NCBI GenBank assembly: GCA_963760795.1
Contig: CAVXEP010000030.1
Coordinates: 160,001-224,000 of the forward strand
DNA: 64,000 nucleotides
Source of the DNA: an uncultured delta proteobacterium
GTDB taxonomy: Bacteria > Desulfobacterota > Binatia > UBA9968
Reading direction: 5' to 3'
This document shows, in pieces, positions 1 to 64,000 of the stretch. The position numbers were made by a program, and so were the translations under genes. Position 1 is the first letter of the stretch. Each line of letters starts with the position of its first letter. The notes under the pieces are model-generated. The model had not been told where the DNA came from. It was given only the letters and a program-made list of their open reading frames with translations, and searched no databases.

Positions 1-256
1 TGAGAACCCCGAGGAGCCAGATGCGTTCCTTACCCAGTGCGCGGATCGCCGTCAGAAAGTGTCGTGCGCTATTCATGCTGCAACATCCGCGCTGTGCGAT
101 TTATCGCAGCAGAGCCAACAGTGCCAATAGGTTCAGGTCTTTACAGGCTGTTGAAAAACCCAACTCCGGGCTGGAGACGCTCAGCCTGAACGAAAAATCC
201 GCAATGATTTCAGCAGTGGTCTAGTTCGTCCTGCGACTCCCGATAAGCCATAGGAT

Positions 257-544
257 CTAACTCGCTTTCCGCTCTTCGGCGATCTTTTCCGCCAAGTAAA
301 CCTTAATGAGCGACTGATAAGGAATATCCTTTTTATTGGCCAGGACCTTGAGTTGATTGAGCATCTCGCGCGGCAATCGAAGCGAAATAGATTTCACCGG
401 AGCTTCGATGCCACGATCAAATTCAATTTCGACCCGGCTCGACTTGGAAAAATCGAAGTAGTCCGTGGTGTCATGGGTGCGCCAAAATTCCCGCTCGTCC
501 TGCTCGTTTCTGAACTTCGGCACCGGTTTAATTTTCTTTTTCAT
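257..544 (-). CDS. BrnA/CopG-family antitoxin
   Basis: 95 aa; 'PKF..E.DEREFW.THD' N-terminus and ribbon-helix-helix 'SISLRLP...LK.LA..K.IPYQSLIK'. Confidence 0.8.
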   Translation of the reverse strand: MKKKIKPVPKFRNEQDEREFWRTHDTTDYFDFSKSSRVEIEFDRGIEAPVKSISLRLPREMLNQLKVLANKKDIPYQSLIKVYLAEKIAEERKAS

Positions 545-617
545 ACACTTGCCTCTCGTTTCTGCTCATCGGGCGCGCGCTGATCACGCGAATCCGGTTC
601 GCAGGACCGGTAAACGT
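528..617 (-). pseudogene. 3' stub of a BrnT toxin
   Basis: 'TFT..NRIRVISARPMSRNERQVYEKEN*' overlapping the brnA-like start. Confidence 0.65.
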
Positions 618-914
618 CGCGCGTGACCAGACGGATCCAGACGTTGGTGTCAACGGCACGACATGCTTCTTCTTCATGTAACGCCGCACGCCTTTGTCGA
701 ACTCTTCGACTATCTTCGAAGATGGTATCTCTTTCGGAAATATCGCGCGATGTATGTCTTCCGACGTGTACCGGCCGGCTTTGCTTACTACCACGGCGTC
801 GCCTTCCTCCTCCCATTCCAGCACCGAGCCCGGCCCGATACCGAGTTTACGTCGCACTTCCACCGGAACGGAAATCTGTCCCTGAGCCGTAACTTTTGAT
901 TGCGCCAATACCAT
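528..914 (-). CDS. AbrB/MazE-type antitoxin; a frameshift reads it through into toxin remnants
   Basis: 'SKVTAQGQISVPVEVRRKLGIGPG' SpoVT/AbrB motif; tail after '..KKKH' is chimeric. Confidence 0.75.
   Translation of the reverse strand: MVLAQSKVTAQGQISVPVEVRRKLGIGPGSVLEWEEEGDAVVVSKAGRYTSEDIHRAIFPKEIPSSKIVEEFDKGVRRYMKKKHVVPLTPTSGSVWSRATFTGPANRIRVISARPMSRNERQVYEKEN
616..664 (-). pseudogene. 5' stub of a VapC/PIN toxin
   Basis: ATG(T)CGT GCC GTT GAC ACC AAC GTC = M R A V D T N V W I R L V T R D, a typical PIN start overlapping the AbrB end; one extra base after the ATG. Confidence 0.6.
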
Positions 915-1056
915 TTCTTTAAATTACCACGGTACTTGATTCACGGCCAATCCATGCGGCCCGTGCGCAATGGCGCGTCTTACTTCGATGGCGTTGGCTC
1001 ATCTGAAAGTTCGACGAGTAACGCGAGATCGTCGCGTTGACTCGAAACTGCCTGGC

Positions 1057-1446
1057 CTAACGTCCTTGGGCTCGCACGCCGGCGCGCCCTGCCACGACGA
1101 AGGCGACAGTCATAAGCAGATGAATCACCAGGAACAGCTTCATTGCCCCGCGTCCGCCGCCACTGAACACCGCCCATATATCCATGGCAGTTACGCCACC
1201 GAAGCCGACGATATTGGCAAGGACAATGGCGTTGCGCGCCGCCGAAGGCTCCACATTCCGAGCCAACCAGTTCAAAACTGCAATTCCAAGACAGGGACCG
1301 CCGAAAATCCGCAGGTAGGCGATCAGTGCGGGGGAGGCATCCGCTGGAACGGCATCGATACCTATCTGCCGCGGGGCAAACATGAACCCGACGCCAAGGA
1401 TGGCCAGATAAATCGCTGAGACTGTTAGCACTAACTTGAGCTTCAT
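1057..1446 (-). CDS. hypothetical membrane protein (about 4 TM)
   Basis: 129 aa hydrophobic ORF with an AGGAGG RBS. Confidence 0.7.
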   Translation of the reverse strand: MKLKLVLTVSAIYLAILGVGFMFAPRQIGIDAVPADASPALIAYLRIFGGPCLGIAVLNWLARNVEPSAARNAIVLANIVGFGGVTAMDIWAVFSGGGRGAMKLFLVIHLLMTVAFVVAGRAGVRAQGR

Positions 1447-1671
1447 GCGCTAGCCTCCTGTCTGAAGATGTTTGGCGCAACCGTACAATTTAATGATGTG
1501 GAACGGTTACTCCGCTTGCTCATATCAGTTTAAAAGAATTATTCGGCTTTACCTAGGCAGGCCGGCAAAAACGCTGCGAAGCGGAAATCGTCTCACGCCT
1601 TCTCCTTCGATCATGCAACGCTTTGGCTGCGCGGCTTGGAGTTTCGCGGCGATCCTTGCTACAAACATGGG

Positions 1672-2961
1672 ATGCCCGTCGCTCCTCTGCTCGAACAACC
1701 GGCGAAAAGAAAGTCTCTCTATTACGGCTGGGTTATCGTCGTCGTCGGCTTTCTCGCCCACATCGCTTCGGCATTTTCGATCTCCAGCACGCTGAGCGTA
1801 TTTCTCAAACCGTTGTCCGCCGACCTCGGCATTTCCCGCGGAATGTTCTCGCTCATCCGTTCCGGCGAGATTCTCATCGGCGCGGCGGCGGCGCCCGTGG
1901 TCGGCACGCTGATGGACCGCTACGGCGGACGCTGGCTGATGGCGGCCGGCGGTTTGATTTCCGGCGCCGGCTTTATCTGCCTCGGTCAAGCGCAGGGTTT
2001 CATCCAGTTCATGCTGGTGCGTTGGCTGCTCATCAGTCCGGGCGATTCGCTCATGGGCTCCATGGTGGTCAACGTTTCGATCTCGCGCTGGTTCGTGCGC
2101 ATGCGCGGCCGCGCCCTGGCCATCGCCGGCATGGGCCATGGCTTGGCCAAAGTCTGCATGCCGGTGGCGGCGGCGACCTTGATGCTTTACGTCGGCTGGC
2201 GCGGCGCCTGGGTGGTCTTCGGCGTTTTCGCCCTGCTGTTGGTGGTCGCGCCGGCCTTGCTGTTCATGCGCCGCTCGCCGGAAGAAATGGGATTGCTGCC
2301 CGACGGCGGACCGGTGGAGGTAAAAGCGCAAGTCGCAACGCCAAAAAAGCCGCGCTACGCCAAGCGCACCGGCGCCGACGATGTCGAGTGGAGCCGGGGC
2401 GAAGCGCTGCGCACGCCGGTCTTCTGGCTCATCGCCAGCACTTTCGGCGTCGCCCAGATCGGCGTCACCGGACTCAATCTCCATGTGTTTTCTTATGTCA
2501 CCGATCAAGGCCATCCGATATTGGTGGCCGCCTCGGTGATGAGCATCATCGCGATCATGCAGTTCAGCACGCCGATCGTCTGGGGCATGCTCGCCGACCG
2601 CATGGATAACGGCATTCTCAATATGGCCAAATGCGCGCTGCAAGGCGCCGGCCTGTTGGTGGCGCTGCTACTGCCCGGAATGCTGCCGCTCTATGCCGGC
2701 TTTTTTATCTACGGCATCGGCATGGGCGGCACGGCGGTGCTGGCGGAAACCATTTGGGCCGACTTTTTCGGCCGCGCCTCGCTGGGAAAAATTCGCGGCA
2801 TGGGCTCACTGGTGACCAGCATCTTCTCCGCCTGCGGTCCGCCGTTCTTCGGCCTGCTCTTCGACTACACCCGGAGCTACCACCTGTCCTTCAGCATCTT
2901 TATCGCCATGCTGTTCACCGCCGCCGTGCTCAGTTTGTGCCTGCGGCCGCCGACAAAATGA
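1672..2961 (+). CDS. MFS transporter (OFA-like)
   Basis: 'YYGWVIV', 'G.LMDRYGGR' motif A, 'WF.RMRGRA'; about 12 TM; start moved to the ATG at 1672. Confidence 0.9.
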   Translation: MPVAPLLEQPAKRKSLYYGWVIVVVGFLAHIASAFSISSTLSVFLKPLSADLGISRGMFSLIRSGEILIGAAAAPVVGTLMDRYGGRWLMAAGGLISGAGFICLGQAQGFIQFMLVRWLLISPGDSLMGSMVVNVSISRWFVRMRGRALAIAGMGHGLAKVCMPVAAATLMLYVGWRGAWVVFGVFALLLVVAPALLFMRRSPEEMGLLPDGGPVEVKAQVATPKKPRYAKRTGADDVEWSRGEALRTPVFWLIASTFGVAQIGVTGLNLHVFSYVTDQGHPILVAASVMSIIAIMQFSTPIVWGMLADRMDNGILNMAKCALQGAGLLVALLLPGMLPLYAGFFIYGIGMGGTAVLAETIWADFFGRASLGKIRGMGSLVTSIFSACGPPFFGLLFDYTRSYHLSFSIFIAMLFTAAVLSLCLRPPTK

Positions 2962-3462
2962 CCTGACCTGGGTGCGCAAGTGAAAGCACCGGAAATCCGG
3001 CCGACATCGTCACGCGTTGGCGACATCGGGCGCGATGGTTTCGCGGATCAGAATTGAGTCAATCCGCAAAAGAGTCCGGGCCGCATGGGACCAGCTCGTG
3101 TAATCACACATTTGTCGCCACGCAAGACGCGACCCTATTAATTTATATGCTTTCGGCCAAGAGCTGACATAACTACGACAAACCTACGCCTGCGGCATTA
3201 GGGTCAAATCTTTATTCTTGATTCTGGTGGGGATGGAAGACAGCTTGCACCATAGGTAAAGATTTGAACCTGTTAGCTGCTATGAGCTGAATCTGTGCGG
3301 ATTTCTGATAGAAGCAACTCGCAGCCATTGCTCGTCGTCTTCGTTCCATCGTGATCGTGTTCGTGAGCTGCGTTTGTCGATGTGAATTCGCAATACGGTT
3401 GCGTCGCTACTTTTGCGATTTTTACCGAAGGCGTAAGCCTTATGCGAACTGGAGCCGATAGG

Positions 3463-4299
3463 CTAGTCGGGCCAGCGCGGGGTCGTCAGCTCGATCCGCC
3501 AGATCGGCCCCGTCGGGTATAGCGGACCCTCAAACCTGACGAACGCCGGCACTCCTTCAGTTATGATCCACGCGTGATTGTCAGGCGGCATGCGCCCGAG
3601 CAGCGTAGCGAAGAGCTTGACCCACATCCCGAGAATCGGCTTGAACACGAAGTGGGTTGCGCTTTTCGCCAAGTCGCCGATCATCACTTTCTTATCGCCC
3701 GCCGGTGTAAGCTCCAGCTGGATGAGCCGGGGCGCGGGTGTGAAGGCGACGAAGTGGACGGTCTCGCTGGCTCCTTTGGCAAGGTTCTTCGCCGCGGTAA
3801 GGACCATGCCATTATAAACGTCTGGGGGCAGATCGAGCTTGCCGTCGAGCACTTCCTCTCGGCCGTCTTTGCGGGACTTGGTTTTTACGCGGTACTTGCC
3901 GGAGACTCGATCCAGCGAGATTTCCGTGTCCTCGGTGAATGCTGGGCCGCGCTGCAGCAGCCGATAGCTCTGCATGGTAAAGACTCGTTCCTGGGTGAAC
4001 ACCACGGTCTCGTCGAATACCGACCCGTCCTTGAAGTGGAACAGCATGCGACTCTCAACCTCTCCGCCCCGGCGCGTCTGGAGGAGATCGCCCGACGCAA
4101 TGACGGCGCCGTCGACCGTACGCAGCACAATGAAACCGTGCACCGAGCCCTCGACGAATCGCACTCCGACCGGGGCCGCCGCGGCCGGACGCGGCGGCAA
4201 CACCGCCGCCACGAGAGCCAGCAAGCAGAGCACCGCCCTCATGAACGACATGACGGTGGAATCGGAAATATGTGCCCTTGTGTCCAATGTAGTAGGCAA
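3463..4299 (-). CDS. hypothetical exported protein
   Basis: 278 aa ORF with a signal-peptide-like 'LCLLALVAAVLPPRPAAA'; true start probably internal. Confidence 0.7.
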   Translation of the reverse strand: MPTTLDTRAHISDSTVMSFMRAVLCLLALVAAVLPPRPAAAAPVGVRFVEGSVHGFIVLRTVDGAVIASGDLLQTRRGGEVESRMLFHFKDGSVFDETVVFTQERVFTMQSYRLLQRGPAFTEDTEISLDRVSGKYRVKTKSRKDGREEVLDGKLDLPPDVYNGMVLTAAKNLAKGASETVHFVAFTPAPRLIQLELTPAGDKKVMIGDLAKSATHFVFKPILGMWVKLFATLLGRMPPDNHAWIITEGVPAFVRFEGPLYPTGPIWRIELTTPRWPD

Positions 4300-4520
4300 A
4301 ATTAAACTGCTTGCAACGAACCGTATAGCCGGGGTTTACCCGTCATAGGGGCGGCACTTACACTGCACGCTTGCATCCGCGCGCTCGAATCATTCTCACT
4401 AGTTCGTTAATAGTCGAGTCGTCGGCATGACGACAGCGCAGATAATAGCACAGACAACATGGTCAGGTCTTGCATTGATACATTTTGCGCGTCTTCGTTT
4501 CGATGACTCGACGACTGAGC

Positions 4521-4622
4521 TTATTGGAGCAGATCTTTAAATCTCCTCATGCTGAAACTAGTGATATCGATCCGGCTTTTGCCGTCGATCACTTGCTCCG
4601 CAAGCGCCTCGCCAATCGCCGT
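4521..4622 (-). pseudogene. 3' stub of an FAD-dependent oxidoreductase (DAO/sarcosine oxidase-like)
   Basis: Hand translation 'TAIGEALAEQVIDGKSRIDITSFSMRRFKDLLQ*'; no upstream ORF. Confidence 0.5.
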
Positions 4623-4649
4623 CCGCTAAAATCGATTGATTCATATATA

Positions 4650-6488
4650 GGTTCTGCTGAAAAACCCCCTCAAGTTTTTTGTTTGTTCAGTTAAATCTAC
4701 GTTGACAAGCGACGATATCGCCTTCATCGTTTTCTCATGAGCGTAAGAGCCGTCGCTGCACAGAGAAGCTTTTATCATACCGACTATCTTGCTGGAGATC
4801 TTTTCGGTCCAGCCAATCGCTACCGGTTGTTTCGGGAAAAGATCTGGCCCAAGCTTTTAGAGCTTTCCCCGAAACTTGAAGCGTTGTATTGCGCCGAGAA
4901 CGGCCGGCCGGGGATCGATCCGGTGCTACTTTGCGGAGTGACGCTGCTCCAGTTCATGGAGAAAGCAGCAGATCGCTCGGCCACCGAGCGCGTGGTGTAT
5001 CATCTGGGTTGGAAGTACGCCTTAGATCTGGAACTGGATTACGCCGGGTTTCATGCCACGGTGTTAGTTTATTTTCGCGACCGGTTGGAAGACAACAAAG
5101 TCGAGCGGATGATCTTTGACGGGATAGTTAAGTTGCTGGTGGAGCTGGGATTGGTGAAGAGAAAGGGCAAGCAGCGGCTCGATAGCACGCATATCGTGGG
5201 GTACGTCAAGGCGATGAGCTTGTTGGAGTGCGCGATAGAGACGCTGCGCTTGGCGTTGGAGGATTTGAAAGTAAAAGTGGGGAGGAAAAAGCAGCCAGAA
5301 TTTTGGGACAGGTTGTGGGAACTGTATGTAGAGAGCAAACTGGATTGGCGGCTAAACAAGACCGAGCGCGACCGCCGCTATCGGCAGTGTGGGCAAGACA
5401 TGAGAGAGCTGCTGGAGTGGCTAGACGGAAACGATCCTAAGCTCGCTGGACGTGAAGCAGTGAAACTATTGCGGCGAGTCTTTGGCGAGCAGTTTGAGAT
5501 GGTCGACGGAAAGCTTGAGCTCGCCCCCAAGCGACCGCCTCGCGCGGTGCAGAACCCCCATGATTCCGATGCGCATTATGCCGATAAGAGGAGCAAGCAA
5601 TGGATCGGCTACAAGGTGCATGTAACCGAGACTGTCGATCCTCAACAACCGATCAAGAAAAAGGGCGAGCCCACCGACCATTTCATCACCGAGATGCTGA
5701 CCGTCGAAGCGGCCCAGGACGAGAAGGCTGGCTTGACCGAGACGCTCACAAGAGAACAAGCGCACCATGAGATCGAACCCCGGGCGATCTACACCGATGC
5801 AGGTTATGTGACCGAGCACACCTTAACGCAGGCGGAACAAAACGGCATGGAGTTATTAGGACCGACGCGTCCCGATCCTCACAAGGGACCCTACAATAGC
5901 GATGCGTTCCATGTCGATATCAACGAGCGCCAGGCGGTTTGTCCTCAGGGCAAGCTCAGCACGCAGTGCAGCCGCATCAAAGATAACTATATGGGAACCG
6001 AGTACTATCGCATCGAGTGGGGCAATCAATGCAATAGCTGTCCGGTACAAAAGCAATGTACGCGGTCCAAGAGTGGACGGAGAACTTTGGTCGTTGGACT
6101 GCGCCATGATCTGGTCGAGCAGCGGCGCAGAGAAATGAAACAGAAAGGTTTCTCCAAATCCATGCATCCGAGAAACGGGATTGAGGGAACCCACAGCGAG
6201 TTGGTGCGTGGGCACGCGATGAGACGGACGAAATATCGGGGCTTAAGCCGGGTCGGTTTATCGAATTACTTCATAGGTGCAGCTTGCAACGTAAAACGAT
6301 ATCTAAATCTACTCGCGTTTCAGATGAGAACGCCGCCTCTGAGCCCCGCTTAAGGGCGGAGCGCAGCTCATTTTCCTGGCTATGGCTTCGTTGAGGGTGA
6401 AACTTTCTCTGGCGTAACATTATTTGGCGATGACCACTGTTTACTAGCGGCGGTCGCGAATCAAATTCAGGGGTTTTTCAGCAGAACC
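4650..6488 (+). mobile_element. IS1182-family insertion sequence, complete
   Basis: 19-bp perfect terminal inverted repeats GGTTCTGCTGAAAAACCCC (4650-4668 / 6470-6488) flanked on both sides by TATATA. Confidence 0.9.
4737..6353 (+). CDS. IS1182-family transposase
   Basis: 'GRPGIDP', 'QRLDSTHI', 'GYKVH', 'DAGY', CPQG..C..C..C, 'RNGIEGT.SE..R.H.MRR.KYRG'. Confidence 0.9.
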   Translation: MSVRAVAAQRSFYHTDYLAGDLFGPANRYRLFREKIWPKLLELSPKLEALYCAENGRPGIDPVLLCGVTLLQFMEKAADRSATERVVYHLGWKYALDLELDYAGFHATVLVYFRDRLEDNKVERMIFDGIVKLLVELGLVKRKGKQRLDSTHIVGYVKAMSLLECAIETLRLALEDLKVKVGRKKQPEFWDRLWELYVESKLDWRLNKTERDRRYRQCGQDMRELLEWLDGNDPKLAGREAVKLLRRVFGEQFEMVDGKLELAPKRPPRAVQNPHDSDAHYADKRSKQWIGYKVHVTETVDPQQPIKKKGEPTDHFITEMLTVEAAQDEKAGLTETLTREQAHHEIEPRAIYTDAGYVTEHTLTQAEQNGMELLGPTRPDPHKGPYNSDAFHVDINERQAVCPQGKLSTQCSRIKDNYMGTEYYRIEWGNQCNSCPVQKQCTRSKSGRRTLVVGLRHDLVEQRRREMKQKGFSKSMHPRNGIEGTHSELVRGHAMRRTKYRGLSRVGLSNYFIGAACNVKRYLNLLAFQMRTPPLSPA

Positions 6489-6552
6489 TATATACAAGCC
6501 TGACCTTTATGTTTGGGCTCATGAGTTCGGTCACACTACGTTTTCAACGTTA

Positions 6553-6594
6553 GCAGCGAGAAGGCGATGAGATCGCTGGAGTGTTCGCGCTCAT
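6553..6594 (-). pseudogene. 5' stub of a divergent LysR-type regulator
   Basis: Frameshifted '[10 protein letters not shown](L)A', resembling 'REN.NDLIAFLAVA' LysR starts typically divergent from cupin/AKR operons. Confidence 0.35.
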
Positions 6595-6709
6595 ATATCC
6601 ATGCGAAATCTACCTACTATTCGCAGGCCGCAACTGCTACATTTTCCTTATAGGAATAAAGAGACGAGCGACTGCTTTGATTAAACGAGTCCAACAAAGG
6701 AATACGGAA

Positions 6710-8331
<1,622 letters not shown>

Positions 8332-8478
8332 CCAGTGGTTTGGGAGAGTAGTGCAGGGAAAAAGGGACGGGGAGTTTTTTCTTTCGTATAAGGCGACAGC
8401 TCGCAAATTCCAAACCCTGAGATCGGAAACGGACGGTCCTTTTTAGGATACGGGCATTTCTTATAGGAACATAAACCC

Positions 8479-9537
8479 ATGTACAACACGAAAGCTTATT
8501 CCGCTGCCAGTGCGACATCGCCGCTGGCATTGACCACAATCGGGCGGCGCGATCCGAACGAACATGATGTGCAGATCGAAATCCTTTTCTGCGGCATCTG
8601 CCACTCCGACATCCACCAGGTCCGTAATGAGTGGAGCAGCGTGATGCCCACTGTCTACCCGATTGTCCCCGGCCATGAGATCGTCGGCCGTGTCACCAAG
8701 GTCGGCGCAGCGGTTACCAAGTTCAAATCGGGCGACCGCGCCGCGGTCGGCTGCCTTGTGGACTCGGACGGGACTTGCCCGCAGTGCAAAGCTGACCTTG
8801 AGCAGTTCTGTCCGAACCAGACGCTCACCTTCAACGCCCCGGACAAGCACCTCGGAGGCGTCACCTACGGCGGCTACTCCGAAGGCATCGTCGTCGATGA
8901 ACGCTTCGTGCTGCGCGTCCCCTCCAACCTCGATCCCGCCGGAGCCGCGCCGCTCCTCTGCGCCGGCATCACGACATACTCGCCCATGAGGCACTGGGGT
9001 GTCACCAAGGGCACGAAAGTCGGTGTCGTCGGTCTCGGCGGCCTGGGCCACATGGGCGTGAAACTTGCTCATGCCTTCGGAGCTCATGTCGCTGTCTTCA
9101 CGACTTCGCCTGGCAAGCAGGAAGACGCGCTCCGACTCGGTGCCAATGAGGTCATCGTCTCCCGCAACACCGACGAAATGCAGAAGCACGCCGGCAGTTT
9201 TGATTTCATTCTCGACACCGTCTCGGCCGAGCACGACATCAACGCCTACATCCACCTGCTGCGCCTCGACGGCAACATCACGCTAGTCGGCGCTCCAGAA
9301 AAGCCGCTGGGCGTCTCCTCCTTCGCGCTGATCATGGGGCGCCGCAGTCTCTCCGGCTCGAACATCGGCGGCCTCGCCGAAACCCAGGAGATGCTCGACT
9401 TTTGCGGGGAGCATAACATCACCGCCGATGTCGAAGTCATCCCCATCCAGAAGGTCAACGAAGCCTACGAGAGACTGCTCAAGTCCGATGTGAAGTACCG
9501 CTTCTCCATCGATATGGCTTCGCTCAGGTCCGAGTGA
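8479..9537 (+). CDS. Zn-dependent NAD(P) alcohol dehydrogenase (YahK/AdhC-like)
   Basis: 'CGICHSD', 'GHEIVG', 'GLGGLGHMG', 'DVKYRFSID'. Confidence 0.93.
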   Translation: MYNTKAYSAASATSPLALTTIGRRDPNEHDVQIEILFCGICHSDIHQVRNEWSSVMPTVYPIVPGHEIVGRVTKVGAAVTKFKSGDRAAVGCLVDSDGTCPQCKADLEQFCPNQTLTFNAPDKHLGGVTYGGYSEGIVVDERFVLRVPSNLDPAGAAPLLCAGITTYSPMRHWGVTKGTKVGVVGLGGLGHMGVKLAHAFGAHVAVFTTSPGKQEDALRLGANEVIVSRNTDEMQKHAGSFDFILDTVSAEHDINAYIHLLRLDGNITLVGAPEKPLGVSSFALIMGRRSLSGSNIGGLAETQEMLDFCGEHNITADVEVIPIQKVNEAYERLLKSDVKYRFSIDMASLRSE

Positions 9538-9743
9538 CCCGCGCGACGCGTGAAAGGACAACCAAGTCAGAAGCGAAAAACTTGGACTCGTCCGAGGATC
9601 TGCGTGAGACAATAGCGCGGCGGCAAAGATCACGATTGCAGGGGCGCGGTACCCCCGAGGCCCTGGAGAAGAGGACCGGTCTCTGAGCGGCGCATGCGCC
9701 CGACGCACCCATCACAACTTGCATCAGGTAAGTAGCCGCGGCG

Positions 9744-9850
9744 ATGACGACGTGGACGAGCGACGAGCTCAATAAGATTGGAACTGCAGATCGCGTCACT
9801 CTCCAGCGATGGCATGCCGCGCAACCGGGTGACAATCTGGGTGGTGCGTC
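9744..9850 (+). pseudogene. DUF2255-family 5' stub, frameshifted
   Basis: 'MTTWTSDELNKIGTA' continues in another frame as 'ELQIASL..DG..RNRVTIWVVR', then is truncated. Confidence 0.6.
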
Positions 9851-10009
9851 AGGTTTCATCTACTGCGCAATGTGCACGATGCCGTGCTTTGATTCCCAGC
9901 TCGCCTTTTTCGATCTTGTCGACCTGGACTTGTAACGACCTCGCGCCCTGCACTAGACTCTGAGCATCGGTTAGCTTTATCCGTCACGTTCCCCGCTGTT
10001 TGCCGCACT

Positions 10010-11113
10010 ATGATCACCGTTCATGCCGACGTGGTTGGGAGCCTGCTCAGACCGCCGGAACTGATCGAGGCACGCAACCGGTTAGCGGCTGGCGAGATCG
10101 ATGCTTCACGCTTCAAGGAAATTGAGGATCGTGCTGTTTGTGACGCGATCGCGATACAAGAGGCGGCGGGGCTCGCAGTCGTCACCGACGGCGAAATGCG
10201 CCGGCAGTCTTTTCAGAGCCAAATGACCGCGGCAGTCGAGGGCTTCGGTGACTTCAGCATGGACGCTTTTCTTTGGGGCGAGTGGCACAATGCCCAAGGA
10301 ACAGTCCGCAAAGCGCGCCCGCCAAACCTTGGGGCAACTGGCAAACTCGTGCGAAAGCGCTGGTTATCCGCTGATGAGTTTACCTATCTGAAGAACAAAA
10401 CCAGCCGCGTTGCTAAAATCACCCTGCCGAGCCCAAGCCTTTGGGCCAACTTCTGGTCTCGCGAATACTCCCGTGCCGCGTACCCGACTCTGGATAGTTT
10501 CCTCGCAGACATCGTTCAGCTCTTGCGCGAAGAGGTTCAAGAGCTGGTGCGCTTGGGCGCTCCTTACATCCAGATCGATGCGCCCCACTACGGCCTGATG
10601 CTCGACGCTACGACACGGCGTTTCTACGAAGAGCAAGGGTGGAGTCTGGACCAATGGTTGACGCGCGGCATCGAGCTGGACAATGCGATCATCGCTGGAT
10701 TTCCAGGCGTCACTTTCGCGCTCCATCTCTGACGCGGCAATCAGGGCGGCCGGTGGCTCGCCGAGGGAGGTTACGAATCTATCAGTCGTGGGCTCTTCCA
10801 GCGGCTCAAGGCACAGCGACTCTTGCTCGAGTACGACGATGATCGCTCGGGCACGTTCGCGGCGCTCAAGGACATCCCCGAAGACAAATTCATTGTGCTC
10901 GGCTTGATAACCACTAAAACCGGCCAGCTTGAGCGCATGGATGAATTACGCCAGCGCGTCACGACCGCGAGCAAGTATTTTCCCCTTGCCCAGCTCGGCG
11001 TCAGCACGCAGTGTGGTTTTGCTTCGTCTGTTCTCGGTAACCCGGTCTCGTCTGACGAGCAGAAGCAAAAGCTCGAACTCGTCGTCCGGACTGCGCGTGA
11101 GGTTTGGGGATAA
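10010..11113 (+). CDS. cobalamin-independent methionine synthase II (MetE C-terminal-like) family protein; probable selenoprotein (UGA at 10730-10732)
   Basis: 'ADVVGSLLRP', 'VTDGEMRR', 'YIQIDAP', 'HL[UGA]RGN', 'LLEYD..RSG', 'LGLITTK', 'STQCGFAS' all in one frame. Confidence 0.85.
10745..10762 (+). promoter_or_regulatory. SECIS-like hairpin
   Basis: GGCGGCC-GGT-GGC(T)CGCC; G-first apical loop 19 nt after the UGA. Confidence 0.6.
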
Positions 11114-11446
11114 GGGACCGTCTTTATTACGCGCGGTCGAGATTGACGTCGGGCCCTCAGGTTTTGACGCTTTGATTGTTTGCTTATTGGCAACCATCCA
11201 GACCCCGGTTCACCAGTTCGGCGTCGTCGGATCGCTATTTTTGATATTCCATGTTTTCGCCCGTCCAACATTCCTCAAAATAATCAGAAACTGAGCCGCT
11301 TCCCGAACCCTGTACGTTCGCGCGCAAATTTTGCCTGAGTATTTTTCGTTGCAGTCACGACGCCTGCTCGGTTATGTTCCCATGCTTGGCAGATTCAGCG
11401 GTGGAGTTGAATTCCTCTTTACATCCTTTGTTTGAAGGAGAATCAC

Positions 11447-12733
11447 ATGGCGGATTTATTTCGGTTATCGGCGAGTGAGGCGGCGGCACGGATTCGCGAA
11501 GGCAAACTCACGTCCGAAGCTTTGGTACGCTCCTGTCTCGAGCGGATCCATTCACGAGAATCACAAGTCAAAGCATGGGTCCATTTGGACGACGATTTTG
11601 CCGTGGCGCAGGCGCGGGAATGCGACAAGAGCGCGAACCGCGGTCCGATTCACGGAGTTCCCTTCGCGGCCAAGGACATCATGGATACGGCCGACTTGCC
11701 TACCGAGTACGGATCGCCCATCTACAAAGGCAACCGTCCCGCGGCGGACGCGGCGTGCGTGGCACTGAGCCGCGCTGCCGGCGGGGTGCTTTTGGGCAAG
11801 ACGGTGACGACCGAGTTTGCCAGTCGAACTCCATTGGGAAACACGACCAATCCGCACAACCCCGCGCATACGCCCGGCGGTTCCTCCAGCGGCTCCGCCG
11901 CCGCGGTGGGCGACTTCATGGTGCCGCTGGCCTTCGGCACACAGACGGTCGGATCGGTGATCCGTCCGGCAGCGTTCTGCGGCTGCGTCGGTTACAAACC
12001 GAGCTACGGCGAAGTGAGCACGCAGGGCGTGAAGCAGAACACCGCGTCCTTCGACACTGTGGGGCTTTTCTCTCGCGCTGTGGAGGATCTCGCTTTGTTT
12101 CGCGCCGCGGTTACAGGATTCGCTCCGAAACCTCTGGCCGCCATTCCAATGAACCAACTCAAGATCGGCTTTTGCCGCATGTTTTGGGACCGCGCGGAGG
12201 AGTATACGAAAACTTTTCTCGAAGAGGCGGCAAGCACGTTAGCCAAGGCCGGAGCGAAGGTCGCCGTTTTCGATCTCGGCAAGCCGTTTGAAAACTTCGA
12301 GGCCATCGGTCGGCGCATCAATGATTACGAGTTTTCCCGCGGCCTTACCTGGGAGCGGAGTCATCATTGGAATCTTTTGAGCGAGTTCCAGCGCGACAAA
12401 TTCGCCGCACTCAATGTCTCTTACGAACAATATCGAGAAGCCGAAGGCGTGCTCGAACAGTGCCGCGGACATCTCGCCGACGCCATGAAGGATATCGACC
12501 TGCTGCTCACGCCCAGCGCTCTCGGAGAGGCTCCGGCAGGTCTCGCCAGTACGGGCGATACCTCGTTCAATATCCTGTCGACGTGGACTTACACTCCTTG
12601 CGTCACCTTACCGGTGTTTACCGGACCTACGGGTCTGCCGGTCGGCATTCAGCTCATCGGTCACCGCAACCAGGATCACCGTTTATTGGAAGGGGCCCAG
12701 GCGGTTTACCGGCTGTTCTCGAAATCCACATGA
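11447..12733 (+). CDS. amidase-signature family protein
   Basis: 'GPIHGVPFAAKD', 'GKTVTTEFA', 'TPGGSSSGSAAAV', 'GTQTVGSVIRPAAFCG'. Confidence 0.93.
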   Translation: MADLFRLSASEAAARIREGKLTSEALVRSCLERIHSRESQVKAWVHLDDDFAVAQARECDKSANRGPIHGVPFAAKDIMDTADLPTEYGSPIYKGNRPAADAACVALSRAAGGVLLGKTVTTEFASRTPLGNTTNPHNPAHTPGGSSSGSAAAVGDFMVPLAFGTQTVGSVIRPAAFCGCVGYKPSYGEVSTQGVKQNTASFDTVGLFSRAVEDLALFRAAVTGFAPKPLAAIPMNQLKIGFCRMFWDRAEEYTKTFLEEAASTLAKAGAKVAVFDLGKPFENFEAIGRRINDYEFSRGLTWERSHHWNLLSEFQRDKFAALNVSYEQYREAEGVLEQCRGHLADAMKDIDLLLTPSALGEAPAGLASTGDTSFNILSTWTYTPCVTLPVFTGPTGLPVGIQLIGHRNQDHRLLEGAQAVYRLFSKST

Positions 12734-12761
12734 CCTCCGGCCGAGCCTGGCCATGGACTCC

Positions 12762-12856
12762 GAGCGCGTTCAAAGCGTGCAACCGCTGCGCTCCATGAGG
12801 ATGGAGCGTGTTCAAAACGTTCAACCGCTGCGCTCCGTTCAAGTCGTTCAAAACGT
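12762..12856. repeat. tandem 33-bp REP-like palindromic units with GTTCAA sub-repeats
   Basis: 12762-12794 and 12804-12836 match at 30/33; each unit is GAGCG...CGCTC, followed by further GTTCAA motifs. Confidence 0.7.
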
Positions 12857-13243
12857 TGGGTTGGGTTGGAGCCGATGGGGTCACGATTGCGCGACGGTGC
12901 GATCGCTGACCGCGGCAGGCTCGACGTTCCGCCGTGCCGCCGGGAAAATTCTTACAAAAGCCAGCGGCGCCGCCGTGACGGTGGCGACTGCAACCGATGT
13001 GACCGCTCTATTCACCGCTTGATCGATGACGCCAAGTTTTTTTGCAATAGCGGCCGCCCAGAAAAAAACAACAGGAAGACAAACCCGAGCACTTTGAGCA
13101 GAATCAGCGCGCCGTTGTCCGGCAAAACCCAGGCGAAGCCGCTGCGGCCGACGATAATACCGGCGACTGGTTTGTCTGTCGAATTTGGCGGCCGCCAAAC
13201 GACTAAGGTGCAGGACCCTAATAAGAAACCAAGGAGAAAACCC

Positions 13244-13621
13244 ATGCAGTTCATGATGCTAATGATTCCCAATGTCTACAGAGACAATAAGAAGTTGCAC
13301 CCCGGCTTTGTGCCAGATCCAAAGAAAATTGAAGAGATGACCCGCTTTAATGAGGAGTTGGGCAAGTCCGTCAAAATCCTCTCTCTGAACGGCCTTCATC
13401 CACTCAACACCGGCGCGCGTGTTTCGTTCGGCAAAGGGAAGCCGACGGTGACCGATGGGCCGTTCATCGAGTCGAAAGAAGTGCTGGGCGGTTATTGGAT
13501 GGTGGAGGCCAACTCAAAAGAAGAGCTCGTGAAATGGGCGCAGCGGTGCCCCGCCGACGAAGGCGACGTGATCGAGATCCGGCAGATTTTTGCCGAGGCG
13601 GACTTCGCCATCAAAAAATAG
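13244..13621 (+). CDS. YciI/DGPF-family protein
   Basis: 'VTDGPFIESKEVLGGYW', 'IEIRQ'; AGGAG RBS before the ATG at 13244. Confidence 0.9.
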   Translation: MQFMMLMIPNVYRDNKKLHPGFVPDPKKIEEMTRFNEELGKSVKILSLNGLHPLNTGARVSFGKGKPTVTDGPFIESKEVLGGYWMVEANSKEELVKWAQRCPADEGDVIEIRQIFAEADFAIKK

Positions 13622-13678
13622 CAGGCGGCCAAAGTGGACCCGAGCCCGGCAGAAGCTCTGACGCGTAACGAAAGGTAA

Positions 13679-13813
13679 ATGTCACGACGATTTAAGCTTG
13701 TGGTGATCGCTGCAGTTATTTTTCTGTTGCTGGGAAGCGCCTGGCTTATTCGCGCGCAACAGACAAATAGGTTCCTGATGATTGAAGGCGCGAGCGCGCG
13801 GATGCCGACTTGA
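13679..13813 (+). pseudogene. 44-aa signal-peptide stub of an exported protein
   Basis: MSRRFKLVVIAAVIFLLLGSAWLIRAQQTNRFLMIEG...*, with a GAAAGG RBS. Confidence 0.4.
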
Positions 13814-13859
13814 GGCGGAGAAAGTTTCAGCTCGACATCCGCGCGATGCGGTGTTCGAA

Positions 13860-14723
13860 TTAGGAAGCCGCGGCCATGCGCAGCGACGCGGGTTTTTCTG
13901 AAAAGTTTTGCTTGAGCCACCATTCGGCGATTTCTATGCCGGTGGCGAACCACACGCCTTCGTGGCCCTTCATGTATTCGATCATTTCTTTGAGCGCGCT
14001 GGTTCTGCCGAGCCGGCTCGACACGTACGGATGCAGTTGGAAGGTCGTGAACATCGGCGCCGTCGCCGATTCGGCGTAAAGGTCGTGAAAGAAGCGCTTC
14101 CATAGCTGCAGGGCGTTGTCCGGATGATCGCCCGCCCGGTTCTGGTGTCCATAGAGGCGGCCGTCGCCGAACGGCTGGCGCGGCAGCTCGACCAGCCGCG
14201 ACTGGTCGTTTTCCCACACGTACGGCAGATCGTCGGCGAACGAATTGCTGTTCCACACGTATCCTTCTTCCATCAGCAGCTCAACGGTGGCGTCGTTTTG
14301 CGTGCACGTCCGCCAACCGATCGGACGCTTGCCGGTTCGTTTCATGAGCATGTCCGTGGTCCGCCGGATGCAATCCGTTTCTTCTTGCCGGGTCAGGTCG
14401 CGGGCAATTTCATGGTGGTAGCCGTGTCCCGCGACCTCATGTCCGCGCTCAACGATCGCTTTCATCGCGTCGGGGTATCTTTCCGCGATCCCACCGCAGG
14501 TGAGAAACGTCGTCTTGACGTTGACTTCGTCGAGCATGCGCAGGATCCGCCATATGCCGGTCTTGGGGCCGTATTCCCCTTCCGCGTAGTCTTCGTTGTT
14601 TAACTTTCCGTTCGGTCCCGGCCGCACCGGCTCGCCGCCCTGAAAATCGAAAGTGATGGCAACGGCGACGCGATTTTTATTGGGCCACGAGATTTGTCCC
14701 TTGGCATGGTTCTCGACGATCAT
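13860..14723 (-). CDS. polysaccharide deacetylase family (PuuE/HpPgdA-like)
   Basis: 'WPNKNRVAVAITFDF', 'YGPKTGIWRIL', 'HEVAGHGYHH', 'LHPYVS'. Confidence 0.88.
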   Translation of the reverse strand: MIVENHAKGQISWPNKNRVAVAITFDFQGGEPVRPGPNGKLNNEDYAEGEYGPKTGIWRILRMLDEVNVKTTFLTCGGIAERYPDAMKAIVERGHEVAGHGYHHEIARDLTRQEETDCIRRTTDMLMKRTGKRPIGWRTCTQNDATVELLMEEGYVWNSNSFADDLPYVWENDQSRLVELPRQPFGDGRLYGHQNRAGDHPDNALQLWKRFFHDLYAESATAPMFTTFQLHPYVSSRLGRTSALKEMIEYMKGHEGVWFATGIEIAEWWLKQNFSEKPASLRMAAAS

Positions 14724-14925
14724 ACCGACCTCCTTAGTTGTAATCTCAAAATATAACTGACTCTAAATGAGTTTCGTCGGAGGTGTCAACCCATTCGTCG
14801 GGAATCGAATCAAATCGCCGATCGCGTTGACCTGCATCTGACGCTTATGCTAATCGATAGGTTCTTAACCGCGACACCGCCAAAGGTTTGCTGTTCACAC
14901 CATCCATCACGATACTGGGAGGTTT

Positions 14926-15990
14926 ATGGGATTTACCCGATTGAAGTTATTGTGCATTGCAGTTTCTTTGTTCACCCTTCAGTGGATCGTCGGCGCCTGG
15001 GCGCAAAGCAAAAAGCCGGTCTCCATGGCCGAACTCGCGGCTTACACTGGCGCCGATCGCGAGCAGCGGCTTGTCGCGGGCGCCAAAGCTGAAGGCAAGG
15101 TCGTTTGGTACACCTCGCTGGCGGGGAGCTCATACAAGGATCTCGCCAACGGCTTTGAAGCAAAGTATCCGGGAATCAAAGTCGAGACCTATCGGGGCAC
15201 GAGTACCGATGTCATGAGCCGGATCACCGCCGAGGCCCAGGCCAAGCAGATCCTCGTTGACGTTTTGGAAACGACGGTGCCGCCGCTGACTTATTTGCGC
15301 GAGAATAAACTGCTTGCCGCCTACACCTCTCCCCATCTGAAAAAATATCCCGCCAGCACAAAAGAAAACGCCGGCCGAGGGCTGGTCTATTGGGCGGTCG
15401 ATCGCGAGACGTACAGCGGCATCGGCTACAACACGACGCTGATTCCGGCGTCTGCCGCACCAAAAAAATATGACGACCTTTTGAAACCCGAGCTCAAGGG
15501 GAAAATCGGCTTCGTTTCCAACGAAACCGGAGTGAGAGCGATCGGAGCGATACTCAAGGTTAAAGGTGAAGAGTTCGTGAAAAAACTCAAGGCGCAGGAA
15601 GTCATTCTGCACTCCGTCTCCGGGCGAGCGATGGCGGACCTGGTGGTTTCGGGTGAAGTGCCTCTGTCACCGACCATCTTTCGCGACCATGCCATCGAGG
15701 TGAAGGGCAAAGGAGCGCCGGTCGAGTGGGTGCCAATGGATGTCGTGCCGACCAACACCGGCGGCGTAGCGATCATGACGCAGGCGGCGCGGCCGCATGC
15801 CGCGGTGCTGATGGCCGATTTTCTTCTCAGCCCGGAAGGCGCAAAGATTCTCGGCGACCTGAACTATGGCGGTCCTCTGAAGCCAACGCCGTACAAGCTT
15901 TGGTACCCTGAAGCAGGCATGTCCACCGCCCAGTACGACCAAGCGATGCAACGATGGGAGAAGCTGCTCCGGGAAATCGGCCGCAAATGA
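14926..15990 (+). CDS. ABC-type solute-binding protein (AfuA/Fe3+-like family)
   Basis: Signal peptide, 'AKAEGKVVWYTS', 'YNT', 'GAPVEW', 'PHAAVL..DFLLS.EG'. Confidence 0.85.
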   Translation: MGFTRLKLLCIAVSLFTLQWIVGAWAQSKKPVSMAELAAYTGADREQRLVAGAKAEGKVVWYTSLAGSSYKDLANGFEAKYPGIKVETYRGTSTDVMSRITAEAQAKQILVDVLETTVPPLTYLRENKLLAAYTSPHLKKYPASTKENAGRGLVYWAVDRETYSGIGYNTTLIPASAAPKKYDDLLKPELKGKIGFVSNETGVRAIGAILKVKGEEFVKKLKAQEVILHSVSGRAMADLVVSGEVPLSPTIFRDHAIEVKGKGAPVEWVPMDVVPTNTGGVAIMTQAARPHAAVLMADFLLSPEGAKILGDLNYGGPLKPTPYKLWYPEAGMSTAQYDQAMQRWEKLLREIGRK

Positions 15991-16103
15991 AGATCGAATG
16001 TAAAGGAATGGAATGCGACCGGGTCTAATTGTTTCGACGCCGCGGATCGCTCGTGCCCATAAAAGCTTGACGAGCAAGGACTAACGGCGCGCGTTAAGTC
16101 TAT

Positions 16104-17329
16104 TTAAAAGCGCTCGCCCTCCGCCCGCGCCGCCATCCAGGCAGCGAGAAGAGCTCCCGTCACTGCGGCGAACTGCACCGTCGCCATCGGCACCCAGGTG
16201 AGCGGCAAAGTGCACCGTCGCCATCGGCACCCAGGCCGTCCGCGAGCAGTCCGGTAAGCTGCTGCAGCGCGGCCGGCCAGAAGAGCTGCGAGAACACCAC
16301 CGCGCCCGACGCCGAACCGGCCAGCTCCGTATCGACCGCCATCGCGCCGGCTTGAGCGTAGGGCATGGAGAGGCCCTGGGCGAGGCTGACGAACATTCCC
16401 GGGATATAGAGCGCGGCCATGGAAATGCCGCCGAAATAAAGCCAGCCAATGAGCAGCGCGCCGTTGGCGACGCCTATCACGCCGCCCAGGATGGTCATGA
16501 ATTCGATTGAACGGTTTGCTCCGATGCGGCCCGAGATGAAACTCCCGGACATGAAGCCGACCGGGAAGGCGAAGAACCACAGGCCGATCTTAGCGGCATC
16601 GGCGCCGAGATGTTCGGTGGCGAGAAATGATGCCGCGGTCGCCTGGGTGAAGAAGGCGGCCGACATCATTCCCGGCTGTAGCATGAAACCGACGAAGCGC
16701 GGGCGACGTAACAGCGATTTATAGCCGGCGAATACGCCGCGCGGCGCGCCGGCGTTGCGCGCGCGGGTTTCCGGCACCGCGAAAGCCACCGCGAGGATCA
16801 CCACCAGACCGACAACCGACGCTAACACGAACAGCGCGCGCCAGCCGAACAGCACAGTCAAGTGGCCGCCGATCGGCGGCGCAAACATCGGCCCGAGCAC
16901 GTAGGCGGCGGTGAGATAGGCGATCACCTGGGCAACGCGGTCCTGGCCGTAGACATCGCGGGCGATGGCGCGCGCCAGCACGACGCCGCAACCCGCCCCC
17001 GCTCCCTGCAGTATGCGTCCCGCCAGCAGCATCGGCATGTTGGCGGCGATCATGCAGCTGGCGGCGCCGCAGGTAAACAACACCAGGCCGCCCAGGAGCA
17101 CGCGCTTGCGCCCGAAGCGGTCGGACAAGCCGCCGTACGCAACCGTGAAAAAGGCCATCGAGAACATCGCCAGCGACATGGTGAGCTGCGCCATGCCGGT
17201 CGAGACTCCGAACGCTTCCTTCACCGCCGGCATGGCCGGGATGAAGAGATGGAGCGACAACGGCCCGATGAAAGTGATGGAGACCAGCGCGACGAAAAAA
17301 TACCAGCGCGGCCGGAAGGAAATCGTCAT
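16104..17329 (-). CDS. Bcr/CflA-family efflux MFS transporter; last TM helix disrupted by a duplication
   Basis: 'YGGLSDRFGRK', 'GRILQG.G', 'ARAIARD'; the native tail 'TWVPMATVQFAAVTGALLAAW...RF*' (to 16104) is out of frame. Confidence 0.8.
16165..16235. repeat. 34-bp imperfect tandem duplication
   Basis: 16165-16198 vs 16202-16235, 32/34 identical. Confidence 0.85.
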
Positions 17330-17357
17330 GGAGAAATCTTCGGAATCGTGCCCGTGA

Positions 17358-18269
17358 CTACTGGTCCACGCCGGCCGACCAAAACTCGGCGATCTCGCCG
17401 CAAGTCGGAAACCAGATTTCGCCGCGACTGCGCACATGGGCAAGAAAATCGTCGAGGAGACGTGACATGCCGACCGTGCCGCTTACATGCGGATGGATGG
17501 CGTAACAGAATTTCATCGGATGACGTTTAGACTCTTCGAATGTCGCGTCAAAGGCATATTTGATCTCCGCCAGCCCCTGGATGATACCGCGCGATGAGAG
17601 ATCGCCATCGGTGTAGCCGGGCGTGGCGTAGCTGATCGCGACGATGCGCCTGTCGTTACTGGCAATGACGTAAGGAAAGTCAGAATCGACATAATCGCTC
17701 GTCCACAGAAAGCCGCTTTCCATCAGAAGATCGAGTGTGAAAGGCGTCGGACGAGGACCGGGCGATAGATAACCGCGGACCTTGCTGCCGATGGCGTTCT
17801 CGATCGCCGCGACGGTTCTGACGAGAGATGACTGTTCTTCTTCACGCGACGTGAACATCGGCGGAAATACGCTCATGTCCCATTGATGCGCGGCAACCTC
17901 GTGCCCGCGATCGCGGCTCGCGCGAACGGTCGCCGGGAAAAGTTCCGCGGTCAAGCCGTTAGTCGGGATGGTCGCCTTGATCCCGTGCTTGTCCAGCACA
18001 TCGAGCAGCCGCCAGATGCCGTGGCGCGCGCCATATTCGCGCACGCCGAGCGCAAGAAAATCGAACTTGTTTTGATGATCGTGGCGGTTTTGCAGATCAA
18101 CCGCCATCGGACGTTTGCGGTGGCGCGGCACGGACTCCCACTCGTTGAGAATGAGGATCTGAACCGCCATCATCGCGCCGTTGGGCCAGGCACGAAACCA
18201 CTCCGGGCGGACCGGAATCTGCGGGCGCAAATCCCATTGATAAGATAAGACGATCGGGTCTGACATCAC
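17358..18269 (-). CDS. polysaccharide deacetylase family (PuuE-like)
   Basis: 'WPNGA', 'EYGARHGIWRLL', 'HEVAAHQW', 'IHPHVSG'. Confidence 0.85.
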   Translation of the reverse strand: MMSDPIVLSYQWDLRPQIPVRPEWFRAWPNGAMMAVQILILNEWESVPRHRKRPMAVDLQNRHDHQNKFDFLALGVREYGARHGIWRLLDVLDKHGIKATIPTNGLTAELFPATVRASRDRGHEVAAHQWDMSVFPPMFTSREEEQSSLVRTVAAIENAIGSKVRGYLSPGPRPTPFTLDLLMESGFLWTSDYVDSDFPYVIASNDRRIVAISYATPGYTDGDLSSRGIIQGLAEIKYAFDATFEESKRHPMKFCYAIHPHVSGTVGMSRLLDDFLAHVRSRGEIWFPTCGEIAEFWSAGVDQ

Positions 18270-18324
18270 AAATCACACATTCTGACGCGAGCCATATCGC
18301 CGACCTGTTCGGGGGACAACCAGG

Positions 18325-18440
18325 TCAGACTTTTACTTCATGGCTTTGATCGCGCCGCCGTAAGTTTTTCCTTCCACTCGGCCTGCTTGTGCACGAACCT
18401 ACTGGCGAAATAGTGCCGGGTCGGATCGATGGGAACGCGC
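18325..18440 (-). repeat. degraded duplicate of the bicupin gene 3' end and downstream flank (partner 19550-19687)
   Basis: Shared TCCACTCGGCCTGCTTGTGCACG, CGAAATAGTG, GGTCGGATCGATGGG, TCAGAC.TTTACTTCATG; internal deletion in this copy. Confidence 0.85.
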
Positions 18441-18495
18441 GATCAGACATAACACTTCACTTACTACTATCTTCCCGTTCGCCAAAGAAGAAACG

Positions 18496-19503
18496 CTAGC
18501 GAGTTCGACTTAAGGCGGCGACCCATTGCGGTTGGGTGACGCTCCACATGCCTTTACGGGGGCCGTCATCTTCGATGCGCAGGTCCACGGCTTCGGGGTT
18601 GTGACGCAGCAGTGCGGCGGCGGCCTCGAATTTTTCGAGGCCTTCGACGCTGGCGAGGAGTGCAATCGAGGCGAGCGCGATCAGGTCGGCGAGATTGTGT
18701 CCATAAAGTCGGCTCGGCTGGCGGCGCACGTTGATTTCCACCGGAGTCCCCGCGGCACCGAGCAGTTCGGCAATTGCGCCGCCGCCCTCCGCGGGTAGTC
18801 CTAGCAAGCGGCGGCGCTCGGCGATGACTGAGAGATGCCGCGCGTTGGCGCCGGTGTCGCCGCCGTGCTCGATAAAACTTTTCAGCGCGAGTCCGGTATA
18901 GCCGACGGTTTCGTCGGTCACGACGACGAACAGCACACCGCCGGGCTTCAAGAAGCGCACCATCCTTGTGACGCTGGCGGAAAGGTCTTTTACGAAATAG
19001 ATCATGTGCAGTGCAAGACCGAGGTCAATATTGCCATCGGACGGTAGCTTTTCCCCCGAGCGCTCGGCTGCTGCGTCGATCTCATCAAATTCTGTAGCCA
19101 GCGCCATACCTGGCCGCAAATGCGCCATTGTTTTTAGAAAAGCACGATAGTTTGCGAGGTATTCGGGATTGGGCTCCTCGATCGAGACGCGGGTGCCCTG
19201 CGGCACTGAATCGGCGACCAGGGCGAAGGTTTGACCGTCACCGGCTCCAAAGTCGAAGATGTGACCGTCGCTCGGCACCGACGTTTCTATGGCGCGGCGG
19301 AGCTCGGGCACGAACATGTCGCGCTGGTCGGTGCCCATCATCAGCACCCGCCCAAGTGGATCCGGCTTCAGCAGCCGAGCGAAGGCGTTGCGGTACTGGC
19401 GGTGTGGGTCGAGCCCCTCAAATTCGTTGCGCACGAGTTCGAGCGCTTCCTCGAATTGAGGTGCGAGGTTCTCTACTCTGTTCCGGTCAATCTGAATCGG
19501 CAT
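18496..19503 (-). CDS. class I SAM-dependent methyltransferase
   Basis: 'IFDFGAGDG', 'IEEPN', 'DL.LALHMIYFV', 'LKPGG'. Confidence 0.8.
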   Translation of the reverse strand: MPIQIDRNRVENLAPQFEEALELVRNEFEGLDPHRQYRNAFARLLKPDPLGRVLMMGTDQRDMFVPELRRAIETSVPSDGHIFDFGAGDGQTFALVADSVPQGTRVSIEEPNPEYLANYRAFLKTMAHLRPGMALATEFDEIDAAAERSGEKLPSDGNIDLGLALHMIYFVKDLSASVTRMVRFLKPGGVLFVVVTDETVGYTGLALKSFIEHGGDTGANARHLSVIAERRRLLGLPAEGGGAIAELLGAAGTPVEINVRRQPSRLYGHNLADLIALASIALLASVEGLEKFEAAAALLRHNPEAVDLRIEDDGPRKGMWSVTQPQWVAALSRTR

Positions 19504-19578
19504 GGGACTATATAAAGTGACAGGCTACTTTTCCATTCGGTCACCGGGCTCAGACATTTACTTCATGACTTTCTGGAC

Positions 19579-20715
19579 TCACCGCGCCGCCGCAAGTTTC
19601 TCTCTCCACTCGGCCTGCTTGTGCACGGTCGATTTGATCTCGAACTTGCTGTCGAAATAGTGTCTGGTCGGATCGATGGGGACGCGCCAGCGCACTTTAC
19701 TATAGAAGTTGAGCCGCAGAAAATTCTCATCTTCGGGTGGGATGCTGATCACGCTGTGGGAAATGCCCAACGGGATGATGGTGATCTCGCCGGGAGAAAC
19801 TTCGACGTTCTCGAACTCGGAAAGATCGAGCGCGTCGCCGCGGAACTGAATCCGCACTTCCTCGCTGCGCAGCGCCCGATGAAAAGCGAACTGCTCGTCC
19901 TGCATGTTGTAGGTGCGTATCCGCATATTGGCCGACTCCATCAGCGGCTGGGTGCCGGCGTCTTCGCGCCCCTTGCCGACGATCGCCGTAAAGTGATCGA
20001 AGGCGCGCAGCTTGCGCACCAGACTTCCCGGCTTGCCGCGTCCTATTCCGGCGACGCCTACGAGCGATTCGTAATCGCGCTCGACCACCGTCTGGTCCTC
20101 CGAGCCATCGTCCCAGAAATGCATCTTCTCAATCACCGGCCCCTTCGTCGGCGTATTCGTCCCCTGCGCCGCCGTCCAATTGGGACCGCCGAGGCGCTTG
20201 ACCTCGAAGCTGGTTTGACTCGTGTACTGGTCGTCGTTCATGACGTAGTCCACCGCCTCGTGGCTTTGGCAGAAATAGCGCAGACTGTCGTTGCGTCCGA
20301 TCGAGCGATGGGCGATGCCGCCGGGAACCAGCATCACATCGCCGGGCTCCATATCATAGACGCCGAACTCGGTTTCCACTTTGCTGTTGCCGCAAAATTG
20401 GAAATAGACCATGTCCGAGTCGACGTAGCGGTGAAAGCTGTCCTGCACACCGACGACGCTCTCGACGCCGATGCGGTGATATTCGTTTTCGAGGATCACC
20501 AACGATTGATTGGGGATGCTGAGCATGTCGAAGGGGCGAAAGCGCGGCGTGTAGTGGGTGCTTTTTGCCGTGCCCATCAAACCGGTCTTGCGGCGCTCCG
20601 CCCAAGCCGCGAGCCCTGGCCTGGGAAAGTCCTTCCATGTGGTCATGAACTCGCCGATCTGCTGCTGTTTGTAGACCTTTTCTTCCGCCGCTTTGGTTTC
20701 TGGTCTCCGATACAT
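19579..20715 (-). CDS. bicupin protein (homogentisate/hydroquinone dioxygenase-like)
   Basis: Two cupin repeats: 'FHRYVDSD...VPGGIAH' and 'FHRALRSEE...IPLGISH'. Confidence 0.7.
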   Translation of the reverse strand: MYRRPETKAAEEKVYKQQQIGEFMTTWKDFPRPGLAAWAERRKTGLMGTAKSTHYTPRFRPFDMLSIPNQSLVILENEYHRIGVESVVGVQDSFHRYVDSDMVYFQFCGNSKVETEFGVYDMEPGDVMLVPGGIAHRSIGRNDSLRYFCQSHEAVDYVMNDDQYTSQTSFEVKRLGGPNWTAAQGTNTPTKGPVIEKMHFWDDGSEDQTVVERDYESLVGVAGIGRGKPGSLVRKLRAFDHFTAIVGKGREDAGTQPLMESANMRIRTYNMQDEQFAFHRALRSEEVRIQFRGDALDLSEFENVEVSPGEITIIPLGISHSVISIPPEDENFLRLNFYSKVRWRVPIDPTRHYFDSKFEIKSTVHKQAEWREKLAAAR

Positions 20716-20988
20716 GATTCCTCCGTGCGCGATGATTGACGTTAATACGATTATGAAGGTGAGCTACAGAAGGTCCGGCTGATTGTCAAGGCGAAGTCTT
20801 GCGCCGTTGACCTTTCGGCAACGATAGGACAAGCCGAAGGGCATCACTATTGATTAATCTCCGGCGTCCAGACGAGATGGCTGCGAGTACGATCAGCGCG
20901 GCAATTTAACGCGTGGTTTGTTCGCCGACGCGCAATGCATAGCGAGTATTCCCGTCCGACGCTGATAACAACTGCCATCCTCTTTGCG

Positions 20989-21990
20989 CTATTTTTTCTG
21001 CGCCATTTCTTTGGCTGCCTCCGCGGCCAGCGAGAAATCGAAGATCGATGCGGCGGCGACATCTCCCTTCAAACTCGCCGTCGAGCTGAGCATCGCGATG
21101 TAGGCTTTCACCTGCTCCTCGGTGGGTACGCCGATTTTTGAGAACGTGTCGCGCACGGAGTCATACGCCTTGGCCGCTTGCAATGGATTGAGCTTTATCC
21201 ACTTGGCGATGATATCGATGGTCCCCTCGCGTTGACTCCAAGTGTAATCGAGTCCTTCGATCGTCGCCTTGAGGAGTTCGACAATTTCCGGGCGTGCGGT
21301 CTTGATTTTTTCTTCGGTGGTGGCGAAACCAGCCTGTGGAATCGGCAGTATCGAACCCATCTGCAGCAGCCGTTTCAATCCCAGCTCTTCGGCCTTCAAA
21401 TCGGACGGCACGGGCACCACGGTGGCATCGATGGTCCCCCGTTGCGTGGCGATCATTCGATCGTTGGTCGAATTTAATGGGACGATAATGGTGTTCGCGC
21501 CTAAATTATATTTCTCGATAAGTACCCGAACCTCGTAGGCCGGCAGAGTGCCGAGGCTCCCGGCGCCGATCCTTTTGCCGGCGAGATCGCTCACCGCCAG
21601 GAATTCCGGCCGGCTCACCAGCACATGCTGGAGTTTCACTGAAGTAAAGCAAATAACTTTCAGCGGCAAGCCGCGCGCCCCCGCCGTGGCCGGCCCGCTG
21701 GGAATCGTCGTGTAATCAATCGCCCGGTTGAGCAGCGCCGGCGCCACCAAACCCGCCGCCATCTGAATGACTTCGATATCGAAACCTCGTCTGGCAAAGA
21801 AACCTTTTTGCAACGCCACGTAAATGGGCAGATAGCTCAGCGAGGCCGAAGGCGTGGCGAGTCTGATCTTGACAGGTGAAATCTTGCCCTGGGCTTGCGC
21901 GTCCGCCGCCCACAGCGCTGCCAGCCATACAACGGCGAGAATCGACGCTGTCAAACATTTCACAGATTTCATTAAAAGCCGCCCTGCCAT
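20989..21990 (-). CDS. ABC solute-binding protein (SsuA/NMT1-like)
   Basis: Signal peptide, 'LPIYVALQKGFF..G.D.E', 'DLAGKRIG'. Confidence 0.85.
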   Translation of the reverse strand: MAGRLLMKSVKCLTASILAVVWLAALWAADAQAQGKISPVKIRLATPSASLSYLPIYVALQKGFFARRGFDIEVIQMAAGLVAPALLNRAIDYTTIPSGPATAGARGLPLKVICFTSVKLQHVLVSRPEFLAVSDLAGKRIGAGSLGTLPAYEVRVLIEKYNLGANTIIVPLNSTNDRMIATQRGTIDATVVPVPSDLKAEELGLKRLLQMGSILPIPQAGFATTEEKIKTARPEIVELLKATIEGLDYTWSQREGTIDIIAKWIKLNPLQAAKAYDSVRDTFSKIGVPTEEQVKAYIAMLSSTASLKGDVAAASIFDFSLAAEAAKEMAQKK

Positions 21991-22257
21991 CGATCCGATT
22001 CAGCCGATTTCGGTGTCAGCTGCGCGCAACATAAAGCAAATGTATTTCGCCCGTCAAGGACAAGGATGGTCCAGGACCGGGCCGGGCCTCGCAGTGTAAA
22101 CAATCTTACTGCGTTGAGAAGCCGTAGAGACGCTAATAGCAAGCTCGCAACAATTTATTTCTTAAACTTGACTCGTCATTCTTTCATGCTTGAATAATCA
22201 CTAGCAGAAGGTCGTAGTTGAACTTAACAAGCAACTTTACATTTAAGGGAGTCTCCA

Positions 22258-22467
22258 ATGGATGATCATACCTACAAGCAGGTCGAACTCACGGGCTCGT
22301 CGCACGATTCCATGGAAGCGGCGATTCAAAACGCCATCGCCAAGGCCGGCAAGACGCTTCACAACATTCACTGGTTTCAAGTCGTCGATACCCGCGGTTA
22401 CGTCGCCGACAATAAAGTCGACTACTGGCAGGTGACGATCAAATTAGGCTTTCGCCTGGACGACTAG
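22258..22467 (+). CDS. dodecin
   Basis: 'HTYKQVELTGSS..SMEAAIQNAI..A.KTL.NI.WF.V', 'WQVTIKLGF'. Confidence 0.93.
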   Translation: MDDHTYKQVELTGSSHDSMEAAIQNAIAKAGKTLHNIHWFQVVDTRGYVADNKVDYWQVTIKLGFRLDD

Positions 22468-22677
22468 CTCATTTAAGCGGACGATCGGGTCCGGACATAT
22501 CAGTCTTTACAATCTTCGGCATCTCTGCGCATGCCGCACCGACAACCGCGATAACGCCGAAGTCATATTCGACTGATCGATCTCCACACCTGGCCGCTTT
22601 GCTCACAGGCCGCGCGAAGTTCAATGACAAAAATTAAAAACGATCCCGGTCACAACCCATCACTTCATTCGGACATG

Positions 22678-24588
22678 TCATCGCGCGAACACCAAAAGGC
22701 TGTTCGCCGGTAATACTAGAGCTGCCGAGTGGGCAAAATCGTGCATCGGCTGGGGCTCGGCACGGACGCGTCCGCCGTTGCCGACTGTGCCGGGGTTAAC
22801 CCAGTTTTCGTAAACATCGCTGTTGAACACCTCGCGCCATTCTCCCTGGGCCGGGAAACCGATGCGATAGTCGAAACGATTATAATTCGCCAGGTGGATA
22901 ACCACGATCACGTCGTGTCCTTCGCCCACCACCCAACGGTGAAACGCCAGCACTCGGTTTTGGTCGTGCCCGTGAACCACGCGGAATCCTTGGCCGCGAA
23001 GACCGGGGAAGCGCCAGCGAAGCCTCACTAGTTCTCGAGTGAAACGTATGTGATCGAGCATCTGTTTGTCACCCGAATCAACTCCCGCCCAGTGCAACAG
23101 CAGGTTCTGGTGAAACTCGAAATTGTCGGACCACTGTTTATCCTCGATAAACTCCTGCCCCATAAATAACATTGGGATGCCGGGAGCCGTCAGGCCAATG
23201 CCCGTGGCAACGCGAGCTCGGCTGCGGCCAAACCAGGAACGAGGGTTACTCGGATCTCCCAGTCGGGCGACGCGCTGTTCGCGGCCCTGATATACGATGT
23301 CATGGTTTTCCGGCCCCTGGACAAATTGCCAATGCTCGGTGAAACCTTCCGGCCACAAACTCCGAGCGAGGCGTGTCATAGCGAGCGGGCGGTCATCGGG
23401 AGCGCTGGCACCGCCGACGACATCGCGAATAGCAATGCGCAGTCCGTCGGTTAGCGTCGTATCGAAACCCGCGCCCTCGGGCGGGTGCTTCACGATATAG
23501 GGGTTGACGCTCCAATATTCCGCCTTGTCAAAAACCGCCGGCTTGTGAAAGCGCAAAGTCGAGGTGAGATCCTGGCAAAAGCGCCAACCCTGGGGCGCGC
23601 CGTCATGATCGATAACGCTCACTTGGTCGTAGCGCAGACCGTCGACGCGGTATTCATCAAGAAAAAACTTGGCGTTTTGAATCAGAAACTCGCGCACCTC
23701 AGGTTTCTCGTAGTCGAACACGAGGCCGCCGGCATGGCCTTTATCGGTAAAGTAAAGGGAATTCCGGTTGCCGCCCTGGCTTGGCTGCCGGTCGAGGAAA
23801 TAAAGGCTTTGATCGCCGAAGTCGCCGCCCGCGTGGTTATAGACGACATCCAGTATGATCGCGAGTCCGTGAACGTGGCAAAGATCCACCAGCGCCTTGA
23901 GCTGGTTCATTTCACCGCGAAGATCTGCAACCTGATAGCGCTGCAATCCCTTGGCATCGAGCAGCCGATTGACCTCCGCCGCATAGGCCGCAAGGTTGCC
24001 GTCTTCGACGGCCAAATCCATTTCCGGCGAGAAGTAATCGGTGCCGTTGTAGCCCAGGCTGAACTGGGTTTGAAACTCCTGGATCGGCATCAGCTGGATT
24101 GCAGTTACGCCGAGATCAGCAAGGTACGGGATCTTTCTCGCGACATCGAGAAAGGTTCCGGCTTTTTGCGGCAGATTCGGCGTGAAGAATGTCCCGACAT
24201 GGAGCTGGTAGATCACGAAATCATGAAACTTTGGAGTGGCGTAACCGCTTTCGTGCCAGGGGAAGTCGGTTCTGCGGACGACGCACTCGCTCGGGAAAGG
24301 CGTCTGTAGCTCGCGGGCGTAGGGATCGCGTTTCGGGCCCTCGCCACCTTCGCCAACAACATAAAACATGTAACGCTGGCGGTCCTGAACGCCGCGGATG
24401 AATCCGCGCCAATGACCCTGATCATCCCGCGTTAGCAGACTGCTGGCATTGCGCTGGCGATTGTTGAAGTCGCCAATCACATGCACCGACTTCGCATGCG
24501 GAGCCCAGACGCGAAATGTCGCGCCGTCGCCGATCAGGTTCGCGCCCATTGGGGTGTTAGCGCCAATATGCTCGAGGGACGCGGGCAT
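22678..24588 (-). CDS. GH13 alpha-amylase / 1,4-alpha-glucan branching enzyme-like
   Basis: 'FRVWAPHA', 'DPYAR', 'IYQLHVGTF', 'DVVYNH', 'DGLRYD', 'ENHD', 'PMLFMGQE'; GGAGG RBS at 24588. Confidence 0.9.
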   Translation of the reverse strand: MPASLEHIGANTPMGANLIGDGATFRVWAPHAKSVHVIGDFNNRQRNASSLLTRDDQGHWRGFIRGVQDRQRYMFYVVGEGGEGPKRDPYARELQTPFPSECVVRRTDFPWHESGYATPKFHDFVIYQLHVGTFFTPNLPQKAGTFLDVARKIPYLADLGVTAIQLMPIQEFQTQFSLGYNGTDYFSPEMDLAVEDGNLAAYAAEVNRLLDAKGLQRYQVADLRGEMNQLKALVDLCHVHGLAIILDVVYNHAGGDFGDQSLYFLDRQPSQGGNRNSLYFTDKGHAGGLVFDYEKPEVREFLIQNAKFFLDEYRVDGLRYDQVSVIDHDGAPQGWRFCQDLTSTLRFHKPAVFDKAEYWSVNPYIVKHPPEGAGFDTTLTDGLRIAIRDVVGGASAPDDRPLAMTRLARSLWPEGFTEHWQFVQGPENHDIVYQGREQRVARLGDPSNPRSWFGRSRARVATGIGLTAPGIPMLFMGQEFIEDKQWSDNFEFHQNLLLHWAGVDSGDKQMLDHIRFTRELVRLRWRFPGLRGQGFRVVHGHDQNRVLAFHRWVVGEGHDVIVVIHLANYNRFDYRIGFPAQGEWREVFNSDVYENWVNPGTVGNGGRVRAEPQPMHDFAHSAALVLPANSLLVFAR

Positions 24589-24817
24589 ACAATCCTCCAG
24601 CAAGAGAGTTTCTACCCTCTCTGACTCTAAGGCTTTTAGGCAAACTGCCGTAAGGCGAACTCCGAAAGGCACACCTAACCGCATAACAGAATAACCTGCA
24701 ACGCGATTCAAGTCGCGGTGGCGCCAGAAAAACCGTAATCGTTCGGATCGACCCGGCTTTATTATGCCGCACAGTAAGCGACGCGAAGCGACACAAATCA
24801 AGAGTTAATCAGGCAGG

Positions 24818-25048
24818 CTACTGTCGATTCCTGGGTTGGGAAGATGCGGAACCCTGGACATCCATTTTGGCAAGTACGCGGTTGAGTCCTTTAATCTGGG
24901 CGATTATTTTCTTGTCTTTCGTGCCTTGAAACTGCAGCGTCAACTCGTCGACACGCCACTCGATCTGCGCGCGTGTAAACTTCTTCGGGAGTAGGAATTG
25001 GATCGGCATCGCCGGTCTATATCGCAGGATCGAGCCGAAGGTGGTCAT
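24818..25048 (-). CDS. small hypothetical protein
   Basis: 76-aa helical-looking ORF; start uncertain. Confidence 0.35.
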   Translation of the reverse strand: MTTFGSILRYRPAMPIQFLLPKKFTRAQIEWRVDELTLQFQGTKDKKIIAQIKGLNRVLAKMDVQGSASSQPRNRQ

Positions 25049-25087
25049 GATGGCTCCAAGGGCGGGCCGCCCTGTGTCTGATCGGAG

Positions 25088-25495
25088 GTATCGACGATGC
25101 CACCAGCAAGGTGACAGGCGGATTTTTTACCCAGGCCGAAAGCTCATGGGGTTACTTCACTCTGTTCTCTGACACTTTCGGGAATATGGCTTACCCCATT
25201 CGATCTATACCGACTGTCACTCGGTATTCTGGACCGATCAGGAACCGACGGTAGAGGAGCAGTTGATCAACCACAAGCCCACTACTGAAGTGGGCAGGGC
25301 CTTAGAAGAACTCGGAGTGACTTTGATCTGGCCATTCCCCACAGGCCAAGGGCAGAATCGAGCGACTGTGGAACACTTTTCAAGACCGGCTGGTCAGTGA
25401 GTTACGATTGGCTAAGGCCAAGACCTTGGAACAGGCTCAAGCGGTCCTGGAGGGTTACATCCCGGTGCATAACCGTAAGTTCGCCAAGCGGCTCG
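25088..25495 (+). pseudogene. ISNCY/IS481-like transposase fragment
   Basis: Frameshifted 'IDDATS', 'YGLPHSIYTD.HSVF', 'GRALEELGV', 'HSPQAKGRIERLWNTFQDRLVSELRL'. Confidence 0.85.
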
Positions 25496-25675
25496 GGCTG
25501 AGCCTGCCTGGAGAAGCTCACGCCTCAAGAGCGAATCTGCGCTACACGCACTTGATCATTCCCGAATAGAGCTAAGCGGAACGCGGAGAGCAGACTTTTT
25601 AGGCCAGCCTGGGGAAGCAGTAGAGCGGCAGCAGCGGTAGCGATGCGCTGTTCGGCTTCGCTTCCCGAGTGAACG

Positions 25676-26713
25676 CTAATTGGCAAGAAATTTTTTCGCC
25701 CGCTCGATCACCTCCGCGGGTTGGTTCATTACTTCTTGAATCAAAGTCTGCAGCTCTTCACCCGTCACCGGATCGATATCCATCTTGCCTCGCCGCGCCT
25801 CGGCCAACAGCTCCGGGTCCTTCAGCGCTTGGACGTAAGCGCGCCGTAGTGCATCGACCCGTTCCGCTGGAACACCGGGAGTGGCTAACATCGGGCGGCC
25901 AAACTCACCGCCCATGAGGATGACATGGGCGACCCGGCGGTTCATCTCGGAAACTTTCTCCTGATCCATCAGCTCGTAGAATGTCGCGGCGTCGGCCATT
26001 CTCGGGTCGCGTTTGCGCGCGGTCTGCACCAGATGGCGATCAAAGCCTTTCTTGTGCCAGGTGTCGAAGGGCTCCCGGCCGCTATGGCTGGTGATTGCCA
26101 TGCCTCGGCAAACGATTTCGTTGCGCTCCACGGCAATGTCGATTTGAGTGCCGCCGATATAGCCGCTGACCAGATTGAACTTGACGCCGAACACTTCCTC
26201 GAGAACTTTTGGCAGGAGAAATCCCGCATCGTTGGTGCCACTCGACCCGCACTTGGGCGGCTCCTTGGCGCGGCGAATCTCGGCCAAGGTTGTATAGGGG
26301 GTATCGCTGCGCATGTAGAGCAGCATATGGGTTTTTTCCTGGGTACCCAGCCAATGGAATTTGCGCACGTCGAACTTTGCCTCCGGCCGACCGGCTAGTT
26401 GATCCATGTAGATTTTGCCGTTCGGCATCACCACGGTCAGCCCATCAGGCTTGGCTAGATTGTAGACGTAGTTGGCCGCGACCAGCGACCCCGCGCCCGG
26501 CATGTTTTGCACGATAGAGCCCGGATTCCCGGGTATGTACTTGGGCATATGCCGCGAGAGCAGGCGTGCCCAGGCGTCGTAGAATCCGCCAGGCGGGCTG
26601 CCCACCACGATTTTAAACATTTTACCTTTGTAGAATGACTCCTGCGCGAAGAGCGCAGGCTGGCTCGAAAAAAACAGCAGCAGAAACCAAAAAGCAGTGA
26701 CAAACCGCTTCAT
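25676..26713 (-). CDS. tripartite tricarboxylate transporter substrate-binding protein (Bug/TctC-like)
   Basis: 'FYKGK..IVVGSPPGGFYD..ARL', 'QNMPGAGS', 'KPDGLT'. Confidence 0.88.
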   Translation of the reverse strand: MKRFVTAFWFLLLFFSSQPALFAQESFYKGKMFKIVVGSPPGGFYDAWARLLSRHMPKYIPGNPGSIVQNMPGAGSLVAANYVYNLAKPDGLTVVMPNGKIYMDQLAGRPEAKFDVRKFHWLGTQEKTHMLLYMRSDTPYTTLAEIRRAKEPPKCGSSGTNDAGFLLPKVLEEVFGVKFNLVSGYIGGTQIDIAVERNEIVCRGMAITSHSGREPFDTWHKKGFDRHLVQTARKRDPRMADAATFYELMDQEKVSEMNRRVAHVILMGGEFGRPMLATPGVPAERVDALRRAYVQALKDPELLAEARRGKMDIDPVTGEELQTLIQEVMNQPAEVIERAKKFLAN

Positions 26714-26802
26714 CTAGACACCTCAAACTATTTTGCCCGCGCGACTCAAGTACCCGCGTGTCGACGATTAATTAGTCATCGGTCATGGTGTTGAAACGAC
26801 AT

Positions 26803-27897
26803 TTATTGCAAATTTAACAGACGCGCCGCATTGCCGCCGAGGATGAGTTCTTTGTGCTTTTCGCTGATGTCGGTTCTTTCCTTGAGTATCGATACGGTGC
26901 GCGGATATTCACAGTCGAAGTGCGGAAAATCCGTCGCTAAACAGATGCGCTCGGCGCCGAACTCTTCTATAGCCAAAGGCAGCGGCTTTTCATCCACCTC
27001 ACAGGTGACGTAACAATTGCGCTTGAGGTATGCGGACGGCGCCATCGTGAGATGCTTGGCCTCTTCTTTCAGCCACGCGTAGTCGTCATCCATGCGATGC
27101 ATCCAGTAAAGAATCCATTCCGCGCCGCATTCAAACAAGACCACCCGAAGTTCAGGAAATTTCTCGAAGACGCCGCCCAGGGTGAGCGCGACCAATGCCG
27201 CGGTGCAGTTGATCGGTCTGCCCAAGACATGCATGGCGAAAAAATCATCGAAACGGTCGATGAGTTCGCCGTTGGTGTTGGGGTGACAGAATAATGGCAC
27301 GTTTAACTCGATGGCAGCTTCGTAGTAGGGAAAAAACGATGGATCGTTGAGGTTGCGCGGCCCGCAATATTGCACCAGATGGCCGGCCTTGAACCCCAGC
27401 TCCTTGACGCAGCGCTTAAGCTCGTTGGCCATCTGGTCGGGACATCCGGCCGGCACGATGGCAACCGGCCAAAAACGATCCTCATAGCCGCGCACCAGGT
27501 TGGCCATCCAGTTATTGACGCATTGGCAAAGCGCCAGACCCAGGCCGCCGTAATTCATCGCTGGAATATTCATGGTGGTGGGAAAGAGGATCTGTCGATC
27601 GATTCCCTCGCGGCCTATCGCGTTCAAACGCGCCTTCATATCGTAACCGCCCACCTGGCGTTCGGCGAGCTCTCCGCCGCGCCATTGAGTCTTCGGATCG
27701 AACATATGGTTGTGGTCCACGCCGGCGCGCGCCTTGGGGCTAACGGGATCGAGGCTATGAAGAAAACGGGCCTGCTGAAACTTACCGTCGCCGACCTTCT
27801 TCGGAGTCAACTTGGAGTAGATGCCGTCCAGCTTGTAGATCTCGTCCATGAAGTAGATTTCACGCACATGAGAATCGATGTCGATGATCATTCGCAT
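26803..27897 (-). CDS. amidohydrolase_2 family protein
   Basis: 'IIDIDSH', 'LFPT', 'PLFCHP', 'GVFEKFP.LR...ECG', 'TDFPHFD'. Confidence 0.9.
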   Translation of the reverse strand: MRMIIDIDSHVREIYFMDEIYKLDGIYSKLTPKKVGDGKFQQARFLHSLDPVSPKARAGVDHNHMFDPKTQWRGGELAERQVGGYDMKARLNAIGREGIDRQILFPTTMNIPAMNYGGLGLALCQCVNNWMANLVRGYEDRFWPVAIVPAGCPDQMANELKRCVKELGFKAGHLVQYCGPRNLNDPSFFPYYEAAIELNVPLFCHPNTNGELIDRFDDFFAMHVLGRPINCTAALVALTLGGVFEKFPELRVVLFECGAEWILYWMHRMDDDYAWLKEEAKHLTMAPSAYLKRNCYVTCEVDEKPLPLAIEEFGAERICLATDFPHFDCEYPRTVSILKERTDISEKHKELILGGNAARLLNLQ

Positions 27898-28201
27898 CCG
27901 CCTCCGTCGAGTTTGATTTACTTGTTCGCCGCGCCATCGCAGCGAACCGCGCACGCCGGTCTTATACCATGCGGCGAGTCGACCTTGTCAAATCGAATTT
28001 GCGATAGTGCGATCGCCGGCGGCCGCAGTCGTTGATCAGCCGATCGCTCCGTCGCCGAAGGATCTGGAGAGCTGGGACCAGCCTGTGTGTCGGAGGAAAT
28101 GCCCTGACCATTTTCGCATTGACGAATGCCCCAGCTTTGCCTACTTTAACCACAGCCAATCAAGGTGATCAGCCGAATTAACGGTGCTCGGAGGGGACCC
28201 C

Positions 28202-29218
28202 ATGAATTTTAATTTCACTGTGATATTAGCCATGCTGACCGCCCTTGCCCTGGCGAATCCTGGAATTGGCCCAGCGCAAACCAAAGAGCGCGCCAAACTT
28301 ATCGAGGATGCAAAAAAAGAAGGCAAGGTGATGGTCTACGTCTCCTCCAACGCCTCGGATGCCCGAGCTCTCGAAGCTGCCTTCGAAAAAAAATATCCCT
28401 TCGTCAACATGGAATTCTACAGCTCGGGAAAGGACGCGCTGTTGACGCGCTACCTGCTTGAAGCGCGCACCGGCGCCAATCTTGCCGATGTTTATCAATC
28501 CAGCGTATTTCCGATTATGAACCTGGTGGAGAAGGGACTGCTGGCCAAGTACTACTCGCCGGAACGGGAAGGTTTCATCGAAGCGCTGCGCGACAAGGAC
28601 GGCTATTGGCACGCGACGTATTTGAATGCCGTGACCATGGCCTACAACTCACGAATGCTAAAACCCGATGAAGTGCCGCAGAGTTACCAGGAGCTGCTGC
28701 AACCGAAGTGGCGCGAGAAGATGGGCTTTGTGCTGAGCCATACCGAATGGTATTTCGCCATGCTCCAGTCCATGGGCGAGGACAAGGGGCGGCAATATAT
28801 GGAGGCGCTGAGCAAACAAAAGATTCAGTCGCGAATCGGCAGCTCGCTGATGAACCAGCTGATGATGGCCGGCGAGTTTCCATTGTTGATCTCGCAGTAT
28901 CCGACCGGCGTCGAAGAGCTCAAAAAAACCGGCGCGCCGATCGATTGGGTGGCGCTCGACCCCTGGTTCGTTTATCCCATCGGCATCGCCGTCACCGCTA
29001 AGAACTCCCATCCCGCCGCGGCGCGGCTTTACGTCGACTTCATTCTCTCCGAAGAAGGACAGACTTCCATGCGTCAACTGAGCCGCATTCCGGCGCGCAA
29101 GGACGTCCTGCCGAATCCGCCGCGGCTCATGCAAGGACGCAAGCTCTTCGTCATCAAGCCGGCGTCGAGCGCCGTTTACAACAAGTATAACGCCGAGATG
29201 CTTCGCTATTTTCGCTGA
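28202..29218 (+). CDS. ABC-type solute-binding protein (AfuA-like family)
   Basis: Signal peptide, 'AKKEGKV.VY', 'GAPIDW', 'HPAAARLYVDFILSEEGQ'. Confidence 0.85.
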   Translation: MNFNFTVILAMLTALALANPGIGPAQTKERAKLIEDAKKEGKVMVYVSSNASDARALEAAFEKKYPFVNMEFYSSGKDALLTRYLLEARTGANLADVYQSSVFPIMNLVEKGLLAKYYSPEREGFIEALRDKDGYWHATYLNAVTMAYNSRMLKPDEVPQSYQELLQPKWREKMGFVLSHTEWYFAMLQSMGEDKGRQYMEALSKQKIQSRIGSSLMNQLMMAGEFPLLISQYPTGVEELKKTGAPIDWVALDPWFVYPIGIAVTAKNSHPAAARLYVDFILSEEGQTSMRQLSRIPARKDVLPNPPRLMQGRKLFVIKPASSAVYNKYNAEMLRYFR

Positions 29219-29555
29219 AGCTTTGAAGTCATGTCTGGCTGCACCATTCGAGGGATCAGAGCGGCAGATATTTTACTTCGGTGTTTCTCATCCGAGCTAG
29301 GCGCTTGCCGGAATAGCGACGCGCTCCTTTAGTGTCGGGACACCGGCGTCGGGGAACTGGGAACTGACTCAGGCTTGCCCGGCAGGAACAGGAATAGGGC
29401 GGAAACACTTCATTCGAGTTGCCAGGTATCTTAAACTCTTCTCCCAGCGCGAGGTTAGTCGAGCGATCGGAAGATTGGAGTTATATGATCTTCGAACAAG
29501 TGCTCAGCGCGTCTTGCCTAACGAAATCGCAGAAGGCTTTTCAGAGATTCCTTAA

Positions 29556-55756: not shown

Positions 55757-57017
55757 ATGGAAAATGCTCCGGAAGAAACCACCACCGAACCCACAGGCAA
55801 GACCGCGATCTTCTCGATTGTCTGTGGCGCCCATTTTTTGAATCATTTTCAGTCGTCGATGCTGGGCGTGCTCTATCCGCTGATGATGCGCGATCTCGGC
55901 ATCGGTTTTGTCGCCATCGGTGCGATTACCGCGGTTTACGGCTTTGTCGGCAATTTTCTCCAGGCCTTTTACGGATTCATCGTGCCTTACGTGCGCCGCG
56001 GCGTGATCTTAGGCGTCGGCAACATTTTGCTTGGCATCTCGGTCGTCGCCACCGGCTTCGCCTCCAGCTACCCCTTTATTATGTTCACGCGGGTGCTCGG
56101 CGGCGTCGGCACCAGCCCGCAGCATCCGGTGGGCTCGACGGCGCTGGCGTCCTACTTTGGCAAAGCGCGCGGCCGCGCCCTGGCGTTTCACTCGACGGCG
56201 GCCAATCTCGGCAGTCTGGTCGCACCGATCGTCGCCGCGGTGCTGGTGGCTCATATAGGTTGGCGCGCGATCTTTTGGATCGTCGGTATTCCCAGCATAC
56301 TCATGGGCTTCGCCTGTCTGGCTCTGCGCGACACGATTCAAGCTCAACCCGGCGCAAATCCAAAAATCGAAGCTGGCGCCCATGGGTTGGGACGCTTACA
56401 AGCGCTGTCTCAAGAACAAAAACATCCTGCTGATCTCGTTGGTCTTGATGGTCGGCGGCGCTGGCCTCGGCCATGGCATCAACGAAACCTACATCGTGCC
56501 CCATTTCATCAATGACCTGAAAGTCGACATGGCCTATGCCGCCTTTCTGTTCACGCTGATTCAGGTCGGCGGTTTGCTCGGGCCCATGGCCTGGGGCTGG
56601 ATCTCCGACCGCTTTCATCGCACCCGCACGCTGCAAGTATCACTGCTGCTTTCGGCGGGCTCGACGGTCTGGCTTAGCCTGCAAGATCATGTATCCATCG
56701 GCTTGTTCGCTAACTTGATTCTCTATGGCGCGGTGGTCACTTCGCGCCAAACGTTGACTCAAGCACTGCTCACCGACGTCGCCGATGAAGACATTCTCGA
56801 CGCCGCTTTCAGTCTCTACTATTGCATCGGTTTCATCATGTCGCCGTTTTGGACGGTTCTGGCCGGCTGGCTGATGAGCACTTCGGGATTTCAAACCACC
56901 TTTGGCGTTATCTCTTGTTCCTATTTTCTGGGCATGACGTTGCTCCTCTTCTTCCGCGAACCGGTGAAGAAGTTAAGCCCGCTGAGGGCCGGAGCCGGCG
57001 CGTTCGTAAAGCGATAA
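55757..57017 (+). CDS. MFS transporter (Fsr-like), +1 frameshift near 56360-56381
   Basis: 'HFLNH', 'QHPVG', 'RGRALAFH' in ORF1; 'GWISDRF' in ORF2; together about 12 TM. Confidence 0.8.
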
Positions 57018-57039
57018 TTCTTACAGGAGAGGCCTGTCA

Positions 57040-57321
57040 ATGTTTGACTTCATCGATATCGTCATGAAAGGCGGCCCGTTAATGGCGCCGCTGCTGCTAT
57101 ATTCGGTCATCGCATTGACAGTTGTCCAGGATGTCGCGCACCAGATTGGCGAAGTCTTGGAGCCTCGGCTGACGAAGACCCCGGACCTGTTGGGACTAGT
57201 CAACATCGACGAGCAAGTCGGGCATGCTCTAGTCGTCGAAGTCTTGGATCAAGCCCGGCAAGCCGGCGGCGCTAAGATGGCCGCCGCAGTAAAGCCCAAG
57301 GAAAGCCGCAGTGAGAAATGA
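57040..57321 (+). pseudogene. ExbB N-terminus fused in frame to an ExbD C-terminus (deletion)
   Basis: 'KGGPLMAPLLLYSVIALTVV' plus 'VNIDEQVGHALVVEVLDQARQAG'; directly before tonB. Confidence 0.7.
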
Positions 57322-58135
57322 CACGCTCGGCGTTCCTTTCCTCGCCTCTTTGTTTGTCCATCTCCTGGTGATTGTCCTCGGTCCCGTCATCGTCCAGCAC
57401 GCCACCGAACCGCGCCGGGATTTAATCTCCGTCGATTTGATCGACACGTCTCAACGGGAATCTTCACTGCCGCCGCCAAAAGCCGCAGCAAGAACCGAGA
57501 CCAAAAAGCCCTCCCCGCCCCCTCCGCCAAAAACAGGGAAACCCAAGTCGCCTCCTGCCTTAGCGAAAGCTCCGATGGTAAATCCGGAAGCGCTGCTGCC
57601 AATCAGTAAAGAAGAGCCGGCGAAAGTGATCGCAGCAAAACCGATTGCTCCGGCAAAAGTCGAGTCCTCTCCAAGCTATGCTTCTGGAGCCCGCAGCGAA
57701 GGTGGCGGCAGCGAAGCCGGTGCAGGAGCCTTATTCGGCAAAGGCGATGTCGGCGTAGTGCCCGGACCGGGAACTGCCGGCGGCGGCGGTGGCACGGCGG
57801 CATCCGGTTTAGGTCGTGGTTCGGGCGCACCGGGTCTGCCCGTGCAGCAGACGATTCTCAGAACCAACCGCGAAGCCAAACCGCTCCAGACCGTGCGTGC
57901 GACCTATCCAGCGATGGCGCTGCGCGCGGGGCTGGAAGCGGACGTCACGCTCAAAATCGAAGTCGACCCCCAGGGCAATGTCACCAGGGCGGAAATCTTC
58001 AAAGGCGGCGGTGCCGGCTTCGATGAAGAAGCGCTCAAAGCGGTGAAGCAATCGCGCTTCGAGCCGGCGCAAAGAGACGGACAGAATGTTCCCGCGGAGT
58101 TTACTTATATTTATAAGTTCCGCTTGCATAGGTAA
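57311..58135 (+). CDS. tonB: energy transducer TonB
   Basis: 'SLFVH' TM, Pro-rich linker, 'YP..A...G.E..V.L', 'FEPA..DG..V'. Confidence 0.88.
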   Translation: MRNDTLGVPFLASLFVHLLVIVLGPVIVQHATEPRRDLISVDLIDTSQRESSLPPPKAAARTETKKPSPPPPPKTGKPKSPPALAKAPMVNPEALLPISKEEPAKVIAAKPIAPAKVESSPSYASGARSEGGGSEAGAGALFGKGDVGVVPGPGTAGGGGGTAASGLGRGSGAPGLPVQQTILRTNREAKPLQTVRATYPAMALRAGLEADVTLKIEVDPQGNVTRAEIFKGGGAGFDEEALKAVKQSRFEPAQRDGQNVPAEFTYIYKFRLHR

Positions 58136-58234
58136 TTGACTATGGCTCATCGACGCAAGCCCTTAGCAACTGCACTGGCACTCAATAGCAGAGTCCCCAT
58201 ACAGTACGCGAACAATCGAATCAGGAGGTTAACC

Positions 58235-58870
58235 ATGGCCGATTCAACACATTCGTCGGGACATCACCAGCACAGCGACCACGAACATGCGCACGATCAC
58301 GATCCCCACGATTGGACATCGCCGGAGTATGTTTCCAAATGGGCTGAGGGGCAGGATCCAAAGGAAGCCAACCGCGCGCCAGCCTTTAGCCTGCTGGCCG
58401 ATACCATTCCATTCGATAAAACCGCCGCGATCAAAATCCTAGACATGGGCGCCGGCTACGGCGCGCTAAGCAAGTATTTGCTCGAACGCTTTCCCAACGC
58501 CACGGCCATTTGCCAAGACGGCTCGGAAGAAATGGCCAAGCTCGGCCGCGAGCGCATGAAACCTCTCGCCGGCAGATTCGAATATGTTCTGTGTGATTTC
58601 GGCAAACACGGCTGGAGCAAACTGGTCCCCGGGCCCTTCGAAGCCATCGTGTCGTCGATCGCAATCCACAACGTCGGCAGCCGAAGGATTATTCGCGGTA
58701 TCTACGAGGATGCCTATACACTGGTGAAGCCGGGCGGCTGTTTCTTAAACTTTGACCGATCTAATCCTCCCTGGGAAGACCATATGCATTGGCTGCGCGG
58801 CGCCGGCTTCAAAGACGTGTGCAACTTTTGGCATGACGCAAACCGGGCGGTGTTTGGCGGGTTCAAGTAA
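58235..58870 (+). CDS. class I SAM methyltransferase with a His-rich N-terminus
   Basis: 'ILDMGAGYG', 'SSIAIHN', 'KPGG.FLNFD'; 'HHQHSDHEHAHDHDPHD'. Confidence 0.85.
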   Translation: MADSTHSSGHHQHSDHEHAHDHDPHDWTSPEYVSKWAEGQDPKEANRAPAFSLLADTIPFDKTAAIKILDMGAGYGALSKYLLERFPNATAICQDGSEEMAKLGRERMKPLAGRFEYVLCDFGKHGWSKLVPGPFEAIVSSIAIHNVGSRRIIRGIYEDAYTLVKPGGCFLNFDRSNPPWEDHMHWLRGAGFKDVCNFWHDANRAVFGGFK

Positions 58871-58989
58871 CAAGAAAGTTAAGTTCGAGTGCTCGCTCCA
58901 TCGAACTCGCGTGAATCGAGTCCCCGAAGGAGTTCGCGAGACTTTCTATTTCTTGCAACAAGTCGGCGCATTTTGTATCGGCGCCGGCA

Positions 58990-59129
58990 TGTTTTTAATT
59001 TCTTACTTCGAAATTGCTTCGGCCGCGACCATCGAACTCACCGTCGCTGCGCTTTTCATCGCCGTCGAGCTAGCCCTATTAGCGCGCGGCAAAAAGCCGG
59101 CTGATCCACAAGCGCTGAAAACGGATTAA
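58990..59129 (+). CDS. small hypothetical membrane protein (start uncertain)
   Basis: Two hydrophobic stretches at the end of ORF 58752-59129. Confidence 0.3.
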
Positions 59130-59244
59130 GCCCTAATTTAACAACACCGCGAAGACTCTGCTCGAAATGGTGAGCAGTGCCGACCCTTAATCTTTATATC
59201 GCCTGTGAATTATGCTGAAATGATCCGCAAATGAGGAGCGAAGA

Positions 59245-59661
59245 ATGAGTCTACGCAATTTGATTGCGGCAGCCGCAGTGACCACCGCATTGCCGCTCCT
59301 CGCCTGGGCGCAACATGATCATTCGAAGGGCGATCAGGCACCGGCGAAACCGGCGACCATAAAGGCGACCAAGCCCTCGCTCAAGCCTGCGGAGGGCGCG
59401 AGCGTTAAAATTATCTCGCCGACCAAGGACCAGGTCCTCAAGGGCGACAAAGTCCCAATCGAGTTCAAGCTCACCAAAGGCAAACGCGGCCACCACGCCC
59501 ACGCTTATGTCGACGGCGAACTGATGGGCATGTTCGAGAGCGCCAAAGGGACACTGAACGGAGTTAAGCCAGGAACGCATGTGTTGGAATTGCGCGTCGT
59601 CGCCGACGACCATAACACCGAGCTCGATGCCACCGACAAAGTCACTTTCACCGTCAAATAG
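59245..59661 (+). CDS. exported Ig-like His/Met metal-binding protein
   Basis: Signal peptide then 'QHDH'; 'GHHAHAYVDGELMGM', 'DDH'. Confidence 0.75.
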   Translation: MSLRNLIAAAAVTTALPLLAWAQHDHSKGDQAPAKPATIKATKPSLKPAEGASVKIISPTKDQVLKGDKVPIEFKLTKGKRGHHAHAYVDGELMGMFESAKGTLNGVKPGTHVLELRVVADDHNTELDATDKVTFTVK

Positions 59662-59894
59662 ACGCCTGTCACGCCCTGGCGCAAAGTTCAGAAGAAATGA
59701 ATCCTCACGCAAATTTCATTGACTGAAACCCTCAGACCTTGGACCTTTGCGTCCCATAGATGTCTCACGACATGCATGGCGCCGGCCCCTCGGAGATTCT
59801 TTGCCGCTGTGCAGTCTAGCTCCTTTACGGTGAAATCGATCTTGTAGTGGAGCGCAAAGTTGCGTTACAGTGAGGTTGTTTGCGTGTGTAACCC

Positions 59895-60261
59895 ATGATT
59901 TCCGCAACCAAGAACTCTGGCGCTCAGCGATTCTTAGGTTTTTTCATCGCAAGCGCCCTGCTTTTCTTTCTCGCTTACAGCGCGCCGCATCGTGTTCATC
60001 ATTCTTTCGCGCAGCCGGCAGAATCTCACGAACACGACAGCAATCCGCGCGAGCACTCGGATCGGCCGGACCCACCGGTTAATGAACCGCCGTGTGTATT
60101 TCAATCCGTAGCAGCAGGTTGCCATCTCAGGTTTATCGCTCAGGTTACTTTCGGCTCGCTCCAAGTCTTAACCGAGACGACCACCGCCCGTCGGTATTCA
60201 ATCCCGCCTTATCACTCTCGTCACCACGGCATTTGCGATCCGCGCGCCTCCCCTTGTCTAG
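59895..60261 (+). CDS. His-rich RAPP leader peptide (DUF2946/CruR-like), +1 frameshift near 60180
   Basis: 'ALLFFLAYSAPHRVHH...CVFQSVA..CH', then the +1 frame ends 'AFAIRAPPLV*'. Confidence 0.7.
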
Positions 60262-60364
60262 CTCCCGGTTCAAATTACGAAGCCATGAATTAGCCGTAGC
60301 CGAGGTCGCTGAACAGGGCGACCTTTGGCCGCGGCGAGATTCGCAACTTGGGAGGAAGGGCGCA

Positions 60365-61189
60365 ATGAATAGAAACAGCCGAATCATTTTGTTCGGATCC
60401 ATCGCTTTAATAGGATTTCAGCTTAGTCCGCTCGCAGCGCATGATGGCTGGGTGGAAATCGCACCGGCCATCGTCGAGAGAAACCAACCGGCGACAATCG
60501 CGTTGATCCAGGGGAATCACTCCAACGAACATAAAAGCTACCGCATCGCCGGCAAATGGAACGCCAACTACGTCACCCTGACGGTTGTCGAACCCAAAGG
60601 TAAACAAATTTCACTCACCGATCGTTTGTTCGATATGGGCGAAGACGAGGAGAAAATCGGCCCCAAAGGACCTAAGGGATTTCATCTCGCGCCGTTCACG
60701 CCACAGGAGGATGGGCTGTTCCAAGCCTACGCGAAGCAAGCGCGCACGGTTCAGCAGGGCGATGGTCCGAAGGTGGTCACCGTTAGAGTCGCCAAGACCG
60801 CTTTTGCCGCATTCAAAATTCCCACCATCGCCGCGGCTCGAAACCTCAAAGGCTTTGACCGCGCGATCGGCGGCGATGACGTCGTCGAATTCATTCCGGT
60901 CAACAATCCGCTGGCAGTTTACTCGGGCGGATCGATAACATTGGAACTGCGGCAACAAGGCAAACCCATCGGCGGCCAAGTCGTCACCCTGGTGCGCCGC
61001 ATCGACGGTTTCGCCTCCGTGCTCGAACGCACCACCGATGACAAAGGTAGAGTCAATTTCCCTGTGGGACCAGCGGATTCTTATCTGGCGCGGGTCAAAA
61101 TCGATGAAGAAAGCGCCCGGCCCGATGGCCAGAAGGACAAAGCCAGCTATGAGTCGACCTATGTTTTCCCGGTTTTCAATCGTCCTTAG
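60365..61189 (+). CDS. DUF4198 (NikM/CbiL-like) periplasmic protein
   Basis: Signal peptide then 'AHDGW', 'GNH', 'EFIPV.NP', 'TDDKGRVNF'. Confidence 0.8.
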   Translation: MNRNSRIILFGSIALIGFQLSPLAAHDGWVEIAPAIVERNQPATIALIQGNHSNEHKSYRIAGKWNANYVTLTVVEPKGKQISLTDRLFDMGEDEEKIGPKGPKGFHLAPFTPQEDGLFQAYAKQARTVQQGDGPKVVTVRVAKTAFAAFKIPTIAAARNLKGFDRAIGGDDVVEFIPVNNPLAVYSGGSITLELRQQGKPIGGQVVTLVRRIDGFASVLERTTDDKGRVNFPVGPADSYLARVKIDEESARPDGQKDKASYESTYVFPVFNRP

Positions 61190-61541
61190 CTTTTTGCTCG
61201 GGCTGTTTGTCATCGGCACAACCACGCCGTCGGTATGGGCGCATGCCTACCCGGCGGTTTCCTTGCCCAACAACGGCGCGACATTGAAGGAGCCACCGAG
61301 CGAAGTGCGCATTCAATTTACCGAAGCGATTGAAATGGCCTTCAGCGCCGTTACCGTCACAGGACCGAACAAAGAAGTCGTCAGCCAAGGCAAGCTGCGC
61401 AAATTAGCCGACGACACCGTCGCCATCGGCCTAAAGCCGCTGCAGGCCGGAAACTATACTGTGGAATGGCAAGTACTGTCCGTCGACACCCACGTCACTG
61501 AAGGCGTACTGCGCTTCACGATTGCACCTAGCGGAAAGTGA
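61149..61541 (+). CDS. copC: copper resistance protein CopC
   Basis: Signal then 'HAY...S.P', 'F.E', 'YTVEWQVLSVDTH'. Confidence 0.9.
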   Translation: MSRPMFSRFSIVLSFLLGLFVIGTTTPSVWAHAYPAVSLPNNGATLKEPPSEVRIQFTEAIEMAFSAVTVTGPNKEVVSQGKLRKLADDTVAIGLKPLQAGNYTVEWQVLSVDTHVTEGVLRFTIAPSGK

Positions 61542-62791
61542 ATAATGCCGTGGTCGCGTTGGAAGCTGCCATCTCGGCCATCGGTTATATCGCCCAGGCT
61601 TTGGTTCTCGGCTTTCTCGTCACCGCCGGTTATCTGCTGCCGGGAAGCGAACCGGAAGCGCTCCGGCGCACACTGGCAATGCGCGCTTGCCGCTTCCTAA
61701 TCATCTTTCTTTGCGTCTCTGTTGGCGCCTTGCTCGTCCAAGGCGCCAAACTACAGCGCGGCGAATTGCCGTCGCTCGAGATCCTGTGGCGTTATCTGAC
61801 CGCCACCCAAAGCGGTAACGTGTGGCTCATCCGTGCAGGCTATGCAGTTGCATTAGCCTTGATCGGATTTGCCATCACTCGCGGCGCGGCACGATTGCAC
61901 GGCATCCGCTGGCTCGCTCTCTTGTCGCTGCCGCTGATCGCCAGCCGCAGCTTGACCAGCCACGCCATCGCGGTCAAAACCCAAACCTCCTGGGTCGTTG
62001 CTGCGGATGCTGTCCATCTTATTGCCACCGCATTATGGGCCGGTGGATTGGTCGCTGTCCTGACCATCGTGAGAGCAAGCCGCAACCAAGCTGATCTAAA
62101 TCCCGTCTGGCTGGCGCAATTCATCAATCGCTTTTCGCGCCTCGCCTTGGTTAGTGTTGCGCTGCTATTCTGCGCCGGGCTTTATTTGAGTTGGGTTCAT
62201 GTCGGCTCATTGACGACGCTGGTGACCACCGACTCAGGAAAGGTCTTGATCGTCAAGTTAGGCTTGTTTTCCGCCATGCTAGCGCTGGGCGCGGTAAATT
62301 TCTTGTCAACCAGGCGTGCCATCCGGGACATGGCCCACTCGAATCTTAGAAACAATTCGCTAGTCGACAAGGCGACTCAGCGAATCGCCGTTGAAAGCAT
62401 GCTGGGCCTGGCGATCTTTGCCACCACCGGATATCTAACGGTGCTCCCTCCGGGAGTGCACGCGCTGCACGCGGCGCGGCGGAACGTTCCGCCGGCGCAG
62501 GCAGCGGCGTTGCAGCCGGCTCAAGGGGCAAGCGTGAAGATCATCGCGCCGGTGAATAATCAGTCCGTCGCCGGCGATCGGGTTGAGCTCCGCTTCAAGC
62601 TGACCAAAGGCCAACAAGGCCACCATGCCCACGCCTACATCGACGGTGAACTGATGGGCATGTTCGAAGGTAATCGCGGCACTTTGAATGGCATCAAGCC
62701 AGGCAAACATGTTTTGGAATTGCGCGTCGTCGCCGACGATCACCAGACCGAATTGGATGCCAGCGACAAAGTGGTCTTCACAGCGAAATGA
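61538..62791 (+). CDS. copD: CopD-family copper transporter fused to a C-terminal His/Met Ig-like domain
   Basis: 'SHA', 'HL.ATALWAGGL', 'RFSRLA', 'LIVKL', 'LGAVN'; tail paralogous to 59245-59661. Confidence 0.85.
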   Translation: MNNAVVALEAAISAIGYIAQALVLGFLVTAGYLLPGSEPEALRRTLAMRACRFLIIFLCVSVGALLVQGAKLQRGELPSLEILWRYLTATQSGNVWLIRAGYAVALALIGFAITRGAARLHGIRWLALLSLPLIASRSLTSHAIAVKTQTSWVVAADAVHLIATALWAGGLVAVLTIVRASRNQADLNPVWLAQFINRFSRLALVSVALLFCAGLYLSWVHVGSLTTLVTTDSGKVLIVKLGLFSAMLALGAVNFLSTRRAIRDMAHSNLRNNSLVDKATQRIAVESMLGLAIFATTGYLTVLPPGVHALHAARRNVPPAQAAALQPAQGASVKIIAPVNNQSVAGDRVELRFKLTKGQQGHHAHAYIDGELMGMFEGNRGTLNGIKPGKHVLELRVVADDHQTELDASDKVVFTAK

Positions 62792-62852
62792 GAATGCCGA
62801 ACCGCGGCTTGAACTTCGGTTGCTGACTGACTAGGATCTCCGGCAAAGAGAA

Positions 62853-63248
62853 ATGCAGGCCGCTAACAAAATCGCAGCTCTCACAAGGGCGCTCCATTTC
62901 GGCAGCGCTCTAGCGCTTTTGTTTTTTCTCATCGCCTCAGCGCCACACCGGGTGCACCACTTCTTCGAACAGCAGGCTCGGCACGAAGATTCGCATGTCG
63001 GCCACGCCGCCACCCACGATCATGGCGGCGAGCAACAGCACGATCATGAGCAAAAACCAGCGCCTGCCTCTCAAGCCAGTGACTGCGTCGTCCTGTCGAT
63101 GGCGCAGCATAGTCACGCCGCGCCGGTTCAGCCGTTCGAAATAGCGCTCATCGGTTCCGTCAGCCAGCAACGTCAGGAGCCACAACTGGTAGCCGCGTCG
63201 GTCTTTAGCTTGTCACCCTGTTCGCAACGCGCCCCGCCGCTTGCCTGA
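62853..63248 (+). CDS. His-rich RAPP leader peptide (DUF2946/CruR-like)
   Basis: 'ALLFFLIASAPHRVHH', His-rich linker, 'CVVLSMAQHSH', C-terminal 'QRAPPLA*'. Confidence 0.8.
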   Translation: MQAANKIAALTRALHFGSALALLFFLIASAPHRVHHFFEQQARHEDSHVGHAATHDHGGEQQHDHEQKPAPASQASDCVVLSMAQHSHAAPVQPFEIALIGSVSQQRQEPQLVAASVFSLSPCSQRAPPLA

Positions 63249-63339
63249 TCCGGCATTTTCCCTTTCTTGCAGAGAAATCTCGGCTACTCATAACGATCGA
63301 TCGCTCCGCGCACAGCGCGGCGCGGCGAATTTGCAGGTG

Positions 63340-64000
63340 ATGGCTATGAAACTCCGGTTCACACGCTCATGGTTCGCGGTGTATTTTGTGTTGATTTTTG
63401 GCTGTAGTTCGGATCTGCAAGCGCCCTCTCCAACGCAGGGCGCCAAATCGCTAAACTTCGGCGCCGAGCGGCGTCTCGGCAATGGCGAGAAAAATCCCTC
63501 CACGCCGTTTTTACGCTTCAGCCCAGATGGTCGGCTGTTCGCAGTCTGGACTGAAGACCACGACACCCCATGGCCGCAGGGCAGCCATGCCGGCGGCCAC
63601 CAACAGATGAGTGGCGACCGCGCCCCTTCGCCCATGCGCAACGCGCTGATCGCGTGGTCGAAGGACGGCGGTGAGTCGTGGTCGGCGCCGATGCGCTTGA
63701 ACCACACTGTCGAAGCCGTCCAAGGCGAAGAAAACGGGCCGAAGGTCGCCTTCACGCCGGATAATAAAGCTTTCGTGGTCTGGTCGATTCCCGGCGTAAA
63801 AGGCGACAAGACCCGCGCCAACATTCGCTTTGCAATGGAAGACGGCAAAGGCGGCTTCACACTGGCGCGCACGTTGAACGAAGCGCACGACGCTGGCCGC
63901 TTCCCGATCATCGAAACCACACCCGACGGGAATTTGTTGATCGCCTGGATCGACCGCCGTATCGATGGTCCGAAGCCGCGGCAATTGTATCTCATGAAGA
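63340..64000 (+). CDS. BNR/Asp-box (sialidase-like) lipoprotein, truncated by the window end
   Basis: Not in the ORF track; hand translation 'MAMKLRF..VLIFGC', 'SKDGGESWS', 'LIAWID'. Confidence 0.8.
   Translation, partial: MAMKLRFTRSWFAVYFVLIFGCSSDLQAPSPTQGAKSLNFGAERRLGNGEKNPSTPFLRFSPDGRLFAVWTEDHDTPWPQGSHAGGHQQMSGDRAPSPMRNALIAWSKDGGESWSAPMRLNHTVEAVQGEENGPKVAFTPDNKAFVVWSIPGVKGDKTRANIRFAMEDGKGGFTLARTLNEAHDAGRFPIIETTPDGNLLIAWIDRRIDGPKPRQLYLMK

Follow-up and report, generated by a model that had tools for sequence, protein, structure and literature searches.

The DNA analysed here, called the window in the following, is a stretch of 64 kb, and the gene of interest lies on its plus strand at positions 10010-11113. 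A single frame of 367 codons runs there from an ATG at 10010 to a TAA at 11111-11113. Its sole in-frame stop is a TGA at 10730-10732, which stands in the context H239-L240-[TGA]-R242-G243-N244. According to the original prediction, one reading frame is interrupted by the TGA alone and gene callers split the gene, and both statements proved correct: 10010-11113 contains no further in-frame stop, the standard ORF listing gives a 240-aa ORF (10010-10732) and a 96-aa ORF with a TTG start (10823-11113), and 240-aa pieces of the same kind are found in public databases. Reading through the TGA yields a product of 367 aa. Its N-terminal part (codons 1-240, 10010-10729, plus strand) is the 240-aa protein of the gene callers and is supported by the frame, by the Pfam match PF01717 and by the alignment with MetE; the C-terminal part (codons 242-367 and the TAA, 10733-11113, plus strand), supported by frame, selection and alignment, can be reached only via read-through of the TGA. 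The protein carries the motifs HL[U]RGN, LEYD (with E274) and QCGF (with C335), where U stands for the proposed selenocysteine (Sec). TGA closes 15 of the 38 Pfam-supported ORFs in the window and so serves the source organism as a regular stop codon; the MetE-like gene itself terminates with TGA in five of the related loci described below (L007, L012, L014, L015 and L018).

The window gene product is a single-barrel (beta-alpha)8 enzyme of the MetE catalytic-domain superfamily. The Pfam domain Meth_synt_2 (PF01717) covers residues 8-339 of the read-through product across the TGA and passes its cut-off (57.9 bits against 21; E = 1.4e-15). The best NCBIfam families were PRK06520 (245.4, cut-off 313) and PRK06233 (226.8, cut-off 576), which both remained under the curated cut-offs, and TIGR01371, the model of the canonical two-barrel MetE, reached 39 bits against a cut-off of 930. 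PF01717 is the only Pfam match within the 367 residues. The N-terminal folate-binding barrel (Meth_synt_1) is absent from them, which makes the protein a "core" relative of MetE with one barrel rather than a true MetE. The nearest solved structure by sequence is 1YPX from Listeria, with an E-value of 1e-50 for the single sequence and 6e-97 with a profile of 39 sequences, and this alignment, too, runs across the TGA; next among the structure matches come MesD (3RPD) and the C-terminal MetE barrels. An AlphaFold model computed from the 39-sequence alignment had a mean pLDDT of 93.7, and a Foldseek search with this model returned 1YPX (TM 0.86 on the target), the MetE C-barrels (TM about 0.75 on the query) and MesD 3RPD.

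The UGA had been predicted to sit on a metal-ligand Cys, which the profile alignment to Thermotoga maritima MetE (1xpg_A) bears out. H239 (10724-10726) and U241 (10730-10732, the proposed Sec codon and second zinc-ligand position) fall on chain positions H650 and C652, and C335 (11012-11014) falls on C736; with a constant offset of 32 subtracted from the chain numbering, these are His618, Cys620 and Cys704. The zinc ligands described for the T. maritima enzyme are His618, Cys620, Glu642 and Cys704 (PMC539065), and their equivalents in Escherichia coli MetE are H641, C643, E665 and C726 (PMC7857596). U241 occupies the position of Cys620 in the former and of Cys643 in the latter. The remaining ligand, E274 (10829-10831), lies outside the MetE profile alignment and is assigned by its invariance in the 39-sequence alignment and by its place at a strand end in the AlphaFold model, just as Glu642 closes strand beta6 in MetE. 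The strands of the model that finish at residues 240, 274 and 333 agree with beta5, beta6 and beta8 as described for MetE (PMC539065), and the protein accordingly shows the His/Cys/Glu/Cys arrangement at the ends of strands 5, 6 and 8 with U241 standing for Cys. The homocysteine site is present likewise: S11 (10040-10042), E62 (10193-10195) and D190 (10577-10579) align with chain residues S443, E494 and D609, that is with Ser411, Glu462 and Asp577, which bind homocysteine in T. maritima MetE (PMC539065). S11, E62, D190, H239, E274 and C335 are all invariant in the 39-sequence alignment. A product stopping at L240 would end just past strand 5, without strands 6-8 and without two of the four ligands.

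A scan of a genome collection with the window protein returned 63 related loci. The TGA is found at the same codon in 23 of them (L001-L018, L020, L021, L024, L025 and L027; 61-93% identity to the window protein), while 39 more distant loci have TGC or TGT at codon 241 and the remaining one (L058) stops short of this site. Two pairs of TGA-bearing loci come from the same MAG (L014/L024 and L020/L021), so that the 23 loci represent 21 MAGs. Twenty-one of the loci span the gene in a single frame, and none of them has an in-frame stop other than this TGA ahead of the normal terminator; L024, which runs past the end of its contig, likewise shows no stop apart from the TGA, and L027 contains frameshifts. 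That close relatives might all carry TGC or TGT had been named as an outcome that would speak against Sec. The opposite was found, as every relative in the genome collection with at least 69% identity carries the TGA, and the search for homologs with a conserved TGA/Cys pair and a hairpin, which had also been suggested, yielded the 23 TGA and 39 TGC/TGT loci. When the database was searched with the full-length read-through product, 119 of the best 120 matches were full-length Cys forms (61-67% identity), all with Cys at position 241, and the remaining one was the 240-aa piece of the window itself. An in-frame UGA where homologs have Cys, as is expected of a selenoprotein gene, is therefore present.

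A further search started from the 240-aa piece. Its best 120 matches had 71-100% identity, 112 of them were exactly 240 aa long and 118 ended in H-[LIVM]; where names were given, they read "hypothetical protein [Candidatus Binatia bacterium]" or were MetE names. Matches of such near-uniform length indicate that the Sec clade has many members and that public gene calls truncate it throughout. In public metagenomes, more than 100 clusters at 90% identity stop exactly at codon 241.

The codons after the TGA are under purifying selection. Pairwise dN/dS values (13 pairs) were 0.04-0.19 upstream of the TGA and 0.09-0.29 downstream, and pN/pS from ten separate pairs was 0.21 in the N-terminal part (codons 1-240), 0.23 in codons 242-271 and 0.26 in codons 272-367. 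The first in-frame ATG, GTG or TTG past the TGA lies anywhere from codon 258 to codon 297 among 21 copies, without a conserved restart codon. Because codons 242-271 are constrained ahead of any restart, re-initiation cannot explain the constraint. Directly behind the TGA, R242, G243 and N244 show synonymous changes only, with the exception of Cys242 in L020 and L021. Translation of the sequence past the UGA, a further property expected of a selenoprotein gene, is thus visible as constraint at the protein level.

Downstream of the TGA, a hairpin with a G-first loop had been predicted at a distance of 19 nt and was found at 10745-10762 on the plus strand, where folding and covariation support a SECIS-like element. 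It consists of the 5' arm GGCGGCC (10745-10751), the loop GGU (10752-10754) and the 3' arm GGCUCGCC (10755-10762) with a bulged U at 10758, and 19 nt separate the TGA from the loop. The 24-nt hairpin segment of the window has a folding energy of -11.5 kcal/mol. When the 71 nt behind the TGA were folded by themselves, the z-score was +0.62, and equal or better folds came from 140 of 200 shuffles; such a single-sequence score is uninformative in the GC-rich DNA of the window. As the window hairpin is no better than shuffled sequence by energy, the case for it rests on comparison. The hairpin is present 19 nt after the TGA in all 24 TGA copies (the window and the 23 loci), with the loop GGU in all but L013, which has GUU, and with energies from -7.7 to -14.2 kcal/mol (mean -11.7). 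At 46 Cys-form sites the same 24-nt segment has a mean of -2.8 kcal/mol, and three of these sites (L046, L048 and L055) reach -10 kcal/mol or lower; Cys-form genes are mostly without the hairpin. The bSECIS model asks for an apical loop of 3-9 nt, an upper stem of 4-16 bp, a G in the first two loop positions, a UGA-to-loop distance of 16-37 nt and a minimum free energy of at most -7.5 kcal/mol (PMC13188914). The predicted fit to bacterial SECIS geometry holds by these values in 24 of 24 TGA copies; the stem comprises 7-8 pairs, interrupted in most copies by a bulge of 1 nt, and copies of the window type have just three pairs above the bulge.

Across the TGA copies the hairpin is conserved with compensatory changes. 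Covariation was assessed on an alignment of 21 sequences (18 distinct rows), in which two bulge registers were counted explicitly. With the bulge at column 31, 93.7% of the cells are paired, compared with 23-75% when the partners are slid by one to three columns. Pair 18-30 occurs as C-G (nine rows), G-U (two), A-U (one) and G-C (one); it is unpaired in five rows, including the four window-type rows, which adopt the alternative register (bulge at column 29). In column shuffles, 7 of 500 attained the observed pairing score, a result which is suggestive and not to be read as a probability. Synonymous diversity points to the same place: its mean is 0.51 over 238 scorable codons, and the lowest five-codon stretch is found at codons 243-248. 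In 20 of 21 copies the loop-forming codon of Arg248 reads CGG, and the Cys forms have CGA, CGC or CGT there. RNAalifold did not recover the hairpin from the 21-sequence alignment and proposed a different weak structure (-4.3 kcal/mol), since the bulge changes register (column 29 versus 31) between copies. A search of Rfam at permissive thresholds gave no SECIS family and two chance-level matches only. The 9-mer GCCGGTGGC occurs five times in the window with 0.78 occurrences expected, and of these sites only the one in the MetE-like gene has a TGA at the right distance.

A tree of 57 rows was built for the phylogeny. Besides the window gene it includes 20 Sec loci, 20 Cys loci out of 39 and 16 full-length database hits out of 119. 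Three Sec loci were excluded: L021 is a duplicate of L020, L024 covers the gene in part and L027 carries frameshifts. Twenty of the 21 Sec rows form one clade (SH-aLRT 100), inside which the Cys forms P0002 and P0007 are nested. L020, from an Acidobacteriota MAG and with the motif H-L-U-C-G-N, stands apart from this main Sec clade. At least four changes between Sec and Cys are required on the tree. Cys forms nested in a Sec clade are the usual pattern of Sec/Cys families. Ten Sec loci are labelled Candidatus Binatia, and the other hosts are MAGs named "Deltaproteobacteria" or "delta proteobacterium", two Thermodesulfobacteriota, one Udaeobacter and one Acidobacteriota.

In the window, the MetE-like gene lies between genes for a zinc alcohol dehydrogenase (8479-9537) and an amidase (11432-12733), and the amidase is also found downstream of it in L001, the nearest relative of the window gene (93% identity). 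In nine loci of about 69% identity the gene is adjoined by a TauE/SafE permease and a PEMT/ICMT-like methyltransferase, in two of them also by a PLP enzyme. The gene neighborhood does not fix the substrate. No riboswitch was found in the window, and a promoter scan upstream of the MetE-like gene found nothing.

The sequence examined was also screened for Sec machinery. Rfam and tRNA scans detected no tRNA-Sec in the 64-kb window, and a scan of 26 loci (22 of the 23 with TGA, together with L019, L022, L023 and L027's neighbors) gave none either. Pfam domains of SelA, SelB and SelD were absent from the 52 ORFs of the window as well as from 208 ORFs in flanks of at most 10 kb from 23 related loci. 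With about 370 kb examined in total, this absence is weak negative evidence. A second TGA-interrupted gene was sought among 44 candidates in the window and 26 filtered candidates across the window and the 23 loci, eight of which were read through and scanned for domains; in none of the eight does a domain cross the TGA, and no second gene of this kind was found in the window or in the 23 loci. A SelO gene in L005 was considered as a sign of the Sec trait and rejected, as its product ends in ...FCGT before the stop and is a Cys form.

Taken as a whole, the evidence makes us confident that the window gene encodes a 367-residue enzyme of the MetE superfamily whose UGA at codon 241 is decoded as Sec within the zinc site. 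The UGA most likely encodes Sec in place of a zinc-binding Cys, in which case the division of the protein by gene callers is an error. Insertion of Sec and not of some other residue at this codon is our inference. By the likely route, with the ribosome positioned at the UGA, SelB and its Sec-tRNA(Sec) would bind the hairpin that lies 19 nt downstream, and translation would continue past codon 241 so that strands 6-8 of the barrel are made as well. In the H-x-C...E...C site, Sec would then replace Cys and place a selenolate on the zinc where MetE has the thiolate of the Cys620 type. The zinc site is expected to bind and deprotonate a homocysteine-like thiol amino acid, which would accept the methyl group. 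The homocysteine pocket is intact, which speaks for homocysteine itself or a close analogue in the role of methyl acceptor, and the methyl donor is probably not a methyl-folate bound in the manner of MetE, because the N-terminal folate barrel is absent.

Two benefits of Sec at this site are plausible. The selenolate may be a softer and more strongly donating ligand which renders the bound thiolate more reactive, or it may allow the zinc site to recover from oxidation. The zinc-site cysteines of MetE-type enzymes are prominent targets of oxidative S-thiolation, with YxjG among the affected proteins (PMC4360819). A more radical role, in which the selenolate itself would take the methyl group and pass it on, standing in for a corrinoid, appears improbable to us.

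Other explanations of the interrupted frame have to be weighed against Sec. The UGA might be recoded to Cys or to another standard residue, either by a Cys-charged tRNA-Sec-like tRNA with a SelB-like factor, a combination reported in some bacteria, or by near-cognate read-through stimulated by the hairpin. Recoding of this kind would account equally well for the conserved TGA, the hairpin and the selection downstream, and neither selA nor selD was found in the window or the flanks. However, nothing observed favors it over Sec, and the hairpin follows the standard SECIS model including the G-G/U start of the loop. Furthermore, Cys forms with an ordinary TGC are nested in the clade, so that a more expensive way of arriving at Cys by recoding could hardly be expected to persist, and we regard this explanation as unlikely. 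Still less probable is a split gene, in which the 240-aa protein and a separately initiated C-terminal protein would together form one barrel. Split MetE proteins are known in archaea (PMC7857596), and the two ORFs given by the callers, 10010-10732 and 10823-11113, would suit such an arrangement. Yet the restart is not conserved (first start at codons 258-297) while codons 242-271 have a pN/pS of 0.23, and in every copy the cut falls exactly on the ligand codon.

A pseudogene or a sequencing error, that is a nonsense mutation or a wrong base call in one genome, deserves mention since two other genes in the window are broken (a TonB receptor and an MFS transporter) and frameshifts occur in related long-read MAGs (L027). 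The broken neighbors carry frameshifts caused by indels, however, and not substitutions that create in-frame stops. The same TGA recurs in 23 loci from 21 MAGs of different projects, the 21 one-frame loci are without any other lesion, 118 of the best 120 matches to the fragment end at the same residue, and both halves of the gene are under purifying selection. On the grounds of conservation and selection we reject this explanation, to which we attach next to no probability.

Decoding of UGA 241 as Sec would define a selenoprotein family, apparently uncatalogued, with Sec at the position of a catalytic-zinc ligand. A review from 2026 (PMC13188914) lists 119 families of prokaryotic selenoproteins in what it calls "the most comprehensive inventory". 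Table 1 of this inventory has no MetE-like entry among the 119 families, and the survey supplements could list low-confidence candidates. The deep-Sep paper (PMC12013277) makes no mention of methionine synthase, MetE, homocysteine or PF01717, and a full-text search of the literature gave nothing relevant that links Sec or selenoproteins to cobalamin-independent methionine synthase, methionine synthase II, PF01717 or Binatota/Binatia. In NCBIfam release 20, no selenoprotein model matches the window protein.

Redox chemistry is, to our knowledge, the role of Sec in nearly all known selenoproteins. Sec on a Lewis-acid zinc in a methyl-transfer enzyme, if confirmed, would widen the known roles of selenium in proteins, and a MetE-like Sec protein would offer a natural Zn-Se site for study. 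We see about an even chance that the window gene represents both the first selenoprotein of the MetE/UroD-like superfamily and the first natural enzyme with Sec on a catalytic zinc, where it would raise thiolate reactivity or the reversibility of oxidation, in widespread soil bacteria, the Binatia and their neighbors. The Sec reading implies a selenocysteine trait in largely uncultured soil lineages. It also means that the annotation of Binatia and related soil bacteria is systematically wrong at the MetE-like gene, and reconstructions of methionine pathways may miss or miscount it.

The nearest characterized relatives of the window protein are Listeria 1YPX and the "methionine synthase II" proteins YxjG and YxjH of Bacillus subtilis. 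They have the same length, a single barrel and the same H-x-C-R-G-N, L-E-Y-D and Q-C-G-F motifs, but a Cys where the window gene has UGA. Identity between 1YPX and the window protein is about 40% in the HMMER alignment and 26% in the structural alignment of Foldseek. The function of this type has been deduced from methionine-responsive regulation and from the yxjH-luxS operon; it is methionine-regulated and in lactobacilli co-transcribed with luxS (PMC6004538). In comparison with MetE, the zinc (His/Cys/Glu/Cys) and homocysteine (Ser/Glu/Asp) positions of the catalytic barrel have their equivalents in the window protein, E274 by invariance and model, whereas the N-terminal Meth_synt_1 barrel and with it the folate-binding architecture of MetE is missing, and the ligand Cys620/Cys643 faces a proposed Sec.

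The core (folate-independent) methionine synthases MesA-MesD resemble the window protein in having a single barrel, about 340-390 aa and the same zinc and homocysteine sites. In MesC, the equivalent of the Cys643 ligand is usually His (PMC7857596), so this ligand position is known to vary. In PMC7857596, no Sec form is described for MesA-MesD. Membership in MesD was considered and rejected: the match to 3RPD (E = 4.7e-07 for the single sequence, 1.7e-22 with the profile) is distant and far behind 1YPX, and no gene for the partner protein MesX (DUF1852) is present among the 52 window ORFs.

Among known selenoproteins, two groups invite comparison. The Sec-containing arsenite methyltransferase and other selenoproteins with methyltransferase domains are likewise linked to methyl transfer (PMC13188914, Table 1), but they are SAM-dependent enzymes with a Rossmann fold unrelated to that of the window protein, with UxxG or CxxU motifs and a Sec which is no zinc ligand. 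Closer in the role of Sec are FdhA (Mo/W) and the [NiFeSe] hydrogenases, in which Sec replaces a Cys metal ligand, as proposed for the window protein, and whose UGA is followed by a hairpin just downstream in the coding region, as in the window gene (PMC13188914). These are redox enzymes with redox-active metals, whereas the window protein is predicted to use a Lewis-acid zinc for methyl transfer.

Within the window, the Sec gene lies about 3.7 kb downstream of a DDE transposase gene (DUF772 and DDE_Tnp_1_6; 4737-6353, + strand), and its C-terminal part is overlapped by an antisense ORF of 166 amino acids (10771-11271, - strand). A family match was not found for this antisense ORF, which is most likely spurious and which gene callers could pick instead of the true C-terminal half of the Sec gene.

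Comparison of the related loci revealed a recurrent gene neighborhood. Immediately downstream of the Sec gene, nine of them (L006, L007, L008, L009, L010, L014, L016, L017, and L018) carry a convergent gene encoding a TauE/SafE-family permease and a gene for a PEMT/ICMT-like membrane methyltransferase; L010 and L014 additionally carry a gene encoding a PLP-dependent enzyme. These permease, methyltransferase and PLP enzyme neighbors may hint at sulfur or selenium amino acid metabolism.

A separate Sec lineage is represented by two copies in one Acidobacteriota MAG (L020 and L021), which are identical across the 60 nt compared. Here the TGA is directly followed by TGC (H-L-U-C-G-N; 10137-10142 in L020 and 10727-10732 in L021), a gene of the CMD/AhpD family is located immediately upstream and transposase genes are close by. 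This lineage could have arisen by independent gain or by transfer.

Further ORFs in the window are broken. The gene for a TonB-dependent receptor (Plug and beta-barrel; 53498-55549, + strand) shifts frame around 53900-54010, and past these shifts the conserved sequence resumes in a different frame. A frameshift divides the gene for an MFS transporter (55757-57017, + strand) into the ORFs 55757-56515 and 56382-57017, which overlap and are read in different frames. Taken together with the frameshifted copy in the TGA-bearing locus L027, the frameshift in the MFS transporter suggests either indel errors of long-read sequencing or gene decay.

The window also contains type II antitoxin genes (CopG, MazE; 257-914), a complete rRNA operon comprising 16S, tRNA-Ile, tRNA-Ala, 23S, and 5S (40909-46397, - strand), and an ORF encoding a fusion protein of 985 amino acids that joins adenylation and carrier domains to a luciferase-like monooxygenase (29556-32513, + strand). 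A related AMP-binding/PP-binding gene is present near the Sec gene of L027.

Among the Cys-form loci, six (L030, L033, L051, L052, L054, and L059) harbor two or three Cys-form paralogs of the MetE-like family each, encoded on the same strand and spaced approximately 1.1-1.4 kb apart. The Cys-form gene (TGC) of locus L055, from an Actinomycetes MAG, possesses a hairpin of seven pairs with the loop GCU (10733-10756, -10.1 kcal/mol), in the same position as the hairpin of the Sec copies. This hairpin may be left over from a Sec ancestor, or it may have arisen by chance from the shared G-R-W-L codons.

Follow-up and report, generated by a model that had tools for sequence, protein, structure and literature searches.

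A window of 64,000 nucleotides from an uncultured delta proteobacterium (GCA_963760795.1 CAVXEP010000030.1:160001-224000), which denotes the whole stretch of DNA that was analyzed, carries two small ORFs next to genes for exported metal-related proteins. The features used in the following analysis are all on the plus strand.

52996-53439, + strand: NikR regulator (Pfam; NCBIfam NikR equivalog, score 175 bits, cut-off 105)
59245-59661, + strand: p138 (small, exported, Ig-like), in which the stretch HHAHAY is conserved; a conserved neighbor upstream of the leaders
59895-60215, + strand: leader 1 (ORF1, ORF1-type, "type B"), residues 1-107, frame 0; P0068 is 83% identical
60216, + strand: extra base breaking leader 1, placed by comparison with P0068; probably an assembly indel
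60217-60261, + strand: C-terminal part of leader 1, LVTTAFAIRAPPLV and stop, in the +1 frame; corresponds to the P0068 tail
60247-60252, + strand: CCUCCC, the two Pro codons of RAPP and predicted anti-Shine-Dalgarno arm (RNA fold and duplex scan)
60262-60364, + strand: spacer 1, 103 nt, with Shine-Dalgarno GGGAGG at 60350-60355; ends at the DUF4198 ATG at 60365
60365-61189, + strand: DUF4198 periplasmic protein with signal peptide (Pfam PF10670, E 8.9e-16)
61161-61541, + strand: CopC (Pfam CopC, E 1.1e-20)
61538-62791, + strand: CopD membrane protein with a C-terminal Ig-like domain (Pfam CopD, E 6.6e-19)
62853-63248, + strand: leader 2 (ORF2, ORF2-type, "type A"), intact, 131 aa
63249-63345, + strand: spacer 2, 97 nt, with Shine-Dalgarno GCAGGUG at 63333-63339; ends at the lipoprotein ATG at 63346
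63346-64000, + strand: beta-propeller (BNR/Asp-box) lipoprotein, cut by the window end

The original prediction described the two ORFs as paralogous leaders with a shared architecture, and the comparison bore this out: ORF1 and ORF2 were 39% identical over 88 aa (BLASTP, E 5e-13), and both have a signal anchor, PHRVHH, a His-rich linker, a Cys within a common C-V-x-x-S-x-A-x-x-x-H pattern, and a terminal RAPP-L-x-stop. A total of 68 homologs were found and 66 were aligned and profiled; P0007, a homolog without the canonical RAPP, is not in this alignment. Run against 1.84 billion representatives, the profile built from the 66 sequences retrieved 216 clusters (E ≤ 1e-3). The residues F25, P31-H36 (PHRVHH), C78, and R126-P129 (RAPP) were invariant in all 66 aligned sequences, in agreement with the earlier view that the leaders lack CxxC but keep conserved His and Cys candidate ligands. 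Among 211 homologous proteins, PHR[VIL]HH was present in 193 and RAPP in 195, showing that the arrest motif is conserved in the family, and a few homologs, P0007 among them, have RAPL, RSPP, or RAPS in its place. RAPP was trailed by exactly two residues in 160 of the 195 proteins that carry it, and Cys and Arg were 48 residues apart in 156 proteins and 49 apart in 21, with 1 protein having a spacing of 47. For the two leaders themselves, this distance had been put at 49-50 residues, which is one too high (48 in ORF2 and 49 in ORF1). The 18 residues preceding PHRVHH were at least 83% uncharged in all 162 type A/B homologs, and an N-terminal export signal or N-in/C-out anchor is predicted for the leaders. 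The suggestion that such leaders are used twice in series describes this window alone, the only one of 20 sources with two copies. A search of NCBIfam gave no match to either leader; in the literature searched, "PHRVHH" was absent, and no link was found between Binatia or DUF4198 and arrest peptides.

Leader 2 ends in SQRAPPLA, with the RAPP codons at 63228-63239 and the stop codon at 63246-63248. PHRVHH is encoded at 62943-62960, and the codon of Cys78 (63084-63086) precedes that of Arg126 of RAPP by 48 residues; His88 is also present. The AF2 model showed a confident N-terminal helix (residues 3-29, pLDDT about 90), and the rest was mostly disordered. CutF-like proteins have been defined by a length of <150 aa, a signal peptide, PP in the last 15 residues, and a same-strand gene within ≤1000 nt (Ozturk et al. 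2023), and leader 2, whose 131 aa include PP at positions 128-129 and whose spacer is 97 nt long, falls within these operational filters.

A kinship with DUF2946 (PF11162) had also been suspected, and a full-length but weak match was found, in which residues 20-129 of ORF2 aligned with positions 6-117 of the 117-position profile (15.5 bits, E 0.029), below the gathering cut-off of 23.7 bits. The frame-0 translation of ORF1 gave no DUF2946 match in the Pfam search. Within the family, 43 of 66 members matched DUF2946 at E ≤ 1 (best 7e-4), and DUF2946 clusters accounted for 11 of the 30 Atlas neighbors (score 0.96). The C-terminal RAPP, the Cys-to-RAPP spacing, and the predicted N-terminal export signal or anchor are DUF2946 traits that the leaders possess, whereas the score stays under the cut-off and the conserved CXXC motif described for DUF2946 (Roy et al. 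2022) is missing: C..C occurred in 1 of the 178 homologs having both PHRVHH and RAPP, with a single invariant Cys instead.

Among the closest described counterparts is CruR (Bp2923) of Bordetella pertussis, a DUF2946 protein in which C90 and R139 are 49 residues apart; in DUF2946, the spacing from the Cys motif to RAPP is conserved to within 1-2 residues (PMC9426467). In vitro work has demonstrated both stalling at RAPP and CruR arrest (PMC12992588). Like CruR, the leaders are small and exported, carry a C-terminal RAPP a few residues ahead of the stop codon with a Cys-Arg spacing of 48 or 49, and precede same-strand metal-homeostasis genes across a spacer of about 100-160 nt; CruR has been described as poorly structured, and the leaders are predicted to be mostly disordered. 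They differ in several respects. CxxC is replaced by one Cys with a His (C-x9-H) or a Cys-His pair (C-x8-C-H) farther on; PHRVHH is invariant just after the anchor and is joined by the His-rich linker; the score is under the Pfam threshold; and the downstream gene is not a TonB-dependent receptor. CruR acts via Rho-dependent termination (PMC9426467), whereas type B looks translational. For the 29 clusters of CutF-like/DUF2946 leaders, sites made of Cys, of His, or of both have been reported, and CutF of Rhodobacter capsulatus differs from the present leaders in its CxxxC, its other Pro-rich end, and its control of a multicopper oxidase (PMC9973294; the CutF system is also treated in bioRxiv 10.1101/2025.02.05.636593). 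The RAPP/RGPP arrest peptides ApdA and ApdP carry the same tetrapeptide close to the C-terminal end of a small uORF, but they precede Sec/YidC pathway genes rather than DUF4198/CopC/CopD and a propeller lipoprotein. The domain-wide RAPP survey of 2025 lists metal-related and thioredoxin-domain genes among its downstream classes, naming TonB receptors, YcnI, PCuAC, PepSY, and DsbA/thioredoxin, and its available excerpts do not name the propeller lipoprotein or the DUF4198-CopC-CopD module (PMC12992588). Metal-sensing RAPP leaders with Cys/His sites are already published, as CruR, CutF, and the 2025 survey attest, and, judged by sequence, the leaders described here are a divergent Cys/His-type branch of the CruR/CutF (DUF2946-like) leaders, not a new kind of regulator. 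The term "new subfamily" holds with respect to Pfam but not as an idea.

Both leaders lie directly upstream of exported metal-related genes, DUF4198-copC-copD and the propeller lipoprotein, as predicted, and this order is conserved in homologous loci. The propeller lipoprotein was the next gene after 12 of 12 type A leaders, and it was followed in type A loci by a TlpA-like (TlpA/ResA-like) redoxin. DUF4198 directly followed the type B leader in three of six loci, and an unnamed ORF of ~316 aa was next to the leader in the other three; CopC/DUF4198/CopD come after this ORF in L016 and L017, and L018 ends within it. Cox11-like proteins and SCO1 are also among the conserved neighbors. The orthologs of the propeller lipoprotein are about 441 aa long with invariant C-E-C-C and S-C-P-H motifs, and a fold search with its model (pLDDT 82.7) returned only generic sialidase-like propellers (TM 0.45-0.63). 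The CopC start (ATG at 61161) was inferred from the signal peptide, with His as the first mature residue, and CopC scored 79.8 bits against NCBIfam copper_CopC, under the equivalog cut-off of 95. The Ig-like domain of CopD was 73% identical to the p138 protein (BLASTP, E 4e-45). The nearby NikR gene pointed out earlier proved to be a conserved part of the wider locus, heading an upstream block of a TonB-dependent receptor, an MFS transporter, TonB, and a methyltransferase whose synteny is conserved. A search for inverted repeats that could serve as NikR operators, covering the regions ahead of nikR, p138, and leader 1, yielded none that were useful.

The original prediction left the metal as Ni, Co, or Cu, and the conserved neighbors narrow this choice in favor of copper, which would probably be the metal sensed. 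DUF4198 proteins are frequently annotated as Ni/Co uptake components, which could point to nickel or cobalt instead. The true NikR at the head of the conserved super-locus, with a score well above its cut-off, and the suitability of His-rich sites for Ni would fit such a reading, and Ni/Co sensing has been proposed for His-only CutF-like clusters (PMC9973294). However, the genes that would be gated directly are CopC, with its N-terminal His and D-x-H site, and CopD, and then the TlpA/ResA-like redoxin, the Cox11-like proteins, and SCO1, and we consider sensing of nickel or cobalt rather than copper to be the less probable option.

Leader 1 is interrupted in the window. Its frame-0 part contains the signal anchor, PHRVHH (59985-60002), the His-rich linker, Cys67 (codon 60093-60095), and Cys76-His77, and this frame is open to 60293 without RAPP. 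RAPPLV and the stop are in the +1 frame (60241-60261; RAPP codons 60241-60252, stop TAG 60259-60261), which is open only from 60172. Deleting any single base between 60172 and about 60240 regains RAPP; removal near 60180, the site first proposed, works formally, but P0068 puts the extra base at 60216. This intact ORF1 ortholog is 83% identical to ORF1 residues 1-107 without gaps and continues after PPYH in one frame with LAITAFAIRAPPLA (starting LAIT), whereas the window after PPYH (to 60215) has 1 extra base and then LVTTAFAIRAPPLV (starting LVTT) and the stop codon. Read through the break, leader 1 has 121 aa, with the Arg of RAPP 49 residues after Cys67 and a spacer of 103 nt, and it also falls within the CutF-like filters.

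Because the assembly carries many other single-base indels, and the receptor and MFS genes of the window are broken as well, base 60216 probably reflects an error of assembly. Many 1-nt indels also distinguish the window from the related assembly L001, the closest relative, which lacks the entire leader 1-DUF4198-copCD block and so has no counterpart of base 60216. If the frameshift is real, the RAPP of leader 1 is untranslated. In the pseudogene reading, leader 1 would belong to a decaying locus in which leader 2 alone works. The two compensating frameshifts in the TonB-dependent receptor gene of the window, the 1-nt deletion near 56382 in its MFS gene, and the absence of ~750 nt of exbB-exbD found in L001 could be taken as signs of such decay. 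However, single-base indels are also scattered throughout L001, even within the leader 2 copy of that assembly, and likewise in L015, which fits assembly error, and the tail of leader 1 past the break is preserved, with 11 of 14 residues equal to P0068 and the stop codon in place, so that a pseudogene appears unlikely. A programmed +1 frameshift, whose sole support is that the RAPP frame is reached through a +1 shift, was rejected as extremely improbable, since P0068 is encoded in a single frame, no slippery or hungry-codon context was seen at 60213-60219, and the assembly has many other indels.

The spacers, expected to be ~90-105 nt, measured 103 nt for leader 1 and 97 nt for leader 2. In the minimum-energy fold of leader 1, CCUCCC was paired with GGGAGG; the expected number of pairs with the Shine-Dalgarno was 5.97 of 8, and CCUCCC was the best of 463 12-nt windows (-17.0 kcal/mol). 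The first Pro codon was CCU in all eight type B/C loci of this comparison, which are mutually related, and in none of 12 type A loci, and neighboring synonymous sites varied. The window of the RAPP codons was the best Shine-Dalgarno duplex partner in five of six type B loci, part of this signal being codon choice alone because CCUCC pairs with GGAGG by nature. The base after CCUCC co-varied with the base before GGAGG (C-G, A-U twice, G-U, and U-G twice, with one mismatch); these pairs were read by hand because the MAFFT alignment of type B tails and spacers misplaced GGGAGG relative to UGGAGG by one column. Single-sequence folds of the two spacers were no better than shuffled sequences (z -1.69 and -0.80), and no consistent Shine-Dalgarno partner was found for the type A loci, whether in their spacers or by the duplex scan. 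Spacer 2 starts pyrimidine-rich and continues with a GC hairpin. In 16 of 18 type A and B loci, the first 40 nt past the stop contained more C than G, which is only a hint of a Rho site. A promoter and terminator scan of 58800-63500 gave counts not above those of shuffles and no site within the spacers. By eye, a hairpin with a U-run was seen in the type A loci L005 and L011.

Taken at the level of sequence, both ORFs are likely to be cis-acting metal-sensing arrest leader peptides of the CruR/CutF kind. What was observed is the conservation of the sequences, their spacing, the order of the genes, and a predicted pairing of the RNA; built on this, the proposed sequence of stalling, metal sensing (presumably of copper), and response would run as follows. 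Each leader would be held in the membrane by its N-terminal signal anchor, with candidate ligands outside the cytoplasm, namely PHRVHH at the membrane surface, the His-rich linker, and the invariant Cys with the His or Cys-His that comes after it. RAPP, the ribosome-arrest motif, is encoded at the very end, and the ribosome would pause when the first Pro codon occupies the P site and the second the A site. The Cys would then be about 50 residues from the peptidyl-transferase center, having left the tunnel and lying roughly where the translocon opens to the outside, where metal on the nascent chain could lengthen or shorten the pause, and the length of the pause would set the expression of the next gene. 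For leader 1, the Pro-Pro codons CCU CCC may mask GGGAGG of DUF4198-copC-copD, and a paused ribosome would free the site and turn translation on; such unmasking is proposed because the type B Pro-Pro codons are the best predicted Shine-Dalgarno partner. A paused ribosome that unmasks a hidden Shine-Dalgarno is the model described for CutF (PMC9973294), although in type B the 5' arm of the masking helix would be the arrest codons themselves. For leader 2, three candidate outputs come into question: the pyrimidine tract behind the stop codon may act as a mask, or transcription may be ended either by Rho or at an intrinsic terminator.

The features from PHRVHH through Cys to RAPP might even define a separate co-translational sensor branch with a His3-Cys-type nascent site, at least two outputs, and an undescribed copper pathway of Binatia, a proposal that we advance tentatively from sequence comparison. 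PHRVHH and the Cys/His pair would emerge from the translocon as RAPP is reached, and closing of the site would set the pause; one of at least two output devices would use the arrest codons as an anti-Shine-Dalgarno arm, and the copper pathway would be arranged around the C-E-C-C/S-C-P-H propeller lipoprotein, the TlpA-like redoxin, and the Cox11-like proteins.

The ORFs could also encode stable membrane-anchored or periplasmic metal-binding proteins (a chaperone or sensor, CzcI/CopL-like), with RAPP having no regulatory role. The His-rich linker and the conserved Cys/His resemble a metal site, the signal anchor is predicted with confidence by AF2, and CutF-like proteins lacking the Pro motif exist and are supposed to act in another way (PMC9973294). 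Nevertheless, the most conserved feature is RAPP at a fixed distance from the stop codon and from the Cys, which a chaperone role leaves unexplained, the peptide is predicted to be mostly disordered, and the codon-level selection on the Pro-Pro pair of type B suggests a function of the RNA itself, all of which makes a stable protein quite improbable.

As arrest leaders, these ORFs would extend metal-sensing arrest peptides to a lineage, mostly Binatia MAGs, from which nothing has been cultured, and to ligands that do without CxxC. The CruR-like distance from Cys to RAPP is kept without CxxC, and this argues independently for the distance to the peptidyl-transferase center as the working parameter of such sensors. 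Type B would be a compact design in which the Pro-Pro codons double as the predicted anti-Shine-Dalgarno arm. Genes for such leaders are called "hypothetical," fall under Pfam thresholds, and are easily broken by indels in long-read MAGs, which bears on their annotation; where recognized, they single out the propeller lipoprotein, which is conserved, rich in Cys, and without a name, as likely to handle metal.

Two candidate leader peptides of the CruR/CutF kind lie in the distal part of the window, each carrying RAPP, a C-terminal ribosome-arrest motif.

62853-63248, + strand: ORF2 (leader 2), 131 residues, ending in SQRAPPLA and a stop
from 59895, + strand: ORF1 (leader 1), whose frame 0 reaches 60293 without RAPP

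The +1 frame of ORF1, open only from 60172, ends in LVTTAFAIRAPPLV and a stop at 60261. The two ORFs were 39% identical over 88 residues (E 5e-13) and had in common a hydrophobic N-terminal segment, S-A-PHRVHH, a His-rich stretch, C-V-x-x-S-x-A-x-x-x-H, and a RAPP-L-x-stop end, confirming the paralogy claimed in the original prediction. The spacers to the next start were 103 nt (ORF1) and 97 nt (ORF2), within the expected ~90-105 nt. Counted from the Cys to the Arg of RAPP, the distance was 49 residues in ORF1 and 48 in ORF2, so that the predicted 49-50 was one too high.

The prediction that one base must be removed from ORF1 was also upheld, but not its placement near 60180. The homologue P0068 (121 aa, on 17 contigs), which is 83% identical to ORF1 residues 1-107 without gaps, continues in a single frame as ...PPYH-LAITAFAIRAPPLA, whereas the window reads ...PPYH to 60215, one surplus base, and then LVTTAFAIRAPPLV and the stop from 60217. 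This puts the break at 60216. Three segments of the window aligned with L001, a related locus from another genome (92% identical), contained 27 gap events, of which 23 were single-base and most intragenic. The TonB-dependent receptor gene (53498-55549, +) is split, its frame being lost at about ...HWL and regained at ...RDKDST ~100 nt on (relative to L001-L003 and L014), which is a pair of compensating indels. The MFS transporter (55757-57017, +) appeared as two overlapping ORFs, with one base fewer near 56382 than in L001, and L001's own leader 2 copy and the leader in L015 were frameshifted too. We attribute the ORF1 break to an assembly indel; the break may alternatively be a real recent mutation.

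Other irregularities were seen in these loci. A 93-aa ORF at 57040-57321 (+) resembles a fusion of ~29 N-terminal ExbB residues with ~60 C-terminal ExbD residues, and L001 (3751-4560) has ~750 nt more than the window, with separate ExbB-like and ExbD ORFs; the difference is due to a deletion or to collapse during assembly. An in-frame stop codon immediately 5' of PHRVHH in the L014 leader (~5998-6003) and an ACG in the downstream gene of L017 (~5400), where relatives show ATG, could each be genuine or a MAG error.

Queried with ORF2, a word-indexed search returned 68 proteins. In the alignment of the query and 65 hits (n=66), from which P0004, P0006, and P0007 were omitted as near-duplicates, F25, P31-H32-R33-V34-H35-H36, C78, and R126-A127-P128-P129 were invariant, the RAPL of P0007 thus lying outside this set, and A30, F37, F38, Q85, H88, P122, S124, Q125, and L130 were at least 90% conserved. 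The profile search that had been proposed, against 1.84 billion representatives, matched 216 clusters at E<=1e-3 (the best 150 of which were listed) and 134 at 1e-10. Among the 211 collected proteins, 193 carried PHR[VIL]HH, 195 carried RAPP, and 178 carried both, so that the motif whose conservation had been set as a test is widely retained. The 16 proteins without RAPP included P0007 (RAPL), P0113 (RSPP), and P0116 (RAPS), the remainder being mostly truncated or run-on ORFs. RAPP was followed by exactly two residues in 160 of 195, and the Cys-to-Arg spacing was 48 residues in 156 proteins, 49 in 21, and 47 in 1. With the looser PHxVHH pattern, both motifs were present in 189 of 211, which were divided into C-x9-H ('type A', ORF2-like; 109), C-x8-C ('type B', ORF1-like; 53), and others (27).

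ORF2 gave a full-length match to the DUF2946 profile (PF11162; ORF2 residues 20-129 on profile positions 6-117 of 117), but its score of 15.5 bits fell short of the 23.7-bit cut-off. Of the 66 family members, 43 matched at E<=1 (best 7e-4). As anticipated, CxxC was essentially absent (C..C in 1 of the 178 homologues having PHR[VIL]HH and RAPP); the family thus fails two defining PF11162 tests, score and CxxC. DUF2946 clusters made up 11 of 30 language-model neighbours (score 0.96). In the AF2 model, built with the alignment (mean pLDDT 60.6), residues 3-29 formed a confident helix and residues 75-86, around the Cys, a short one; the rest was disordered. Signal peptidase I is blocked by a Pro directly following an A-x-A site; on that basis, the invariant S-A-P suggests that the anchor stays uncleaved and would keep PHRVHH at the outer membrane surface. 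In CruR, C90 and R139 are separated by the Cys-to-RAPP distance of the PHRVHH leaders (PMC9426467), and every operational filter for 'CutF-like' proteins (PMC9973294) is passed by the family. Given the weak full-length match, the neighbour clusters, the equal Cys-to-RAPP distance, and the AF2 model, the PHRVHH family is a distant DUF2946 relative with the same working plan.

Scanning species-representative genomes yielded 19 loci, labelled mostly as Candidatus Binatia or 'uncultured delta proteobacterium' MAGs, with single loci labelled Limnocylindrales, Eisenbacteria, Thermodesulfobacteriota, Syntrophobacter, and Verrucomicrobiia. In all 12 type A loci (window and L001-L011), the next gene encoded a ~441-aa lipoprotein with weak BNR/Asp-box matches. 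An AhpC/TSA-type redoxin (ResA/TlpA/DsbE-like) followed it in 8 of the 11 loci L001-L011 (absent there in L005, L006, and L008), and Cox11/CtaG-like proteins were frequent next genes. Thirteen lipoprotein sequences had a mean identity of 77%, a lipobox, and invariant C-E-C-C and S-C-P-H motifs; the model (pLDDT 82.7) was a generic sialidase-like propeller with a disordered His-rich loop (pLDDT <50 at residues 78-92). This propeller lipoprotein (window 63346-64000; L003 6514-7836), which has no named family, is a candidate metal-binding protein. Among type B loci, DUF4198 directly followed the leader in the window, L013, and L015, and a ~316-aa ORF did so in L016, L017, and L018, with CopC, DUF4198, CopD, and p138, a small exported Ig-like protein, behind it in L016 and L017; the L018 sequence stops within the ORF. 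This protein, with a signal peptide, is the first gene behind several type B/C leaders (L016 1671-2618; L012 6457-7398; L018 3592-3822), and searches of Pfam and NCBIfam gave no match.

The upstream block (NikR, a true equivalog match; TonB-dependent receptor; MFS transporter; TonB; methyltransferase; p138) recurred in L001-L003, L005, L006, L009, L014, L015, and L017, as far as flanks extend. The SAM-methyltransferase (58136-58870, +), 66-88% identical in six loci, has a His-rich N-terminal stretch. Elsewhere in the window, a complete rRNA operon (40909-46397, -; 5S, 23S, two spacer tRNAs, 16S) accounts for a 6-kb stretch without long ORFs. The predicted use of leaders twice in series was true of the window but not of the other 19 sources, which had one each within the DNA compared. 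L001 lacked the entire leader 1-DUF4198-copCD block, the junction falling within a repeated Ig-like domain common to p138 and the CopD C-terminus (73% identical), as if the block had been lost or gained by recombination between the copies. Both copies (p138, 59245-59661; CopD C-terminal domain, 62530-62791) contain an HHAHAY stretch, and the L001 counterpart is at 5653-5932.

CCU encoded the first Pro of RAPP in all 8 type B/C loci and in none of the 12 type A loci. Variation was seen in the Arg and Ala codons and at the third position of the last Pro codon. GGAGG preceded the next gene in 7 of these 8 loci, which are mutually related. The expected pairing of the Ala-Pro-Pro codons with the Shine-Dalgarno region was 4.7-8.0 of 8 base pairs in the six type B loci and ~0 in 8 of the 12 type A loci, CCUCC being inherently complementary to GGAGG. 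Among ~460 windows, the RAPP-codon 12-mer formed the best duplex with the Shine-Dalgarno region in five of the six type B loci; in L015, two windows outscored it. It also ranked first in L019 (via GCGCUCC/GGAGCGC), and in none of the 12 type A loci. Read by hand, the base 3' of CCUCC and the base 5' of GGAGG formed C-G, A-U (twice), G-U, U-G (twice), and one U/U mismatch. Single-sequence folds of the two spacers were without significance. The CCU choice, GGAGG, and predicted pairing point to translational unmasking as the type B output. Among Shine-Dalgarno partners, no output device shared by the 12 type A loci was found. By eye, L005 (~6385-6430) and L011 (~4380-4425) have a GC-rich hairpin and then six or seven U, 45-85 nt past the leader stop, which may serve that sub-lineage as an intrinsic terminator or attenuator.

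As shown in vitro for CruR (PMC12992588), a ribosome arrested by RAPP has its P site on the first Pro codon and its A site on the next. A ribosome paused on a type B RAPP would occupy the Pro codons and free the DUF4198-copC-copD start site. This is the unmasking principle of SecM, MifM, and CutF, except that the type B masking arm would be the arrest codons themselves. At the pause, the Cys is ~50 residues from the catalytic centre and, from general tunnel and translocon lengths, would lie at the outer end of the translocon. Metal could act either by relieving the pause, as proposed for CruR, or by inducing it, as proposed for CutF.

The neighbourhood contains a further copper-related gene.

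51888-52580: SCO1

Together with CopC (N-terminal His, D-x-H site), CopD, the TlpA-like redoxin, and Cox11-like proteins, SCO1 is evidence pointing to copper as the metal. Nickel or cobalt is a less likely alternative, suggested by NikR, the His-rich sequences, and DUF4198.

This kind of system is already known from CruR (PMC9426467), from CutF and 29 CutF-like clusters with Cys, His, or mixed sites, the His-only ones being proposed for Ni/Co (PMC9973294), from a transmembrane sensing model (bioRxiv 10.1101/2025.02.05.636593), and from a domain-wide survey of RAPP/RGPP in which metal and thioredoxin neighbours are listed (PMC12992588). The searchable literature, supplements possibly listing a PHRVHH cluster aside, yielded neither 'PHRVHH' nor a link between Binatia or DUF4198 and arrest peptides. 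What is new here is the PHRVHH-Cys/His ligand set, the position below the PF11162 threshold, the two downstream modules (propeller lipoprotein; DUF4198-CopC-CopD), the Pro codons as a predicted anti-Shine-Dalgarno arm, and the tandem leaders in one locus.
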